The notes under the pieces were generated by a model. That model was not told the origin of the DNA, did no database searches, and worked only from the letters and a program-made list of their open reading frames with translations. From Acidimicrobiales bacterium (GTDB taxonomy: Bacteria; Actinomycetota; Acidimicrobiia; Acidimicrobiales; CADCSY01), in assembly GCA_038233555.1 (NCBI GenBank), contig JBBSLT010000002.1, forward strand, positions 1 to 48,189: 48,189 nt of DNA, written 5' to 3'. The translations under genes were made by a program, and so were the position numbers. This document shows positions 1 to 48,189 of the stretch, piece after piece. Within the stretch, counting starts at the first letter, position 1, and every line of letters starts with the position of its first letter.

Positions 1-110
1 ATGGTGCGAGTCGTGACGTGGAGCCGCTCGGCCAGGTCGGCGCCGGTCCAGTCTCGATGGGCCTGGAGCAGGGAGAGCAGACGGAGCAGGCGGCCGGAGG
101 TGTCGCTCAC
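1..110 (-). CDS. HTH transcriptional regulator, N-terminal fragment (YafY/DeoR-like); continues beyond window start
   Basis: Minus-strand translation from GTG (108-110) gives VSDTSGRLLRLLSLLQAHRDWTGADLAERLHVTTRT..., a typical N-terminal winged-HTH of YafY/WYL-type regulators. Divergent to the ABC transporter. Absent from the ORF track because it is cut by the window edge. Confidence 0.45.
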   Translation of the reverse strand, partial: MSDTSGRLLRLLSLLQAHRDWTGADLAERLHVTTRT

Positions 111-152
111 ATTTCTCAGTCTTCCATCTATTGAGGAAGGACTCCTTCCGCA

Positions 153-1913
153 ATGGTTCGTAGGTTGCGAGGTATGACCCAACCACTTCACTCAGGCGAC
201 GGCCTGGCCATCGCCGCCACCGGATTAGTCCGCTCCTTCGACTCCGGGGTTGCCGTGGACGGACTCGACCTGGCCGTGGGCCGGGGTGAGACCTACGGCT
301 TCCTCGGCCCCAACGGCGCCGGGAAGTCGACCACGGTGCGCATGCTGTGCACCTTGCTCGGGCCCACCGGCGGAACGGCCAGCGTGGCCGGCTACGACAT
401 CGTCACTGAGGCCGACCAGGTTCGCTTGCGCATCGGCGTCGCCCTCCAGGACGCAGCGTTGGATCCCAACCAGACGGGCGAGCAGCTCCTCGCCCTCCAG
501 GGCCGCCTCTACGGCCTGTCCCGAGCCCAGATCGCCGAACGAGTCCGGGACCTCGCTGTCCTGGTTGACATCGGCGACGCCCTAGCCCGGCCGATCAGCA
601 CGTACTCCGGCGGCATGCGCCGGCGGCTCGATCTGGCCGCCGCCCTCGTCCACAATCCCGAGGTCCTGTTCCTAGACGAGCCCACCACCGGGCTGGACCC
701 GGAAAGCCGCATGCGGGTGTGGGAGGAGGTGCGGCGGCTCAACCACGACTTCGGCATGACCATCTTCCTCACCACCCAGTACCTCGAAGAAGCCGACGAA
801 CTGGCCGACCGGGTGGGCATCATCGACGCCGGCCGCCTCGTAGCGGAGGGCAGTCCCGACGCCCTCAAGCGCGGCGTGGGCCACGACGTCATCGTCGTGC
901 GGGTCGAGGGTGAGGCAGCGGCCGCCCGGTCGGTGCTCGCCGGCCTCGCTGGTGTGTCCGGGGTCGAGGCCCGGGGCGACGAGTTGGTGATCACCACCGC
1001 CGACGGGGCCTCGGCCATCAGCCCGGTGGCCATCGCCCTCAACGACGCCGCCGTGGGCGTGCGCGACCTGACGCTTCGCACCCCGACCCTCGACGACGTC
1101 TTTCTCGAGCTCACCGGCTCCCGGCTCCGTGCCGCCGACGACGCCGATGGACCTGATTCCCGCCGTCATCCCGCCGGTATTCATCGCCTTCTTCTTCTTC
1201 GTGGTCAACATCGGCACCCTCAAGAACCTCACCGAAGGAAACATCTCCGGCTTCGACTTCACCGCCTTCCAGATGCCCACCGCCGTGCTGTTGGGAGTCA
1301 CCGGCGTGTCTCGGGCCGGGGCCCTGGTCCTCGACGTGCAGAACGGCTACTTCGATCGGCTGCTGCTCACACCGGTGCGGCGCCTAGCCATCCTGCTCGG
1401 CCACATGGTGGCGGACATCACCGTGGCCGCGGCGCTAACCGTGCCCATCATCGCCCTCGGTCTGATCCTCGGTGTGCGCTTCGAAGCCGGCGTGGCCGGC
1501 GTGGCCGTCTTCATCCTCCTGGCCGCCCTGTGGAGCCTGTCCTTCGCCGGCTTCGGCTACGCCGTGGCCCTCAAGACGGGGAACCCGGCGGCGGTCAACT
1601 CGGTGTTCTTGTTGTTCTTCCCGTTCCTGTTCCTCACCTCGTCCTACGTCCCCCGCTCGCAGCTCACCGGCTGGCTCGACACCATCGCCGCCTGGAACCC
1701 GGTGACCTATCTGCTGGAGGGTCTGCGATCTCTGGCGCTTCGGGGCTGGCAGTGGGACGAGCTCGGTCAGGCAGCTCTGGCGCTGGCTATCGTCGGCGCC
1801 ATCAGCATGGCGATGTGCTTCGCTGCCCTGCGAGGCAGGATCCGCCGGGGCTGAGTCCGACGGGGCAAGTACTTCGGGGACAACATCGAGGACCCCAATC
1901 ATCGGCGCTGTGA
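153..1913 (+). CDS. ABC transporter ATP-binding protein (DrrA-like, ABC-2 exporter type); recognisable domain ends near 1130 but the frame stays open to 1913
   Basis: Walker A GPNGAGKST, signature YSGGMRRRL, Walker B VLFLDEPTTGLD, C-terminal TLDDVFLELTG (~1087-1118). After about aa 326 the translation is Arg/Pro/Gly-rich, looks out of frame, and overlaps the permease gene. Confidence 0.85.
   Translation: MVRRLRGMTQPLHSGDGLAIAATGLVRSFDSGVAVDGLDLAVGRGETYGFLGPNGAGKSTTVRMLCTLLGPTGGTASVAGYDIVTEADQVRLRIGVALQDAALDPNQTGEQLLALQGRLYGLSRAQIAERVRDLAVLVDIGDALARPISTYSGGMRRRLDLAAALVHNPEVLFLDEPTTGLDPESRMRVWEEVRRLNHDFGMTIFLTTQYLEEADELADRVGIIDAGRLVAEGSPDALKRGVGHDVIVVRVEGEAAAARSVLAGLAGVSGVEARGDELVITTADGASAISPVAIALNDAAVGVRDLTLRTPTLDDVFLELTGSRLRAADDADGPDSRRHPAGIHRLLLLRGQHRHPQEPHRRKHLRLRLHRLPDAHRRAVGSHRRVSGRGPGPRRAERLLRSAAAHTGAAPSHPARPHGGGHHRGRGANRAHHRPRSDPRCALRSRRGRRGRLHPPGRPVEPVLRRLRLRRGPQDGEPGGGQLGVLVVLPVPVPHLVLRPPLAAHRLARHHRRLEPGDLSAGGSAISGASGLAVGRARSGSSGAGYRRRHQHGDVLRCPARQDPPGLSPTGQVLRGQHRGPQSSAL
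1129..1854 (+). CDS. ABC-2 type transporter permease (DrrB-like), N-terminally short
   Basis: Six hydrophobic segments. The first TM (LIPAVIPPVFIAFFFFVVNIG) starts at residue ~9, so the usual ~20-aa cytoplasmic N-terminus is missing. GTG 1129 or ATG 1147 are possible starts. Confidence 0.75.
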   Translation: MPPTTPMDLIPAVIPPVFIAFFFFVVNIGTLKNLTEGNISGFDFTAFQMPTAVLLGVTGVSRAGALVLDVQNGYFDRLLLTPVRRLAILLGHMVADITVAAALTVPIIALGLILGVRFEAGVAGVAVFILLAALWSLSFAGFGYAVALKTGNPAAVNSVFLLFFPFLFLTSSYVPRSQLTGWLDTIAAWNPVTYLLEGLRSLALRGWQWDELGQAALALAIVGAISMAMCFAALRGRIRRG

Positions 1914-1915
1914 CG

Positions 1916-2455
1916 TCAACCAAATCCCGGTGGAGGCTCCATGCCGGCGTTCCCTGCGTCGACCTCGGTGTCGTAGAGGGCCGAGAAGGCCGAGGCGGCG
2001 GCGCCGAGGACGACTGCTGCGAGAGCGATAGGGCCAGCAATGACCGAGAGCGTGGCCGCTACCGTGACCAGGGCGCCAGCGAGGATCACCGGTGTTCTCA
2101 TCGTGACGGACGCACCCGTACGAAAAGATGACATCGCGGATGCGGGACTTCGGGTTGCTGCGCACATGCTGGTGTACATCACGCCGATGGCGATGACGGC
2201 AACGCCCGCCAGTGCGAGCAACGAGACGACCGCCACCCCGTCGGCGAGTGAAGAAGGCGCTGGCTCGTTCCAGAAGTTGTAGCCGAAGACGAGGCTGTTG
2301 AGTCCAACGACGACCAGGAGATACATGACAAGTACCGGCACGACGGCGAGATGGGCGATGGCGACGCTTCGCCCCGGATGCTTCGCTCCCGCCTGGAAAC
2401 CACGAGCTGCCACGGCGATCCAACTGCTACCCGGTGGCTCCACCTCTGAGTTCAT
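1916..2455 (-). CDS. hypothetical integral membrane protein (about 4 TM segments)
   Basis: 179-aa ORF with long hydrophobic stretches (AHLAVVPVLVMYLLVVVGL, VAVVSLLALAGVAVIAIGV, VILAGALVTVAATLSVIAGPIALAAVVLGAAA) and high GC3. No recognisable family. Confidence 0.5.
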   Translation of the reverse strand: MNSEVEPPGSSWIAVAARGFQAGAKHPGRSVAIAHLAVVPVLVMYLLVVVGLNSLVFGYNFWNEPAPSSLADGVAVVSLLALAGVAVIAIGVMYTSMCAATRSPASAMSSFRTGASVTMRTPVILAGALVTVAATLSVIAGPIALAAVVLGAAASAFSALYDTEVDAGNAGMEPPPGFG

Positions 2456-2577
2456 TCCCGATGTCGCCTTGATGGTCCTCCGAGGGCAGCGAGCACGTCT
2501 TGACGCCCGAGGTACGGGTACTTGGCGAGGGACTCATCGACGGTCTGGCTACCGGCGAGCTGTCCGAGAACGTCCAT
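2452..2577 (-). CDS. 41-aa ORF resembling the C-terminal half of a DUF433 protein (possible gene remnant)
   Basis: MDVLGQLAGSQTVDESLAKYPYLGRQDVLAALGGPSRRHRE resembles the DUF433 C-terminal pattern (..LaaG.s.eeil..YP.L...Di.AAL.Ya). Its TGA overlaps the ATG of the downstream membrane-protein gene (ATGA). Too short for the ORF track. Confidence 0.3.
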   Translation of the reverse strand: MDVLGQLAGSQTVDESLAKYPYLGRQDVLAALGGPSRRHRE

Positions 2578-2585
2578 GGTGCGGA

Positions 2586-2981
2586 TCAGCTGACCACGTC
2601 GATCGTGGCCCCGTGACCAGGGGCGCCGGCGATCCGGGCATCGAGGGTGACGAGGGGGGCATCCAGGGCGAGGGCCACGGCCACGTAGGCGGCGTCATAG
2701 GCGGTGAGGTTCGCCCGGAGCCGCCAGATGGTGGGCAGCAATGGCTCGTGCGGATGGTGGATGACGTCGAGGTCGGCCAAGTCGGCCAGCGCCTCGCCGG
2801 CCCGCTCGGGGTTCAGGTCCCCCGCCGCCACGTAGCGCCGAACGACCTGGGCTACCTCCACGGCCAGCAGATGCGGTGCGTGCACCGTCTGGTCCTCAGG
2901 GGCGAGTCGAGCCGTCACCGCATCAGCGAGCGGCAGAACCAGGAGCCACTCGACGGCGGCGGAGGCGTCGAGCACGATCAC
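2586..2981 (-). CDS. vapC: type II toxin VapC (PIN-domain ribonuclease)
   Basis: N-terminal MIVLDASA (first acidic PIN residue) and later conserved acidic positions (LTAYDAAYVAVA, VTLDARI). 131 aa. 4-nt overlap with the upstream antitoxin gene. Confidence 0.85.
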   Translation of the reverse strand: MIVLDASAAVEWLLVLPLADAVTARLAPEDQTVHAPHLLAVEVAQVVRRYVAAGDLNPERAGEALADLADLDVIHHPHEPLLPTIWRLRANLTAYDAAYVAVALALDAPLVTLDARIAGAPGHGATIDVVS

Positions 2982-3205
2982 CGATCATCCCGCTCGGCTC
3001 GCACCGCGTCGGACGAGGACTGGGAGACGGCGATGCGCTCCCGGGCCTGCACCCGCTCGAGAAGTTCTCTACGGGTCGGACGATCCAGCGACCGCTTCAG
3101 TTCGGCCAGGGCCAGCTCAGACAGGGACCGACCCTCCATGGCGGCGCGTGCCTTCAGACGACGGTGGACCTCGTCGGGCACGTTGCGTATCTGCAGCATC
3201 TTCAT
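2978..3205 (-). CDS. vapB: type II antitoxin VapB (ribbon-helix-helix, FitA/Arc-like)
   Basis: MKMLQIRNVPDEVHRRLKARAAMEGRSLSE is the canonical RHH antitoxin N-terminus. 75 aa. Overlaps the vapC start by 4 nt. Confidence 0.8.
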   Translation of the reverse strand: MKMLQIRNVPDEVHRRLKARAAMEGRSLSELALAELKRSLDRPTRRELLERVQARERIAVSQSSSDAVRAERDDR

Positions 3206-3217
3206 GTGGGAAGCCTA

Positions 3218-3240
3218 GTTTCATGCGATCTGCATGAAAC
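3218..3240. promoter_or_regulatory. perfect 9-bp inverted repeat GTTTCATGC-N5-GCATGAAAC, candidate VapB(C) operator
   Basis: Lies 13-35 nt upstream of the vapB start codon (3205, minus strand) in the vapB/dinG divergent spacer. RHH antitoxins normally autoregulate through such palindromes. Confidence 0.5.
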
Positions 3241-3306
3241 GACAGGAATCGACCTTCGCGCTCGCTGAGTCACTCCCATCGGGGTCAATGCCAGACGGAT
3301 CATCCG

Positions 3307-5298
3307 ATGCCCCTTCGCAAAATGGGTCGCCGGTTACGGTCGACACCGATGGGCAACCACGCTGGCGACCTACGGGCTGTGCTTGCGCAAGTCGTCGCCC
3401 AACTCCCGGGAGGGGGCGAGGAGCGCCCCGGTCAGCTCCAGATGGCCGAGGAGGTGTCCGCCGCCATCCAAGACGGTCATCACCTCCTAGTGCAGGCGGG
3501 CACCGGTACGGGAAAAAGCCTCGGTTACCTGCTCCCGGCTGTCGTCATGGGTGTTCGGTGCGTGGTGGCCACGGCCACCAAGGCCCTCCAGGAGCAGCTC
3601 GTGGCCCACGACCTGCCGTTCCTGCACCGAACCCTCGGCATCGACTTCACCTGGGCGCTGCTCAAGGGCCGGTCCAACTACCTCTGCCAAGCAGCCCTGG
3701 CCGACGCCGTGGGCGAAGCCGCCCAAGGGGTTCTCGTCGAGGGCCCGGGGCTCGACCGCAACCGCCTCGATGCCGTGGTCGAGTGGGAGGCGACCACGGC
3801 CACCGGCGACCGGGCCGATCTGCCCTTCGCCGTGCCCAACCCGGCGTGGGGGAGCCTGTCGGTGAGCGCAGCCGAGTGTCCCGGGGCGCAGCGTTGCGCC
3901 TATGGCGACGACTGCTTCGCCGAGCACGCTCGCTCCCAGGCCGCCCAGGCCGACGTGGTGGTGGTCAACACCCACCTCTACGCCTCCCACCTGGCCAGCG
4001 GCGGGATGGTTCTACCTGACCACGACGTGGTGGTGATCGACGAGGCCCATGCCCTGGAGGACATCGCCGCCGCAACCCTCGGCGCCACCATCACCCCGAG
4101 CCAGGTGGTGCAGGTGGCGCGAGGCGTGCGCTCCCTCTTCACCGGCGACCACCAGTCCATCGCTCCTTTGGAGGCTGCCAGCAGCGGGCTGGCGGGGGTG
4201 CTGGCCGGCCTCGCCGGCCAGCGGGTCGACCCGGCGCAAGGCGACCTGGCCCTGGTGCTCTCAGGCGCTGCTGAAGCGGCCGCCGCGGCCATGGCCGCGG
4301 CCCGGTCCCTGGAGCCGAGCGGTGAGGCTGCCAGCCGCAAGGACCGCCTGGTGGTGCTGGCCGGGGGCCTCGTGAGTGACATCCGCCTTATCGCCGAGCT
4401 CTCCGACGACCAGGTGGCCTGGGTGGAGGACGGCCCCTTTCCAGCCCTGCGGGTGGCACCGATCGATGTGGGTGCGGAGCTGGCCACCAGGTTGTATCCG
4501 GAGACCACGGTGGTGCTCACCAGCGCCACTCTGGCCGTGGGCGGTAGCTTCGACCCGGTGGCCCGCAGCCTCGGCCTCGACCGCCCTGCTCCCGGCGAGG
4601 TCGCCGGGGAGGGCACCGGACCGGGGGTACCCGAGTGGCGGGGCGTCGACGTCGGCAGCCCGTTCGACTATCCCAACCAGGCGTTGCTGTACTGCGCCGC
4701 CCACCTTCCCGATCCCCGCCACGCCGACTACGAGGAGGCCATGCTCCATGAGCTGGAGGCCTTGATCCGAGCCGCCGGGGGCCGCACGCTGGCGCTGTTC
4801 ACCAGCCGCCGGGCCATGGAGGCGGCCCAAGCCCGCCTGACCGAACGCCTGCCCTGGGAGGTCCTGGTGCAAGACAGCCTGCCCCGCCCGCTCCTGCACC
4901 GGGCATTCCTTGACGACGAGACGTCGGTGCTGCTGGCCACCATGGGCTTCTGGCAGGGCTTCGACGCCCCCGGACGCACCTGCTCGCTGGTGGTGGTCGA
5001 CCGGCTGCCGTTCAGTCGCCCTGACGACCCGCAGGCGGCGGCGCGGCGCGAGGCGGCCACTCGGGCTCGCCGCAACGCCTTCGCCGCGGTCGACCTCCCC
5101 CGGGCGGCAATGCTGTTGGCCCAGGGTGCCGGACGACTCATCCGCTCGGCTGACGACCGGGGGGTGGTGGCGGTGCTCGACCGTCGCCTGGCCACGGCGT
5201 CGTACCGCTGGGACCTGGTCCGTAGTCTCCCGCCCATGCGCCGGACCAAGGAGCCAGACGAGGCCCGCCGGGTGCTGGCCGAGATCGCCGCCGGCTGA
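3307..5298 (+). CDS. dinG: ATP-dependent DNA helicase DinG (Rad3/XPD-like, Fe-S type)
   Basis: Walker A QAGTGTGKS, DEAH box VVIDEAHALED, four Cys between them (NYLC, ECPG, RCAY, DDCF) as in the Fe-S helicase domain. C-terminal helicase motifs (ATMGFWQGFD, GAGRLIRS). Confidence 0.85.
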   Translation: MPLRKMGRRLRSTPMGNHAGDLRAVLAQVVAQLPGGGEERPGQLQMAEEVSAAIQDGHHLLVQAGTGTGKSLGYLLPAVVMGVRCVVATATKALQEQLVAHDLPFLHRTLGIDFTWALLKGRSNYLCQAALADAVGEAAQGVLVEGPGLDRNRLDAVVEWEATTATGDRADLPFAVPNPAWGSLSVSAAECPGAQRCAYGDDCFAEHARSQAAQADVVVVNTHLYASHLASGGMVLPDHDVVVIDEAHALEDIAAATLGATITPSQVVQVARGVRSLFTGDHQSIAPLEAASSGLAGVLAGLAGQRVDPAQGDLALVLSGAAEAAAAAMAAARSLEPSGEAASRKDRLVVLAGGLVSDIRLIAELSDDQVAWVEDGPFPALRVAPIDVGAELATRLYPETTVVLTSATLAVGGSFDPVARSLGLDRPAPGEVAGEGTGPGVPEWRGVDVGSPFDYPNQALLYCAAHLPDPRHADYEEAMLHELEALIRAAGGRTLALFTSRRAMEAAQARLTERLPWEVLVQDSLPRPLLHRAFLDDETSVLLATMGFWQGFDAPGRTCSLVVVDRLPFSRPDDPQAAARREAATRARRNAFAAVDLPRAAMLLAQGAGRLIRSADDRGVVAVLDRRLATASYRWDLVRSLPPMRRTKEPDEARRVLAEIAAG

Positions 5299-5319
5299 CC
5301 CGCCGCCCCCGTTCGGGGG

Positions 5320-7170
5320 GTGTCCACCATCGGGACCCCGCGAGCAGGGATACTGACGACGGTGAAGAAGGATCACGGCGGGACATCTGATTCGTTGGTG
5401 GCGACGGTCACCGGCGCCGGCGCGCTCGCCCTGTCGCTGCTGCTCGCACCTTTGCTCCTCAACGGGGAGCAAGCAGCGACCGTGGCGGCCCCCTCGCCGG
5501 CGGGAGCGGTGGCGGCGGTGGCCGAGAGCTACCTCGAAGCCTGGAGCCAGGGCGACCTGACCGCCATGTCGATGCTCCTGTCGGCTACCCCCCCCGACTT
5601 CGACACCATCCACGAGCTGATCGCCGAGCAGCTCCGCCTCGACGACGCCCGGTTCCAAGCGGGTGCTCCCCTGGTGTCCGGCGACGCCGCCGTGGTCCCG
5701 TTCGAGGCCAGCCTCGACCTCGCCGGCCTCGGCACCTGGAGCTACCAAGGGCAACTCGACCTCGTGCTCGGCGTGGTCGAGCCCCCGGTGTTGCGCACCG
5801 CACCGGTGGCCGACGAGGCCGAGGGGGCCATGTCCTCGGTGGCGTCACCTGAAGACCTCCCGCTGAAGGCTGTCGACGCCAAGGTGCCCCGCTGGTCGGT
5901 GGCGTGGTCGCCGGCGACCATCCACCCCGTCCTCGGTACCGGCCAGACCCTGACCAGCGAGCGGGTCGTGGCCGACCGGGCCCCGCTCGTCGACGTCAAA
6001 GGCACCGTGCTCACCGGCGACGACGAGCTGGAGCTGGCGGCGCTGTCGTCCCAGGTGCTGGGCCGCCTGGGTGGGCTCGACGAGGCTGGTGCGGCGACGC
6101 AAGGTCAGCCGTACCTCCCCGGCGACGAGGTGGGGACCTCCGGGCTCCAGTCCGCCTTCGAGTCACAGCTCTCGGGTCGACCTTCGGGCGAGGTTCGCAT
6201 CGTCGACGACGAAGGCGAGCTGGTTGAGGTCGTGCACGTCTTCGCCGGCGAGGAGCCGCAGCCGGTGCAGACGACCTTCGACGCGGAGATCCAGGAGGCG
6301 GCCGAAGCCGCCCTCGCCCGCCTGTCGCACCCGGCGGCACTGGTGGCCATCGACGCCCCCACGGGCCAGATCCGGGCGGTGGCCAGCCGGCCGACGATCG
6401 GCTTCAACCGGGCGCTGGTGGGCCAGTACCCGCCTGGCTCAACCTTCAAGGTGGTCACTACCACCGCCCTGCTCGGCGCCGGGGTGACACCCGAGACGCC
6501 GACCACGTGTCCGGCGACCACATCGGTCGAGGGGTACCGGTTCTCCAACGCCGGAGGCGAGGTGCTCGGCGACATCCCCTTCGGGATGGCCTTCTACCGG
6601 AGCTGTAACACCGCCTTCGTCGGCCTGGCCGACGAGCTCGCCGCCGACGACCTGGTGGCCGCGGCGGAGATGTACGGGTTCAACGGTGACTTCGCCCTGC
6701 CCGTCGCCTCCGAGGCGGGGAGCTTCCCCGATCCTTCGGGGCCCATCGACCAGGCCTCAGCCGCCATCGGCCAGGGGCGGGTGACGGCGACCCCGTTGCA
6801 GATGGCCACCGTCGCCGCCGCCGTAGCCTCAGGAACCTGGCACGAGCCCACCATGGTCCTGCCCACCCCGCCGGCCGACGGGGTGGAGCCGAGTGGCCGA
6901 GCCTTGCCGGCGGGTGTGGCCGCCACCCTCCGAGAGCTGATGCTGTCGGTGGTGAAGGAGGGCACGGCCACGGCGGCCCGGTTGCCGGGAGAGCCGGTGG
7001 GGGGCAAGACCGGTACGGCTGAGTTCGGCACGGCCAGCCCGCCTCGGACCCACGCTTGGTTCATCGGCTTTCGGGGCGACCTGGCCGTGGCCGTGCTGGT
7101 CGAAGACGCCGGCTTCGGCGGCTCGGTGGCTGCCCCCGTCGCCCGCAACTTCTTCGCCGCCCTCGATTAG
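5320..7170 (+). CDS. penicillin-binding protein, transpeptidase domain (class B-like) with N-terminal TM anchor and NTF2/MecA_N-like region
   Basis: Active-site motifs STFK (GSTFKVVT), SCN (YRSCNTAF) and KTGT (GGKTGTAEF). Hydrophobic anchor GAGALALSLLLAPLLL. Confidence 0.85.
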   Translation: MSTIGTPRAGILTTVKKDHGGTSDSLVATVTGAGALALSLLLAPLLLNGEQAATVAAPSPAGAVAAVAESYLEAWSQGDLTAMSMLLSATPPDFDTIHELIAEQLRLDDARFQAGAPLVSGDAAVVPFEASLDLAGLGTWSYQGQLDLVLGVVEPPVLRTAPVADEAEGAMSSVASPEDLPLKAVDAKVPRWSVAWSPATIHPVLGTGQTLTSERVVADRAPLVDVKGTVLTGDDELELAALSSQVLGRLGGLDEAGAATQGQPYLPGDEVGTSGLQSAFESQLSGRPSGEVRIVDDEGELVEVVHVFAGEEPQPVQTTFDAEIQEAAEAALARLSHPAALVAIDAPTGQIRAVASRPTIGFNRALVGQYPPGSTFKVVTTTALLGAGVTPETPTTCPATTSVEGYRFSNAGGEVLGDIPFGMAFYRSCNTAFVGLADELAADDLVAAAEMYGFNGDFALPVASEAGSFPDPSGPIDQASAAIGQGRVTATPLQMATVAAAVASGTWHEPTMVLPTPPADGVEPSGRALPAGVAATLRELMLSVVKEGTATAARLPGEPVGGKTGTAEFGTASPPRTHAWFIGFRGDLAVAVLVEDAGFGGSVAAPVARNFFAALD

Positions 7171-7227
7171 CCCTGGGCGACTAGCCCTGCGGCCGGCGAA
7201 GAGCGTGACCGCCGTAGCGTTGGGGAC

Positions 7228-8202
7228 GTGGCCCCCCGCACGCGCGTCGTCGCGCTCGTCGTCGTGGCCTTGACGGCGCTGGGCTGTTCGGGTGGCGAGA
7301 GCACCGGCGGGGCGATGGACCGAGACCGAGAGGTCTCTACCACCACCACCGCCCCTCCGCCGGTGCGCGACGTCAGCAGCTACACGGGACTCGGCGCCTG
7401 GATCGACGTGTTCGACTACGCCCCCGCCTACCAGGATCCGGGCGAGTTCCCCAGCGTCTCGCCCGACGCCGTCGACGTGCTCGCTGGCTACGGCGTCGAG
7501 ACCCTCTACTTCCAAGCCGCCCGCCTCGACCCCCGCAGTCCTGGCGGCATCGTCGATCGGGAGCTGGTCGGGGAGTTCTTGGCCCGGGCCCGCAACGCCG
7601 GCATCCGGGTGGTGGGCTGGTACCTGCCCAAGTTCGCCGACCTGGAGGCCGACATGGCACGCGTCGAGATGATCCGGGACTTCGAGTTCCGAGGCCACCG
7701 CTTCGACGGGGTGGCGCTGGACATCGAGTGGCGCAGCGACGTGCCTGATCATGCCGAGCGCAACGCCCGCCTGGTCGAGCTGTCCCGCCGGTTGCGCGAC
7801 CGGATGGGCGACGAGGCCCTGGGCGCGATCGTGCCGCCCCCGGTCCTGCTCGAGGTGGTCAACCCCGACAACTGGCCCGACTTCCCCTGGCCCGAGCTGG
7901 CCGGCCTCTACGACGTGTGGATGCCCATGAGCTACTGGACGCTGCGCACCTCGTCGTCGGGCTACCGCGACGGCTACACCTACACCGACGAGAACATCCG
8001 CCGCATGCGGGCCAACCTGGGGGATCCGGCGGCGCTGGTCCACCCCATCGGAGGCATCGCCGACGAGGCGACGGCGGAGGCGACCCTCGGCTTCCTGCGC
8101 GCGGCCGAGGAGGCTGATTCCATCGGGTCGTCGTTGTACGACTTCGACACCACGTCGGTCGGCGGTTGGGAGATCCTCACCGGGGCCACGAGTTCGCCGT
8201 AG
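7228..8202 (+). CDS. lipoprotein of unknown function (possibly glycoside-hydrolase-like TIM barrel)
   Basis: Signal peptide with lipobox (VVVALTALGCSGG). The body resembles uncharacterised GHL/DUF4015-type proteins (GVALDIEW, YDVWMPMSYW). The fold assignment is tentative. Confidence 0.6.
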   Translation: MAPRTRVVALVVVALTALGCSGGESTGGAMDRDREVSTTTTAPPPVRDVSSYTGLGAWIDVFDYAPAYQDPGEFPSVSPDAVDVLAGYGVETLYFQAARLDPRSPGGIVDRELVGEFLARARNAGIRVVGWYLPKFADLEADMARVEMIRDFEFRGHRFDGVALDIEWRSDVPDHAERNARLVELSRRLRDRMGDEALGAIVPPPVLLEVVNPDNWPDFPWPELAGLYDVWMPMSYWTLRTSSSGYRDGYTYTDENIRRMRANLGDPAALVHPIGGIADEATAEATLGFLRAAEEADSIGSSLYDFDTTSVGGWEILTGATSSP

Positions 8203-8244
8203 GCGATCCCGGCCAACTCCTTCCGCTGAACGAGACTGACGCCC

Positions 8245-9666
8245 ATGGCCTTCGCCGACGACCCTGTCCCCTCGTCCTGGGAGAAGGGCACCATGGTGGT
8301 GGTGCCGTCGCTGTCGTTCCCGGCGGCCGAGCTGGCCAAGATCGCCGGCATCGACCACTACGAGGAGCGCCTGTTGTGCACGGTCCTGCTCCTCGACCGG
8401 CCCGACGTCCGCCTCGTCTACCTCACCTCCGAGCCGGTCGATCCCGCCATCGTCGACTATCACCTCGGCTTCCTGGCTGACCCCGTCGGTGCCCGTGCCC
8501 GTCTGCACCTGGTGACCGCCGCGGAGTCGGGCCCCCGGCCGCTCACCCAGAAGCTTCTGGAGCGCCCCGAGGTGCTGGCCGAGGTGCGCGACCTGCTTCC
8601 CGGAGACGGCAGTGCCGCCCTGTTGCCGTTCAACGTCACCGCCGGGGAGTGGGCGCTGGCCGCGTCGTTGGGTCTAGCGCTCGACGGTCCGCCGCTCGAT
8701 CGGGTGGCCCTCGGCTCCAAGACGGGTTCGCGCCGGGTGGCCCGACGGGCGGGCGTCGCCGTGCTCGAGGGGGAAGAGGGCCTGTTCTCGGTGGAGGAGG
8801 TGGCCTCGGCCGTCGAGCGGCTCCGACGCAGGAGAGGCGCCGGTGGCGCCGTGGTCAAGCTCAACGACGGGTTCTCCGGCCAGGGCAACGCACTGATCGA
8901 CCTGGTGGGCCCGATGCGACCCCTGCCCGCCATGCCCACGACGTTTTGTTCCGGGGGAGAATCCTGGCCCTCGTTCGGTCCGAAGATTGCGACCGAGGGG
9001 GCCATCGTGGAGGAGGTGCTGGCTTCGCCGCTGGCGTCGCCCAGCGTGCAGTTGCGCATCACCCCGGGAGGGACGGTGGCGGTGGTGTCGACTCACGACC
9101 AGATCCTCGGGGGCCCGGGGAACCAGGTCTACCAGGGGTGTCGCTTCCCGGCGGATGCCTCCTACCGGTCGCTCATCAGCGCCGCCGCCCTGGCCGTGGG
9201 CGAGGTGCTGGCGGGTGAGGGCGTGATCGGACCGCTCGGCATCGATTTTCTGGTGGCCGGCGACCCCGCCACCCCCGAGATCTTCCTCAGCGAGATCAAC
9301 CTGCGCATGGGAGGTACCACCCACCCCTTCTGGATGGCACGCCTGGCGACGGTCGGTCACTATCACCCCGGCCGGGGTGAGCTTGTGGCCGCCGGCGGCC
9401 CTCGGTGCTACGTGGCCACCGACAACCTCAAGATGGCGGGACTCGTCGGCCGCTCGCCGGCGGCGGTCATCCAGGCGGTCGACGACGCCGGCCTCTCCTT
9501 CGACCAGGCCACGGGCACGGGCGTGACCCTGCACCTCCTCGGCGCCCTGGCCCGCTACGGGAAGATGGGCGCCACCTGCATCGCCGAGGACCTGGAGGGG
9601 GCCGAGGAGCGCTTCGGCGAGCTGTCCGCCGTGCTTGAGAACCTCGGGCCCGAGCGCCGCAGGTGA
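8245..9666 (+). CDS. ATP-grasp peptide ligase, PGM1-related family
   Basis: N-terminal pre-ATP-grasp pattern VVVPSLSFPAAELAKIAGIDHYEERLLCTVLLLDRPDVRLVYLTSEPVDPAIVDYHL, followed by an ATP-grasp-like core (VVKLNDGFSGQGN, EINLRMGGTTH). Confidence 0.7.
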   Translation: MAFADDPVPSSWEKGTMVVVPSLSFPAAELAKIAGIDHYEERLLCTVLLLDRPDVRLVYLTSEPVDPAIVDYHLGFLADPVGARARLHLVTAAESGPRPLTQKLLERPEVLAEVRDLLPGDGSAALLPFNVTAGEWALAASLGLALDGPPLDRVALGSKTGSRRVARRAGVAVLEGEEGLFSVEEVASAVERLRRRRGAGGAVVKLNDGFSGQGNALIDLVGPMRPLPAMPTTFCSGGESWPSFGPKIATEGAIVEEVLASPLASPSVQLRITPGGTVAVVSTHDQILGGPGNQVYQGCRFPADASYRSLISAAALAVGEVLAGEGVIGPLGIDFLVAGDPATPEIFLSEINLRMGGTTHPFWMARLATVGHYHPGRGELVAAGGPRCYVATDNLKMAGLVGRSPAAVIQAVDDAGLSFDQATGTGVTLHLLGALARYGKMGATCIAEDLEGAEERFGELSAVLENLGPERRR

Positions 9667-10094
9667 GCACGACCTGTGTGTTCTGCCAGATCATCGCCGG
9701 TGAGACCCCCGCCCACGTGGTGCTCGACGACGAGTGCTGCCTGGCCTTTCTCGACGTGCGCCCGTTGTTCCCAGGCCACGTCCTGATCGTTCCCCGGACC
9801 CATCACGAGACCCTCGGCGATCTCCCCGTCGAGCTCGTCGCCCCGCTCTTCCTCCGGGTCCGCCACCTCGCCCGGGCCATGGAGGACGGCCTGGAGGCGG
9901 CGGGAAGCTTCGTCGCCGCCAACAACCGGGTGAGCCAGAGCGTGGCCCACCTTCACATCCACGTCGTGCCCCGCAACTTCAAGGACGGCCTCCGCGGCTT
10001 CTTCTGGCCCCGCCAGCGCTATCGCGACGAGGCCCACGCCGCCGAGGTGGCGCTCAAGCTCCGATCGGCCCTGGCCGCTCCGGCCACCCCGTAG
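9663..10094 (+). CDS. HIT family hydrolase
   Basis: CVFCQII N-terminus and histidine triad HLHIHVVPR. 4-nt overlap with the upstream gene. Confidence 0.9.
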   Translation: MSTTCVFCQIIAGETPAHVVLDDECCLAFLDVRPLFPGHVLIVPRTHHETLGDLPVELVAPLFLRVRHLARAMEDGLEAAGSFVAANNRVSQSVAHLHIHVVPRNFKDGLRGFFWPRQRYRDEAHAAEVALKLRSALAAPATP

Positions 10095-10107
10095 CCTGAG
10101 AGACACG

Positions 10108-10632
10108 ATGGACGCTGCGGTGGTCACGTCAGGAGCCGCGGGCGACACCGCTTCGGGCCTGCGGCCCTTGCACCCCCGCCAGGTCCAGGCCTGGCGGCTG
10201 GGCTGGGGGCTGGCGGCGCTGGCCGTCACCGTCATCGCCTTGGTGCTCGATGTGGCCGTGGCCATGGTCGACGATCTCGATCCGCCCTGGTTCCCCGGGC
10301 TCCCCACCTTGGTGTTCGCAGTGTTCGGGGCCACGCTGGCGTGGCGCCTGCCCCGACTCGGCTACGACGCCTGGCGCTATGAGCTCACCGCCACCACCCT
10401 CGAGCTGCACCGTGGCGTGGTGGTGCGCCACCACAGCGCCATCCCATACTTTCGGGTCCAGCACATCGACATCACCCGCAGTCCCTTCGAACGGGCGCTC
10501 GGGCTTTCCCAACTCGTGGTGCGCACGGCGGCGGCCACCACCGACGCCCGTCTGCCGGGAGTCGCCGAGGCGGAAGCAGAGCTCCTTCGTGACGTCATCC
10601 TCGCTCGCACCGGGAGCGGCGACGCCGTCTGA
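10108..10632 (+). CDS. PH-domain (bPH_2) membrane protein, YdbS-like
   Basis: Two TM helices followed by the YRVQHIDITRSPFERALGLSQLVV-type bPH_2 core. Confidence 0.75.
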   Translation: MDAAVVTSGAAGDTASGLRPLHPRQVQAWRLGWGLAALAVTVIALVLDVAVAMVDDLDPPWFPGLPTLVFAVFGATLAWRLPRLGYDAWRYELTATTLELHRGVVVRHHSAIPYFRVQHIDITRSPFERALGLSQLVVRTAAATTDARLPGVAEAEAELLRDVILARTGSGDAV

Positions 10633-10657
10633 GCCGGTACCTGCGGAGCCGAAACCC

Positions 10658-12226
10658 GTGGCCACCGAGGAGCCGGCGCTAATGCCGCCGGTCTCCGGGC
10701 CGCCCGACTCCGGGCCTCGACGGCTGCACCCGGCCAGCCCCTTCCTCGACCTGTCGGTGCTCGGGCGCCAGCTCCTCGGGCCTGGCGCCATCGCCCTCGG
10801 CACCGGCGGGTTGCGCGTCCTCGTCGTCTTGGTGGTGGTGGTGCTGGCGGTGCAGGTCCTGGCCTGGCACCGGCGCACCTACCAGCTGGGCGACGGCGTC
10901 TTGCGGGTCGAGGGGGGGCTGGTCGTGCGCAGCCAGCAGCTCGTTCCCTGTGAGCGAATCCAGCAGGTCAATCTGGTGCAGAAGCTCCGCCATCGCGCCC
11001 TCGGTGTCGCCGTCCTCGACGTGGAGACGGCCGGCAACGATTCCGGGGTCCGCCTGGAGGTGCTCGACATCGTCGAGGCCGAGCGGGTGCGGACTGCCCT
11101 GCTGGCCGCCAAGGCTAAAGGGCAGCGGCCGCCTTCGGGGGAGGACGGCACCCACCGGGAAGGCACCGACCAGGAAGGCGAGGACGACGACGGCCGCAGG
11201 GAGGGGCCAGCTCGCTGGGTCCCGGCCCCGTGGCCAGTGGTCGAGCTGAACTACCGCCAGCTGGCGGTGGCGGGGATGACCGGGGTCGAGCTCCTGGTCA
11301 TCGTCGCCCTGGCGGCCACGGCCAGTCAGGTTGCCGGGAACCTCTCGTGGTCGCCCTTCTCGGGGATCGACCTGGCCGCCCTCGACGCGCTGGGCCCGCT
11401 CATGGTGGCGGGGGCCGCCGTTGGCTTCCTGGCGGTGTGGTTGGGCACGGCGGTGGCGGCGTCGATCCTCACCGACGCCGGCTACCGCCTCACCCTGGTC
11501 GGCGACGAGCTCCACGTGGTGCGGGGACTGCTCGACCGAAAGGAGGCGAGCCTGCCTCTGGCGCGGGTCCAGGCCGTGCGCATCACCGCCTCGGCGCCGA
11601 GGCGCCTCCTCGGCCTGGTCTCGCTGCGCATCGACAGCGCCGGCAGCGGGTCGGGCGACGACGACCGGCGGGTGAGCGTGCCCATCCTCCCCGCCGCCGA
11701 TCTCGATCGGGTCCTCGCTCTGGTGCTGTCGGGGATCGCTCCGCTGCCCCCGCTGCAGCGCCCACCGCCGGCCGCTCGGCGCCGGGCCGTGGTCCACCAT
11801 GTGGTACCGGCGCTGGCGGTGGCTGCGGCCCTGGCCCTTGTGTTCCGACCCTGGGGCGTGCTGGTCCTGGCTCTGGTCCCGTTGATGGCCGGCGTCGGGG
11901 TGGCCGCCTATCGCGGCCTCGGCCACGCCCTCACCCCTGGCTTCTTGGTGACCCGCTCGGGATCGTTCAACCGTCGCACGGTCGTGGTCCCGCTGGCGAG
12001 GGTGCAAAGCGCCAGGCTCCAGGCCAGCCCGTGGCAGCGCCAGGCCGGCCTCGCCACCCTCTCCGTCGATCTGGCCGGCCCCGGGCCCGTTCCTCAGGTG
12101 CTCGACGAGGCGGCCGGCGTGGGCGAGCGCCTCTTAGCGGCCACCGTGGCTGAGCCTCTCAGAGGGTCCGCCAAGGCGGACCCGTGGCCCGAGCGGCCCG
12201 CCAGCGAAGCCGGCAAGAGCGGGTAG
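10658..12226 (+). CDS. PH-domain membrane protein with three bPH_2 repeats, YdbT-like
   Basis: Three repeats of the pattern (G.L.R....P..R.Q.V....P..R..GL..L), e.g. RIQQVNLVQKLRHRALGVAVLDVET, RVQAVRITASAPRRLLGLVSLRIDS, RVQSARLQASPWQRQAGLATLSVD. Start uncertain (GTG 10658 or ATG 10682). The upstream part of ORF 10250-12226 overlaps the ydbS-like gene out of frame. Confidence 0.7.
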   Translation: MATEEPALMPPVSGPPDSGPRRLHPASPFLDLSVLGRQLLGPGAIALGTGGLRVLVVLVVVVLAVQVLAWHRRTYQLGDGVLRVEGGLVVRSQQLVPCERIQQVNLVQKLRHRALGVAVLDVETAGNDSGVRLEVLDIVEAERVRTALLAAKAKGQRPPSGEDGTHREGTDQEGEDDDGRREGPARWVPAPWPVVELNYRQLAVAGMTGVELLVIVALAATASQVAGNLSWSPFSGIDLAALDALGPLMVAGAAVGFLAVWLGTAVAASILTDAGYRLTLVGDELHVVRGLLDRKEASLPLARVQAVRITASAPRRLLGLVSLRIDSAGSGSGDDDRRVSVPILPAADLDRVLALVLSGIAPLPPLQRPPPAARRRAVVHHVVPALAVAAALALVFRPWGVLVLALVPLMAGVGVAAYRGLGHALTPGFLVTRSGSFNRRTVVVPLARVQSARLQASPWQRQAGLATLSVDLAGPGPVPQVLDEAAGVGERLLAATVAEPLRGSAKADPWPERPASEAGKSG

Positions 12227-12239
12227 TACAGGGCTTTTC

Positions 12240-12260
12240 CTCGGCGGCGAAGCCGCCGAG
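12240..12260. terminator. GC hairpin CTCGGCGGC-GAA-GCCGCCGAG between convergent genes
   Basis: Perfect 9-bp stem with a 3-nt loop in the 70-nt spacer between the ydbT-like gene and the SDR gene. No U-tract. Confidence 0.45.
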
Positions 12261-12296
12261 CCTTGAGCATCGTGCCTATCCGCTGAGCCTCTCAGC

Positions 12297-13046
12297 TCAG
12301 CCGGTGAGCTGGCGGAGGTCGGTCACGGCGCCGGTATCGAGGTCGCTCTCCAACAGGCTCCAGATGCGCCGGGCCACGTCTTTGGGATCGCTCAGCTTGC
12401 CGTCCCGGTGCAGGTCGACGAACTTGTCGCGATCGGGAAAGTCGTCCTCGGAGGTCGCCCGCATCCGAGCCTGCATGTCGGTGTCGACCGTGCCCGGCGC
12501 CACCGCCAACACCCGGGCCCCACCCCGCAAGCGCTGCTCGGCCCCGACGTTGCGTACCCACTGGTCGGTCGCCGCCTTGGCGCCACCGTAGGACGACCAT
12601 CCCGGGTAGATGCTGCGGGCTGCGCCCGAGGTGAGCATGACCAGGTGGCGGGCGATGTCGTGATCGCTGCTGGTCGCAATCCCGGTGCATGCGGCCAGGA
12701 AGAGGTGGCCGAGCACCTGGGGAGCGGCGCTGTTGAGCACCACGTTGGCTGCGTAGGCGTCGGTGTCGACCTCGCCGGCGAAGCCGATGGGGTCGAGGGT
12801 GCCGGCGGCGTGGACCAAGACCACCCGTTCACCCTCGAAGCTCTCCATCTCCCGGCGGAACGATTCGCCCACCGTTGCCCACGACGACGGGTCGGCCAGG
12901 TCGGCCTCGAGGTGCTCGATACCGTCGGGCCCCTCGGGGGGGCGTCGGCAGATGCCGATGACCCGCCCCTCCCAAGGCACGGTGGCGGCGAGGGCGGCGC
13001 CGATCCCCGCCGAGGCCCCCGAGATCCAGGTCAACGATGTGCTCAT
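12297..13046 (-). CDS. short-chain dehydrogenase/reductase (SDR) family oxidoreductase
   Basis: N-terminal Rossmann motif ISGASAGIGAA and catalytic YGGAKAA (YxxxK). Confidence 0.85.
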   Translation of the reverse strand: MSTSLTWISGASAGIGAALAATVPWEGRVIGICRRPPEGPDGIEHLEADLADPSSWATVGESFRREMESFEGERVVLVHAAGTLDPIGFAGEVDTDAYAANVVLNSAAPQVLGHLFLAACTGIATSSDHDIARHLVMLTSGAARSIYPGWSSYGGAKAATDQWVRNVGAEQRLRGGARVLAVAPGTVDTDMQARMRATSEDDFPDRDKFVDLHRDGKLSDPKDVARRIWSLLESDLDTGAVTDLRQLTG

Positions 13047-13098
13047 GGCGGAACCTTTACCCGAGTGGTCCGGACCTAGTACGGGGGAAGGTGGGGAG

Positions 13099-14244
13099 GT
13101 GAGCGAGCGGGTGGAGCTGGTCTGGTACGGCGACGAGGGGCCGGCCTACGACCACGGGCCGGCGCACCCGTTGCGCCCGGCCCGCTTCTTCCTCACCCGG
13201 GCGCTCATCGGCGACTACGGCATCATCGACGGGAAGCGGGTGGTCGAGATGCCCGGCCGGGAGGCCACCGATAGCGAGCTCTCGCTGGTCCACAGCGCCC
13301 GTTATGTCGACGCCGTACGCCGGGCCGGCCACGGCGAGGCCGGCGCCTGGTGGGAGTTCGGGTTCGGTCCCGGCGACAACCCCATCTTCCCGGCCATGCA
13401 CGAGGCCGCCGCCCGGGTGGTGGGAGCGTCGCTGGTGGCGGCCGAGGCGGTGTGGTCGGGACGGGCCGAGCACGCCTTCAACCCGGCCGGGGGCCTCCAC
13501 CACGCCATGGCCGAGCGAGCCAGCGGGTTCTGCGTCTACGACGATCCCGCCGTCGCCATCGCCTGGTTGCTCGATCACGGGGCCGAGCGGGTCGCCTACG
13601 TCGATGTCGACGTCCACCACGGCGACGGCCCCCAGGCCATCTTCTGCGCCGATCCCCGGGTGCTCACCATCTCGTTGCACCAGGACGGCCGCACGCTGTT
13701 CCCGGGCACGGGGGCGGTCGGGGAGCTCGGCCACGGCGATGCGCTCGGCACCAAGGTCAACGTGCCCCTGCCTCCCTTCACCGGCGACGACGGGTGGCGG
13801 GCGGCGTTCGAGGAGATCGTGCCGCCGCTGGTCGAGGCCTTCGCCCCCCAGGTGCTGGTCACCCAGTTGGGCTGCGACTCCCACCACCTCGACCCCCTGG
13901 CCAACCTGTCGCTCACCACTGCTGCCTATCGCTACGCGGCGGAAACGCTGCACGAGTTGGCTCATCGGGCGGCTGGCGGCCGCTGGCTGGCCACCGGCGG
14001 AGGCGGCTACCAATGGGCCCGGGTCGTCCCTCGGGCGTGGACGACCTACTTCGCCGAGATGGCCGGCGTCGAGGTGGCGGATGAGCTGCCGGCGTCGTGG
14101 TGCGATCGGGTCCGCCGGGAGTCGGGCCACGACGTGGCGGCCACGCTCTCCGAGCCGGCGGTAGCCGCCGGGGTCGACTACCAGTTGGTGCTGGCCGTCA
14201 TCGCCGACGTCAAGCGTTACGCCTTTGGCTTCCACGGCCTGTGA
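13099..14244 (+). CDS. acuC: acetoin utilization protein AcuC / histone deacetylase-family deacetylase
   Basis: HDAC motifs PAGGLHHA, FCVYDD, DVDVHHGDG. Start set at GTG 13099, preceded by GGGGAAGGTGGGGAGG. An upstream in-frame ATG at 13045 would overlap the SDR start. Confidence 0.8.
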   Translation: MSERVELVWYGDEGPAYDHGPAHPLRPARFFLTRALIGDYGIIDGKRVVEMPGREATDSELSLVHSARYVDAVRRAGHGEAGAWWEFGFGPGDNPIFPAMHEAAARVVGASLVAAEAVWSGRAEHAFNPAGGLHHAMAERASGFCVYDDPAVAIAWLLDHGAERVAYVDVDVHHGDGPQAIFCADPRVLTISLHQDGRTLFPGTGAVGELGHGDALGTKVNVPLPPFTGDDGWRAAFEEIVPPLVEAFAPQVLVTQLGCDSHHLDPLANLSLTTAAYRYAAETLHELAHRAAGGRWLATGGGGYQWARVVPRAWTTYFAEMAGVEVADELPASWCDRVRRESGHDVAATLSEPAVAAGVDYQLVLAVIADVKRYAFGFHGL

Positions 14245-14287
14245 TCGCTGGTGCGCCGGCCACGACTCAGGCGACCCGGGGCGCCCA

Positions 14288-14806
14288 TCAGGTGGGTGGA
14301 CGGGAACCGGGAAGGCGAAGCGAGTAGGAGACCAGGTTGGGGCCACCGGCGACGGGGGCATCGAGCTCGGGCGTTCGCCGAAAGCCCAGGCCGGCGTAGA
14401 GGCGCTGGGCGGGAACCATGGCGGGCATGGTGCCCAGGGACAGGGCACGCTTGCCCGCGGCGCTGGCCCGCCTCACGCAGGCTGTGACCAAGGCCGCCCC
14501 CACTCCCTGACGCTGCACCTCAGGGTCGACGACCAGCATGCGTAGCTCAGCCTGATCGTCGCCGATGAGCTGAGCGTAGGGGCCTGGGCCGGGCACATAC
14601 GTCACCCCGCCCACCAGCCGACCGGCGAGGACGGCCACGAGGACCTCGCACCCGGCGGCCAAGCGGTCATCGACGTCTCGAAGCACGTCGGCGTATCCCT
14701 CGAGCTCGCTGTCCAGCACATCTTGATAGACCCGCACCGTCAGCTGCCCGAGGGGCTCGTGTTCCTCTGCTCGGACCGGGCGGATGTTGAGCGTCGGCGC
14801 CACCAC
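14288..14806 (-). CDS. GNAT family N-acetyltransferase
   Basis: Acetyl-CoA binding motif VDPEVQRQGVGAALV (Q/RxxGxG/A). 172 aa. Confidence 0.85.
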   Translation of the reverse strand: MVAPTLNIRPVRAEEHEPLGQLTVRVYQDVLDSELEGYADVLRDVDDRLAAGCEVLVAVLAGRLVGGVTYVPGPGPYAQLIGDDQAELRMLVVDPEVQRQGVGAALVTACVRRASAAGKRALSLGTMPAMVPAQRLYAGLGFRRTPELDAPVAGGPNLVSYSLRLPGSRPPT

Positions 14807-15026
14807 CGAGAAGCACTACCCGCGGAGGGGGGACCGGTACCTCGAAGTGCCGCCGGACCCGATAGCTTCTGGCGCCGTGCTCCTGGTCCAGACGACCACC
14901 ACCGCGGTGCGTCGCATCGTCGGCGACCCTTTACCCACGGGGGTGGTGGTGGGTGCAGGCATCGCCCTGCTGATGCTCATCGTGATCGCCGGCATCCTCG
15001 TCCGCCGCCGGTCGGGCCGGTCCTAG
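14784..15026 (+). CDS. small membrane-anchored protein (hypothetical)
   Basis: High GC3. C-terminus PLPTGVVVGAGIALLMLIVIAGILVRRRSGRS is a TM helix plus a basic tail. The real start may be GTG 14847. Overlaps the GNAT start if 14784 is used. Confidence 0.35.
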   Translation: MLSVGATTEKHYPRRGDRYLEVPPDPIASGAVLLVQTTTTAVRRIVGDPLPTGVVVGAGIALLMLIVIAGILVRRRSGRS

Positions 15027-15030
15027 CCCG

Positions 15031-15417
15031 TCACGGCTTGCCGCTTATCTCCACCGAGCGGCGGCTGCCTCCGTCTCCCCGCTCGATGCGCAGTGCGAGC
15101 TGGCCGTTGGCGAAGGTGGCCTCGGCAGTTCCGCCGAACCCGTCGGGCAGGTCGATCGAACGCTCGTAGGGCCCGTAGTGCCACTCATGCAGCAGGTAAT
15201 CCTTGACCGCCTTGGTGCGCAGGTCGGCGGCGATGGTGACGGTGGTCCCTTCGACCACCACCGAGATGTCGTCGGCCATGACGCCTGGCAGCGGCGCCAC
15301 CAGGACGATGGCCTGCTCGGCTTCGTACATGTTGACGGGCACCTGCTGGGGCTGGCCGGCGGCCGCCTCCTCGCCGCCGTGGGTGGACATGAGCGCGTGG
15401 TCGGGCTGGCTGGACAT
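15031..15417 (-). CDS. Hsp20/alpha-crystallin family small heat-shock protein
   Basis: Alpha-crystallin-like core (VLVAPLPGVMADDISVVVEGTTVTIAA ... ATFANGQLALRI). Confidence 0.8.
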   Translation of the reverse strand: MSSQPDHALMSTHGGEEAAAGQPQQVPVNMYEAEQAIVLVAPLPGVMADDISVVVEGTTVTIAADLRTKAVKDYLLHEWHYGPYERSIDLPDGFGGTAEATFANGQLALRIERGDGGSRRSVEISGKP

Positions 15418-15469
15418 GGCGTGGACCTACCCCGAAGAGAGGACCGGCAAGGGACGGGCAAAGGGAGCG

Positions 15470-15504
15470 GGGCTGAGGCACGCCCCCCCGACGTGCCTCA
15501 GCCC
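15470..15504 (-). terminator. 13-bp perfect hairpin GGGCTGAGGCACG-N9-CGTGCCTCAGCCC downstream of the PIG-L deacetylase gene
   Basis: Located about 100 nt after the stop of the minus-strand fbiD/deacetylase operon and upstream of hsp20. On the minus strand a CTCCCTTTGCCC stretch follows 2 nt after the stem. Confidence 0.55.
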
Positions 15505-15602
15505 GCATCCGCTTCCTGCGACCGACGGAAATCCGACGGGCGAGGAACGCCCACATGTTCGCCGCCCCCGTCGCCGATGTCAACGTTCCTTGGTTGAAAT
15601 CT

Positions 15603-16328
15603 CTAGACCCGGCCGATGTGCTTGAAGGCTTCACCCACCTCGACGCCGGCGAGGGCGCCCATCTCCGCCAGCCGCTCGCCCATACGCCGGCCAAAGGCGC
15701 CGACCTGAACGGCGTCGTGGGGGTCGTCGATCTCGTGAGTGGAGCGGTACTGGCTGCGGTGCTCGAGCAGCGCAGCCACCTTGGCCTCGAGATAGCCGCC
15801 CACCTCCTCGACGTGGTCGACCTCGTCGGCCTCCCACAACAGCATGGCCGAGGGTCGGTGATGGGGGAGTTGCTGCTCGGGGAAGAAGTGAGGGTCGCGG
15901 GCCGCGACCACGCCTTCGACGGCCAGGAAGCCGGCGTGGCGGTGGTCGGGATGCAGGCGCCAGCGCTTCCAGGGATCGTGGCCGAGCACCACCTGGGGGC
16001 GGAGGCGGCGGATCCAATAGGCCAGCTCCCAGCGCTGGCGTAGCCCCGACTCCAGCTCTCCGTCGACCCAACCGAGGAACACGCACTCGCCGGTGGCGCC
16101 CAGCACCCGGGCCGCAGCCCGCTGCTCGCGCTGGCGCTCCACCACCAGTCGGGCGGTGTCCTCCGTTGGGTCCCACGAACCCTTGGAGCCGTCGGTGCAG
16201 ATGAGATGGTGGACGACGCAGCCCGCAGCGGCCCACTTGGCCAGGGTGGCCCCACATCCGAACTCCACGTCGTCGGGGTGCGCGCCCACGGCCAGGGCGA
16301 CGGTCGGGACGTCGAGGTCTAGCTGCAC
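15603..16328 (-). CDS. PIG-L family deacetylase (LmbE/MshB-like)
   Basis: AVGAHPDDVEFGCGATL (PIG-L AHPDD motif) and HPDHRH. Start set at GTG 16328. The N-terminal 245 aa of ORF 15603-17063 are Arg/Pro-rich shadow sequence over fbiD. Confidence 0.8.
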   Translation of the reverse strand: MQLDLDVPTVALAVGAHPDDVEFGCGATLAKWAAAGCVVHHLICTDGSKGSWDPTEDTARLVVERQREQRAAARVLGATGECVFLGWVDGELESGLRQRWELAYWIRRLRPQVVLGHDPWKRWRLHPDHRHAGFLAVEGVVAARDPHFFPEQQLPHHRPSAMLLWEADEVDHVEEVGGYLEAKVAALLEHRSQYRSTHEIDDPHDAVQVGAFGRRMGERLAEMGALAGVEVGEAFKHIGRV

Positions 16329-16891
16329 GTCGCCACCGCCCAGGGCAGGTCGAGGTCGGCGGGAACATCGACGTCCCAGGCCAGCGCCGGCTCCCGCATC
16401 ACCCGCACGCCGAGGCCGAGGCGTGCGGCCTCCTCCCGATGACGGGCGAACGATCCCGGTCCGTAGGCGAAGCGAAAGCCGGAGCCGGCGGGGACGACGG
16501 CCACGTTGGTGCCGCGATCGTGACGGTCGGGGACCAGGGTGACTCCCGACCCTAGGGCGAGCGAGGCCAGGTCCCGGGCTAGGGGAAGGTCGCCGTGGGC
16601 CACCACCACCCGGGTGAATCCGCTCTCGGCGAGGGCAGCCACACCGCAGGCCACTGCCCGATTGAGACCGTGGCCGGGCGCCCAGACCACGGTGGCACCC
16701 ACGCCGCGCGCCCACGTCGCCACATCGTCGTCGTCGCAGACGACGGTGACGGGAAGGGGCTCGGCCGCCGCCACCACCAGCGCTGCCATGTGGCGGACGA
16801 GCATCTGGCGGGCGGCAACCCCGAGGACCGGAGCGAGGCGGAGCTTGGCCCGGCTGAACGCCTTGACCGGGACCAACACGGCGGCGCCCAT
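16319..16891 (-). CDS. fbiD: 2-phospho-L-lactate/phosphoenolpyruvate guanylyltransferase (F420 biosynthesis)
   Basis: N-terminus VLVPVKAFSRAKLRL and HGDLPL motif typical of CofC/FbiD. Divergent to gpsA, as in mycobacteria. Confidence 0.8.
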   Translation of the reverse strand: MGAAVLVPVKAFSRAKLRLAPVLGVAARQMLVRHMAALVVAAAEPLPVTVVCDDDDVATWARGVGATVVWAPGHGLNRAVACGVAALAESGFTRVVVAHGDLPLARDLASLALGSGVTLVPDRHDRGTNVAVVPAGSGFRFAYGPGSFARHREEAARLGLGVRVMREPALAWDVDVPADLDLPWAVATCS

Positions 16892-16919
16892 CGTCCGGCC
16901 AGTGTAGGAGGCGGCGTCC

Positions 16920-16925
16920 TAAGGT
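16920..16925 (+). promoter_or_regulatory. candidate -10 box TAAGGT giving a leaderless gpsA transcript
   Basis: TANNNT hexamer ends 7 nt before the ATG at 16933. No Shine-Dalgarno sequence in between. Confidence 0.3.
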
Positions 16926-16932
16926 CGAGCCC

Positions 16933-18042
16933 ATGCGAGTGGCGGTCATCGGTGCCGGGTCGTGGGGGACGACCTTCGCGTCCCTGCGCTGCACCAACGG
17001 GCCCACGGTGCTATGGGCCCGACGAGCTGCGGTGGCCGAGGAGATCCAGCGCCACCACGCCAACGCCGACTACCTACCGGGGGTGGCCCTGGCCTCGACC
17101 CTGACGGCCACGACATCGCTCGCCGAGGCGATGACCGACGCCAACGCCGTGGCCGTGGCCGTGCCCAGCCAACGCTTCCGGGGCGTGCTCTCGGCGCTGG
17201 CCCCCCATCTCCCTGACGGTGTGCCCATCGTCAGCCTGGCCAAGGGCCTCGAGCAGCGCACCCGCCAGCGCATGACCGAGGTGGTGGGGGAGATTGCCCC
17301 CGGTCACCCGGTCGGGGTGTTGACCGGGCCCAACCTGGCCGGGGAGATCGTGGCCGGCCAACCCGCGGCCTCGGTGTTGGCCATGGCCGACGACACTCTG
17401 GCAACGGAGCTGCAGCTGGCCTTCTCCACCGAGTCCTTCCGCGTCTACACCAGCGACGACGTCATCGGCTGCGAGGTGGCCGGCGCCCTCAAGAACGTGA
17501 CCGCTATCGCCGCCGGGATGGCCGACGGAATGGGTCTCGGCGACAACGCCCGGGCGGCCATCGTCACCCGAGGCCTGGCCGAGCTCACCCGCCTGGCCGT
17601 GGCCCTCGGCGGCGACGCCCGGACGTGTGCGGGCTTGGCCGGGCTGGGCGATTTGGTCGCCACCTGCAGCAGCGAGAGAAGCCGCAACCACCAGGTGGGG
17701 GTGGCCTTGGGCCGTGGTCGTGCGCTGGCCGAGGTGGAGGCGGCTACGAGGACAGTGGCCGAAGGGGTGCGCAGCGCCCCGGTGGTCTGCGAGCTCGGCG
17801 TCGAGCTGGGTATCGAGGTGCCCATCGCCGAGCAGACGGCGGCGGTATGCGCCGGCCAGGCGTCGGCTGCCGACGCCCTCGCCGCCCTCATGCACCGCCG
17901 CCCCCGCCGCGAGCTGCACGGCCTCGACTCCGAGATGCCGGGAGTGTCATCCGCGAGGCGACATCGTCCCGTAGAAGACGACAGGGTAGAATCGGCAGAC
18001 GTTGCCATCGAGAGAGATGGCAGGTCGCACCGGGGGGAGTGA
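16933..18042 (+). CDS. gpsA: NAD(P)H-dependent glycerol-3-phosphate dehydrogenase
   Basis: MRVAVIGAGSWGT Rossmann motif, GLGDNARAA and GALKNV motifs. Carries about 35 aa of extra C-terminal tail. Confidence 0.9.
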   Translation: MRVAVIGAGSWGTTFASLRCTNGPTVLWARRAAVAEEIQRHHANADYLPGVALASTLTATTSLAEAMTDANAVAVAVPSQRFRGVLSALAPHLPDGVPIVSLAKGLEQRTRQRMTEVVGEIAPGHPVGVLTGPNLAGEIVAGQPAASVLAMADDTLATELQLAFSTESFRVYTSDDVIGCEVAGALKNVTAIAAGMADGMGLGDNARAAIVTRGLAELTRLAVALGGDARTCAGLAGLGDLVATCSSERSRNHQVGVALGRGRALAEVEAATRTVAEGVRSAPVVCELGVELGIEVPIAEQTAAVCAGQASAADALAALMHRRPRRELHGLDSEMPGVSSARRHRPVEDDRVESADVAIERDGRSHRGE

Positions 18043-18044
18043 GA

Positions 18045-18974
18045 GTGGCCAGAGAGCCAGGTGGCAGCGACGACGATGATCTCGTCCAGCTCTACCTGAA
18101 CGACATCGGCCAGCACCCGCTGCTGACTAAGGAAGACGAGGTTCGCCTCGGGGAAGCTGTCCAACTCGGGCGCTCGACCGCAGAGCGGCTGGCCTCCGGA
18201 GAGGCGATCGGTCTAGCCGAGCGCCGCTGTCTCCAAGAGCAGGTACGGGCGGGGGAGGAAGCGGGCCAGACCTTCGTCAAGTGCAACCTCCGACTCGTCG
18301 TCTCCATCGCCAAACGCTTCCCGTCGTCAGGCCTGCCGTTGCTCGACCTCATCCAGGAGGGCAACTTCGGCCTCATGCACGCAGTGGAGAAGTTCGACCC
18401 GAGCAAGGGGTTCAAGTTCTCCACCTACGCCACCTGGTGGATCCGCCAGTCCATCGGCCGGGGAGTGGCCAACACCGGCCGGGCCATCCGCCTTCCCGTC
18501 CACGCCAGCGACCAGCTGGTGGGCCTGCGCATCGAGAGCATCGCCTTCGAGGTGCGCCATGGCCGGGCCCCGCGCCCCGATGAGTTGGCCGAGGCCCTCG
18601 ACCTCTCGGTCCGCAAGGTGGAGGAGCTGATCCCCTACCTACAGGATCCCGTCTCGTTGTCCGAGCCCATGGGAGATGGCGAGCGTGAGCTCGGCGACGT
18701 GGTGGAAGACGCCGGCGGCGAGGCGCCCGACAAGCAGGTCTTCGCCGCCATGCTGCCGGCCCAGGTGGCCGACCTGCTGGCCGGCCTCGATGCCCGGGAG
18801 CGGGAGATCCTCTGTCTGCGCTACGGCCTCGACCGGGGCCGCCCCCGCACCCTGGAGGAGGTCTCCCAGAGCTTCAACCTCACCCGGGAGGGAATCCGCC
18901 AGGTCGAGGCCAAGGCGATCCTCAAGCTGCGCCGCCGAGCCGTGCGCGGCGAGCGCGACCTGCTTACCGCCTGA
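18045..18974 (+). CDS. RNA polymerase sigma-70 family factor (group 2/3-like)
   Basis: Region 2 (LIQEGNFGLMHAVEKFDPSKGFKFSTYATWWIRQSI), region 3, and region 4.2 (TLEEVSQSFNLTREGIRQVEAKAILKLR). Start GTG 18045 follows GGGGGGAG. Confidence 0.85.
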   Translation: MAREPGGSDDDDLVQLYLNDIGQHPLLTKEDEVRLGEAVQLGRSTAERLASGEAIGLAERRCLQEQVRAGEEAGQTFVKCNLRLVVSIAKRFPSSGLPLLDLIQEGNFGLMHAVEKFDPSKGFKFSTYATWWIRQSIGRGVANTGRAIRLPVHASDQLVGLRIESIAFEVRHGRAPRPDELAEALDLSVRKVEELIPYLQDPVSLSEPMGDGERELGDVVEDAGGEAPDKQVFAAMLPAQVADLLAGLDAREREILCLRYGLDRGRPRTLEEVSQSFNLTREGIRQVEAKAILKLRRRAVRGERDLLTA

Positions 18975-19046
18975 TCGAGCGGGCAGGCGAACTCGCCATC
19001 AGTCAAGAACCGGGTCCGATGCGTCGCTCGGGGTAACGTCTCGGCC

Positions 19047-19118
19047 ATGAACACTCGAGCCATTGCCATCATCGCCCTGGTGATCGCCGCCATCGTGCTG
19101 CTAATCCTCGTCCTCTGA
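19047..19118 (+). CDS. 23-aa hydrophobic micro-ORF (MNTRAIAIIALVIAAIVLLILVL), hypothetical
   Basis: ATG to TGA in the sigma/tauE spacer. A single TM-length hydrophobic stretch with mostly G/C third positions. No clear SD. Too short for the ORF track. Confidence 0.25.
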   Translation: MNTRAIAIIALVIAAIVLLILVL

Positions 19119-19173
19119 TCACCAACGTGGCGAGCCTGTCCGCCTCCGGGGCGGTCGGCGGAGCGGAAGCGAC

Positions 19174-19980
19174 GTGGAACCGGGTTCGCTGCGCGACGGG
19201 CTGACCCTTGTTCTGGGTCTTTTCACCGGTGTCCTCTCCGCCGCCTTCGGGGTGGGGGGCGCGATCATCTCGACCCCTGGCATTCGCCTGCTCGGCGTGG
19301 CTCCTCTGGTGGCGGTGGGCACCACGCTGCCGGCCATCCTGCCCAGTGCGATCAGCGGCGGGCTGCGCTACCAGGCCGAGGGGCTCATCGACTGGCGGGC
19401 AGTGGCGCTCACGGTGCCGAGCGGGCTGGCGGCGTCGGTCGGAGGTGCCCTGCTCTCGGGCCGCGTCCCCGGGGAAGGCCATGTGCTCCAGATCATGACC
19501 GCCACCCTGCTGGCCGTCAGTGCCTGGCGCACCCTGGCCGAGCGCCGGACCGAGTCCTCCCCGCCGCCGTCGACCACCGACGGGCTCCCCGCCGCCGAAG
19601 AGCCGCGTCGCGCTCGCCTGGCGGTGGTGGGGTTGAGCGCCGGCGGGCTCTCGGGGTTGCTCGGTCTCGGCGGCGGGCTCATCCTTGTCCCCGGCCTCAA
19701 CCAGGTGGGAAAGCTGCCGCTGCGGACGTCCGTGGCCACGTCGCTGGTCTGCGCCGGCGCCTTCGCCATACCCGGGACCATCACCCACGGCCTGCTCGGT
19801 AACATCGACTGGCGGGTGGCGTTGCTCCTCGCCCTCACCGTCGTCCCCGGAGCTCGCCTCGGTGCGGCCGCCTCCTTGCGCCTGCGCGAGCGGAGGCTGG
19901 CGACCGCCGTCGCCATCTTCCTCGGTGTCGTCGCCGTCGTCTACGCCGGCGGAGAGCTGGCCGCCCTAGCTACGCTTTGA
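19174..19980 (+). CDS. sulfite exporter TauE/SafE family membrane protein
   Basis: Two-fold repeated multi-TM pattern with GVGGAIISTPG and GLGGGLILVPG motifs. Confidence 0.8.
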   Translation: MEPGSLRDGLTLVLGLFTGVLSAAFGVGGAIISTPGIRLLGVAPLVAVGTTLPAILPSAISGGLRYQAEGLIDWRAVALTVPSGLAASVGGALLSGRVPGEGHVLQIMTATLLAVSAWRTLAERRTESSPPPSTTDGLPAAEEPRRARLAVVGLSAGGLSGLLGLGGGLILVPGLNQVGKLPLRTSVATSLVCAGAFAIPGTITHGLLGNIDWRVALLLALTVVPGARLGAAASLRLRERRLATAVAIFLGVVAVVYAGGELAALATL

Positions 19981-19984
19981 CCCT

Positions 19985-20662
19985 TCACTCGGCAACGGCT
20001 CGGGCCCGGGCGAAGACAGCGTCGAACATGTCCTCCGTGAGGCGACCGGTGAAGGTGTTCTGCTGGCTTGGGTGGTAGGAGCAGATCAGGAGGCTGCCGT
20101 CGGCCAGCCTCGCCTCCACGCCATGGCCGAAGCGGGGCCGGGGTGCCAGGCCGGCCAGGGTGGCTACCACCTGGTAGGCGAAGGCGCCCAGGACAACGAT
20201 CACCTGCACCTCTTTGAGCAAGGCTCGCTCGCGCACCAGGTAGGGGAGGCAGGTGTCGCGCTCGACGGGGGTGGGCCGGTTGGCGGGCGGCGCACAGCGT
20301 ACGGCGGCGCTGACGTAGGCATCCCGCAGCTCTAGGCCGTCACCCCGGTGCTCACTGGTGGGTTGGTTGGCGAAGCCGGCGCGATGCAGCGCCCGGAACA
20401 CCCAGTCGCCGGAGCGGTCGCCGGTGAAGACCCTGCCGGTGCGGTTGGCCCCGTGTGCCGCCGGGGCCAAACCGACGATGAGGAGGCGGGCGGCGGGATC
20501 TCCGAAGCCGGGGACGGGAGCGCCCCAGTAGTCGTCGCCCAGGTACGACGCCCGCTTGTCGACGGCTACCTGCTCGCGCCATTCGACGAGGCGCGGACAG
20601 GCCCGACAGCTGATCACGTCGGCGGTGACGAGGGCGAGCGAGTCGCTGCGGCCTGCTGGCAT
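19985..20662 (-). CDS. uracil-DNA glycosylase, family 5 (UdgB-like, Fe-S)
   Basis: Motif A GLAPAAHGANRTGRVFTGD, a Cys cluster (CRACPRL ... C) and motif B HPSQQN. ATG 20662 is preferred over GTG 20749 because GC3 drops upstream and 20749 would overlap the next gene. Confidence 0.75.
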   Translation of the reverse strand: MPAGRSDSLALVTADVISCRACPRLVEWREQVAVDKRASYLGDDYWGAPVPGFGDPAARLLIVGLAPAAHGANRTGRVFTGDRSGDWVFRALHRAGFANQPTSEHRGDGLELRDAYVSAAVRCAPPANRPTPVERDTCLPYLVRERALLKEVQVIVVLGAFAYQVVATLAGLAPRPRFGHGVEARLADGSLLICSYHPSQQNTFTGRLTEDMFDAVFARARAVAE

Positions 20663-20731
20663 TGAAGGCCACGGTAGGTTGGCGCCATCGCTGCTCGCAC
20701 CCCCAAGCTCAAGGCGCCGCCGGCCACCGTC

Positions 20732-21352
20732 GTGATCCTGGTCCGCCACGGCCAGACGCCCACGACCGGAAGCGTGCTGCCCGGCCGGGCCCCCGGCCTG
20801 GACCTGGCCGACACCGGCCTGGCCCAGGCCGAGGCGGTGGCCGAGCGCCTAGCCGGTCTCGATCGGGTCGATGCCGTGTACGCCTCCCCGTTGGAGCGGA
20901 CCCGACAGACGGCCAAACCCATCGCCAAGGCTCTCGGGCTGCGGGTTCGAGTCGACCGGGGCCTGCTGGAGTGCGACTTCGGCGAGTGGACCGGGCGCAA
21001 GCTCAAAGAGCTGAGCCGCCTGCCCGAGTGGACCACCGTGCAGCGCTACCCGAGCGGCTTTCGCTTCCCCGGCGGAGAGTCGTTCTCCGAGATGCAGAGC
21101 CGCATCGTCGGTGCCCTCGCCCGGTTGGTGCAACGCCATGCCGGAGGCGTGGTGGTCGCCGTCTCCCACGCCGATCCTATCAAGGCGGCGGTCGCCTATG
21201 CCCTCGGCACCCACCTCGACTTGTTCCAGCGCATCGTCGTCTCTCCGTGCTCGACGTCGGCGGTCAGCTACGGCCACGGAGGGCCGATGGTGCTCACCGT
21301 CAACTCCGTCAGCGGTGCCGTTCCCGTCGCCTCGGCCGGTGGCCGCTCATGA
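20732..21352 (+). CDS. histidine phosphatase family protein, MSMEG_4193-type putative phosphomutase
   Basis: N-terminal LVRHGQT (RHG catalytic motif), ERTRQTA and SHADPIK. First gene of the conserved actinobacterial trio. Confidence 0.8.
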   Translation: MILVRHGQTPTTGSVLPGRAPGLDLADTGLAQAEAVAERLAGLDRVDAVYASPLERTRQTAKPIAKALGLRVRVDRGLLECDFGEWTGRKLKELSRLPEWTTVQRYPSGFRFPGGESFSEMQSRIVGALARLVQRHAGGVVVAVSHADPIKAAVAYALGTHLDLFQRIVVSPCSTSAVSYGHGGPMVLTVNSVSGAVPVASAGGRS

Positions 21353-21876
21353 CGAGCTGGTTCGACCTTCCCGACGTCGACCGCTTCTCGGCGGGCACGC
21401 TCGGAGGGCCTGGCGAGCGGGTGTTCTACCTCCAGGCCGCCGCTGGCGGGCAGGTGGTCACGCTGCGCCTGGAGAAGGCGCAGGTGGCGGCGCTGGCCGG
21501 GTACCTGGCCGAGTTGCTGGCCGACCTCCCCACGCCGGCCCCCGAGGAGATCCCTGACGCCACCGAGCTGGTCGAGCCGGTGGTGGCCGAGTGGGTGGTG
21601 GGTCAGCTCGGGGTGGCGTTCGACGAGTCGCGCGACCGTCTGGTCATCCGGGCCGACGAGATGGTCGACGACACCGAAGAGGGAGCCGGATTGGTCACCG
21701 AACCGGTCGAGGGCGGGAGCGCCCGCTTCGCCCTCACCCGTCCCCAGGTCGCCGCCTTCGTCGTTCATGCCGCCGCTCTGGTCGTTGCCGGCCGTCCTCC
21801 GTGCCCGCTGTGCCGGCGGCCGCTTGACCCCGAAGGTCATGTATGCGTCAAGACCAACGGTCACAAGCCGCGTTAG
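21349..21876 (+). CDS. DUF3090 family protein
   Basis: FSAGTLGGPGERVFYLQA ... C-terminal CPLCRRPLDPEGHVCVKTNGH zinc-ribbon-like motif. ATGA overlap with the upstream gene. Confidence 0.75.
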   Translation: MTSWFDLPDVDRFSAGTLGGPGERVFYLQAAAGGQVVTLRLEKAQVAALAGYLAELLADLPTPAPEEIPDATELVEPVVAEWVVGQLGVAFDESRDRLVIRADEMVDDTEEGAGLVTEPVEGGSARFALTRPQVAAFVVHAAALVVAGRPPCPLCRRPLDPEGHVCVKTNGHKPR

Positions 21877-22553
21877 CGCTGCTCACCGAGGGCGAGGTCG
21901 AGCTTCTGGGCCGCATGCCCTGGAGCACGAACCAGACCTTCCTGGTGAAGCTGACCCAGGGCGACGAGACCCTGCGCGGCATCTACAAGCCGGGTCGGGG
22001 TGAGCGCCCCCTGTGGGACTTTCCCGGTGGCCTCTACCGGCGGGAGGTGGCGGCGTGGGTGCTTTCCGAGCTGCTGGGTTGGGGGATCGTGCCCGAGACC
22101 GTGCTCCGCGACGGCCCCTTCGGCGAAGGTTCGGTGCAGCGATTCGTGGAGGCCGACTTCAGCCAGCACTACTTCACCCTCTACGAGGATTCGGCCAATC
22201 GCGATGCTCTGCGCCGGATTTGCCTGTTCGACCTGCTGGCCAACAACACCGATCGCAAAAGTGGCCACTGTCTGCTGGCCGAGAACCGCGTCTGGGCCAT
22301 CGACAACGGGTTGTGCTTTCACCCCGCCCCGAAGATCCGCACCGTCATCTGGGAGTTCGGGACCGAGGCGGTGCCGGAGGAACTCCTGGCCGACGTGGAG
22401 TCGGCCTTGGCTCGCCTGCCCGGCGGCCTGATCGCTCTGCTCGGCGCAGACGAGCTGGCGGGCCTGGTGCAGCGGGGGGAGTGGTTGCTCCGTCAGCGGG
22501 TCTTTCCTGCTCCTGACCCCCTCGAGCACTGCTACCCCTGGCCCCTGGTGTGA
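21843..22553 (+). CDS. SCO1664 family protein (PI3/PI4-kinase-like fold)
   Basis: GIYKPGRGERPLWDF, FDLLANNTDRKSGHCL (kinase catalytic-loop-like) and IDNGLCF (DxG-like). Start uncertain; 21843 overlaps DUF3090 by 34 nt. Confidence 0.7.
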   Translation: MRQDQRSQAALALLTEGEVELLGRMPWSTNQTFLVKLTQGDETLRGIYKPGRGERPLWDFPGGLYRREVAAWVLSELLGWGIVPETVLRDGPFGEGSVQRFVEADFSQHYFTLYEDSANRDALRRICLFDLLANNTDRKSGHCLLAENRVWAIDNGLCFHPAPKIRTVIWEFGTEAVPEELLADVESALARLPGGLIALLGADELAGLVQRGEWLLRQRVFPAPDPLEHCYPWPLV

Positions 22554-23542
22554 GCGTCCCCCCTCTCGAGGCGGCCCTGGCCGCCGGTGACCTCGACGAG
22601 TTGGTGCGTTGGGTCGACCGCCTGGTGGCGGCCGGCGACTGGGACGCGCTGGTGAATCTGGCCCACCTCAGCCGGACTGGCTTCGAGCGCAGCGGCCACC
22701 AGCTCTGGCCCATCACCAGCCAGGTCGAGTACCGCCTGGCCCTCGAAGCCCCGGCTCCGTGGGCGGCGGCGACGGTGGTTGAGGGCTCGGGACGCTTTGC
22801 CCTCGGTCCGCTCGCCGAGGTGGCGGCGTCGACCCATAGCTGGACCGAACTGGTCCCTCACCTGGCGCCGGGACCAGGTGCGGGCCTCGTCGCCCACGAG
22901 CGGGTGGTTCGGGGCGAGGCGGTTGTCGACGATGGGGGATCGGAAACCGAGGTGTTGGAGCTGCCGCTGACTCTTCAGGCCTGGGAGCCCGACTACGCGG
23001 TGGCGACCTACCGACCGGACGGGGCCGACTTCCCCGCTCCCGCACTCGGCGCCTTTCGCCCCCTGACCCTGCCGGCGCCGGGTCCGCCGGTCAACGATGC
23101 CGACGCACCGGCGGCGCTGGCCGCCCTGGTCGAGGTCTGGGTGGTGGAGTCCAACGGCGTGGTCAAGGTGGTGGCGGTCGAGGGAACCGCTGACGGCGCC
23201 ATCGCCGCCTTGGGCCACGTCGATGTCAGGGCCCGAGAGGTCGGCTCCGGGCCGGCGCTGGCGGCCATGGCGTGGGCCGGCGCCAGCGGAGGAGCGCATG
23301 GCCGCCGCCGGGGTGCAGCCGTAGGCCGCTTCGGCGCCTGGTGGGCGCTGGCGGCCCTGACCGGCCTCCTGGACGACTGGCCAGTACCTCCAGCCGAGCT
23401 CGGCATCGCCGCCAAAGAGCTCCGCTACCTCCTGTGGGAACCAAAGAACCCCACCTCCGGCTGGTCCCTCCACCTAGCCATAGAGGATCCGGCGGAAGGC
23501 CTGGCCTGGGCCATAGCCGCCACCGACCAGATGGAACCGTAG
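22550..23542 (+). CDS. hypothetical protein, translationally coupled to the SCO1664-family gene
   Basis: 330-aa ORF with coding-like composition. GTG start overlaps the upstream TGA (GTGTGA). No motif I recognise. Confidence 0.55.
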   Translation: MSVPPLEAALAAGDLDELVRWVDRLVAAGDWDALVNLAHLSRTGFERSGHQLWPITSQVEYRLALEAPAPWAAATVVEGSGRFALGPLAEVAASTHSWTELVPHLAPGPGAGLVAHERVVRGEAVVDDGGSETEVLELPLTLQAWEPDYAVATYRPDGADFPAPALGAFRPLTLPAPGPPVNDADAPAALAALVEVWVVESNGVVKVVAVEGTADGAIAALGHVDVRAREVGSGPALAAMAWAGASGGAHGRRRGAAVGRFGAWWALAALTGLLDDWPVPPAELGIAAKELRYLLWEPKNPTSGWSLHLAIEDPAEGLAWAIAATDQMEP

Positions 23543-23570
23543 GGCCGCTATAGAAGGAGCAGGGAGGAGC

Positions 23571-23694
23571 GGCCGCCGGATGGCGGCCCAGAAAGGTGTT
23601 CAGTGCGGAGGTTGCCGGGCTTTGCCCGGTGACCGGAGCACAACCAAGGCTCGCCGTCGAACCTATGGTTCGGCGGTGATGGACGAGTGAAGGG
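23571..23694 (-). repeat. stop-codon-proximal multi-hairpin element, copy A
   Basis: Read on the minus strand it starts 5 nt after the fur-like stop codon. Shares boxes CCCT(T)CACTCG, GTGCTCCG, CGGGCAAAGCCCG and CTGAACAC with 28454-28551, and the CGCCGAACC/GGTTCG..CGGCG hairpin with 47508-47536. Confidence 0.7.
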
Positions 23695-23699
23695 ACCGC

Positions 23700-24134
23700 T
23701 CAGGCGCAGCCTGAGCAGGTCCCGATCAAGTCCAAGCGGTGATGTTCGGGCGAGAAGCCGGTGGTATTGGCCACCTCGGAGATGGCCTTGGCGACGGTGC
23801 GCTCGACCTGGGGTGAGGCAGTGAAGTCCTCCACGCCCCCGCACGAGGAGCAGATCAGGTGGTGGTGGTGGTGGGTGAGATCCTCGGCCAGCTCGTAGCG
23901 GGCGAAGTCGTCGGTGGTGACGACCCGGTGGACCGCCCCCGCCTGGCTGAGCACGGCCAAGTTTCTATACACCGAGCTCTGAGCCAGCCCGCCCATGAGG
24001 GTCAAGACGTCGGGGATGGACAGCGGATGGTTGGAGTCGGCGAGGAGATCGACGAGGGCGCGACGCTGTGTCGTATAGCGCTGACCGACGCCCCGAAGGC
24101 GTTCGGCAACCGTGGTGTGGACGTCGAGCTGCAT
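23700..24134 (-). CDS. Fur family transcriptional regulator (Fur/Zur-like)
   Basis: HTH region (TTQRRALVDLL, SVYRNLAVL), His-rich HHHHHLICSSCG and C-terminal CSGC zinc site. Confidence 0.85.
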   Translation of the reverse strand: MQLDVHTTVAERLRGVGQRYTTQRRALVDLLADSNHPLSIPDVLTLMGGLAQSSVYRNLAVLSQAGAVHRVVTTDDFARYELAEDLTHHHHHLICSSCGGVEDFTASPQVERTVAKAISEVANTTGFSPEHHRLDLIGTCSGCA

Positions 24135-24160
24135 GGGGTGAGGCTACCAGCTAGTGAGAA

Positions 24161-24874
24161 TCAATGAGAATCGCCAGCCTGGACCCGCTCCAAGCGGTTC
24201 TCGTAGTAGGCCTCCATGGCCTCGTTGGCCGACCGGATGGCGGCCAGGGCGTCGACCACGGCCGGCCATGACCCACCGGGGATGGCGCTGTAGAGCTCGC
24301 CGTCGCCGAGACCGGTGGTGATGCGATTGCCGGCACAACCCAGGCTGAGGGCGCTCTGGCTCGACTGCATGGCGAGGGGAAGGATGGCGCAGGCCGGCCG
24401 ACCGGCCACGGGGGCGGTCATGGACGTCACCCCGGCCCGCAGGGCGGCCTCGTGCAGCAGCATGGCCTGAGCGGGGTTGGCCGCTACGACCACCACGTCG
24501 GCGTCGAAGGGCACCTTCCCCACCGGTCCGTAGGCGACGTAGGCGGGGGCATCGTCGACGGTGGGAATGGCGGTGACCTCGTCCGGATCGATGTAGCCGG
24601 CGCCGACCATGAGCTCGATCGAGGCGACCAGATCGCCGGCCTGTTCCTCGGGAAGGCTCAGACCGTGGACGTGGCTGCCCACGGCGCAGTGACGGTGGGC
24701 GGCCGAGTCGGTGTAGAAGGTGTTGCCCGTCCGGGCATGGCGCCAGAAGGCGCAGCCGGCGGCCACCTCACCGCCGGACCAGGGGGCGACGCCCTCGGGC
24801 GGTTCGGCCAGAAAGGCGATGGCGACGGGCTCACCGTCGAGGCCGAGGCGGTCGAGTTCGTCGTGGTTAGGCAT
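24161..24874 (-). CDS. DUF169 domain-containing protein
   Basis: Matches my recollection of the DUF169 pattern (AFWRHA....FYT...H..C.VG..VHG...). Start set at ATG 24874 (MPNHDELD). Upstream ORF extension is low-complexity. 26 nt upstream of the fur-like gene. Confidence 0.65.
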   Translation of the reverse strand: MPNHDELDRLGLDGEPVAIAFLAEPPEGVAPWSGGEVAAGCAFWRHARTGNTFYTDSAAHRHCAVGSHVHGLSLPEEQAGDLVASIELMVGAGYIDPDEVTAIPTVDDAPAYVAYGPVGKVPFDADVVVVAANPAQAMLLHEAALRAGVTSMTAPVAGRPACAILPLAMQSSQSALSLGCAGNRITTGLGDGELYSAIPGGSWPAVVDALAAIRSANEAMEAYYENRLERVQAGDSH

Positions 24875-24971
24875 CTGGCCACTCTCGCGCAAACGCCCGG
24901 CTCCGTGCCGGTCGATGCACCCCCCGACCCATCCGTCCGACCGCCCGCCCGTCCGCCCGTCCCTCCCTCGA

Positions 24972-25016
24972 TCTTTGTCGCGTTCTGCACCGTACGGGTC
25001 CACAGCGCGACAAAGA
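24972..25016. repeat. palindromic hairpin repeat TCTTTGTCGCG-N23-CGCGACAAAGA, copy 1
   Basis: 11-bp perfect arms (24972-24982 / 25006-25016) with a 23-nt spacer. C-rich tract on the left and G-rich tract on the right. Second copy at 36695-36747. Confidence 0.75.
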
Positions 25017-25026
25017 ACGAAAGGGG

Positions 25027-25917
25027 ATGGAGAGAAGGGGGTGGGGAGGAGCGTCGGTAGCGTGGTCGTCGATGGGTGAGACCGGGAGGATCGAGGCGCC
25101 GTTGGCCGGTCGCCGCATCGGTCTCACCGCCGACCGCAAGGCCACGGAGCAAGCCGAGCTGTTTCGCCGGCGGGGCGCCATGGTGCTCCACGGACCCACC
25201 ATGACCACCGTCGACCTGTCCGGCGAGGACGCGCTACGCCACGCCACCGTCACCCTCGTGGAGGACCCGCCTGACCACCTTGTGGTCACCACCGGCATGG
25301 GGCTGCGCCTGTGGTTGGAGGCGGCCGGCGGCTGGGGCCTGGAGGACACGCTGGTCAAAGCCTTGAGCACGACCACCATCGTCGCCCGGGGGGCCAAGGC
25401 GGCCTCGGCCGTGCGCCGGGCCGGTCTGGACGTCGCCTGGCGGGCACCTGGTGAGAACATGGCCGAGGTGGTGGCCCACCTGGCCGAGACGACGGATGGC
25501 GGGAGCCGGCCCCGGATTGCACTCCAGCTCTTCGATCCCGCCGATCACGCCTCCACCACGGCCCTGCGGGCCCTCGCCAGCGAGTTGGTGGAGGTGCCCG
25601 TCTACCGCTGGCGCCGCCCCGACGACCTGGGACCGGCTCAGGAGTTGGTGAGCGCCACCATCGCCGGCGAGCTCGATGCCGTGACCTTCACCAGCCAGCC
25701 GGCGGTACGCAACCTGGTGGGCATCGCCGCCGACCAAGGCCGGGCCGGTGCGCTCCTGGCTGTCCTCAACGCCGGCGTGGTAGCCGCCTGCGTCGGACCG
25801 GTGTGCGCCGAGGCGGCGAGGGAGGTAGGGATCAACGACCCGCTGTGGCCCGATCCTCCCCGCCTGCCGGCCATGGTCCGCCAGGTCACCGAGCACCTCG
25901 TGGCGGGGAGATCCTGA
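25027..25917 (+). CDS. uroporphyrinogen-III synthase family protein (HemD-like, stand-alone)
   Basis: HEM4-type pattern (LAGRRIGLT..., VTFTSQPAVRNL). Start uncertain (ATG 25027 or ATG 25072). Confidence 0.65.
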   Translation: MERRGWGGASVAWSSMGETGRIEAPLAGRRIGLTADRKATEQAELFRRRGAMVLHGPTMTTVDLSGEDALRHATVTLVEDPPDHLVVTTGMGLRLWLEAAGGWGLEDTLVKALSTTTIVARGAKAASAVRRAGLDVAWRAPGENMAEVVAHLAETTDGGSRPRIALQLFDPADHASTTALRALASELVEVPVYRWRRPDDLGPAQELVSATIAGELDAVTFTSQPAVRNLVGIAADQGRAGALLAVLNAGVVAACVGPVCAEAAREVGINDPLWPDPPRLPAMVRQVTEHLVAGRS

Positions 25918-25946
25918 GAAACCTGATCGGATTGGTCAACTATTGG

Positions 25947-25952
25947 TAGGCT
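25947..25952 (+). promoter_or_regulatory. candidate -10 box TAGGCT giving a leaderless sulfite reductase transcript
   Basis: TANNNT hexamer ends 6 nt before the GTG at 25959. No SD. Confidence 0.3.
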
Positions 25953-25958
25953 GAGGGC

Positions 25959-27749
25959 GTGGTACTTCCGACATCTCCCACGATCATCCCCGTCGATCCC
26001 GCCGCCGAGGCCGACATCGCCAAGTTCGAGCAGATGCTGGCGTCGTATCTGGCCGGTGACTTCGATGAGGACCGCTTCCGGATCTTTCGCCTGAACAACG
26101 GCATCTACGGCCAGCGCCAGGGCGGACACAACCAGATGGTGCGGATCAAGGTGCCCTACGGGTCGCTGCAGCCCGAGCAGCTCGACATGATGGCCTACGT
26201 CGCCGAGGAGTACTCCCGGGGCTGGGGCCACATCACCACCCGCCAGAACGTGCAGTTCCACTTCGTCGACTTGGAGCGGGTCCCTACCCTGCTTCGAGAG
26301 CTGGCCAGCGTGGGACTGACCACCCGGGAGGCGTGCGGCGACACCGTGCGCAACGTGGTCGGGTGTCACCTGGCCGGGGCCTGCCCCTACGAGGTGCTCG
26401 ACATCAGCCCGTGGGCCGAGGCCGCCTACCGCCACTTCCTGCGCCACCCCTACGCCCAGCGCATGCCCCGGAAGTTCAAGATCAACTTCTCCGGCTGCGC
26501 CACCGACTGCGGGCAGGCCATGTTCAACGACATCGGTGCGGTGGCCGTGAGCCGCGCCCGGCCCGACGGCAGCGTCGAGCCGGGCTTCCGGGTCTTCATC
26601 GCCGGTGGGCTCGGGGCCAACCCCCACGCCGCCCAAGCCCTGGAGGAGTTCACCTCCAGGGAAGACCTGCTCGCCACCCTCGAAGCCGTCCTGCGCACCT
26701 TCGACCACTACGGCAACCGCGACAACAAGCTGCGGGCCCGGATGAAGTGGCTCCTCGACACCATGGGGATCGACGAGCTGCGCGAGCGGATCAAGAAGGA
26801 GCGCAGCCTCCTCCACGCCTCGTCCTCCTGGCCCGGGGGCATCCCCGACCAGGTGGTCACCGCTGGGGACGAGCCCGCTGGGGTCTCAGGCGCCATCAGC
26901 CCCACCCCGGTGGGCTGGGGCACCAACGTGACGTTGCGCCGGCGCGATCGCTACGGGCGCTGGGACGACGCCAACGTGGTGCGGGGCACAGCCAAGGGCA
27001 CGGTGTCGGCCATGGCCTACGCCCGCCTCGGCGACATCACCGCCGCCCAGTTCCGGGCCCTGGCCTCCATCCAGCGGGAGCTGGGTGCCGACGTCCGGGT
27101 CACCAACCGCCAGAACCTGGTGTTCCGCGACCTCACCGAGGAGCAGTTGCCCGTCCTGCACGCTCGCCTGGAGGTCCTCGCCATGGCCGAGCCCGGGGCC
27201 GAGCTGGCCCGAGACGTCGTGAGCTGCCCCGGAGCCGACACCTGCAACCTGGCCGTCACCCAGTCGAGAGGCCTGGCCGATGAGATCGGCCGGGCGTTGG
27301 AGGAGGCCGGCTTGGCCGATCTGGGCGGGGTCCGCATCAACATCTCCGGGTGCACCAATTCCTGTGGTCAGCACCACGTGGCCGACATCGGCTTCGTGGG
27401 CGTGGAGCGCCGGGCCTATGGCCGCTCGGCCCCCGGCTACCAGATGCTCCTCGGCGGCTACCTCGGTCAGACCGAGGTGGAGTTCGGTCGCAAGGCTCGA
27501 CGGCTGCCGGCCAAAGCCGCGGGGGCGGCCACCGTGCGGGTGGTGGGCCGCTTTGCCGCTGAACGGGGTCCGGGGGAGACCTTTGCTCACTGGCTGGAGC
27601 GATCCGGCGGGGCCGGGGAGATCGGTGCCAGCCTGGCCGACCTCGACGTATTCCCCACGCCCGAGGAGGATCCCAGCTTCTTCGTCGACTTCGACGAGAC
27701 CGGCCCCTATGTCAGCGAGGTCGGCGCCGGCGAGTGCATGGGCTCATGA
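25959..27749 (+). CDS. sirA: ferredoxin-dependent sulfite (nitrite/sulfite) reductase, siroheme/4Fe-4S
   Basis: Two NIR_SIR repeats. Cluster/siroheme Cys motifs SCPGADTCNLA and GCTNSCGQHH. Adjacent to cysH. Confidence 0.85.
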   Translation: MVLPTSPTIIPVDPAAEADIAKFEQMLASYLAGDFDEDRFRIFRLNNGIYGQRQGGHNQMVRIKVPYGSLQPEQLDMMAYVAEEYSRGWGHITTRQNVQFHFVDLERVPTLLRELASVGLTTREACGDTVRNVVGCHLAGACPYEVLDISPWAEAAYRHFLRHPYAQRMPRKFKINFSGCATDCGQAMFNDIGAVAVSRARPDGSVEPGFRVFIAGGLGANPHAAQALEEFTSREDLLATLEAVLRTFDHYGNRDNKLRARMKWLLDTMGIDELRERIKKERSLLHASSSWPGGIPDQVVTAGDEPAGVSGAISPTPVGWGTNVTLRRRDRYGRWDDANVVRGTAKGTVSAMAYARLGDITAAQFRALASIQRELGADVRVTNRQNLVFRDLTEEQLPVLHARLEVLAMAEPGAELARDVVSCPGADTCNLAVTQSRGLADEIGRALEEAGLADLGGVRINISGCTNSCGQHHVADIGFVGVERRAYGRSAPGYQMLLGGYLGQTEVEFGRKARRLPAKAAGAATVRVVGRFAAERGPGETFAHWLERSGGAGEIGASLADLDVFPTPEEDPSFFVDFDETGPYVSEVGAGECMGS

Positions 27750-28450
27750 CCGACACGATCGTCAACCTGCGCACCGCCGCCGTCGAGCGGCCCCGTTCCT
27801 TCAGCGTCAGCGAGCTGGCAGCGGTCAGTGATGGTTTGGAGGCGGCCACCGCCAGCGAGGTGGTGGCGTGGGCGGTGGAGCACTTCCATCCCGCCCTCAG
27901 CCTCACCTCGTCGATGACCGATGCCGTGCTCATCGACTTGGCCGTACGGGTGGAGCCCTCAATCGAGGTGGTCTTCATCGACACCGGTTATCACTTCCCC
28001 GAGACCCTGCAGACCTTGGAGCGGGTGCGGCGCCACTACGGGCTGAACCTGCGGGTCATGACCGTGGCCCACCATGACGACGAGCTGTGGAAGGTCGATC
28101 CCGAGAACTGCTGCTCGGCGGTCAAGGTCGGTCAGCTCGACCGGGCCTTGGCCGGCAAGGCGGCGTGGATGAGCGGGCTCCGTCGCTCTGAGTCTGCCAG
28201 TCGCGCCGCCGCTCCGATCGTCGGCCACGATGTGCGGGGTCTGGTAAAGGTCAATCCGATCGCCACCTGGTCCGACGACGACGTCGATCGCTACGTCGCC
28301 GCCCACGACGTGCCCGTCAACCCGCTGCTGCGTCAGGGCTATCACTCGATCGGCTGCGCTCCCTGCACGGCGCCGGCCGTGGACGGCGCCGGGTCCCGGT
28401 CCGGCCGCTGGAGTGACAGCGATAAGACCGAGTGCGGGCTCCACCTCTAA
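27746..28450 (+). CDS. cysH: adenylyl-sulfate (APS)/PAPS reductase, thioredoxin-dependent, Fe-S type
   Basis: PP-loop-like FIDTGYHFPET, Cys pairs NCCSAVK and SIGCAPCT, C-terminal KTECGLH. ATG 27746 overlaps the sirA stop (ATGA); GTG 27734 is the alternative. Confidence 0.85.
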   Translation: MTDTIVNLRTAAVERPRSFSVSELAAVSDGLEAATASEVVAWAVEHFHPALSLTSSMTDAVLIDLAVRVEPSIEVVFIDTGYHFPETLQTLERVRRHYGLNLRVMTVAHHDDELWKVDPENCCSAVKVGQLDRALAGKAAWMSGLRRSESASRAAAPIVGHDVRGLVKVNPIATWSDDDVDRYVAAHDVPVNPLLRQGYHSIGCAPCTAPAVDGAGSRSGRWSDSDKTECGLHL

Positions 28451-28453
28451 TCG

Positions 28454-28551
28454 CCCTCACTCGCTTCGCTCCGTTCGGGCGAGCTGGGTCGTGCTCCGAC
28501 CGACGGGCAAAGCCCGCCGGTCTCCGCCCTGAACACTTCCTGGTCATCCAG
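28454..28551 (+). repeat. stop-codon-proximal multi-hairpin element, copy B
   Basis: Starts 4 nt after the cysH TAA. 37 of 46 hand-aligned core positions are identical to copy A (reverse complement of 23595-23640). The CACTTCCTGG box is shared with copy C. Confidence 0.7.
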
Positions 28552-28595
28552 AGGGGCGCCTTCGACGTTTCTGTGGCCGGTGGCCACCTCTAGCC

Positions 28596-29270
28596 GTGGC
28601 TGGTTTTCGGTACCCAATTTCGCTTGAGCTCTCTGGGCGGCGGTGTGTTGTGGTTGGGGGTGGGGTGGTGGCTGAGCACAAGGCTCGGTCGCTCGTCGAG
28701 GGGGGGGCCGATGTGGTGGTGGTGGCCGAGGCTGTCAATTCCGGGCTTGAGGAGCTTGCTCGGGACGGGAACGTTTCGGTTGTGGGTCGGGATTATGTGG
28801 CCGGGGATCTAGCGGGGGCGTTTCTGGCGATCGCTGCTACCGATGATGCTGTGGTCAACGCTGCGGTCTACGAGGAGGGGGAGCGAGGACGGGTGCTGGT
28901 CAACAGCGTTGATGATGTCGAGCACTGCCACTTCGCCGTGCCCTCCGTCGTCCGTCGGGGTGAGCTGACCGTCACCATCGCCACCGGGGGCAAAGCCCCG
29001 GCGCTGGCCAAGAAGCTGCGCCGGACGCTCTCGGAGCAGTTCGGGCCCGAGTACGCCGGCGTGGTCGAGTTGGTCGGTCAGGTCCGTCGGGAGGCTCAAG
29101 GCGAGCGCCGTCAGGTCGACTTCGACACCTGGGCCGCCCGCTGGGAACAGGCCCTCGACGACGAGGTGGTGGACCTGGTCCGCACCGGTCGCAGCGAGGA
29201 GGCGCGCGCCCGGCTCCTCGCTGCCCTGGCCAGTCCTCGTGACTTTGTGAACAAAGACACGTCGCCCTAG
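28596..29270 (+). CDS. precorrin-2 dehydrogenase / sirohydrochlorin ferrochelatase (SirC/Met8/CysG-N type)
   Basis: Rossmann motif VVVGGGVVAEHK, ATDD and ATGGKAPALAKKLR motifs typical of the siroheme synthase N-terminal domain. Confidence 0.8.
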   Translation: MAGFRYPISLELSGRRCVVVGGGVVAEHKARSLVEGGADVVVVAEAVNSGLEELARDGNVSVVGRDYVAGDLAGAFLAIAATDDAVVNAAVYEEGERGRVLVNSVDDVEHCHFAVPSVVRRGELTVTIATGGKAPALAKKLRRTLSEQFGPEYAGVVELVGQVRREAQGERRQVDFDTWAARWEQALDDEVVDLVRTGRSEEARARLLAALASPRDFVNKDTSP

Positions 29271-29271
29271 G

Positions 29272-29982
29272 GTGAAAAGCGTGCCGGCCCACCCTTCCCG
29301 CCGCCGCATACCCGAGGCCACGGTCGCTCGGCTGCCGGTCTACCTGCGCAGCCTGCTCGAGCTGGCCGGGATGGCCACGGTCACCATCTCCTCCGAGCGC
29401 CTGGCCGAGATGGCCGGCGTGAACGCGGCCAAGGTGCGCAAGGACCTCTCCTACCTTGGTTCCTACGGCACTCGAGGAGTGGGCTACGACGTCGAGTTTC
29501 TGCTGTTCCAGATGAGCCGGGAGTTGGGCCTGACCCAGGACTGGCCCGTGATCATCGTCGGCGTGGGGAACCTCGGCCACGCCTTGGCCAACTACGCCGG
29601 CTTCTCCGAACGGGGCTTTCCCATCGGCGCACTAGTCGACGCCGACCCGTCCAAGGTCGGCGAGCGGGTGGGCGATCTGGTGATCCGCAGCATCGATGAT
29701 CTCGATGCCATCGTCGCTGAGCTCGGTGCAGCCATCGGTGTGGTCGCCACCCCCGCTCCCTTCGCCCAGGGAGTCGCCGACCGCCTGGTGGCCGCAGGAG
29801 TCCGCTCCATCTTGAACTTCGCCCCCGTGGTGGTGAACGTGCCCGCTGGTGTCTCACTGCGCAAGGTCGACCTCGCCATCGAGCTGCAGATCCTCAGCTT
29901 CTACCAGCTGCGTCGGGACCAGGTGCTGGGTTCCGTGCCTCCGCCGGCTGTCGCTGTCGCTGTCGCCGACGCCTCTGCATGA
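29272..29982 (+). CDS. rex: redox-sensing transcriptional repressor Rex
   Basis: RLPVYLRSL winged helix and Rossmann IIVGVGNLGHALANY. Followed by hemA-hemC-cobA/hemD, as in Streptomyces rex-hemACD. Confidence 0.9.
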   Translation: MKSVPAHPSRRRIPEATVARLPVYLRSLLELAGMATVTISSERLAEMAGVNAAKVRKDLSYLGSYGTRGVGYDVEFLLFQMSRELGLTQDWPVIIVGVGNLGHALANYAGFSERGFPIGALVDADPSKVGERVGDLVIRSIDDLDAIVAELGAAIGVVATPAPFAQGVADRLVAAGVRSILNFAPVVVNVPAGVSLRKVDLAIELQILSFYQLRRDQVLGSVPPPAVAVAVADASA

Positions 29983-30090
29983 TGGGCCAGCCCTACTCCC
30001 GAGTTGGTCTTGGGCCGTGAGCTGGGAAAGACTGGAACGGGTCAAGGTGGGCCGATCGGGTCCTGAGGCTGGAAGGGAGGCTCGGATCGC

Positions 30091-31353
30091 ATGTCGGTGA
30101 TCGTCGTTGGCCTCAACCACCGCAGCGTGCCCCTCGAGGTCCTCGAGCGCATGACGGTGCCTCGCCAAGACATGCCCAAGGCTCTGGCCGACCTCGTCAG
30201 CCGCGACGATCTGACCGAGGCGGTGGTGCTGTCCACCTGCAACCGCACGGAGGTCTACGCCCACGCCGAGCGCTTCCACGGCGCCGTGGGCGCCATTCGC
30301 GACTTCCTGGCCGAGCTGAGCTCCCTGGCCCCGGAGGACTTCGCCGATCACCTCTACCAATTCCACGATGCCGGCGCCGTGGCCCACCTGTTCACCGTGG
30401 CCGCCGGTGTCGATTCCGCCGTCGTGGGCGAGACCGAGATCCTCGGCCAGGTCAAGGGTGCATGGGAGGCTGCCACCGCCGAGGGGACGGCCGGGCCGGC
30501 GCTGAACATGCTCTTTCGCCATGCGCTGGAGGCGGGCAAGCGGGTGCGCACGGAGACCACCATCTCCCGCCACATCACCTCGCTGTCCCAGGCCGCCGTG
30601 GCCCTCGCCGCCCAGCGTCTCGGCTCCCTCGGTGGACGCCGCGTCCTGGTGCTCGGTGCCGGTGAGACTGGCGAGGGCATGGTCGCTTCCCTGGTCCAGG
30701 CCGGGGTGGCCGATGTCCTGGTGGCCAACCGGACCTGGGAGCGGGCCGAGGCCCTAGCCCTGCGGGTGGGAGGCCGGGCTCTGCACCTGGCCGACGTCCC
30801 CGCTGCTTTGGCCGACGTCGACGTGTTGTTGACCTCCACCGGCGCATCGTCGGTCCTCGTCGACCACGGGGAGCTCGAGGGGGTGGTGGCCGCCCGAGGC
30901 GGCCGTCCGTTGCTCATCGTCGACGTGGCCGTGCCTCGCGACGTCGATCCGGGGGCTGCTGACCTGGCCGGGGTGACCCTGCTCGACATGGACGACCTGC
31001 GGGCCTTCGCCGATCAGGGGATGGCCGAGCGTCGCCGGGAGGTGGGCCGAGCCCGCAACCTGGTCGACGACGAGGTGTGCCGCTACCGGGAGGCGGCCAC
31101 CGCTCGTCTGGTGGCGCCGTTGGTGACCTCCCTGCGCCGGCGGGTCGACGAGCTGAGCGCGGCGGAGCTGTGCCGGGTGGGACGGGGCCTCGAGCCAGGC
31201 CAGCGCGTCGCCGTCGAGGCGGCCCTGCGGGCCGTGGTGGCCAAGGTGCTCCACGAGCCGACAGTTCGTCTGAAGGAGGCCAGCGGCACCCCCCGAGGCG
31301 AGCGCCTGTCCGAGGCGCTGCGCGATCTGTTCGACCTCGGCGACGAGCCCTAG
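30091..31353 (+). CDS. hemA: glutamyl-tRNA reductase
   Basis: VVGLNHRSVPLEVLE, catalytic Cys motif LSTCNRTEVY and NADPH motif VLGAGETGE. Confidence 0.9.
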   Translation: MSVIVVGLNHRSVPLEVLERMTVPRQDMPKALADLVSRDDLTEAVVLSTCNRTEVYAHAERFHGAVGAIRDFLAELSSLAPEDFADHLYQFHDAGAVAHLFTVAAGVDSAVVGETEILGQVKGAWEAATAEGTAGPALNMLFRHALEAGKRVRTETTISRHITSLSQAAVALAAQRLGSLGGRRVLVLGAGETGEGMVASLVQAGVADVLVANRTWERAEALALRVGGRALHLADVPAALADVDVLLTSTGASSVLVDHGELEGVVAARGGRPLLIVDVAVPRDVDPGAADLAGVTLLDMDDLRAFADQGMAERRREVGRARNLVDDEVCRYREAATARLVAPLVTSLRRRVDELSAAELCRVGRGLEPGQRVAVEAALRAVVAKVLHEPTVRLKEASGTPRGERLSEALRDLFDLGDEP

Positions 31354-31388
31354 GGCCGGCCCGCCCCCCTCCCACTGCTCCTCCACAG

Positions 31389-31436
31389 TTCTGACCCCAC
31401 CAGCGGTTGTGATCGCCACCGCTTGTGGGTTCAGAA
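31389..31436 (+). other. 19-bp imperfect hairpin in the hemA-hemC spacer
   Basis: TTCTGACCCCACCAGCGGT-N10-ACCGCTTGTGGGTTCAGAA (2 mismatches). Ends 27 nt before the hemC ATG. Confidence 0.5.
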
Positions 31437-31463
31437 GGGCCGGGGCGAGATGACGGTGACCCG

Positions 31464-32408
31464 ATGAGCCACGAGCGCCGGCTGCGCATCGCCACCCGGG
31501 GGAGTGCGCTGGCTCGCTGGCAGGCTGAGCATGTCGCCGGCCTCTTGCGGGCCGCCACCTCCGGGCTGGCCGTTGAGCTGGTGATCGTCGACACCCTTGG
31601 CGACCGGGCCCTCGACCGGCCGATCTGGGAGCTCGGTGGCCAAGGGGTGTTCGTCAAGGAGGTGCAGGCGGCGGTGCTCGACGGCCGGGCCGACCTCGCT
31701 GTCCACTCGGCCAAGGATCTTCCGTCGGCCGTCGCCCTGGCTACGCCCGGCCTGGTGATCGGTGCCGTTCCCAAACGAGGCGACCCTCGCGACGCCCTGG
31801 CCGGCTGCCGCCTCGCCGCCATCCCCCCTGGCGGCGTGGTGGCCACCGGGTCGACCCGGCGCCGGGCCCAGCTCGCCGATCTGCGTCCCGACCTCACCTT
31901 CACCGGATTGCGGGGCAATATCGACACCCGTCTGGCCCGGGTCGGCGAGGTCAGCGCCGTGGTGGTGGCCGTTGCCGCTCTGGCCCGCCTGGGCCGCCGA
32001 GCGGAGGCGGCCGAGGTCTTCGAGCCGCTGTCCATGGTGCCCCAGGTGGGCCAGGGAGCTATGGCCGTTGAGTGCCGGGAGGGCGACGACGCCGCCCTTG
32101 CCCTGCTGTGCGGCATCGAGCACGGTCCCAGCCGCCGAGCGGTCGATGCCGAGCGGGCGTTCCTGGCCTGCCTCGGTGGCGGCTGCGAGCTGCCCGTGGG
32201 GGCCTATGCCGTCGAGGACGAGGACGCCACCTTGAGGATGCGGGCGGTGCTGGCCACCCTCGACGGGCGAATGGTGCTGCGCGACGAGGTGGTGGCGGCT
32301 GTGGGCGCCGACGGGGTCGAGGTGGGCTCAGCCCTAGGGCGCCGCCTCCTTGACAACGGTGGCGGTCGCTCGGTGCTGTCCGACGCCGGCGCCCTCACCC
32401 TGGCCTAG
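31464..32408 (+). CDS. hemC: hydroxymethylbilane synthase (porphobilinogen deaminase)
   Basis: LRIATRGSALARWQAEHV, VHSAKDLP, and the cofactor Cys region GGGCELPVGA. Start set at ATG 31464. Confidence 0.9.
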   Translation: MSHERRLRIATRGSALARWQAEHVAGLLRAATSGLAVELVIVDTLGDRALDRPIWELGGQGVFVKEVQAAVLDGRADLAVHSAKDLPSAVALATPGLVIGAVPKRGDPRDALAGCRLAAIPPGGVVATGSTRRRAQLADLRPDLTFTGLRGNIDTRLARVGEVSAVVVAVAALARLGRRAEAAEVFEPLSMVPQVGQGAMAVECREGDDAALALLCGIEHGPSRRAVDAERAFLACLGGGCELPVGAYAVEDEDATLRMRAVLATLDGRMVLRDEVVAAVGADGVEVGSALGRRLLDNGGGRSVLSDAGALTLA

Positions 32409-32505
32409 TGTCCGGTGGCATCGTGGGTGACCCGGGCAAGGTTTGTGGTCACTTGCGTACCATAGAGGTCCAGATCTGCCCACAAAGCCGGGTACGGAAG
32501 GAACC

Positions 32506-33966
32506 GTGACCGTCTACTTGGTGGGGGCCGGGCCCGGCGACCCGGGGCTTCTCACCGTACGGGCGGCCGAGGTGCTGGCCCGGGCCGACGTGGTGATCCA
32601 CGACCGTTTGTCGGTCGCCACCCTGTTGGACCTGGCGCCGGCCGAAGCCGAGCGGATCAGCGTGGGCAAGACCCCCCGGGGGCCCAGCACGCCCCAAGAC
32701 GAGATCAACGCCCTGTTGGTAGAGCGGGGCCGGGCTGGCCAGGAGGTGGTGCGCCTGAAGGGCGGCGATCCCTTCGTCTTCGCCCGGGGGGCCGAGGAGG
32801 CCGCTGCTCTGGCTGGCGCCGGGGTGACCTTCGAGGTGGTACCCGGGATCACGTCGGCGGCGGCGGTGCCCGCCTACGCCGGCGTTCCCCTCACCGCCCG
32901 GGGGTTGACCACGACCTTCACCGTCGTGACCGGCCACGAGGACATCCAGGGCGCCGGGAGCACCGACTGGGAGGCGGTGGCCCGGCTGGGGGGCACCATC
33001 GTGGTCCTCATGGGAGTGGCCCACCGGGGCGACATCGCCGATCGGCTGCTGGCCGGCGGCCTGGCGGGCGATACCCCGGTGGCCGCCGTGCAATGGGGCA
33101 CCCGGCCCGAGCAGCGCAGCGTGCGCACCACCCTGGCCCAACTCGGCCGGGTCGAGATCGCCTCGCCGGCGGTCATCGTCATTGGGGCGACGGCTGGGCT
33201 CGACTTGGCCTGGTACGAGCGACTTCCGCTGTTCGGCCGGTCGGTGGTGGTGACCCGGCCGGCGACCAGGGCATCTGAGCTCAGCCGGCACCTGGTCCGC
33301 CTGGGCGCGCGTGCCATCGAGGTGCCCTGCATCCGCATCGAGGAGGCGGCCGACGGTGGTGCCGCCCTGCGATCAGCGGCGGCCCGGGTGGCTGAAGCCG
33401 ACTGGGTGATCTTCACCTCGCCTGAGTCGGTCGGGCGTTTCCTTCCCTTGCTACGAGACCCACGAGCCCTTGGTGGCGCCCGGGTGGCGGCCATCGGCCC
33501 TGGCACCGCTGACGCCTTGGCGGCTAGGGCGGTGGTGGCCGACCTGTTGCCGGATCGCTCAGTCGCTGAGTCGCTGCTGGCCGTCTTCCCGCCGGCGCCG
33601 ACCGACCGCCGGGGCCGGGTGTTGCTGCCTCGGGCCGCGGTCGCCCGCGAGGTGGTGCCCGACGGGCTGCGGGCGGCGGGTTGGGAGGTTGAGGTGGTTG
33701 AGGCCTACCGCACCGAGTTGGCACCCCCCTCGACGCCGGCAGTGCTGGCCGAGGCGGCATCGGCCGATGCGATCGCCTTCACCTCGTCGTCGGCTGTCAC
33801 CGCCTTCCTGGAGGTGGCCGGTCCCGACGTCCTGGCGCCAATCGTCGTCTGCATCGGCCCCGTCACCGCCGCCACCGCCCGCCGCCTCGGCATCACCGTG
33901 GCCGCCGAGGCCGACGTCCACACCCTCGACGGCCTGCTCGACGCCCTGGTGGCAACGCTGCGATAG
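32506..33966 (+). CDS. cobA/hemD: bifunctional uroporphyrinogen-III C-methyltransferase / uroporphyrinogen-III synthase
   Basis: N-terminal SUMT motifs VYLVGAGPGDPGLLT, VVRLKGGDPFVF and VPGITSA. C-terminal half is HemD-like (VVVTRP..., IAFTSSSAV). GTG 32506 follows GGAAGGAA. Confidence 0.85.
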   Translation: MTVYLVGAGPGDPGLLTVRAAEVLARADVVIHDRLSVATLLDLAPAEAERISVGKTPRGPSTPQDEINALLVERGRAGQEVVRLKGGDPFVFARGAEEAAALAGAGVTFEVVPGITSAAAVPAYAGVPLTARGLTTTFTVVTGHEDIQGAGSTDWEAVARLGGTIVVLMGVAHRGDIADRLLAGGLAGDTPVAAVQWGTRPEQRSVRTTLAQLGRVEIASPAVIVIGATAGLDLAWYERLPLFGRSVVVTRPATRASELSRHLVRLGARAIEVPCIRIEEAADGGAALRSAAARVAEADWVIFTSPESVGRFLPLLRDPRALGGARVAAIGPGTADALAARAVVADLLPDRSVAESLLAVFPPAPTDRRGRVLLPRAAVAREVVPDGLRAAGWEVEVVEAYRTELAPPSTPAVLAEAASADAIAFTSSSAVTAFLEVAGPDVLAPIVVCIGPVTAATARRLGITVAAEADVHTLDGLLDALVATLR

Positions 33967-34098
33967 CGCGATCTCGCTCTTGGGGAACAACATGTTTCCC
34001 AGGTGGTCGATGCCTCGCCGTCCCACGGGGAGGTTGGCTCGCCGCCGGGTGGGGGTAGCCCGTGAGGGAGCAACGATCTCTCACACAGGAGGCGCGTC

Positions 34099-34665
34099 AT
34101 GGCCCAGGAGCTGAACGGCAGGAAGGTGGCCTTCTTGGTCGCAAACGTTGGCGTGGAGCAGGTGGAGCTGACCCGGCCGTGGCAGGCGGTCGAGGAGGCC
34201 GGAGGAACGCCGGAGCTGCTCGCCCCCGACGCGGGCGAGGTGCAGGCGTTCAACCACCTCGACAAGGCCGACGTCTTCCCGGTCGACCACCCGGTCGGCC
34301 AGGCCCAGGTCGACGACTACGACGCCCTGGTGCTGCCGGGTGGGGTGGCCAATCCCGACCGCCTGCGCACCGATCCGTCAGCAGTGTCCTTCATCCGAGG
34401 CTTCTTCGAAGCGACCAAGGTGGTAGCGGTGATCTGTCACGGACCGTGGACCCTGATCGAGGCCGACGTGGTGCGGGGTCGCACGCTCACGTCGTGGCCC
34501 AGCCTCCAGACCGACCTGCGCAACGCCGGGGCCACCTGGGTCGACCAGGAGGTCTGCGTCGACGGGGCACTGGTAAGCAGCCGCAAGCCCGATGACCTCG
34601 ATGCCTTCTGCTCGACGCTGGTGCAGCGCATGGCCAAGGCCAGTCCCGCCCCGTCGACGGTCTGA
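34099..34665 (+). CDS. DJ-1/PfpI family protein (type 1 glutamine amidotransferase-like)
   Basis: Nucleophile elbow VAVICHGPW, YDALVLPGG. Confidence 0.85.
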   Translation: MAQELNGRKVAFLVANVGVEQVELTRPWQAVEEAGGTPELLAPDAGEVQAFNHLDKADVFPVDHPVGQAQVDDYDALVLPGGVANPDRLRTDPSAVSFIRGFFEATKVVAVICHGPWTLIEADVVRGRTLTSWPSLQTDLRNAGATWVDQEVCVDGALVSSRKPDDLDAFCSTLVQRMAKASPAPSTV

Positions 34666-34677
34666 GGAGGGCCGCCG

Positions 34678-35067
34678 ATGGAGTTCGACCACATCGACGA
34701 CGCAGTCGGGGAGGTGCCCGACGAGCACCCCGGGCACTTCCAAGGCGATGCCCGGATCCAGCGTTTGCCCGATCCCTTTCCTGACGGGCCGGGCGTCTTC
34801 GCCGTCCACTTCGCCGCCGGCGGGCGCTCCAAGCCCCACGTCCACGCCGACGGCCAGCTGCTGGTGGTGACCGCCGGGCGGGGGCTGGTGGGAGACGAGC
34901 AGGGCCGGCGGGAGGTAAGGCCGGGCGACGTCATCGCCGCCCGGCCCGGGGAGTGGCACTGGCACGGCGCCACCCCGGACTCGTCTATGACCCATGTGAC
35001 GGTCCAGCCCGGGGGCACCATCGACTGGGACGTCGACGAGGGGGACTGGGCCGAGGGCTACGGGTAG
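34678..35067 (+). CDS. cupin domain-containing protein
   Basis: Cupin motifs GGRSKPHVHADGQ and GEWHWHGA. Confidence 0.75.
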   Translation: MEFDHIDDAVGEVPDEHPGHFQGDARIQRLPDPFPDGPGVFAVHFAAGGRSKPHVHADGQLLVVTAGRGLVGDEQGRREVRPGDVIAARPGEWHWHGATPDSSMTHVTVQPGGTIDWDVDEGDWAEGYG

Positions 35068-35663
35068 CGGTCGATCACCTCGACGTCGATGGGCCCGAGG
35101 GTGCCGTCGTTGGTGAGCTCCGCCGAGCAGGCGGTGACGCCGACGATCACGTCCATCTCGGCCCGCAGGTCGACATGGTCGCCTGGTGCCGAACTCGGAG
35201 GCGAGATGGTGATCCGGCCCGACGTCGGGTCGGCGGTGACCACCATGAACAGATTGAGCGTGGTTGGGATCTGGTCGGGCTCGATACCGAAGGGCGCCAG
35301 GTGCCTGGCCAGGTTCTCGAAGCAGCTCGGGTGGCCGACGGCGCCGTAGAGGCGCTGGAACATCTCTGACGAGCAGGGAGTGATCAGGAAGTCGTGGCGG
35401 CCGGCGGTGTCGGCGGTGATGGTCAGCAGCGGTGTGCTGCGGTTGGAGTACAACACGCTGCCGGTGCTGACGTAGATCGTGCCGCCGTAGTCGATGGTCC
35501 GACCCGAGGAGAGCCACTCGGAGGGGTCGGCGGCGACGAAAGCGGCGAGATCGGCCACCTGGCCGCCGGTGGGCGACGACACCCGCAGGGTCTGGCCGGC
35601 GGGGACGGACAGAGCGCAGCCAGTCTGGGCCTCAAGGTGGATGCTTCGCCCAGAGGTGGTCAT
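35058..35663 (-). CDS. DUF1989 domain protein (urea carboxylase-associated family)
   Basis: Pattern GQTLRVSSPTGGQVADL...SSGRTIDY...HDFLITPCS...HPSCFENL... typical of DUF1989. Start set at ATG 35663. Confidence 0.7.
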   Translation of the reverse strand: MTTSGRSIHLEAQTGCALSVPAGQTLRVSSPTGGQVADLAAFVAADPSEWLSSGRTIDYGGTIYVSTGSVLYSNRSTPLLTITADTAGRHDFLITPCSSEMFQRLYGAVGHPSCFENLARHLAPFGIEPDQIPTTLNLFMVVTADPTSGRITISPPSSAPGDHVDLRAEMDVIVGVTACSAELTNDGTLGPIDVEVIDRYP

Positions 35664-35718
35664 GTTGTCGCCGCCATCGGTGAATGGTCTACTACCAGAT
35701 GTGGCGGGGTCGTCTGCG

Positions 35719-36681
35719 ATGCCGACAGCCACGCCTGGTCGCCGGCGTGGTCTGCGCTTGTCCGAGTTGTTGACCTTGTCGGACCAGACCGACGAGGACG
35801 GCCGGCTGCTGTTGGAGGATTCCGCTCCCCGCCAGGCCCAGAAGCGACTCCGGCGTTCCGGGATCGCCATGACCGAGGCCTGTTGCGATTACGCCGACTC
35901 GCCGTCACGCCTTGGCGGGCGCATGAACGTGGCCGCCTACGAGGCCCTGCGTCACGACGTGGCCGAGGTGCTCGACGGCTTCGCCTGGTTGGCCGAGCTG
36001 CGAGCCGGCGGAGCGCCGGGCGTCGGTCGGGCCAGCCTCCAGGCCCTGATCGACGTGGCCAACCTCGGCAGCACCTTGCCCCTGGTGGCCTTCCACCGTA
36101 CGCAGCGCCAGGTGCCGGCGCAGGGCGCCCTGCCCGCATTCGTCGCCTCGATCTTCAAGGCCAGCCGGGGGCTGTTCTCGGGTGCGGTGGCCATGCTCAA
36201 CGACGGCTACGAACCGGAGGCGAACCTGACCAGCGAGGAGGTCCTGACCTTCGTCGAGGCCCAGGGCCACTTTCGTCGGACCGAGACGGAGCGGGTGTGC
36301 GCCGCCCCCACCCGTCTGATCGCCCGCACCATCGAGGCCGTCCTCACCGGTCGGGGGGCTGAATCCGCCCGCAGCGCCCTGGGCGACCACTTGGATGCCG
36401 ACGACCTGTGGCTCTACTTCAGCCTGCATGACAGCTTCGGCCAGGCGTTGAGCACCTACCGCTTCGTGCTGGCCAACCTCAGCGAGGACCACCCCGGCGC
36501 CGGCGTGGAGGAACTTCTCGGGGCGCCGGTCGAGGTGGGAGGGCGAAAAGGGACCTTCGGCGACTTCACCGACGCCGTGATCCATACCGCCACCGTCACC
36601 CAGAACCGCATGAACGAGGTGCTGGGCCGGGCCGGCGACGCCCCGCCCCTTACCCTCCCCGGTCTGCTGCAGATCCTGTAG
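35719..36681 (+). CDS. hypothetical protein (helical, no recognised family)
   Basis: Coding-like GC3 from about 35740 onward. Start uncertain (in-frame ATGs at 35662, 35719, 35869). Divergent to DUF1989. Confidence 0.5.
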   Translation: MPTATPGRRRGLRLSELLTLSDQTDEDGRLLLEDSAPRQAQKRLRRSGIAMTEACCDYADSPSRLGGRMNVAAYEALRHDVAEVLDGFAWLAELRAGGAPGVGRASLQALIDVANLGSTLPLVAFHRTQRQVPAQGALPAFVASIFKASRGLFSGAVAMLNDGYEPEANLTSEEVLTFVEAQGHFRRTETERVCAAPTRLIARTIEAVLTGRGAESARSALGDHLDADDLWLYFSLHDSFGQALSTYRFVLANLSEDHPGAGVEELLGAPVEVGGRKGTFGDFTDAVIHTATVTQNRMNEVLGRAGDAPPLTLPGLLQIL

Positions 36682-36694
36682 GGCAAACCCTCCT

Positions 36695-36747
36695 CCGTTC
36701 TTTGTCGCGTTACGCACACCCTGGGTAGCTCGCGCGACAAAGAACGG
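36695..36747. repeat. palindromic hairpin repeat CCGTTCTTTGTCGCG-N23-CGCGACAAAGAACGG, copy 2
   Basis: 15-bp perfect arms with a 23-nt spacer. Flanked by CCCTCCTCC on the left and GGGGCGGGGGGTGGG on the right. Lies between convergent genes. Confidence 0.75.
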
Positions 36748-36768
36748 GGCGGGGGGTGGGATCCCGGG

Positions 36769-38502
36769 TCAAGAGACCGGGGCCGTCTCCTTCAGGTCGG
36801 TCTTGGCCGCGGCGCTCGACCCGTTGCCCGCCATCGGTGCACCCATGCCGCCGGCGGCACCGGGAGCCTCGGCCAGACGCATGACGTGGACCGACCCGGT
36901 GATCTTCTCGCCGCTGGGCTTGCGGGGGGTGTTGTTCCCGAGGTTGGCGAGACGTCGCTCGTCCTCCTCGGTGAGCTGCTGCTTGGGCAGCGGGGCCAGG
37001 TGGGCCACGTCGGCGGCCTTGATCCCGATGCCCTCACCGACGCGATTCCCATAGTCGTCGTCGATCAGGTAGAGGTGCCAGATCATGCGCTCCTGGACCA
37101 CCCGCTCGCATTTGCCGAACAGGTCGATGAAGTTGGCGACCAGGTCGTCGCGCTCCCAGTCCATCATGGTGCGGTAGCGGTCGGCGGCCTGTTGGTAGTC
37201 GTTGGTGCGGGGCAGGCGGGCCCGGGTGAGCTGGCCCTCGATCATCGGTCCCTGGCGGTCGTGGGTTGGGAACTCGCCCTCCTGCAGGCCACCGAGGGCG
37301 CTCGGCTCGTAGTTGACATGGGGGTTCTCACCGGCCCCGTCGACGAAGTACGTCATCTGCCCGTCCCGCTGGTTGGTGCGGACCTTGGCCGCCTTGGCCT
37401 GGTTCACGGGTAGCTGGAGGTAGTTGGGCCCGACCCGGTAGCGCTGGGTGTCGGAGTAGGAGAAGGTGCGTCCCACCAGCATCTTGTCGTCGGAGAAGTC
37501 GAGGCCGTCGACGATGACCCCGGTGCCCATGGCGATCTGCTCGTTCTCGGCGAACATGTTCTCCGGGGCCCGGTTGAGTACCATCTTGCCCACCGACCGC
37601 AGCGGGAAGGCGTCCTCGGGCCAGGTCTTGGTGTCGTCGAGGGGGTCGAAGTCGAGCTCGGGGTGTTCGTCGTCGCTCATGATCTGCACCAAAAGCTCCC
37701 ACTCGGGATAGTCCCGCCGGGCGATGGCGTCGAGCAGGTCCTTGGTGGCGTGGCCGAGGTCCTGGCCCTGGATCTCGTCGGCCTCGGCCTGGGTCAGACA
37801 GGCCACGCCCGCCTTGGGGTGCCAGTGGAACTTGACCAGCACCGTGTCGCCGTCGGCGTTGACCATCTTGTAGGTGTTGACGCTCGAACCCTCCATGTGG
37901 CGGTAGTCGGTGGGGATGCCCCGGGGGCTGAAGAGATGCGTCAGCAGGTGCATCGACTCGGGCGTGTTGGACATGAAGTCGAAGATCCGGTTGGGCTCTT
38001 GGCGGAAGGTCACCGGGTCGGGCTTGAGGGAGTGGATGACGTCGGGGAACTTGATGGCGTCGCGGATGAAGAACACGGCGAGGTCGTTGCCCACCATGTC
38101 CCAGTTGCCGTCCTCGGTATAGAACTTGACGGCGAAGCCGCGCGGGTCTCGCGCCGTCTCCGAGGAGTCACGCCCGCCGATCACGGTGGAGAAGCGCACG
38201 GCCACGTCGCAACGCTTGCCCTTCTCGGCGAAGAGCTTGGCCCGGGTGTAGGTGGCGGCGGGTTCGTCGCCCACCATGCCGCTCGCCTCGAAGTAGCCGA
38301 AGGTGGTGATGCCCCGGGCGTGGACCACCCGCTCGGGGATGCGCTCACGGTCGAAGTGGCTGATCTTCTCCAGGAACTGGTAGTTCTCCAGCGTGGCCGG
38401 GCCGCGAGGCCCGACCGTGCGCTGGTTCTGGTTGTCGTAGACGGTGTGGCCCTGGCGGTTGGTGAGGAGCTTGGCGCTGTTGTCCTCGGTGGGGTCAGTC
38501 AT
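36769..38502 (-). CDS. katA: monofunctional heme catalase with C-terminal extension
   Basis: [15 protein letters not shown] (distal His), RFSTV, and a proximal Tyr region ([14 protein letters not shown]). About 70 extra low-complexity residues at the C-terminus. Confidence 0.9.
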
Positions 38503-38548
38503 GAATTCGTCCTCTCGCGTTTTCGTTCGGATGGCAAAGGCAAGCAGT

Positions 38549-38989
38549 TCAGTGCTGGCAGGCCGGGCAGGTTCCCCAAAAGGTCACCTCGGCCTCGTCG
38601 ATGGAGTAGCCAGAGGCATCGGACGCCTCCAGGCAGGGGGTGTAGCCCACGGCACAGTCGACGTCGGAGGTGGCGGCGCAAACGCGGCACACCACGTGGT
38701 GATGGTTGTCGCCCATCCGTGCCTCGTAGCGGGCTGGTCCGCCGGCGGGCTCGATGCGGCGCAACAACCCGGCCCGGACCAGCGCGTGAAGGTTGTTGTA
38801 CACGGCCTGGGTGGACAAGCTGCCGAGGCGGCGGCGGGCGGAGGCGGCGATGTGGTCGGCGTCACTGTGGGGATGGTGGGACACGGCCTCGAGCACGGCC
38901 ATACGCGAAGCCGTTACCCGCAAACCCGACGCTCGCAATCGTTGGATCCACTCCTCGTCGAGGTGCTCGGAGGCGGGAGCGTCGGGCAC
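38549..38989 (-). CDS. furA: Fur family peroxide-responsive regulator (FurA/PerR/CatR-like)
   Basis: Fur fold with [10 protein letters not shown] and CPAC motifs. Immediately upstream of the catalase gene on the same strand. Confidence 0.8.
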
Positions 38990-39107
38990 ACATCGACCTT
39001 ACCCCAACCTGGACTGGTTCAAGGATAGAAGTTCGCCCGAGGAGCGCTTCGAGCACGGTCCCATCTCCTCGGCAGTTCTTGTCCCACCCCGTCGTCATGC
39101 TGTCGGT

Positions 39108-40229
39108 ATGAATCTCGTCGTGGTGATCCTGGTGGCGTTGCTCGCCCTGGTGGTGGGAGCGGTCGCCGGCCGCCTGGTGGCCGGGTGGTCGTCCGGCCGG
39201 TCTTCCGGGGCCGGGCTGGTCGACACGGTCGTGGCCGTGGCCGACGAACGGCTGGGAGCGACCAGGGAGGTGATCGACGTCCAGCTCCAAAGCCTTTCCG
39301 GTGAGTTGCGGCGGATGAGCGACACCGTCACCCGCCTGGAGGCTGAGCGAGGTCGCCAGCACGGCGAGCTGGCGGCCCAACTGCGGGCCACGGTCGACCA
39401 GACCGCCAGCCTGACCAGCACCGCCGGGGCGCTGCGCGATGTCCTGGCCAGCCCCAAGGCCCGCGGTCAGTGGGGTGAGCGGATGGCCGACGACGTGCTG
39501 CGGGTCGCCGGTTTGGTCGAGGGCGTGAACTACGTCAAGCAAAGGCGCCTGTCGGGTGGGACGGTCCCTGACTTCACCTTCCTCTTGCCCAACGAGCTGC
39601 GCCTGCACATGGACGCCAAATTCCCTGTCTCCAACTACTCCCGCTGCCTCGAAGCTCGGGGCGACCACGAGCGGGCCGGTTTCGCCGGGGCGTTCCTTCG
39701 TGACGTTCGAGCCCGGGTCAGGGAGCTGAGTGGGCGCGACTACGTCGATCCCGCCAACGGCACCCTCGAGTACGTGCTGGCCTTCATCCCCAACGAGAGC
39801 ATCTACGCCTTCATCCACGAGCACGACCCCGAGCTGCTCGACATCGCGCTTCGTCAGCATGTGGTGCTCTGCTCCCCGCTGAGCCTCTTTGCCGTTCTGG
39901 CCGTGGTGCGCCAGGCCGTCGACGCCGCCGCCGTGGGCCGCACCTCGGGAGAGATTCTTTCGCTGCTCGGCACCTTCTCCGGGCAGTGGGAGAAGTTCTG
40001 CGTGTCGCTCGAAAAGGTGGACCGGGCCCTCGACGGCCTCGACCGGGCCTTCCGTGACCTGGCCGGGACGAGGCGACGGGCGCTGGAGCGTCCACTCCTG
40101 CGGGTCGAGGAACTTCGCCGCCAGCGAGGGCTTCCCGTCGCCGACCTCCCCGACGACGACGCCCTCGACGACCCCGACGGCCTGCGTCTGGTGGAGGCGA
40201 GGGTGCCAACCCGGACAGCGCGCGGGTAG
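39108..40229 (+). CDS. rmuC: DNA recombination protein RmuC
   Basis: N-terminal TM, coiled-coil region, and the RmuC core (PDFTFLLPN..., AFIPNESIYAFI, VVLCSPLSLFAVL). Start ATG 39108. Confidence 0.85.
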   Translation: MNLVVVILVALLALVVGAVAGRLVAGWSSGRSSGAGLVDTVVAVADERLGATREVIDVQLQSLSGELRRMSDTVTRLEAERGRQHGELAAQLRATVDQTASLTSTAGALRDVLASPKARGQWGERMADDVLRVAGLVEGVNYVKQRRLSGGTVPDFTFLLPNELRLHMDAKFPVSNYSRCLEARGDHERAGFAGAFLRDVRARVRELSGRDYVDPANGTLEYVLAFIPNESIYAFIHEHDPELLDIALRQHVVLCSPLSLFAVLAVVRQAVDAAAVGRTSGEILSLLGTFSGQWEKFCVSLEKVDRALDGLDRAFRDLAGTRRRALERPLLRVEELRRQRGLPVADLPDDDALDDPDGLRLVEARVPTRTARG

Positions 40230-40275
40230 CACATACTCCTGCGGCCAGCTCCGAGGCCAGCGCTACCCTGGCGCC

Positions 40276-41781
40276 GTGGGCCGCCCCTTCTATCTGACCA
40301 CGCCGATCTACTACGTCAACGATGCCCCCCACATCGGCCACGCCTACACCACGGTGGTGGGCGATGCCATCTGCCGCTGGCATCGCCTGCTGGGTGACGA
40401 CGTGACCTTCCTCACCGGCACCGACGAGCACGGCCTGAAGATCGTGCGAGCGGCCGAGGCCAACGGGGTGAGCCCCCTCGAGCAGGCCGACCGCACCAGC
40501 GAGCGGTTCCGCCAGGCCTGGGCCCAGCTCGACATCAGTCACGACGACTTCATCCGCACCACCGAACCCCGCCACGCCCGCACCGTCCAGGCCTTCCTGC
40601 AGGCCATCTACGACAACGGCCACATCGAGCTCGACAGCTACGAGGGCCCCTACTGCGTGGCCTGCGAGGCCTACTACGCCGAGTCCGACCTCGTCGACGG
40701 CAACTGCCCCATCCATCATCGCCCGGTGGAGGTGTTCAAGGAGGAGAACTATTTCTTCCGCCTGAGCCGCTTCCAACAGCCTCTGCTCGACTGGCTGGAG
40801 GCCAACCCCGAGGCCATCCAATCCGAGGCCAAGCGCAACGAGGCGCTGGGGGCCATCCGAGCGGGGCTGGACGACATCTCCATCAGCCGGACGTCGATCT
40901 CCTGGGGCGTTCCCGTGCCGTGGGACCCGGCCCATGTCTTCTACGTGTGGTACGACGCCTTGGTCAACTACGTCACGGCCATCGGCTACGGCGAGGACGG
41001 CGAGCGCTTCGAGCGATGGTGGCCCGCCGTCCACCACGTCATCGGCAAGGACATCCTGCGCTTCCACTGCGTGTACTGGCCGGCCATGCTGTTGGCGGCC
41101 GGGTTGGCCCCGCCCCGTCGCATCCAGGTGCATGGCTACCTGCTGGTCAGCGGGGAGAAGATGAGCAAGACCGCGTTCAACCACATCGCCCCCTCCGACC
41201 TCATCGCCGATTTCGGCGTCGACGGCTACCGCTACCACTTCTTGCGCGACATTCCCCTCGGCTCCGACGGTGACTTCTCCTACGAGGGCATGGTCGCCCG
41301 CTACAACGCCGACCTGGCCAACAACCTGGGCAACCTCATGAGCCGGGTGGCCACCCTGGTGGCCAAGAAGTGCGACGGGATCGGCCCCGCCCCGACGCCC
41401 GACAGCCCGCTGGCGGCCTCGGTGGCCGATGCCTACGCGGTCACGGCACGAGCCTGGGAGAGCTTCGCCCCCCACGAGGCGCTCGAAGCCACCTGGCGTC
41501 TCGTGCGCGAGGCCAACGCCCATCTCGAGGACAACGAGCCGTGGAAGGCCGCACCCGGTCCGGCCGTCGACGCCGTGCTGGGCGCCGCCTTGGAGGTGCT
41601 GCGGATCCTGGCCGTTCTAGCCAGCCCAGCCATGCCCGCCTCCTGCGCCGAGCTGTGGCGCCGCCTCGGGCTCCCCGGTCGTCCCGACGAGCAGCGCCTG
41701 CCCGAGGTGGCGGCCTGGGGCGGCTACCCCGGTGGCCTGGTGGTGGAGAGCGCCGCCCCCCTCTTCCCCCGCATCTCCTAG
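40276..41781 (+). CDS. metG: methionine--tRNA ligase
   Basis: HIGH motif (APHIGHAYT), KMSKT motif (GEKMSKTAFN). Start GTG 40276. Confidence 0.9.
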   Translation: MGRPFYLTTPIYYVNDAPHIGHAYTTVVGDAICRWHRLLGDDVTFLTGTDEHGLKIVRAAEANGVSPLEQADRTSERFRQAWAQLDISHDDFIRTTEPRHARTVQAFLQAIYDNGHIELDSYEGPYCVACEAYYAESDLVDGNCPIHHRPVEVFKEENYFFRLSRFQQPLLDWLEANPEAIQSEAKRNEALGAIRAGLDDISISRTSISWGVPVPWDPAHVFYVWYDALVNYVTAIGYGEDGERFERWWPAVHHVIGKDILRFHCVYWPAMLLAAGLAPPRRIQVHGYLLVSGEKMSKTAFNHIAPSDLIADFGVDGYRYHFLRDIPLGSDGDFSYEGMVARYNADLANNLGNLMSRVATLVAKKCDGIGPAPTPDSPLAASVADAYAVTARAWESFAPHEALEATWRLVREANAHLEDNEPWKAAPGPAVDAVLGAALEVLRILAVLASPAMPASCAELWRRLGLPGRPDEQRLPEVAAWGGYPGGLVVESAAPLFPRIS

Positions 41782-41794
41782 GAGTTCCGTCGCC

Positions 41795-42568
41795 GTGTGG
41801 ACCGACAGCCACTGCCACATCCCTGCGAGCGCCGAGGGCGCGGCAACGGTCGCTGACGCCGTCGCCGCCGGCGTCACCCGCCTGGTCGATGTGGGCACCG
41901 ATGCCGCGACCTCCCGCACCGCCATCGAGGTGGCCCGGCGCCACGAGGGGGTGTGGGCGACGGTGGGCCTGCACCCTCACGACGCCAAGGACGGCCTCGA
42001 TGGCATCGCCGAGCTGTTGGACGCCCCCGAGGTGGTGGCGGTGGGGGAGTGCGGCCTCGACTACCACTACGACCACTCGCCCCGCCCGGTGCAGCGTCTG
42101 GTCTTCGCTGCTCAAGTTGGCCTGGCCCACCGACACGACCTGGCCCTGGTCATTCACACTCGGGAGGCCTGGGACGACACCTTCGCCGTGCTGGCCGTCG
42201 AGGGTGTCCCGGAGCGCACCGTCTTCCACTGCTTCACCGGGGGGCCGGCCGAGGCTGAGCGGGCCCTGGCTCTCGGGGCGGTGTTGAGCTTCAGCGGAAT
42301 CGTGACCTTCAAGGGAGCGCCGGAGGTCCGAGAGGCAGTGGCCTTGTGCCCGCTCGATCGCCTCACGGTGGAGACCGACAGCCCGTACCTGGCACCGGTG
42401 CCTCACCGAGGCCAGGCCAACCGTCCGGCCTGGGTCCCCTTGGTGGGTGCGGCGGTGGCTGCGAGCAAGGACCTGGAGCTTCCGGCGGTCGAAACGGCGA
42501 CGTCGGCCAATGCCGCCCGTCTCTTCGCTCTGCCTGCACCCTCGACATCCACTGGGCGAGCGTCGTAA
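41795..42568 (+). CDS. tatD: TatD family metal-dependent hydrolase
   Basis: DSHCH, GECGLDYHY, HTREA, ETDSPYLAP motifs. Confidence 0.9.
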   Translation: MWTDSHCHIPASAEGAATVADAVAAGVTRLVDVGTDAATSRTAIEVARRHEGVWATVGLHPHDAKDGLDGIAELLDAPEVVAVGECGLDYHYDHSPRPVQRLVFAAQVGLAHRHDLALVIHTREAWDDTFAVLAVEGVPERTVFHCFTGGPAEAERALALGAVLSFSGIVTFKGAPEVREAVALCPLDRLTVETDSPYLAPVPHRGQANRPAWVPLVGAAVAASKDLELPAVETATSANAARLFALPAPSTSTGRAS

Positions 42569-42658
42569 TTTCCGCCACAAAGTTGCGGTTTGGTTACGAC
42601 CCCTCTTAGGGTCGGAGGTCCGACGGGGAAGGGTGGAGTCCTGACATCCAAGGAAGGC

Positions 42659-43378
42659 ATGTTTCGGCGCGTCTGGCTGCTCGTGGCCATCGTCGCGTCC
42701 GTCGTCCTCGGGCCTCGGCTGTTCACGCCGGTCGACGGGTCGACGCCCGACGGAGAGGTGGTGGTGGTCGCCGCCGTCGCTCCCGACCAAACCCCGGCGT
42801 CCCCGCTGACGCCACCGGTGCGCGATCGCTCGACCTCCACCGTCGTGCTTGAACCCTCGGTGGCTCCGGTGCCGAGCGCCTCTTCGGTCCCGCCACCTGC
42901 CCCCGAGTCCGAGCAACCGGCGCCCTCACCGTCGACGACCGAGGCGACCGAGGCGACCGAGGCGATCGAGGCTGAGCCGGAGCCGGCCCCCCCGACCACC
43001 GAGGCACCGGCGCCCCCTCCGACCACCACCGAGGTACCACCGCCGCCCACCACGACGGCCCCGCCGCCGCCCGAGCGTGAGCCGGCGGCGCCGGTTCCCG
43101 CCGCCCTGTCGGCCGAGCACGCTGACGGCACCCAGGAGGGCAACATCTCGTGGTACGACCTCCCGGGGTCGATTTCGGGGGTGTGCGCCCACCGAACCAT
43201 CGAGAAGGGCACGGTGGTGACGGTGACCAACCTCGATACCGGCAAGTCGATCACCTGCCTGGTCGACGACCGTGGCCCCTATAGCGGTGACGGCAAGGTC
43301 CTCGACCTCCACCGCGACGAGTTCTCCCAGCTGGCTCCGCTGGAGCAGGGGATCTTCCCCGCTCGCCTCGACTGGTGA
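42659..43378 (+). CDS. secreted/anchored RlpA-like double-psi beta-barrel (DPBB) protein with Pro/Thr/Glu-rich linker
   Basis: N-terminal hydrophobic anchor (VWLLVAIVASVVLG), low-complexity linker (TEATEATEAIEAEPEPAPPTTEAPAPPPTTTEVPPPP), and C-terminal DPBB pattern (GNISWYD...CAHRT...GTVVTVTNLDTGKSITCLVDDRGPY). Confidence 0.75.
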   Translation: MFRRVWLLVAIVASVVLGPRLFTPVDGSTPDGEVVVVAAVAPDQTPASPLTPPVRDRSTSTVVLEPSVAPVPSASSVPPPAPESEQPAPSPSTTEATEATEAIEAEPEPAPPTTEAPAPPPTTTEVPPPPTTTAPPPPEREPAAPVPAALSAEHADGTQEGNISWYDLPGSISGVCAHRTIEKGTVVTVTNLDTGKSITCLVDDRGPYSGDGKVLDLHRDEFSQLAPLEQGIFPARLDW

Positions 43379-43393
43379 CTCGGCGCCGCTAGT

Positions 43394-43548
43394 GTCCCGT
43401 CAGGTTGGTCCGTTGAGGATTTCGGCGAGGGATGGGCGTCGGTCGCAAGGACGCACGACGAGTCGTAGCCATAGCTACGGCGAGGAGGAGGACGCCGCGA
43501 GCGGCGTTCAGACTCGTCGAAATACCGACATGATGAGCCTGACAGGAC
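43394..43548. ncRNA. candidate structured RNA / structured leader (nested perfect helices); strand unresolved
   Basis: P1 43394-43404/43538-43548 (11 bp, one C.A that becomes G.U on the minus strand). 43438-43443/43524-43529 (6 bp). P2 43456-43464/43511-43519 (9 bp), enclosing hairpins 43465-43478 and 43492-43507. Locally lower GC. No credible ORF. Confidence 0.4.
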
Positions 43549-43560
43549 GCTAGTTCGAGC

Positions 43561-44418
43561 ATGGGCGAACCTCGGTCATCGACGGGTCCGCTCACAGGTC
43601 GGGACGTCGCCGACCTCTTGGCTCGCCACCAGCACCGTCCTCGCCGGTCGCTCGGCCAGCACTTCGTCATCGATCCCAACACCGTGCGCCGCATCGCCCG
43701 CCTGGCGGCCGTCGGTCCGGGGGACCGGGTGGTCGAGATCGGCGCCGGGCTGGGATCGCTCACCCTGGCGTTGCTCGAGACCGGCGCCGACGTCACCGCC
43801 GTGGAGATCGACCGCCATCTCATGCCCATGCTGCGGGAGGTGGTGGAGCCGGTAGGGGCCCGGGTGGTGGAGGCCGACGCTCTCACCTTGGACTGGTCGT
43901 CGCTGCTCGACGGCCAGGGCTGGGTGCTGGTGGCCAACCTGCCCTACAACGTGGCCACCCCGTTGGTCGCCGACCTGCTTGACGGGGTGGCGGCCATCTC
44001 CCGCATGCTGGTGATGGTGCAGCGCGAGGTGGGCCTGCGCTTGGCGGCCGACGTCGGCGATCCGGCTTACGGGGCCGTGTCGGTGAAGGTGGCCTACTGG
44101 GCCACGGCCAAGATGGCCGGGCGGGTTCCTCCCGGGGTCTTTCTCCCCGAGCCGTCGGTGGAGTCGGCCCTGGTGGCCATCGAGCGCCGGCCGGTCCCGG
44201 CTGTCGACCCGGCTGAGGTCGGCCCGGAGGAGCTCTTCTCCCTGGTACGGGCCGGCTTCGCCCAGCGCCGCAAGATGCTTCGACGGGCGCTGGCCGGGCG
44301 CGTCGACTCCGAGGTCTTCGCCGATGCCGGCGTCCGGCCCGAGGCCCGGGCCGAAGAGCTCGACGTGGCCGCTTGGGGACGGCTGGCGTCGTCGGCCCGC
44401 CGCCTCGCTGCCCGATGA
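43561..44418 (+). CDS. rsmA: 16S rRNA (adenine1518/1519-N6)-dimethyltransferase
   Basis: LGQHFV, SAM motif VVEIGAGLGSLT, ANLPYNV. Confidence 0.9.
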   Translation: MGEPRSSTGPLTGRDVADLLARHQHRPRRSLGQHFVIDPNTVRRIARLAAVGPGDRVVEIGAGLGSLTLALLETGADVTAVEIDRHLMPMLREVVEPVGARVVEADALTLDWSSLLDGQGWVLVANLPYNVATPLVADLLDGVAAISRMLVMVQREVGLRLAADVGDPAYGAVSVKVAYWATAKMAGRVPPGVFLPEPSVESALVAIERRPVPAVDPAEVGPEELFSLVRAGFAQRRKMLRRALAGRVDSEVFADAGVRPEARAEELDVAAWGRLASSARRLAAR

Positions 44419-45167
44419 GCGCCACGCCGGTCACGGTGGGGGCGCCGGCCAAGCTCACGGTTTCATTGCGCATCACCGGGACGAGGCCGGACGGCTACCA
44501 CCTGATTGACGCCGAGATGGTGACCCTGGACCTGGCCGACGAGCTCACCTTCGACGCCGGAGACGGGCTCGAGGTGGTGGAGGCCGGCGTTGGTCTGGCT
44601 GTTCCCGCCGACGACGACAACCTGGTGCGCCGAGCGCTGACGGCTTTGGGATGCACCGCCCAGGTTCGCCTGCGCAAGCGCATCCCCGCCGGATCCGGGC
44701 TGGGCGGGGGTTCGGCCGATGCCGCCGCCGTGCTGCGGTGGGCCGGCTGCAGCGACCTGGCGCTCGCCGCCTCGCTCGGGGCCGACGTGGCCTTTTGCCT
44801 GGTGGGCGGTCGAGCCCAGGTCACCGGCATCGGTGAGGTGGTGACGCCGCTGCCGCCCGTCGATCAGACCTACACCCTGGTTGTCCCCACCTTTGGAGTG
44901 TCCACCGTGGAGGTGTACCGAGCGTGGGACCGCCTGGGCGGACCCCAAGGTGAGCACGGCAACGACCTCGAACCCGCCGCCCTGGCGGTGGCGCCGACGC
45001 TGGCTGAGTGGCGCAACCGCCTGGCTCAGGCCAGCGGTGAAGTGCCGAGACTGGCCGGAAGCGGAGGCACCTGGTTCGTAGCGGGCGCCTTCCCCGGCGA
45101 GGACCGGATCGTGGTCCGCACGGCGACGCCTACTTCTTGGCGCGACGCTGGAAGCGGGTTCGCTTGA
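44415..45167 (+). CDS. ispE: 4-(cytidine 5'-diphospho)-2-C-methyl-D-erythritol kinase
   Basis: APAKLTVSLRI, GHMP motif IPAGSGLGGGSADAAA. ATGA overlap with rsmA. Confidence 0.85.
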   Translation: MSATPVTVGAPAKLTVSLRITGTRPDGYHLIDAEMVTLDLADELTFDAGDGLEVVEAGVGLAVPADDDNLVRRALTALGCTAQVRLRKRIPAGSGLGGGSADAAAVLRWAGCSDLALAASLGADVAFCLVGGRAQVTGIGEVVTPLPPVDQTYTLVVPTFGVSTVEVYRAWDRLGGPQGEHGNDLEPAALAVAPTLAEWRNRLAQASGEVPRLAGSGGTWFVAGAFPGEDRIVVRTATPTSWRDAGSGFA

Positions 45168-45228
45168 GCATCTTCTTGTGCTTCTTCTTGCGCATGCGCT
45201 TGCGGCGCTTCTTGATCAGCGATCCCAT
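45130..45228 (-). CDS. 30S ribosomal protein bS22 (actinobacterial 32-33 aa basic protein)
   Basis: Minus-strand ATG..TAG encodes MGSLIKKRRKRMRKKKHKKMLKRTRFQRRAKK, matching the MGSVIKKRRKRM.KKKH.K.L..TR.QRR pattern of bS22. Not in the ORF track (too short). Confidence 0.8.
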   Translation of the reverse strand: MGSLIKKRRKRMRKKKHKKMLKRTRFQRRAKK

Positions 45229-45306
45229 CTGTCGACCAGACTAGTGGCCGCAGCAGCCGACTCCCCAACCGGGGTCGAGGCGGGCGGTAGCATCGGCCTC
45301 ACCCGA

Positions 45307-45380
45307 TCGGGGGTCGTCCAATGGCAGGACATCTGGTTTTGGTCCAGAGAATGGGGGTTCAACTCCTCCCCCCCGAGCCA
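45307..45380 (+). tRNA. tRNA-Gln (anticodon UUG), CCA encoded
   Basis: Hand-folded cloverleaf. Acceptor TCGGGGG/CCCCCGA, D arm GTCC-AATGGCA-GGAC, anticodon arm TCTGG-TTTTGGT-CCAGA (U33, TTG, G37), 4-nt variable loop, T arm GGGGG-TTCAACT-CCTCC, discriminator G, CCA. Confidence 0.85.
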
Positions 45381-46516
45381 TGCCCTTGCGTCGCTCTGCC
45401 CTGAGCTGCATCGTGTTGGCGGCTGGTGCCGGCACCCGGATGCACTCGTCGCTTCCCAAGCCCCTCCACCGGCTGTGCGGGCGGGCCATGGTGCTACACA
45501 TCCTCGACGTCCTGGCCGAGCTGGCTCCGACTCGTACCGTGGTGGTGGTCGGTCATGGCGCCGAGCGGGTGACCAAGGCGCTCATCGATGACGGCCCGGC
45601 GGGTCTGGGCGTCGAGTTCGTCGAGCAACCGGTGCGCCGAGGCACGGGCCAAGCCGTGTCGACCGCGTTGACTGCGTTCTCCGACGACGACTTTACCTTT
45701 TCCGAGTCTGGCGATGCCGACGACGCCGATGAAGGAGACGATGGTGGCGACGTGGTGGTCGTGCCCGGCGATGCCCCTCTGTTGCGCCGGGTCACCCTCG
45801 CCGCCCTGGTCGACGCTCACCGGCGGAGTGGGGCTGCGGCCACGCTGCTCAGCGCCCGCATGCCTGATCCCCACGGCTACGGGCGGGTGGTTCGGGGTCG
45901 AGACGACGCAGTGGTGCGCATCGTGGAGGAGCTCGACGCCACGTCGGAGGAGCTGACCATCGACGAGGTGGCCACCTCTGTCTACTGCTTCCGACGCAGC
46001 CTGTTGGCCCCGGCCCTGCGTCGCATCACCCCTGAGAACCGCCGTGGGGAGTACTACCTGACCGACGTCATCGCGGTGCTGGCTGGGGCCGGCCACCCCG
46101 TGACATCGGTGGTGGTGGACGATCCCGTCGAAGCCATGGGGGTCAACGACCGGGTCCAGCTCGCCGTCGCCGAAGCCGAGTTGCGCCGTCGAATCAACCA
46201 GCGATGGCTCGCCACCGGCGTCACCATGATCGATCCCGACCGCACCTACGTCGACGTAGGGGTGAGTATGGCTGCTGAGGTCACGCTGTTGCCGGGAACG
46301 ATCCTGGGGGGCGCCACCGAGGTGGGCGAGGGAGCCGAGATCGGACCGAGCACCTCGCTGGTCGACTGCGTGGTCGGGGCGGGCGCGACGGTCACCGCCA
46401 GCGTCGGGCTGGGTGCCCAGGTGGGCACGGGGGCCCGGGTGGGCCCGTTCGCCTCCCTCTCCCCCGGCGCGGTGATTCCGGCCGGGGCCATCACCGGAGC
46501 GTTCTACACTGCCTGA
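45380..46516 (+). CDS. glmU: UDP-N-acetylglucosamine pyrophosphorylase GlmU, truncated within the left-handed beta-helix acetyltransferase domain
   Basis: LAAGAGTRM and the uridyltransferase core, linker helix NDRVQLAVAEAELRRR, and several hexapeptide turns. Ends at ...GPFASLSPGAVIPAGAITGAFYTA*, where full-length GlmUs continue for more than 70 aa. prs starts 1 nt later. Confidence 0.8.
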   Translation: MPLRRSALSCIVLAAGAGTRMHSSLPKPLHRLCGRAMVLHILDVLAELAPTRTVVVVGHGAERVTKALIDDGPAGLGVEFVEQPVRRGTGQAVSTALTAFSDDDFTFSESGDADDADEGDDGGDVVVVPGDAPLLRRVTLAALVDAHRRSGAAATLLSARMPDPHGYGRVVRGRDDAVVRIVEELDATSEELTIDEVATSVYCFRRSLLAPALRRITPENRRGEYYLTDVIAVLAGAGHPVTSVVVDDPVEAMGVNDRVQLAVAEAELRRRINQRWLATGVTMIDPDRTYVDVGVSMAAEVTLLPGTILGGATEVGEGAEIGPSTSLVDCVVGAGATVTASVGLGAQVGTGARVGPFASLSPGAVIPAGAITGAFYTA

Positions 46517-47503
46517 GTGATGGAGTTCGTCCCCAAGAAGAAGCTTCAGCTGTTGGCTGGGCGCACCCACGCCGCCCTGGCCCGGGAGATCGCCGCTCAC
46601 CTAGGCGTCGAGCTGGGCGAGACCAACCTCATCGACTTCGCCAATAGCGAGATGCGTTGTCGCTTCGGGGAGTCGGTTCGAGGCGCCGACGTCTTCGTCA
46701 TCCAGACGCACTGCGAGTCCGACGGCCGTTCCGTGAACGACTCGCTCATCGAGCAGTTCATCATGATCGACGCCGCCAAGCGGGCGTCGGCTAAGCGCAT
46801 CACCGCCGTTTGCCCGTACTACGGATACTCCCGCCAGGACCGCAAGAGCCAGGGACGAGAGCCGATCACCGCCAAGTTGGTGGCCGACATGCTTTCGGCG
46901 GCGGGGGCCAACCGGGTGCTGAGCGTCGATCTGCACTCCGGACAGATCCAAGGCTTCTTCGATGGCCCCTTCGACCACCTGACGGCCATGCCCGTGCTCG
47001 TGGAGTACCTCCGGGCCCACCTGCCGGGCGATGTGGTGGTGGTGGCCCCCGATGCCGGAAGGGTCAAGGCGGCCGAGCGCTTCGCCCGCCACCTCGGCAA
47101 CGACATGGCGTCGGTGTACAAGCGCAGGCAAAAGGCCTCGATCAACGAGGTGGAGGCCCTCGGCGTGATGGGCGACGTCGCCGGCCGAAGCTGTGTCTTG
47201 GTCGACGACATGATCGACACGGCCGGCACCATGTGCGCCGCCGTCGGTCAGCTCAAGCGTGAGGGTGCGTCGGAGGTCTGGGCCGTCGCCACCCACGGCT
47301 TGTTCTCGGGACCAGCCATCGACCGGCTCAAGAACTCGGTGATCGACCGGGTGGTGATCACCGACACGCTGCCCCTGCCGGCGGAGAAGCGAATCGACAA
47401 GATCGAGGTCCTGTCAGTGGCCAAGCTCATCGCCGACGCCATCGACGCCGTCTTCGAGGACACCTCGGTGTCGGAGATCTTCGGCGGTGAGAACCAGGCC
47501 TAG
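46517..47503 (+). CDS. prs: ribose-phosphate diphosphokinase
   Basis: YYGYSRQDRK, VSVDLHSGQIQGFF, PRPP loop VLVDDMIDTAGT. GTG 46517 or ATG 46520. Confidence 0.9.
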   Translation: MMEFVPKKKLQLLAGRTHAALAREIAAHLGVELGETNLIDFANSEMRCRFGESVRGADVFVIQTHCESDGRSVNDSLIEQFIMIDAAKRASAKRITAVCPYYGYSRQDRKSQGREPITAKLVADMLSAAGANRVLSVDLHSGQIQGFFDGPFDHLTAMPVLVEYLRAHLPGDVVVVAPDAGRVKAAERFARHLGNDMASVYKRRQKASINEVEALGVMGDVAGRSCVLVDDMIDTAGTMCAAVGQLKREGASEVWAVATHGLFSGPAIDRLKNSVIDRVVITDTLPLPAEKRIDKIEVLSVAKLIADAIDAVFEDTSVSEIFGGENQA

Positions 47504-47645
47504 GGCCTCGCCGCCGAACCGGAGGTTCGGCGGCGAACTGGTGGTGCCCCGACCGGCGGCGGAGCCACCGGTCGGGGCGCTGACCACTTCCTGGCCGAGC
47601 TTCGCTCGGCTGGGCCGCCGGCCAGGGCGGGCCGCCTTCGGCGGC
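47504..47645 (+). repeat. stop-codon-proximal multi-hairpin element, copy C (extended)
   Basis: Starts 4 nt after the prs TAG. Hairpins at 47508-47536 (13 bp), 47546-47578 (11 bp), 47594-47610 (7 bp) and 47631-47645 (6 bp). Linkers ACTGGTGGTGCCCCG and CTGACCACTTCCTGG match copies A and B. Confidence 0.7.
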
Positions 47646-47684
47646 GGGTGTGGCCGGCGGCAAACGCCGTCCTAGACTCACACG

Positions 47685-48189
47685 ATGGCTGAACTGGCGT
47701 TGCAGGCTGAGACGGGACGGACGAAGGGGTCGCGCTCCTCGCGTCGACTGCGCACTGAGGGCAAGATCCCCGGGGTCGTCTACGGCCACGGGATCGAGCC
47801 GCTTTCGGTTGCCGTCAACCGGCGAGAGCTGCGGGCAGTGCTCACCACCGAGGCGGGCATGAACGCCCTTATCGACCTCGGCGTCGACGACCAGCAACAC
47901 CTCACCATCGTGCGTGACGTGCAGCGCCACCCCATTCGCAACGAGGTCATCCACCTTGACTTCGTGATCGTCCGTCGCGACGAGGTCATCACCGTGGAGG
48001 TGCCGATCGTGCTGACGGGCTCCGCCGAGCAGGTGAGGCGCGAGGCCGGCACCGTCGACCAGGTCCTGTTCAGCCTCAGCGTCCTCGGCCGGCCGGGAAG
48101 CTTCCCCAACGAGCTCGAGGTCGACATCTCTGGTCTGACCATCGGAGACAGCATCCACGTCAGGGATCTCGCCCTGCCCGAAGGCGTCA
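47685..48189 (+). CDS. rplY: 50S ribosomal protein L25 / general stress protein Ctc (3' end outside window)
   Basis: MAELALQAETGRTKGSRSSRRLRTEGKIPGVVYGHG... is the canonical L25/Ctc N-terminus. Open to the window end, so missing from the ORF track. glmU-prs-rplY synteny. Confidence 0.85.
   Translation, partial: MAELALQAETGRTKGSRSSRRLRTEGKIPGVVYGHGIEPLSVAVNRRELRAVLTTEAGMNALIDLGVDDQQHLTIVRDVQRHPIRNEVIHLDFVIVRRDEVITVEVPIVLTGSAEQVRREAGTVDQVLFSLSVLGRPGSFPNELEVDISGLTIGDSIHVRDLALPEGV

Follow-up and report, generated by a model that had tools for sequence, protein, structure and literature searches.

Lineage-restricted modular palindromic repeats behind stop codons in an uncultured Acidimicrobiales genome

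The window analysed here, a 48,189-nt stretch of DNA from an uncultured Acidimicrobiales genome, carries three related GC-rich multi-hairpin repeats of about 140–160 bases each, one directly after the stop codon of fur, one after that of cysH and one after that of prs. Element A (23551-23695, minus strand) sits between convergent genes and adjoins a stop codon on both sides, that of the Fur-family gene (TGA, 23700-23702) and that of a 330-aa gene (TAG, 23540-23542). Element B (28451-28585, plus strand) lies between cysH (TAA, 28448-28450) and a sirohaem-synthase-like gene (GTG, 28596), and element C (47508-47661, plus strand) between prs (TAG, 47501-47503) and the L25/Ctc gene (ATG, 47685). 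All three segments were present at the positions given in the initial annotation. Every copy strings several GC-rich stem-loops together about a conserved 73-nt core, and lengths across the family range from about 110 to 190 nt. The core common to A, B and C forms an 18-pair interrupted hairpin with compensatory changes, placed between the sequence-conserved boxes GGCGARC..GGTNGTGCYCCG and GCNCTGAMCACYT.

The search pattern suggested in the initial annotation, run as GTGCYCCG-N15-40-CTGAMCACYT, produced exactly three matches in the window versus none in 100 shuffles, and the longest inverted repeat pair of the window is formed by A and B themselves (53 nt, 79% complementary). A covariance model of the family, built on seven copies, scored A at 81.6, B at 80.2 and C at 70.8 bits, with the next match in the window at 18.6 bits; it found no copies in the 48 kb other than these three, and its reverse-strand matches were the same hairpin read backwards. 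Pattern, inverted-repeat and covariance-model results together bear out the proposal of a dispersed, modular, structure-conserving repeat family. The statement that it belongs to no named family also stood: there was no Rfam match, tRNA-Gln alone passing the gathering threshold in the window, and the best sub-threshold matches at A, B and C reached 15–23 bits against thresholds of 41–80 bits. Plasmid and viral searches with the family gave no match. A, B and C are genuine members of an unnamed, lineage-restricted repeat family; since it behaves like E. coli REP/BIME or mycobacterial TRIT repeats, it is a fresh example of a familiar kind of element, not a new mechanism.

Element C is the full-length form, in which hairpin 1, the core, hairpin 3, CTGGGCCGCC, hairpin 4 and TGTGGCCGGCGGC follow one another on the plus strand. 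Hairpin 1 (47508-47536) reads TCGCCGCCGAACC-GGA-GGTTCGGCGGCGA; the core (47529-47599) holds a type II hairpin (47544-47580) in which CCC/GGG replaces the internal loop; hairpin 3 (47595-47609) is CCGAGC-TTC-GCTCGG; and hairpin 4 with the terminal module occupies 47630-47661, GGCCGCC-TTC-GGCGGC preceding TGTGGCCGGCGGC at 47649-47661. Read by eye, C has no U-tract: its core is followed by CTGACCAC.. and its last module by AAACGCC. Element A is ordered on the minus strand as a TCCCTTCACTCG box, hairpin 1 (23652-23675, CGCCGAACC-ATA-GGTTCG(A)CGGCG), the core (23584-23658, with its interrupted hairpin at 23603-23641), hairpin 4 (23571-23588, GGCCGCC-ATCC-GGCGGCC) and GCTCCTCCCTGCTCC; its core is flanked by the boxes GGCGAGCC..GGTTGTGCTCCG and GCACTGAACACCTTTCTGG. 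Element B consists of the TCGCCCTCACTCGCTTCGCTCCGTTCGG left module, the core (28475-28548, plus strand; hairpin 28491-28529), a degenerate hairpin 4 and TGTGGCCGGTGGCC, and lacks hairpin 3, which its orthologues carry. Compared with shuffles, the whole-RNA fold gave z = -7.2 for C and z = -3.6 for A, while that of B (z = -0.86) was no better than shuffles.

Hairpin 1 is common to A and C, CACTTCCTGG to B and C, and the box CCCT(T)CACTCG to A and B, all as originally quoted. The shared side modules go beyond those listed at first: the terminal hairpins had been described as differing in sequence, and they proved to include further common modules, namely a GGCCGCC-TTC-GGCGGCC-type hairpin, CTGGGCCGCC, TGTGGCCGGYGGCC and CCTCGCTGCTCC. 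The complete set comprises two to three alternative left modules, the core, hairpin 3, CTGGGCCGCC, hairpin 4, TGTGGCCGGYGGCC and CCTCGCTGCTCC, and both combinations and deletions differ between copies. Several other identities were considered for these parts. The LexA box is GAAC-N4-GTTC; hairpin 1, compared with it by eye, is spaced by 5 nt, and GAAC is missing from the other hairpin-1 variants. The box CACCUUUCU, inspected as a mimic of the 16S 3' end, gave a weak match by eye and is not conserved. A small reverse-strand ORF in A (36 codons, ending GAG TGA, which is the TCACTCG box backwards) was rejected: on reading, its frame is lost in the related locus L121, and indels between copies shift it. 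Integron attC sites were rejected because the neighbouring genes, which lie on both strands, have core housekeeping functions.

The position of the elements relative to genes was then considered. The family was found solely in spacers at gene 3' ends, tandem or convergent, with four of the seven sites convergent. The initial annotation had given a fixed start 4–5 nt after the stop codon; the conserved left end, (T)TTCGCC/TCGCC, lies 0–8 nt after the stop, with the core 25–45 nt after it and the first stem beginning less than 15 nt from it in most copies. Orientation along the upstream gene is informative only at the tandem sites B, C and L127, as A lies between convergent genes. Closeness to stop codons was not upheld as a special property: spacers had already been tiny when the element was still absent, that between cysH and the next gene being 7 nt in L211 and 24 nt in L214, and in spacers originally so short any insert must adjoin a stop codon. 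The closeness therefore reflects mostly the very short original spacers. The reported absence of a U-tract was confirmed in every copy. A terminator role in its canonical form was not upheld: there is no U-tract, and the hairpins of A and B are free of terminator-like sites, the sole matches nearby overlapping the start of the gene behind B.

Site B carries a further feature at its borders. The sequence CCACCTCTAG at 28584-28593 (plus strand) directly repeats the last codons and stop of cysH (CCACCTCTAA, 28441-28450), so that a 9-nt direct repeat abuts both ends of the element, CCACCTCTA(A) before it and CCACCTCTAG after it (p about 0.001 and 0.016), likewise in the related loci L209 and L212. 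The CCACCTCTAG repeat could be a target-site duplication, and it is a point in favour of a classical MITE moved by an IS transposase, with a target duplication of about 9 bp and survival solely where the duplication keeps the stop codon. A weaker direct repeat, GCTGAGGTG and GCYGAGGCG, flanks L121/L126, and 110–190 nt is a typical MITE size. Against such an origin, the ends read by eye show no terminal inverted repeats: the left end, TTTCGCC (more fully (T)TTCGCC..), and the right end, GGCCGGYGGCC (..TGTGGCCGGYGGCC or ..CCTCGCTGCTCC), are not reverse complements. Direct flank repeats were significant at one of eight independent sites and not at the other seven, and two convergent sites (L122 and L125) have inverted flank repeats instead. 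A TA or YTAR target of the kind used by IS630/IS5-type MITEs would suit the sites with TAG or TAA, though not the three with TGA, and was not supported. No RAYT or other transposase was found among the scanned window ORFs or the gene calls of six syntenic loci, about 110 kb of annotated sequence, which is the part of these genomes that the result covers. Empty/filled polymorphism with clean boundaries was also absent, L211-B and L214-B resembling deletion remnants. We regard a classical MITE as an unlikely description of the family.

Covariation in the core hairpin was examined next. The compensatory changes quoted between A and B were confirmed (at pairs 26-48 and 27-47, A has G-C/U-A where B has A-U/C-G), as was the replacement of the UCC/UCC internal loop by CCC/GGG in C. 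In an alignment of 12 copies, 82.7% of cells pair, versus 27–48% with partners slid; six pairs change on both sides, and none of 500 shuffles reached the observed score. The stem thus varies by compensatory changes, and the flanking boxes are conserved as sequence and have no pairing partner. An outer stem joining the two boxes (GGTGGT with ACCACC) was rejected: it pairs in C-type copies alone (W_C, L121 and L126) and shows no compensatory change.

The core is also asymmetric between strands. On the sense strand its inner stem contains 14 A.C mismatches and 1 G.U, versus 15 G.U and 1 A.C on the other strand; the reverse strand is 2–9 kcal/mol more stable in 11 of 11 copies, with 86.5% of cells paired against 82.7% and a covariation score of 0.339 against 0.167. 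The A.C positions differ from copy to copy. Selection on structure, as proposed initially, was not supported for the mRNA sense: the inner stem pairs better on the antisense strand in all 11 copies, contrary to what simple selection for an mRNA hairpin predicts. The selected molecule might then be a functional RNA or ssDNA hairpin on the strand opposite the upstream gene (an HUH/RAYT-type recognition hairpin or an antisense RNA), the sense orientation at tandem sites being incidental. This we consider very unlikely, since on the sense strand 7 of 11 copies have U.G as the second pair of the core stem, where the other strand has a mismatch, whole elements show no consistent strand preference (G.U pairs outside the core favour the sense strand), and all three tandem sites place the reverse strand antisense to the operon. 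The core bias itself comes from few independent events, about 9 versus 1 by our count. If it held in many copies, the A.C (sense) versus G.U (antisense) bias would tell which strand or which molecule is selected in such repeats.

To describe the range of the family, we collected copies outside the window. The family recurs at five more genes, unrelated to one another, in a small number of Acidimicrobiales MAGs and metagenome contigs: four copies follow cysN-like, mscS, batA and cox3-like genes (the last assigned by eye), and at the fifth site a 5' fragment lies inside the end of a cobA/hemD ORF in L211. Scans of a 596-Gb genome collection gave two to three true matches each, and exact-pattern scans at most two copies per MAG; the loose pattern of the initial annotation returned 119 loci among the matches listed, all judged on inspection to be chance. 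Around prs in 80 relatives (Prs at most 75% identical; 1.25 Mb) there were no copies, and the prs-ctc spacers of these relatives lack the element. Element C is accordingly rejected as an ancient L25/ctc leader, being absent from the prs-ctc spacers of 10 relatives and without a model match in the 80 prs loci. With three copies in the 48-kb window and one to two per related locus, counts taken from genome fragments, a high-copy REP-like population is hypothetical. The assembly of L209 is GCA_038220145.1, and the lineage assemblies also include JAUJNB01 (YX2bin15), DATMJI01 and PPFU01.

The family is kept at the same sites across genomes that differ at 20–24% of four-fold sites. The syntenic sites A and B are occupied by whole elements or by 5' or 3' fragments in some relatives, and hold short remnants or are nearly empty in others: both elements are present in L209 and B in L215; L210-B retains the 5' half alone, L214-A a 5' part and L211-A the 3' half alone; L214-B is a 24-nt remnant and L211-B a 7-nt spacer. 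In L210-A, an unrelated palindrome takes the place of the element. Copies thus erode by deletion, down to a few bases, and where they are lost or halved in close relatives the flanking genes and gene order are unchanged. Within the 20 kb of synteny across six genomes we saw no new insertions, so that any recent mobility is hypothetical.

Copies also appear to exchange sequence. L212 is 98.9% identical to the window over 14.5 kb, and 65 of the 182 differences fall in element B, whose left ~110 nt is replaced by a C-like version, that is, a different allele within the species. The window's copy of A (W_A) is 81% identical to L122 and 69% to its orthologue L209_A, where four-fold sites between those genomes are 76–80% identical, and the cores do not cluster by orthologous site. 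Copies thus have a mosaic make-up, with polymorphism inside a species at one site. The same comparison gave no support to purifying selection on orthologous copies (cores 69% identical against 76–80% at four-fold sites). Type I and type II alleles both occur at site B. L212, L213 and L208, contigs assembled from short reads, all terminate within elements A, B and C.

These data bear on two functional alternatives. The first holds that the elements are dedicated, selected terminators without a U-tract, in which the hairpin and boxes are read by RNA polymerase or another factor, as first proposed for TRIT, the Tuberculosis Rho-independent terminator motif of Mycobacterium, which occupies a narrow position relative to stop codons (PMC3152330). 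That precedent, the confinement of all sites to gene 3' ends (with the majority convergent), the placement of C exactly between the end of prs and a leaderless-type ctc promoter (TAGACT, 6 nt, ATG), and boxes conserved without a pairing partner, which suggest a binding factor, would all fit. We nevertheless think dedicated termination improbable. Besides the missing U-tract, site B is internal to an operon (its genes are separated by 7 nt in L211), where strong termination would shut off the sirohaem and haem genes; close relatives have lost or halved copies with no change in the flanking genes or their order; and the divergence of orthologous copies is no slower than that of four-fold sites. 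In M. tuberculosis, moreover, mapped 3' ends seldom match predicted terminators: predictions by TransTermHP, WebGeSTer and RNIE, the last of which covers TRITs, each overlap 2–4% of them (bioRxiv 10.1101/2022.06.01.494293). The second alternative is a 3'-UTR-derived small RNA, or another trans-acting RNA processed from the family loci. The stable structure of A and C would suit it, and the conserved single-stranded boxes could serve as seed regions; the lack of an Rfam relative and of promoter-like or terminator-like signals, the free truncation or loss of copies between relatives, and the two very different alleles at one site within a species make it highly improbable.

We favour the reading that A, B and C are lineage-restricted modular palindromic intergenic repeats of the same kind as REP/BIME and TRIT, to which we assign a probability of about 0.6. 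Among the roles listed in the initial annotation, the REP/BIME-like option fits the evolutionary behaviour best; a canonical terminator and a classical MITE are not supported. Copies would have inserted into spacers that were very short, hence their contact with stop codons, and they may be kept alike by recombining with one another or by having a sequence-specific partner in common. Behind a stop codon, the hairpin stack would act as an mRNA barrier to 3'-to-5' exonucleases, or as a transcript-end or pause site independent of a U-tract. The hairpins may also damp termination, as E. coli REPs do, because the first stem lies within 15 nt of the stop in most copies; those REPs stabilise upstream mRNA, attenuate transcription and, when placed no more than 15 nt from a stop, stall ribosomes (PMC5082802, PMC12306157, PMC3337134). 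We infer a barrier role at mRNA 3' ends and that no single copy is essential.

A more far-reaching reading, which we consider quite speculative, is that the boxes and the strand-asymmetric core form the recognition site of a dedicated partner, either an HUH/RAYT-like enzyme acting on a bottom-strand DNA hairpin or an RNA-binding factor, which places or maintains the elements at stop codons, the elements in turn setting the fate of the terminating ribosome or the mRNA 3' end. At cysH, for example, termination could be coupled to re-initiation at the next gene across the 145-nt insert, aided by the repeated CCACCTCTA(A/G). If true, the elements would be a mobile regulatory module of Actinomycetota that is targeted to stop codons.

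The repeat family itself is a compact case, readable from metagenomes, of persistence at fixed sites, decay by deletion, exchange between copies and an allele swap within a species. It breaks short-read assemblies at the element loci. Annotators can use the covariance model to mark gene 3' ends and to account for the unusually long spacers in an otherwise tight sulfur and haem operon. Proteobacteria have been well studied for interspersed palindromic repeats; to our knowledge, there is hardly any description of them from Actinomycetota other than Mycobacterium, and none from uncultured Acidimicrobiales.

The closest known systems include the REP/BIME elements of E. coli and the REP/REPIN populations of Pseudomonas, with which the family shares imperfect GC-rich palindromes and short motifs in mosaic arrays, extragenic placement at gene 3' ends and inside operons, and vertical persistence that is nevertheless species-specific, copies staying alike within a lineage. 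The BIME-type arrangement of palindromic units with conserved short motifs, variably combined, is seen here as a likeness of design alone: there is no sequence similarity, and the E. coli motifs are absent. Unlike REPINs, the elements do not join a palindrome to an inverted copy of itself: each has a single core, and its hairpins are different modules. A REP-RAYT system comprises tens to hundreds of extragenic palindrome copies per genome and a single-copy RAYT, an IS200-like HUH tyrosine transposase flanked by repeats. No RAYT has so far been found in the scanned window ORFs or syntenic loci, and copy number is possibly low, as judged from genome fragments. The core, at 18 pairs, is longer than a REP, has conserved flanking boxes of 12–13 nt and belongs to the phylum Actinomycetota. 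Correia elements of Neisseria and RUP/BOX of Streptococcus are likewise intergenic, modular, transcript-folding elements of 100–200 nt, and one site here has a flanking direct repeat; those MITEs differ in that our family has no terminal inverted repeats on inspection, no consistent target duplication and no parent IS identified. TRIT is similar in being actinobacterial, in combining conserved sequence with a stem and no U-tract, in having many copies very near stops, and in that a binding factor is suspected from sequence conservation. TRIT gave no match to A, B or C in the scans of Rfam, which may not include it, and it is set apart by description: it is reported in Mycobacterium only, whereas the hosts here are Acidimicrobiales; it is largely palindromic and bidirectional, whereas our family is multi-modular and asymmetric through its flanking boxes; and its centre falls about 8 nt within the coding region, whereas the present elements start 0–8 nt after the stop.

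The initial annotation had described three related intergenic elements, and all three were found where it placed them: A on the minus strand behind a Fur-family regulator gene (23571-23694), B on the plus strand behind the PAPS reductase gene cysH (28454-28551), and C on the plus strand behind prs, encoding ribose-phosphate pyrophosphokinase (47504-47645). Element A is flanked by two convergent genes, B by cysH and a sirohaem-synthase-like gene, and C by prs and the L25/ctc gene. In the window, whose G+C content is 70%, the diagnostic pattern proposed for the family matched exactly three times, with no match in 100 shuffles, and A and B form the longest inverted repeat pair (53 nt, 79% complementary). 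A covariance model of the element core, built on seven copies, scored A, B and C at 81.6, 80.2 and 70.8 bits, respectively; the next match reached 18.6 bits, and the window held no other copies. In an Rfam scan of the window only a tRNA-Gln reached threshold, and more permissive scanning of the three elements returned nothing meaningful, in agreement with the earlier view that the family has no name. A 36-codon open reading frame (ATG..GAG TGA) on the reverse strand of A (23588-23698, plus) is probably not a gene; its frame is not maintained in other copies. Downstream of C, TAGACT lies 6 nt before the L25/ctc ATG (47685) with no Shine-Dalgarno sequence (47673-47687), a leaderless-mRNA promoter layout; in the relative L131, TACACT occupies a similar position, 7 nt before the ATG.

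The anatomy of the element was derived by aligning A, B and C with copies from elsewhere. The 73-nt core consists of a 5' box (GGCGARC, 1-3 nt, GGTNGTGCYCCG), an 18-pair hairpin closed by a 3-nt loop and interrupted in many copies by a UCC/UCC internal loop, and a 3' box (GCNCTGAMCACYT(Y)CTGG). The left end, (T)TTCGCC, begins 0-8 nt after the stop codon, and the left module takes one of several alternative forms: TCACTCG-CTTCGCTCCGTTCG, CGCCGAACC-NNN-GGTTCG(N)CGGCG or GCAACC-NGA-GGTTGC. The remaining modules are hairpin 3 (CGAGC-TTC-GCTCG), a shared module (CTGGGCCGCC), hairpin 4 (GGCCGCC-TTC-GGCGGCC), a second shared module (TGTGGCCGGYGGCC) and, in some copies only, CCTCGCTGCTCC. Element C and L122, a copy from another genome, are full-length at about 155-180 nt; deletions, which differ from copy to copy, shorten A, B, L121 and L125. 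When 12 copies were aligned to the model, standard pairs filled 82.7% of cells, against 27-48% with the 3' partners slid by 1-3 columns; both partners had changed in six core pairs, and the observed covariation score was reached in none of 500 shuffles (the seven-copy set was also run). This alignment leans towards structure because it was fitted to the model; a MAFFT alignment gives the same picture. The core boxes are conserved as sequence, without support for a pairing partner. In RNA folding against shuffles, A (z = -3.6) and C (z = -7.2) folded far better and B (z = -0.86) did not. No U-tract follows the hairpins.

Public collections scanned with exact patterns yielded a handful of true matches, all in Acidimicrobiales MAGs or metagenome contigs: L121 and L126 (one locus) after a CysN-like GTPase gene, L122 after an MscS channel gene, L125 after a BatA/VWA gene, and L127 after a 207-codon open reading frame that is cox3-like as read from its C-terminal sequence alone. 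A Nocardia match inside coding sequence was attributed to chance, and viral contigs and plasmids held no copies. The species representatives do not include the window's organism, the closest Prs among them being 75% identical; its population was seen in short contigs from Logan runs, a JGI sample and the PPFU01 metagenome. The model detected no copies in 1.25 Mb of sequence surrounding prs in 80 relatives, nor is the element present between prs and ctc in the nearest of them. The family is therefore limited to a narrow clade, and the same two results rule out element C as an old ctc leader. Other GC-hairpin arrays with TTC loops occupy the spacer after prs in two distant Actinomycetota (L164:11000-11184 and L133; Prs 54-66% identical); they share short motifs with the family (CTCGCTTCGCTC; GGCCGGCTTCGCCGGC), lack its core, and may represent a broader class of such arrays.

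Syntenic contigs spanning sites A and B, the spacers of those two elements, were reached via CysH homologues. L209 (CysH 88%, coding DNA about 86% identical) carries full elements at both sites, and L215 (CysH 79%) has a full element at site B and a locus without the Fur gene at A. In L210 (CysH 87%), an unrelated perfect palindrome, GCGTCAACCAGTGGTC.., occupies site A and only the 5' half of the element remains at B; L214 (CysH 86%) retains the 5' part at A and a 24-nt remnant, TCGTCCTCAC..CCTCTGAT, at B; L211 (CysH 83%) retains the 3' half at A and a 7-nt spacer at B. Full, partial and remnant elements across syntenic loci thus establish them as old residents of both spacers, which erode by deletion and whose loss leaves flanking genes and gene order unchanged. 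The unrelated palindrome belongs to a second, near-perfect palindromic repeat (GCGTCAACCAGTGGTC..GACCACTGGTTGACGC; L209:2104-2171, L210:6013-6051), which is absent from the window and separates convergent genes in L209 and L210, though not the same ones. At L211:15920-15975, the family left end, hairpin 1 and GGCGAG fall within the last ~50 nt of the cobA/hemD reading frame; the gene apparently continues across an element fragment and ends at a later stop.

Two positional claims of the initial annotation largely fell away. The supposedly fixed distance of 4-5 nt to the stop codon is largely a product of tiny spacers: as the very short spacers of L211 and L214 indicate, copies touch stop codons because hardly any spacer existed before the element was there. 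Among seven independent sites with known neighbours, four are convergent (A, L121, L122, L125), three tandem (B, C, L127) and none divergent; orientation along the upstream gene is meaningful at the tandem sites and uninformative at the convergent ones, so the sense-strand claim is largely a consequence of few informative sites.

To look for flank repeats, we compared the 21 nt surrounding each upstream stop with the distal end of the spacer. At site B, a direct repeat containing the stop codon, CCACCTCTA, adjoins both element ends (28441-28450 and 28584-28593; p about 0.001 in the window, 0.016 in L209). L122 and L125 have inverted 9-mers instead (CCGAAGCGT and CCTCCCCTA, respectively; p < 0.01 for both), made up in each case of the final codons and stop of the two convergent genes; the two L125 halves, if joined, form a perfect palindrome, CCTCCCCTAGGGGAGG. 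Flank repeats at the remaining sites were not significant. These sequences hint at insertion with target duplication, or into already existing palindromes. They are not consistent enough to class the family as a non-autonomous transposon (MITE), and no terminal inverted repeats were seen in ends read by eye. No transposase or REP-associated transposase (RAYT) appeared among the window reading frames scanned or the gene calls of six syntenic loci.

Contig L212 belongs to the same species as the window (98.9% identity over 14.5 kb). The alignment has 182 differing columns: element B accounts for 65 of them and a repeat-containing spacer near 24,900 for another 31, and the remainder of the contig diverges by about 0.6%. 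Within element B, L212 departs from the window over the left ~110 nt; the right part and both flanks are identical. The replaced part covers the last cysH sense codon and stop, the left-module type and the core, which is C-like. It starts precisely at the cysH end, where CTC TAA (28446-28450) stands against TTG TAG (L212:4864-4868), three of six bases differing with an identical CysH protein. Across 11 cores, identity does not track orthology: the A core is 81% identical to L122, 76% to L121 and L125, and 69% to its orthologue in L209; the L212 B core is 58% identical to window B and 75% to C. When the window is compared with L209, four-fold degenerate positions in cysH, fur and the sulfite reductase gene show 76-80% identity, so orthologous copies change at least at the silent-site rate, with the family-wide boxes kept. 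We interpret the pattern as the outcome of recombination or gene conversion among copies, to which a common sequence-specific partner may contribute. Three independent contigs assembled from short reads of the window population terminate inside elements A, B and C (L212 start, 23612; L213 end, 28522; L208 end, 47631), which fits repeats or hypervariable alleles. The spacer near 24,900, between divergent DUF169 and HEM4 genes, contains a block of about 130 nt (24933-25048) in which a C-rich tandem repeat, CCGTCCGC (24933-24962), a palindrome with 24-nt arms (24968-25020) and a purine-rich repeat (25021-25048) follow in a row. It is the second difference hotspot because repeat-unit number differs; L209 and L210 lack the block.

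Two results most deserve following: the within-species allele swap at element B and a strand bias in the core hairpin. On the gene-sense strand the inner stem contains 14 A.C oppositions and one G.U, against 15 G.U and one A.C on the opposite strand, and the reverse-strand hairpin is more stable by 2-9 kcal/mol in all 11 copies. Paired cells amount to 86.5% on the reverse strand (covariation score 0.339) and 82.7% on the sense strand (0.167). Because the A.C positions vary between copies, we count about nine independent events against one. Counter to the bias, 7 of 11 copies have a sense-strand U.G as their second stem pair, the sense strand is also the one favoured by G.U pairs beyond the core, and whole elements have no consistent preference. 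Possible readings are that a bottom-strand DNA hairpin is under selection, that a too-stable mRNA hairpin directly after the stop is selected against, or that the bias arose by chance, the events being few.

Site B sits within an operon, where a strong terminator is unlikely; at C, followed by a leaderless-type promoter (TAGACT, 6 nt, ATG), one is plausible. In E. coli, the palindromic REPs stabilise the upstream message by blocking 3'-to-5' exonucleases; they also attenuate transcription and, at ≤15 nt from the stop, stall ribosomes (PMC5082802, PMC12306157). The mycobacterial TRIT is a conserved hairpin without a U-tract, narrowly placed relative to stop codons (PMC3152330); in M. tuberculosis, TransTermHP, WebGeSTer and RNIE predictions, the last including TRITs, each overlap 2-4% of mapped 3' ends (bioRxiv 10.1101/2022.06.01.494293). 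By analogy, the elements would act as 3'-end barriers or pause sites and might also influence translation termination. The REP/BIME-like part of the initial interpretation holds: the family is unnamed and new but of a known kind, and, being modular, located at gene 3' ends, lineage-specific, site-persistent, mosaic and individually dispensable, it fits REP/BIME-like or TRIT-like interspersed palindromic repeats.

What the first reader, a model, noticed from the sequence alone, without database searches (positions are those of the whole stretch)
24944..25051. Second repeat family: long palindrome TCTTTGTCGCG-N23-CGCGACAAAGA, copy 1 in a divergent promoter region
24972-24982 and 25006-25016 are perfect 11-bp inverted arms separated by 23 nt (TTCTGCACCGTACGGGTCCACAG, which contains the palindrome CCGTACGG). 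An almost identical structure occurs 11.7 kb away at 36695-36747, with 15-bp arms CCGTTCTTTGTCGCG/CGCGACAAAGAACGG, again a 23-nt spacer, and the spacer again starts TT..GCAC and contains GGGT. Both copies have a C-rich left flank (CCCTCCCTCG / CCCTCCTCCG) and a G-rich right flank (..GGGGGTGGGG / GGGGGGTGGG), so the full unit is an imperfect palindrome of about 90 nt. Copy 1 lies between the divergent DUF169-fur operon and the hemD-like/sulfite reductase genes, where no terminator is expected. That points to a dispersed element or a protein-binding site rather than an ordinary terminator. On the minus strand the flank 24944-24967 also forms a canonical G-quadruplex motif (GGGAGGGACGGGCGGACGGGCGGG).
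Basis: seen in the sequence. Interest (0 to 1): 0.62.

Follow-up and report, generated by a model that had tools for sequence, protein, structure and literature searches.

The report
Solo palindromes of a nuclease-linked repeat
The two long palindromes are single copies of a repeat found across Acidimicrobiia that was inserted at gene ends, and two copies of the same repeat always bracket the gene of one DNA-binding nuclease, much like REP repeats and their RAYT enzyme but with an unrelated protein.

Summary
Both palindromes are real: exact 11- and 15-bp arms, a 23-nt spacer, and no such pattern in 100 shuffles. They belong to a repeat family restricted to Acidimicrobiia.

- **Anatomy.** Two 24-bp arms flank a 3-nt centre. 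The box TTTGTCGCG is conserved, the inner arms are genome-specific and covary, and the flanks are C-rich on the left and G-rich on the right.
- **Insertion.** The two closest syntenic relatives lack copy 1 (87-nt spacer against about 197 nt). The one relative whose fetched stretch reaches the catalase site lacks copy 2 (19 nt against 87 nt).
- **Location.** Family copies mostly sit 1-38 nt after stop codons, often between convergent genes. They have no U-tract and show no single-strand RNA signature.
- **Partner gene.** In all 12 genomes examined, a 300-aa protein (AbiEi-type DNA binder fused to a Vsr-fold nuclease) has its gene preceded by the palindrome, and in 11 it is bracketed on both sides. 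A distant paralogue is bracketed by a different palindrome.
- **Geometry.** The arm layout matches the published AbiEi operator.

Best reading: these are solo binding sites of that protein, in a REP/RAYT-like partnership. Protein binding and protein-driven spread are inferred, not shown. The G-quadruplex motif is unremarkable.

The parts
24969..25019 (.). Copy 1, core palindrome: two 24-bp arms (24969-24992 and 24996-25019) around a 3-nt centre.
   Evidence: Covariance-model hit of 63.6 bits over 24962-25026. The sequence is, and the DNA fold has z = -4.2.
24972..24982 (.). Copy 1, left conserved box TCTTTGTCGCG. Its perfect partner CGCGACAAAGA lies at 25006-25016.
   Evidence: The nine central letters were required by the search pattern and are therefore invariant in the 85 family copies.
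25006..25016 (.). Copy 1, right conserved box CGCGACAAAGA.
24983..25005 (.). Copy 1, 23-nt inner part. The inner arms TTCTGCACCG and GGGTCCACAG pair at 7 of 10 positions, counting one G-T wobble. This is the genome-specific part of the family.
24948..25048 (.). Approximate extent of the segment present in the window but absent from the orthologous DUF169|hemD spacer of two relatives (edges uncertain by about 10 nt). It comprises the C-rich left flank, the palindrome and the G-rich right flank.
   Evidence: Alignment A3. The spacer is 87 nt in L255 and L256, against about 197 nt here.
36696..36746 (.). Copy 2, core palindrome: arms 36696-36719 and 36723-36746. The outer 15 bp (36695-36709 and 36733-36747) pair perfectly. 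The inner arms are degraded, with 5 of 10 pairs.
   Evidence: 56.2 bits. The DNA fold has z = -6.5.
36682..36768 (.). The whole 87-nt convergent spacer that holds copy 2. The orthologous spacer in relative L256 is 19 nt, so about 68 nt are extra here.
   Evidence: Alignment A4 and the gene table.
24164..24874 (-). DUF169 gene. Its start faces copy 1.
   Evidence: Pfam PF02596, E = 1.8e-26.
25072..25914 (+). HemD-like uroporphyrinogen-III synthase gene, followed by sulfite reductase. Its start faces copy 1.
   Evidence: Pfam PF02602, E = 8.5e-31.
36769..38502 (-). Catalase gene. Its stop codon lies 22 nt from the core of copy 2.
   Evidence: Pfam PF00199, E = 6e-162.
35494..36681 (+). Hypothetical gene. 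Its stop codon lies 14 nt before the core of copy 2.
   Evidence: no Pfam match.

Best explanation
The two elements are solo copies of a palindromic repeat family restricted to Acidimicrobiia. Each copy has two 24-bp arms around a 3-nt centre, extended by a C-rich left flank and a G-rich right flank.

The partner of the family is a protein of about 305 aa, here called X. It has an AbiEi-type two-domain DNA binder at the N-terminus and a Vsr-fold PD-(D/E)XK nuclease at the C-terminus. Its own gene is bracketed by two copies of the palindrome, usually in the order pth - palindrome - X - palindrome - mfd. In this window's lineage that position would fall just beyond the window's end.

**Shown:**
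- The family exists, and its inner arms covary and are genome-specific.
- Copies lie just after stop codons.
- The window's copies are insertions relative to the closest relatives fetched.
- X genes are bracketed by cognate palindromes, and a distant paralogue is bracketed by a different one.

**Inferred:**
- One X monomer binds each 24-bp arm on double-stranded DNA, as AbiEi does on its two 23-bp repeats separated by 3 bp. The copy in front of X would then act as its autoregulatory operator.
- The scattered copies are extra docking sites kept alike within a genome, and occasionally multiplied, through X's nuclease. Cutting or nicking at the palindrome would be followed by copying or gene conversion, in the manner of REP/RAYT.

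Any effect on neighbouring genes would be secondary. Copy 2 could stabilise or end the two convergent transcripts, and copy 1 could let X sit between two divergent promoters.
For: - **Family and structure.** Exact-arm copies occur only in Acidimicrobiia or Actinomycetota MAGs among 185,579 species genomes. In 85 distinct copies, the pairs in columns 8-31/35-58 covary: score 0.338 against 0.136 in shuffles (0 of 500 reached it) and about 0.10 for slid partners.
- **Genome-specific inner arms.** Identity is 0.775 within genomes and 0.50 between genomes, permutation p < 0.0002. Copies at one orthologous site (atpC | LigT-GNAT) carry different inner arms in L020 and L140.
- **Location.** Of 53 copies resolved on both sides, 23 are convergent, 24 tandem and 6 divergent. 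The stop-to-box distance is mostly 1-38 nt, median about 12.
- **No RNA-strand signature.** There are 28 G-T against 30 A-C mismatches when copies are oriented by gene direction, and loops occur in both orientations.
- **Insertions.** The syntenic relatives L255 and L256 have an 87-nt DUF169|hemD spacer, and L256 has a 19-nt hypothetical|catalase spacer, with no hit there from the model. The model finds 0 hits in 537 kb of 80 orthologous sulfite-reductase loci.
- **X association.** X homologues of 47-81% identity from 12 genomes all have the palindrome 33-58 nt before the start codon. Eleven of the 12 also have one at or just after the stop codon, in at least four different gene neighbourhoods. 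Box variants differ between cassettes. A 38%-identical paralogue (L210) is bracketed by an unrelated palindrome of the same geometry.
- **X fold.** The model has pLDDT 92. The N-terminal half matches AbiEi (6Y8Q) and Rv2827c (1ZEL). The C-terminal half matches I-Bth0305I (3R3P, TM 0.76), Vsr (1CW0) and 3HRL. PADLOC gives AbiEi at E = 6e-30. D238, G252 and H256 are invariant and E249 nearly so.
- **AbiEi operator geometry.** Two 23-bp inverted repeats separated by 3 bp (PMC7319586).
- **Orphan half-sites.** Lone boxes sit next to the full palindromes in L168.
Against: - No binding or cleavage data exist. All mechanism beyond the association is inference.
- X could not be located in the window's own genome.
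- Copy number is low, roughly 6-10 in this genome and 0 in 537 kb of relatives. REP families have hundreds of copies.
- In MFD02840 the two solo copies (L014, L018) have a different box and different inner arms from the one X cassette seen there (L164), so a one-to-one match is not shown in that genome.
- Symmetric protein recognition and hairpin formation both predict the observed covariation, so they cannot be separated here.
- An earlier check of this scan on other DNA (note e1-2329229) reports that a pre-set test of 'repeat goes with the gene' came out against it and that a scatter test was not met.
- No target-site duplication or cut site could be defined.
Confidence: 0.6

Rival explanations
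1. The solo copies are scars of a mobile palindrome-X-palindrome cassette. The roughly 1.1-kb unit inserts at gene ends. Recombination between its two flanking palindromes, which are also direct repeats, then deletes X and leaves one palindrome, as with solo LTRs. On this reading the palindromes never move on their own.
For: Cassettes sit in at least four different neighbourhoods. Like solo copies, they lie exactly between convergent stop codons: L164, L173 and L174. Solo copies have the C-rich left flank of an upstream copy and the G-rich right flank of a downstream copy. X decays in place in some genomes: it appears frameshifted in LC3_1 and has lost its downstream copy in L165.
Against: In most genomes X sits at one conserved syntenic site, pth|mfd, which looks vertical rather than mobile. 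No site was found that holds a cassette in one genome and a solo copy in another. At least 28 distinct solo copies of one subtype were seen in rhizosphere metagenomes, with no adjacent X in any of those loci.
Confidence: 0.2
2. The family consists of RNA-level hairpins: factor-independent or bidirectional terminators, or 3' stabilisers. Sequence is shared only by descent, and the copies around X merely insulate that gene.
For: Copies lie 1-38 nt after stop codons and are enriched between convergent genes. One follows the atp operon in three genomes. The stems are very stable.
Against: No U-tract occurs on either strand. The U-rich arm is on the 5' side. Copy 1 and 5 other copies lie between divergent starts. 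G-U pairs show no excess on the sense strand. A conserved 9-14-bp box and a fixed 24+3+24 geometry across a whole class are not needed for termination. The upstream copy sits at a fixed distance in front of the X start. Rfam gives only generic sub-threshold hairpin matches.
Confidence: 0.12
3. The palindromes are operators of a regulon. X would be a transcription factor that controls the genes next to each copy, for example DUF169-fur, hemD-sir and catalase in this window.
For: X has an AbiEi-type repressor module. Copy 1 lies between two divergent promoters. The window's neighbours (fur, sulfite reductase/siroheme, catalase) could share a redox or iron theme.
Against: About two thirds of the gene ends facing a copy are 3' ends. 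Neighbouring genes are functionally unrelated: thiolase, DXS, NifU, PdxS, HypD/E, acyl-CoA dehydrogenase, ABC transporters, P450 and others. The sites are absent from the orthologous spacers of close relatives. The invariant nuclease residues have no role in this model.
Confidence: 0.08

Closest known systems
REP/REPIN sequences and their RAYT genes (REPtrons) of Proteobacteria
   Same: Both are extragenic palindromic repeats at gene ends. Both show genome-specific sequence variants with within-genome homogeneity. Both have a single cognate gene bracketed by two copies of the repeat, and that gene is largely vertically inherited at a fixed locus.
   Different: The partner here is an AbiEi-type DNA binder fused to a Vsr-fold PD-(D/E)XK nuclease, not a Y1 HUH transposase. 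The palindrome is 51 bp with a fixed 24+3+24 layout and no GTAG head. Copy numbers are in single or low double digits rather than hundreds. No strand asymmetry or extrahelical bases were seen.
AbiEi antitoxin and its operator (S. agalactiae AbiE; M. tuberculosis Rv2827c)
   Same: The N-terminal two thirds of X has the AbiEi/Rv2827c fold. The palindrome in front of X has the geometry of the AbiEi operator, two 23-bp inverted repeats 3 bp apart (PMC7319586).
   Different: No AbiEii/DUF1814 toxin gene follows X. Instead X carries a nuclease domain. A second palindrome follows the gene, and further copies are scattered at gene ends around the chromosome.
Vsr-family nucleases: Vsr repair endonuclease, DUF559 (NGO0050, 3HRL) and the homing endonuclease I-Bth0305I
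   Same: The C-terminal roughly 100 aa of X has this fold, with an invariant or near-invariant D...E-x-D-G...H motif.
   Different: X is not next to a cytosine methyltransferase and is not inside an intron. It is tethered to a sequence-specific wHTH module and is framed by long palindromes.
Conserved-sequence hairpin terminators and REP-like hairpins of actinobacteria, such as TRIT of M. tuberculosis (recalled from memory, not checked here) and the other hairpin family in this window (23571-23694, 28451-28595, 47504-47684)
   Same: Both are GC-rich stable hairpins placed just behind stop codons, often between convergent genes.
   Different: This family has an A/T-containing conserved box, a fixed geometry, a cognate bracketed gene, and members in promoter regions.

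Membership tests
REP/RAYT (REPtron) | The cognate gene flanked by the repeats encodes a Y1 HUH transposase (RAYT, Pfam Y1_Tnp). | tested here: not met
   The bracketed gene matches Pfam AbiEi_4 and REase_MTES_1575, and its fold matches AbiEi plus Vsr/I-Bth0305I. Clustering ORFs within 3 kb of 115 copies gave only common metabolic and regulatory families among the ten cluster representatives scanned.
REP/RAYT (REPtron) | A single gene is bracketed by two copies of the genome's dispersed extragenic palindrome. | tested here: met
   Eleven of 12 X genes are bracketed on both sides and one has only the upstream copy. Solo copies of the same type occur elsewhere in LC3_1.
REP/RAYT (REPtron) | A short (20-40 nt) imperfect palindrome with a conserved GTAG head, present in tens to hundreds of copies. 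| tested here: not met
   The core is 51 bp with no GTAG. There are about 6-10 copies in the window's genome and none in 537 kb of relatives.
AbiE type IV toxin-antitoxin operator | An AbiEi-fold protein with its gene preceded by two inverted repeats of about 23 bp separated by a few bp. | tested here: met
   Foldseek matches 6Y8Q and 1ZEL and PADLOC gives AbiEi at E = 6e-30. Arms of 24 bp with a 3-nt centre end 33-58 nt before the X start. The geometry is taken from PMC7319586.
AbiE type IV toxin-antitoxin operator | A partner AbiEii (DUF1814 nucleotidyltransferase) toxin gene in the same operon. | tested here: not met
   X is followed directly by the second palindrome and then by pth, ECH, SDR or AMP-binding genes.
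AbiE type IV toxin-antitoxin operator | The protein binds the repeats and represses its own promoter. | not testable with these tools
   This needs EMSA, a reporter assay or DAP-seq.
Intrinsic (Rho-independent) terminator | A GC-rich stem-loop followed directly by a U-tract. | tested here: not met
   The scan found no terminator-like site. The tails read GAACGAAAGGGG and GAACGGGGCGGG.
Intrinsic (Rho-independent) terminator | Position downstream of a stop codon in the direction of transcription. | tested here: inconclusive
   Copy 2 and most family members meet this. Copy 1 lies between two gene starts.
MITE | Terminal inverted repeats plus a target-site duplication, with relation to a transposase-bearing parent element. 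| tested here: inconclusive
   Comparing filled and empty sites shows insertions of about 101 and 68 nt, but the edges cannot be fixed and no duplication is visible. No transposase is associated.
Described RNA families (Rfam 15) | A match at or above a family's gathering score. | tested here: not met
   Only a tRNA elsewhere in the window reached threshold. At the elements there are only miRNA-type hairpin matches of 16-27 bits, against thresholds of 52-100.
G-quadruplex element | A G3+N1-7 motif occurring more often than composition predicts, or conserved across copies. | tested here: not met
   The motif is present at 24944-24967 on the minus strand. The window has 11 such motifs against about 21 in shuffles. 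This flank varies in length between strains, and copy 2 has no equivalent.

The most novel reading that the evidence does not exclude
AbiEi-Vsr proteins and their palindromes would form a second, independently evolved kind of long-lived nuclease-plus-repeat partnership in bacteria. The protein family has 6,490 clusters at 50% identity with E <= 1e-30. A sequence-specific winged-helix module would dock two monomers on a 51-bp palindrome. The Vsr-fold nuclease would then nick or cut it, and repair or copying would keep all copies in a genome alike and seed new copies at gene ends. The result would be functionally parallel to REP/RAYT but built on an unrelated enzyme and working on double-stranded or cruciform DNA.
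Probability: 0.3. Interest if true: 0.85.

Novelty: new variant of a known kind. Interest (0 to 1): 0.66.

Why it matters
REP/RAYT systems are the only well-understood case of a bacterial housekeeping-like enzyme that maintains its own population of dispersed palindromes, and they are essentially proteobacterial. This repeat family in Acidimicrobiia has the same genomic logic: a bracketed single gene, genome-specific variants and insertion at gene ends. Its partner, however, is an AbiEi-type DNA binder fused to a Vsr-fold nuclease.

That protein family is very large and currently uncharacterised. In the sources searched its members carry labels such as 'AbiEi antitoxin', 'very-short-patch-repair endonuclease' or 'regulator of viral defense system'.

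If the partnership is real, three things follow:
- It assigns a function to thousands of such genes.
- It explains a class of conserved intergenic hairpins in actinobacterial genomes that can be mistaken for terminators or structured RNAs.
- It gives a testable protein-DNA pair with a defined 51-bp site.

No paper describing this arrangement was found in the library searched. Earlier notes of this scan report the same cassette in at least 27 other genomes.

Tried and rejected
- I could not take a whole-genome census of the window's genome or compare presence of the repeat with presence of the gene across genomes.
- **Walking beyond the window's end.** The first look-up with prs found nothing. 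With the start codon corrected, the only contig is a 4.1-kb Logan contig that ends right after prs.
- **RNA evidence.** Four metatranscriptome runs hold only conserved catalase fragments from other organisms and give no coverage of the hairpin.
- **Within-species presence/absence.** All same-species contigs in four DNA runs carry both copies.
- **Nucleotide alignment with LC3_1 and YX2bin15.** The copy-1 spacer is too diverged in these genomes to define an empty site. Closer relatives were needed.
- **A RAYT or transposase next to the copies.** ORF clustering found only common metabolic and regulatory families.
- **Literature search by sequence.** It returned only primers and unrelated hits.
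- **Rejected readings.** A chance palindrome is excluded (0 of 100 shuffles). An attC-type or dif-type recombination site is unlikely, because I saw no resemblance to the core motifs as I recall them and there is no array. A functional G-quadruplex is not supported, because such motifs are not enriched. The nested palindrome in PVC-group MAGs (L001, L003, L005 and others) shares the 11-mer but has a different architecture and different flanks, so it is a different element.
Full report
**1. The observation**

TCTTTGTCGCG-N23-CGCGACAAAGA occurs at 24972-25016 and at 36699-36743, and none of 100 dinucleotide-preserving shuffles of the window gave a match. Copy 2 has perfect 15-bp arms. Both copies have a C-rich left flank and a G-rich right flank.

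As single-stranded DNA, the 51-nt cores fold far better than shuffles, with z = -4.2 and -6.5. Pfam confirms the gene contexts. Copy 1 lies between the starts of a DUF169 gene (minus strand) and a HemD-like gene (plus strand, followed by sulfite reductase). Copy 2 lies between the stop of a hypothetical gene and the stop of a catalase gene.

The G-quadruplex motif in the left flank of copy 1 exists. However, such motifs are less frequent in the window (11) than in composition-matched shuffles (about 21). In other strains that flank is a length-variable microsatellite.

**2. A family restricted to one class**

- Among one genome per species, the exact 11-bp arms with a 23-nt spacer occur only in Acidimicrobiia or Actinomycetota MAGs, with 1-5 copies each.
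- A different nested palindrome in PVC-group MAGs shares the 11-mer by coincidence.
- Relaxing to 9-bp arms added more Acidimicrobiales genomes, while the hits elsewhere have non-palindromic spacers.

I aligned 85 distinct copies. The unit is two 24-bp arms around a 3-nt centre. It has an outer covarying part (cGTTC/GAACg, cGAAC/GTTCg or GACC/GGTC), then the box TTTGTCGCG, then about 10 variable but complementary inner positions.

Covariation is strong: score 0.338 against 0.136 in column shuffles (0 of 500 reached it) and about 0.10 when partners are slid. The box is invariant only because the search required it. Cassette copies found later show variants such as TTTGTCGGA, GTTGTCGAC, TTTGTCAGA and TTCTTTGG.

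**3. DNA element or RNA?**

G-T and A-C mismatches are equally frequent (28 against 30) even when each copy is oriented by the direction of the adjacent gene. The loop triplets occur equally in both orientations. So there is no sign of selection on one transcribed strand.

There is no U-tract. Rfam gives only generic sub-threshold hairpin matches.

**4. Where copies lie**

Of 53 copies with both neighbours resolved, 23 are between convergent genes, 24 between co-directional genes and 6 between divergent genes. Where a gene end faces the element, its stop codon is mostly 1-38 nt (median about 12) from the box. From general knowledge, roughly 15% of bacterial gene pairs are convergent, so convergent pairs are enriched here.

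Neighbouring genes are functionally unrelated, which argues against a regulon.

**5. Concerted evolution and old sites**

Copies from one genome share a genome-specific inner arm. Identity is 0.775 within genomes and 0.50 between genomes, permutation p < 0.0002.

Some sites are old. The spacer after atpC, in front of a LigT-GNAT gene, holds a copy in LC3_1 (L020) and in RYN_34 (L140) with the same genes on both sides. A metagenome contig (L096) holds one next to the same atp genes. The inner arms differ between the three.

**6. The window's copies are insertions**

Two relatives were fetched: L255 (HemD 82% identical) and L256 (HemD 76%, Prs 90%). Both are collinear with the window from DUF3090 through fur, DUF169, hemD, sir and cysH, and L256 continues to catalase.

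| Site | Relatives | Window | Extra in window |
|---|---|---|---|
| DUF169\|hemD spacer | 87 nt (L255, L256) | about 197 nt | about 101 nt: C-rich flank, palindrome, G-rich flank |
| hypothetical\|catalase spacer | 19 nt (L256) | 87 nt | about 68 nt |

The model finds no copy at those sites and no copy at all in 537 kb around the sulfite-reductase gene of 80 other Acidimicrobiia.

Within the species both copies are fixed. Contigs from four soil, sand and hypolith runs all carry them. A relative about 88% identical also has copy 2.

Three to five further contigs of the same depth carry related palindromes, so this genome has roughly 6-10 copies.

**7. The partner gene**

The model search of the fetched loci showed second, diverged copies about 1 kb from the first in L004 and L016. 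In both loci the two copies bracket one gene, called X here, between pth and mfd.

I then fetched X homologues of 47-81% identity from ten more genomes.

- Every one has the palindrome ending 33-58 nt before its start codon (most often about 45 nt).
- All but one have a second copy at or just after the stop codon.
- The usual neighbourhood is glmU-prs-rplY-pth-[palindrome]-X-[palindrome]-mfd. This places X just beyond the end of this window, which stops in rplY.
- In L164, L173 and L174 the cassette sits in other neighbourhoods, exactly between convergent stop codons.
- A 38%-identical paralogue that lies by chance in a sulfite-reductase locus (L210) is bracketed by an unrelated palindrome (GGTGCGTGAAAC...GTTTCACGCACC) of the same geometry, again with a C-rich left flank. 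Protein and palindrome therefore diverge together.
- Between the upstream palindrome and the start codon lies a conserved motif, TGTCACACC-N7-9-TTGACT, probably the X promoter.
- In L168, orphan half-sites sit beside the full palindromes.

**8. What X is**

A structure model built from a 22-sequence alignment has pLDDT 92.

- **N-terminal part (about 200 residues).** It matches the AbiEi antitoxin (6Y8Q) and Rv2827c (1ZEL).
- **C-terminal part (about 100 residues).** It matches the catalytic domain of the homing endonuclease I-Bth0305I (3R3P, TM 0.76), Vsr (1CW0) and the DUF559 protein 3HRL.
- **Other evidence.** PADLOC calls the N-terminal part AbiEi at E = 6e-30. D238, G252 and H256 are invariant and E249 nearly so across the alignment.
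- **Family size.** There are 6,490 clusters at 50% identity with E <= 1e-30.

AbiEi represses its own operon by binding, one monomer per repeat, to two 23-bp inverted repeats separated by 3 bp (PMC7319586). That is the geometry of this palindrome.

**9. Reading**

The window's two elements are solo copies of the palindrome that frames X. The association, the co-divergence, the insertion status and the location rules are shown.

Two steps are inferred. First, that X binds each arm. Second, that its nuclease keeps the copies alike or multiplies them. I put these at roughly 0.65 and 0.35.

The main alternative for the origin of solo copies is deletion of X from a once-inserted cassette by recombination between its two palindromes. 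A terminator-only reading and a regulon reading fit the data poorly.

Three points weigh against a simple story:
- Copy number is low.
- In one genome (MFD02840) the two solo copies differ in subtype from the one cassette seen.
- An earlier check of this scan on other DNA did not confirm that repeat and gene travel together.

**10. Novelty**

I found the X association before reading the scan's earlier notes. Those notes describe the same palindrome-framed AbiEi-DUF559 cassette in at least 27 other actinobacterial genomes. They are not independent evidence.

In the paper library I found no description of it. The PD-(D/E)XK survey lists DUF559 only as Vsr-like.

I rate this a new variant of a known kind. 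It has REP/RAYT-like logic, an AbiEi-like operator and an unrelated nuclease.

Noticed in passing
window 24919-24935: The C-rich stretch left of copy 1 (units CCGTCCGACC and CCATCCGA) varies in length between strains. Contigs from other runs carry insertions of 8 nt (TCCGACCA) or 28 nt here.
   Followed up: partly
L162:2501-3413 (same as L016:3728-4640): The X gene of MAG LC3_1 changes reading frame near codon 76, apparently through a one-base indel. A near-identical intact protein (P0003) exists in JGI data. This is either a pseudogene or an assembly error.
   Followed up: partly
L164, L171, L173, L174, L172, L163, L166: 10-45 nt before the X start: A conserved motif TGTCACACC-N7-9-(G)TTGACT/TGGGAT lies about 10 nt before the start codon, between the upstream palindrome and X. 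It is probably the X promoter, with a leaderless or short-leader transcript. The window's solo copies lack it.
   Followed up: partly
L168:2860-2890 and 3915-3943: Each X-flanking palindrome of the closest relative is preceded, 8-9 nt upstream, by an orphan half-site TCTTTGTCGCG. That makes three boxes per side, reminiscent of the multiple repeats in the Rv2827c promoter.
   Followed up: no
L210:5442-5522 and 6473-6552: A 38%-identical X paralogue in an Iamiaceae MAG is bracketed by a different palindrome (GGTGCGTGAAAC...GTTTCACGCACC), again with a C-rich left flank. In L248 only an upstream palindrome was seen, and in L232 none.
   Followed up: partly
L255:4784-4848; L256:17058-17126; L255:17390-17458: The closest relatives carry other long palindromes with related heads (GTTCTTGCGTCAAC... 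and CCTTTGTGTGCAC...). They sit between TauE|UDG and hemC|cobA, where the window has none. These look like further subfamilies with presence/absence differences.
   Followed up: no
L001, L003, L005, L009, L010, L012, L017 (MAG ELA067); L019; L021: An unrelated repeat in PVC-group MAGs contains the same 11-mer in a nested palindrome, TCTTTGTCGCG-AGCTTTGTCGACAAAGCT-CGCGACAAAGA. It has conserved flanks (gcgatgcatttgcgtcgca ... ttgggttgcgggctg) and at least 7 copies in one MAG.
   Followed up: no
L020:3469-3513, L140:5227-5267, L096:54-94: A family copy sits directly after atpC, the end of the atp operon, in three genomes. In L020 and L140 it also lies in front of a LigT-GNAT fusion gene. Each copy carries a different inner arm.
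   Followed up: partly
L256:3240-4032: Relative GCA_965610265 has a HepT-like/Polbeta gene pair between the sigma-factor gene and TauE. It is absent from the gene table of L255. I did not check whether the window has it.
   Followed up: no
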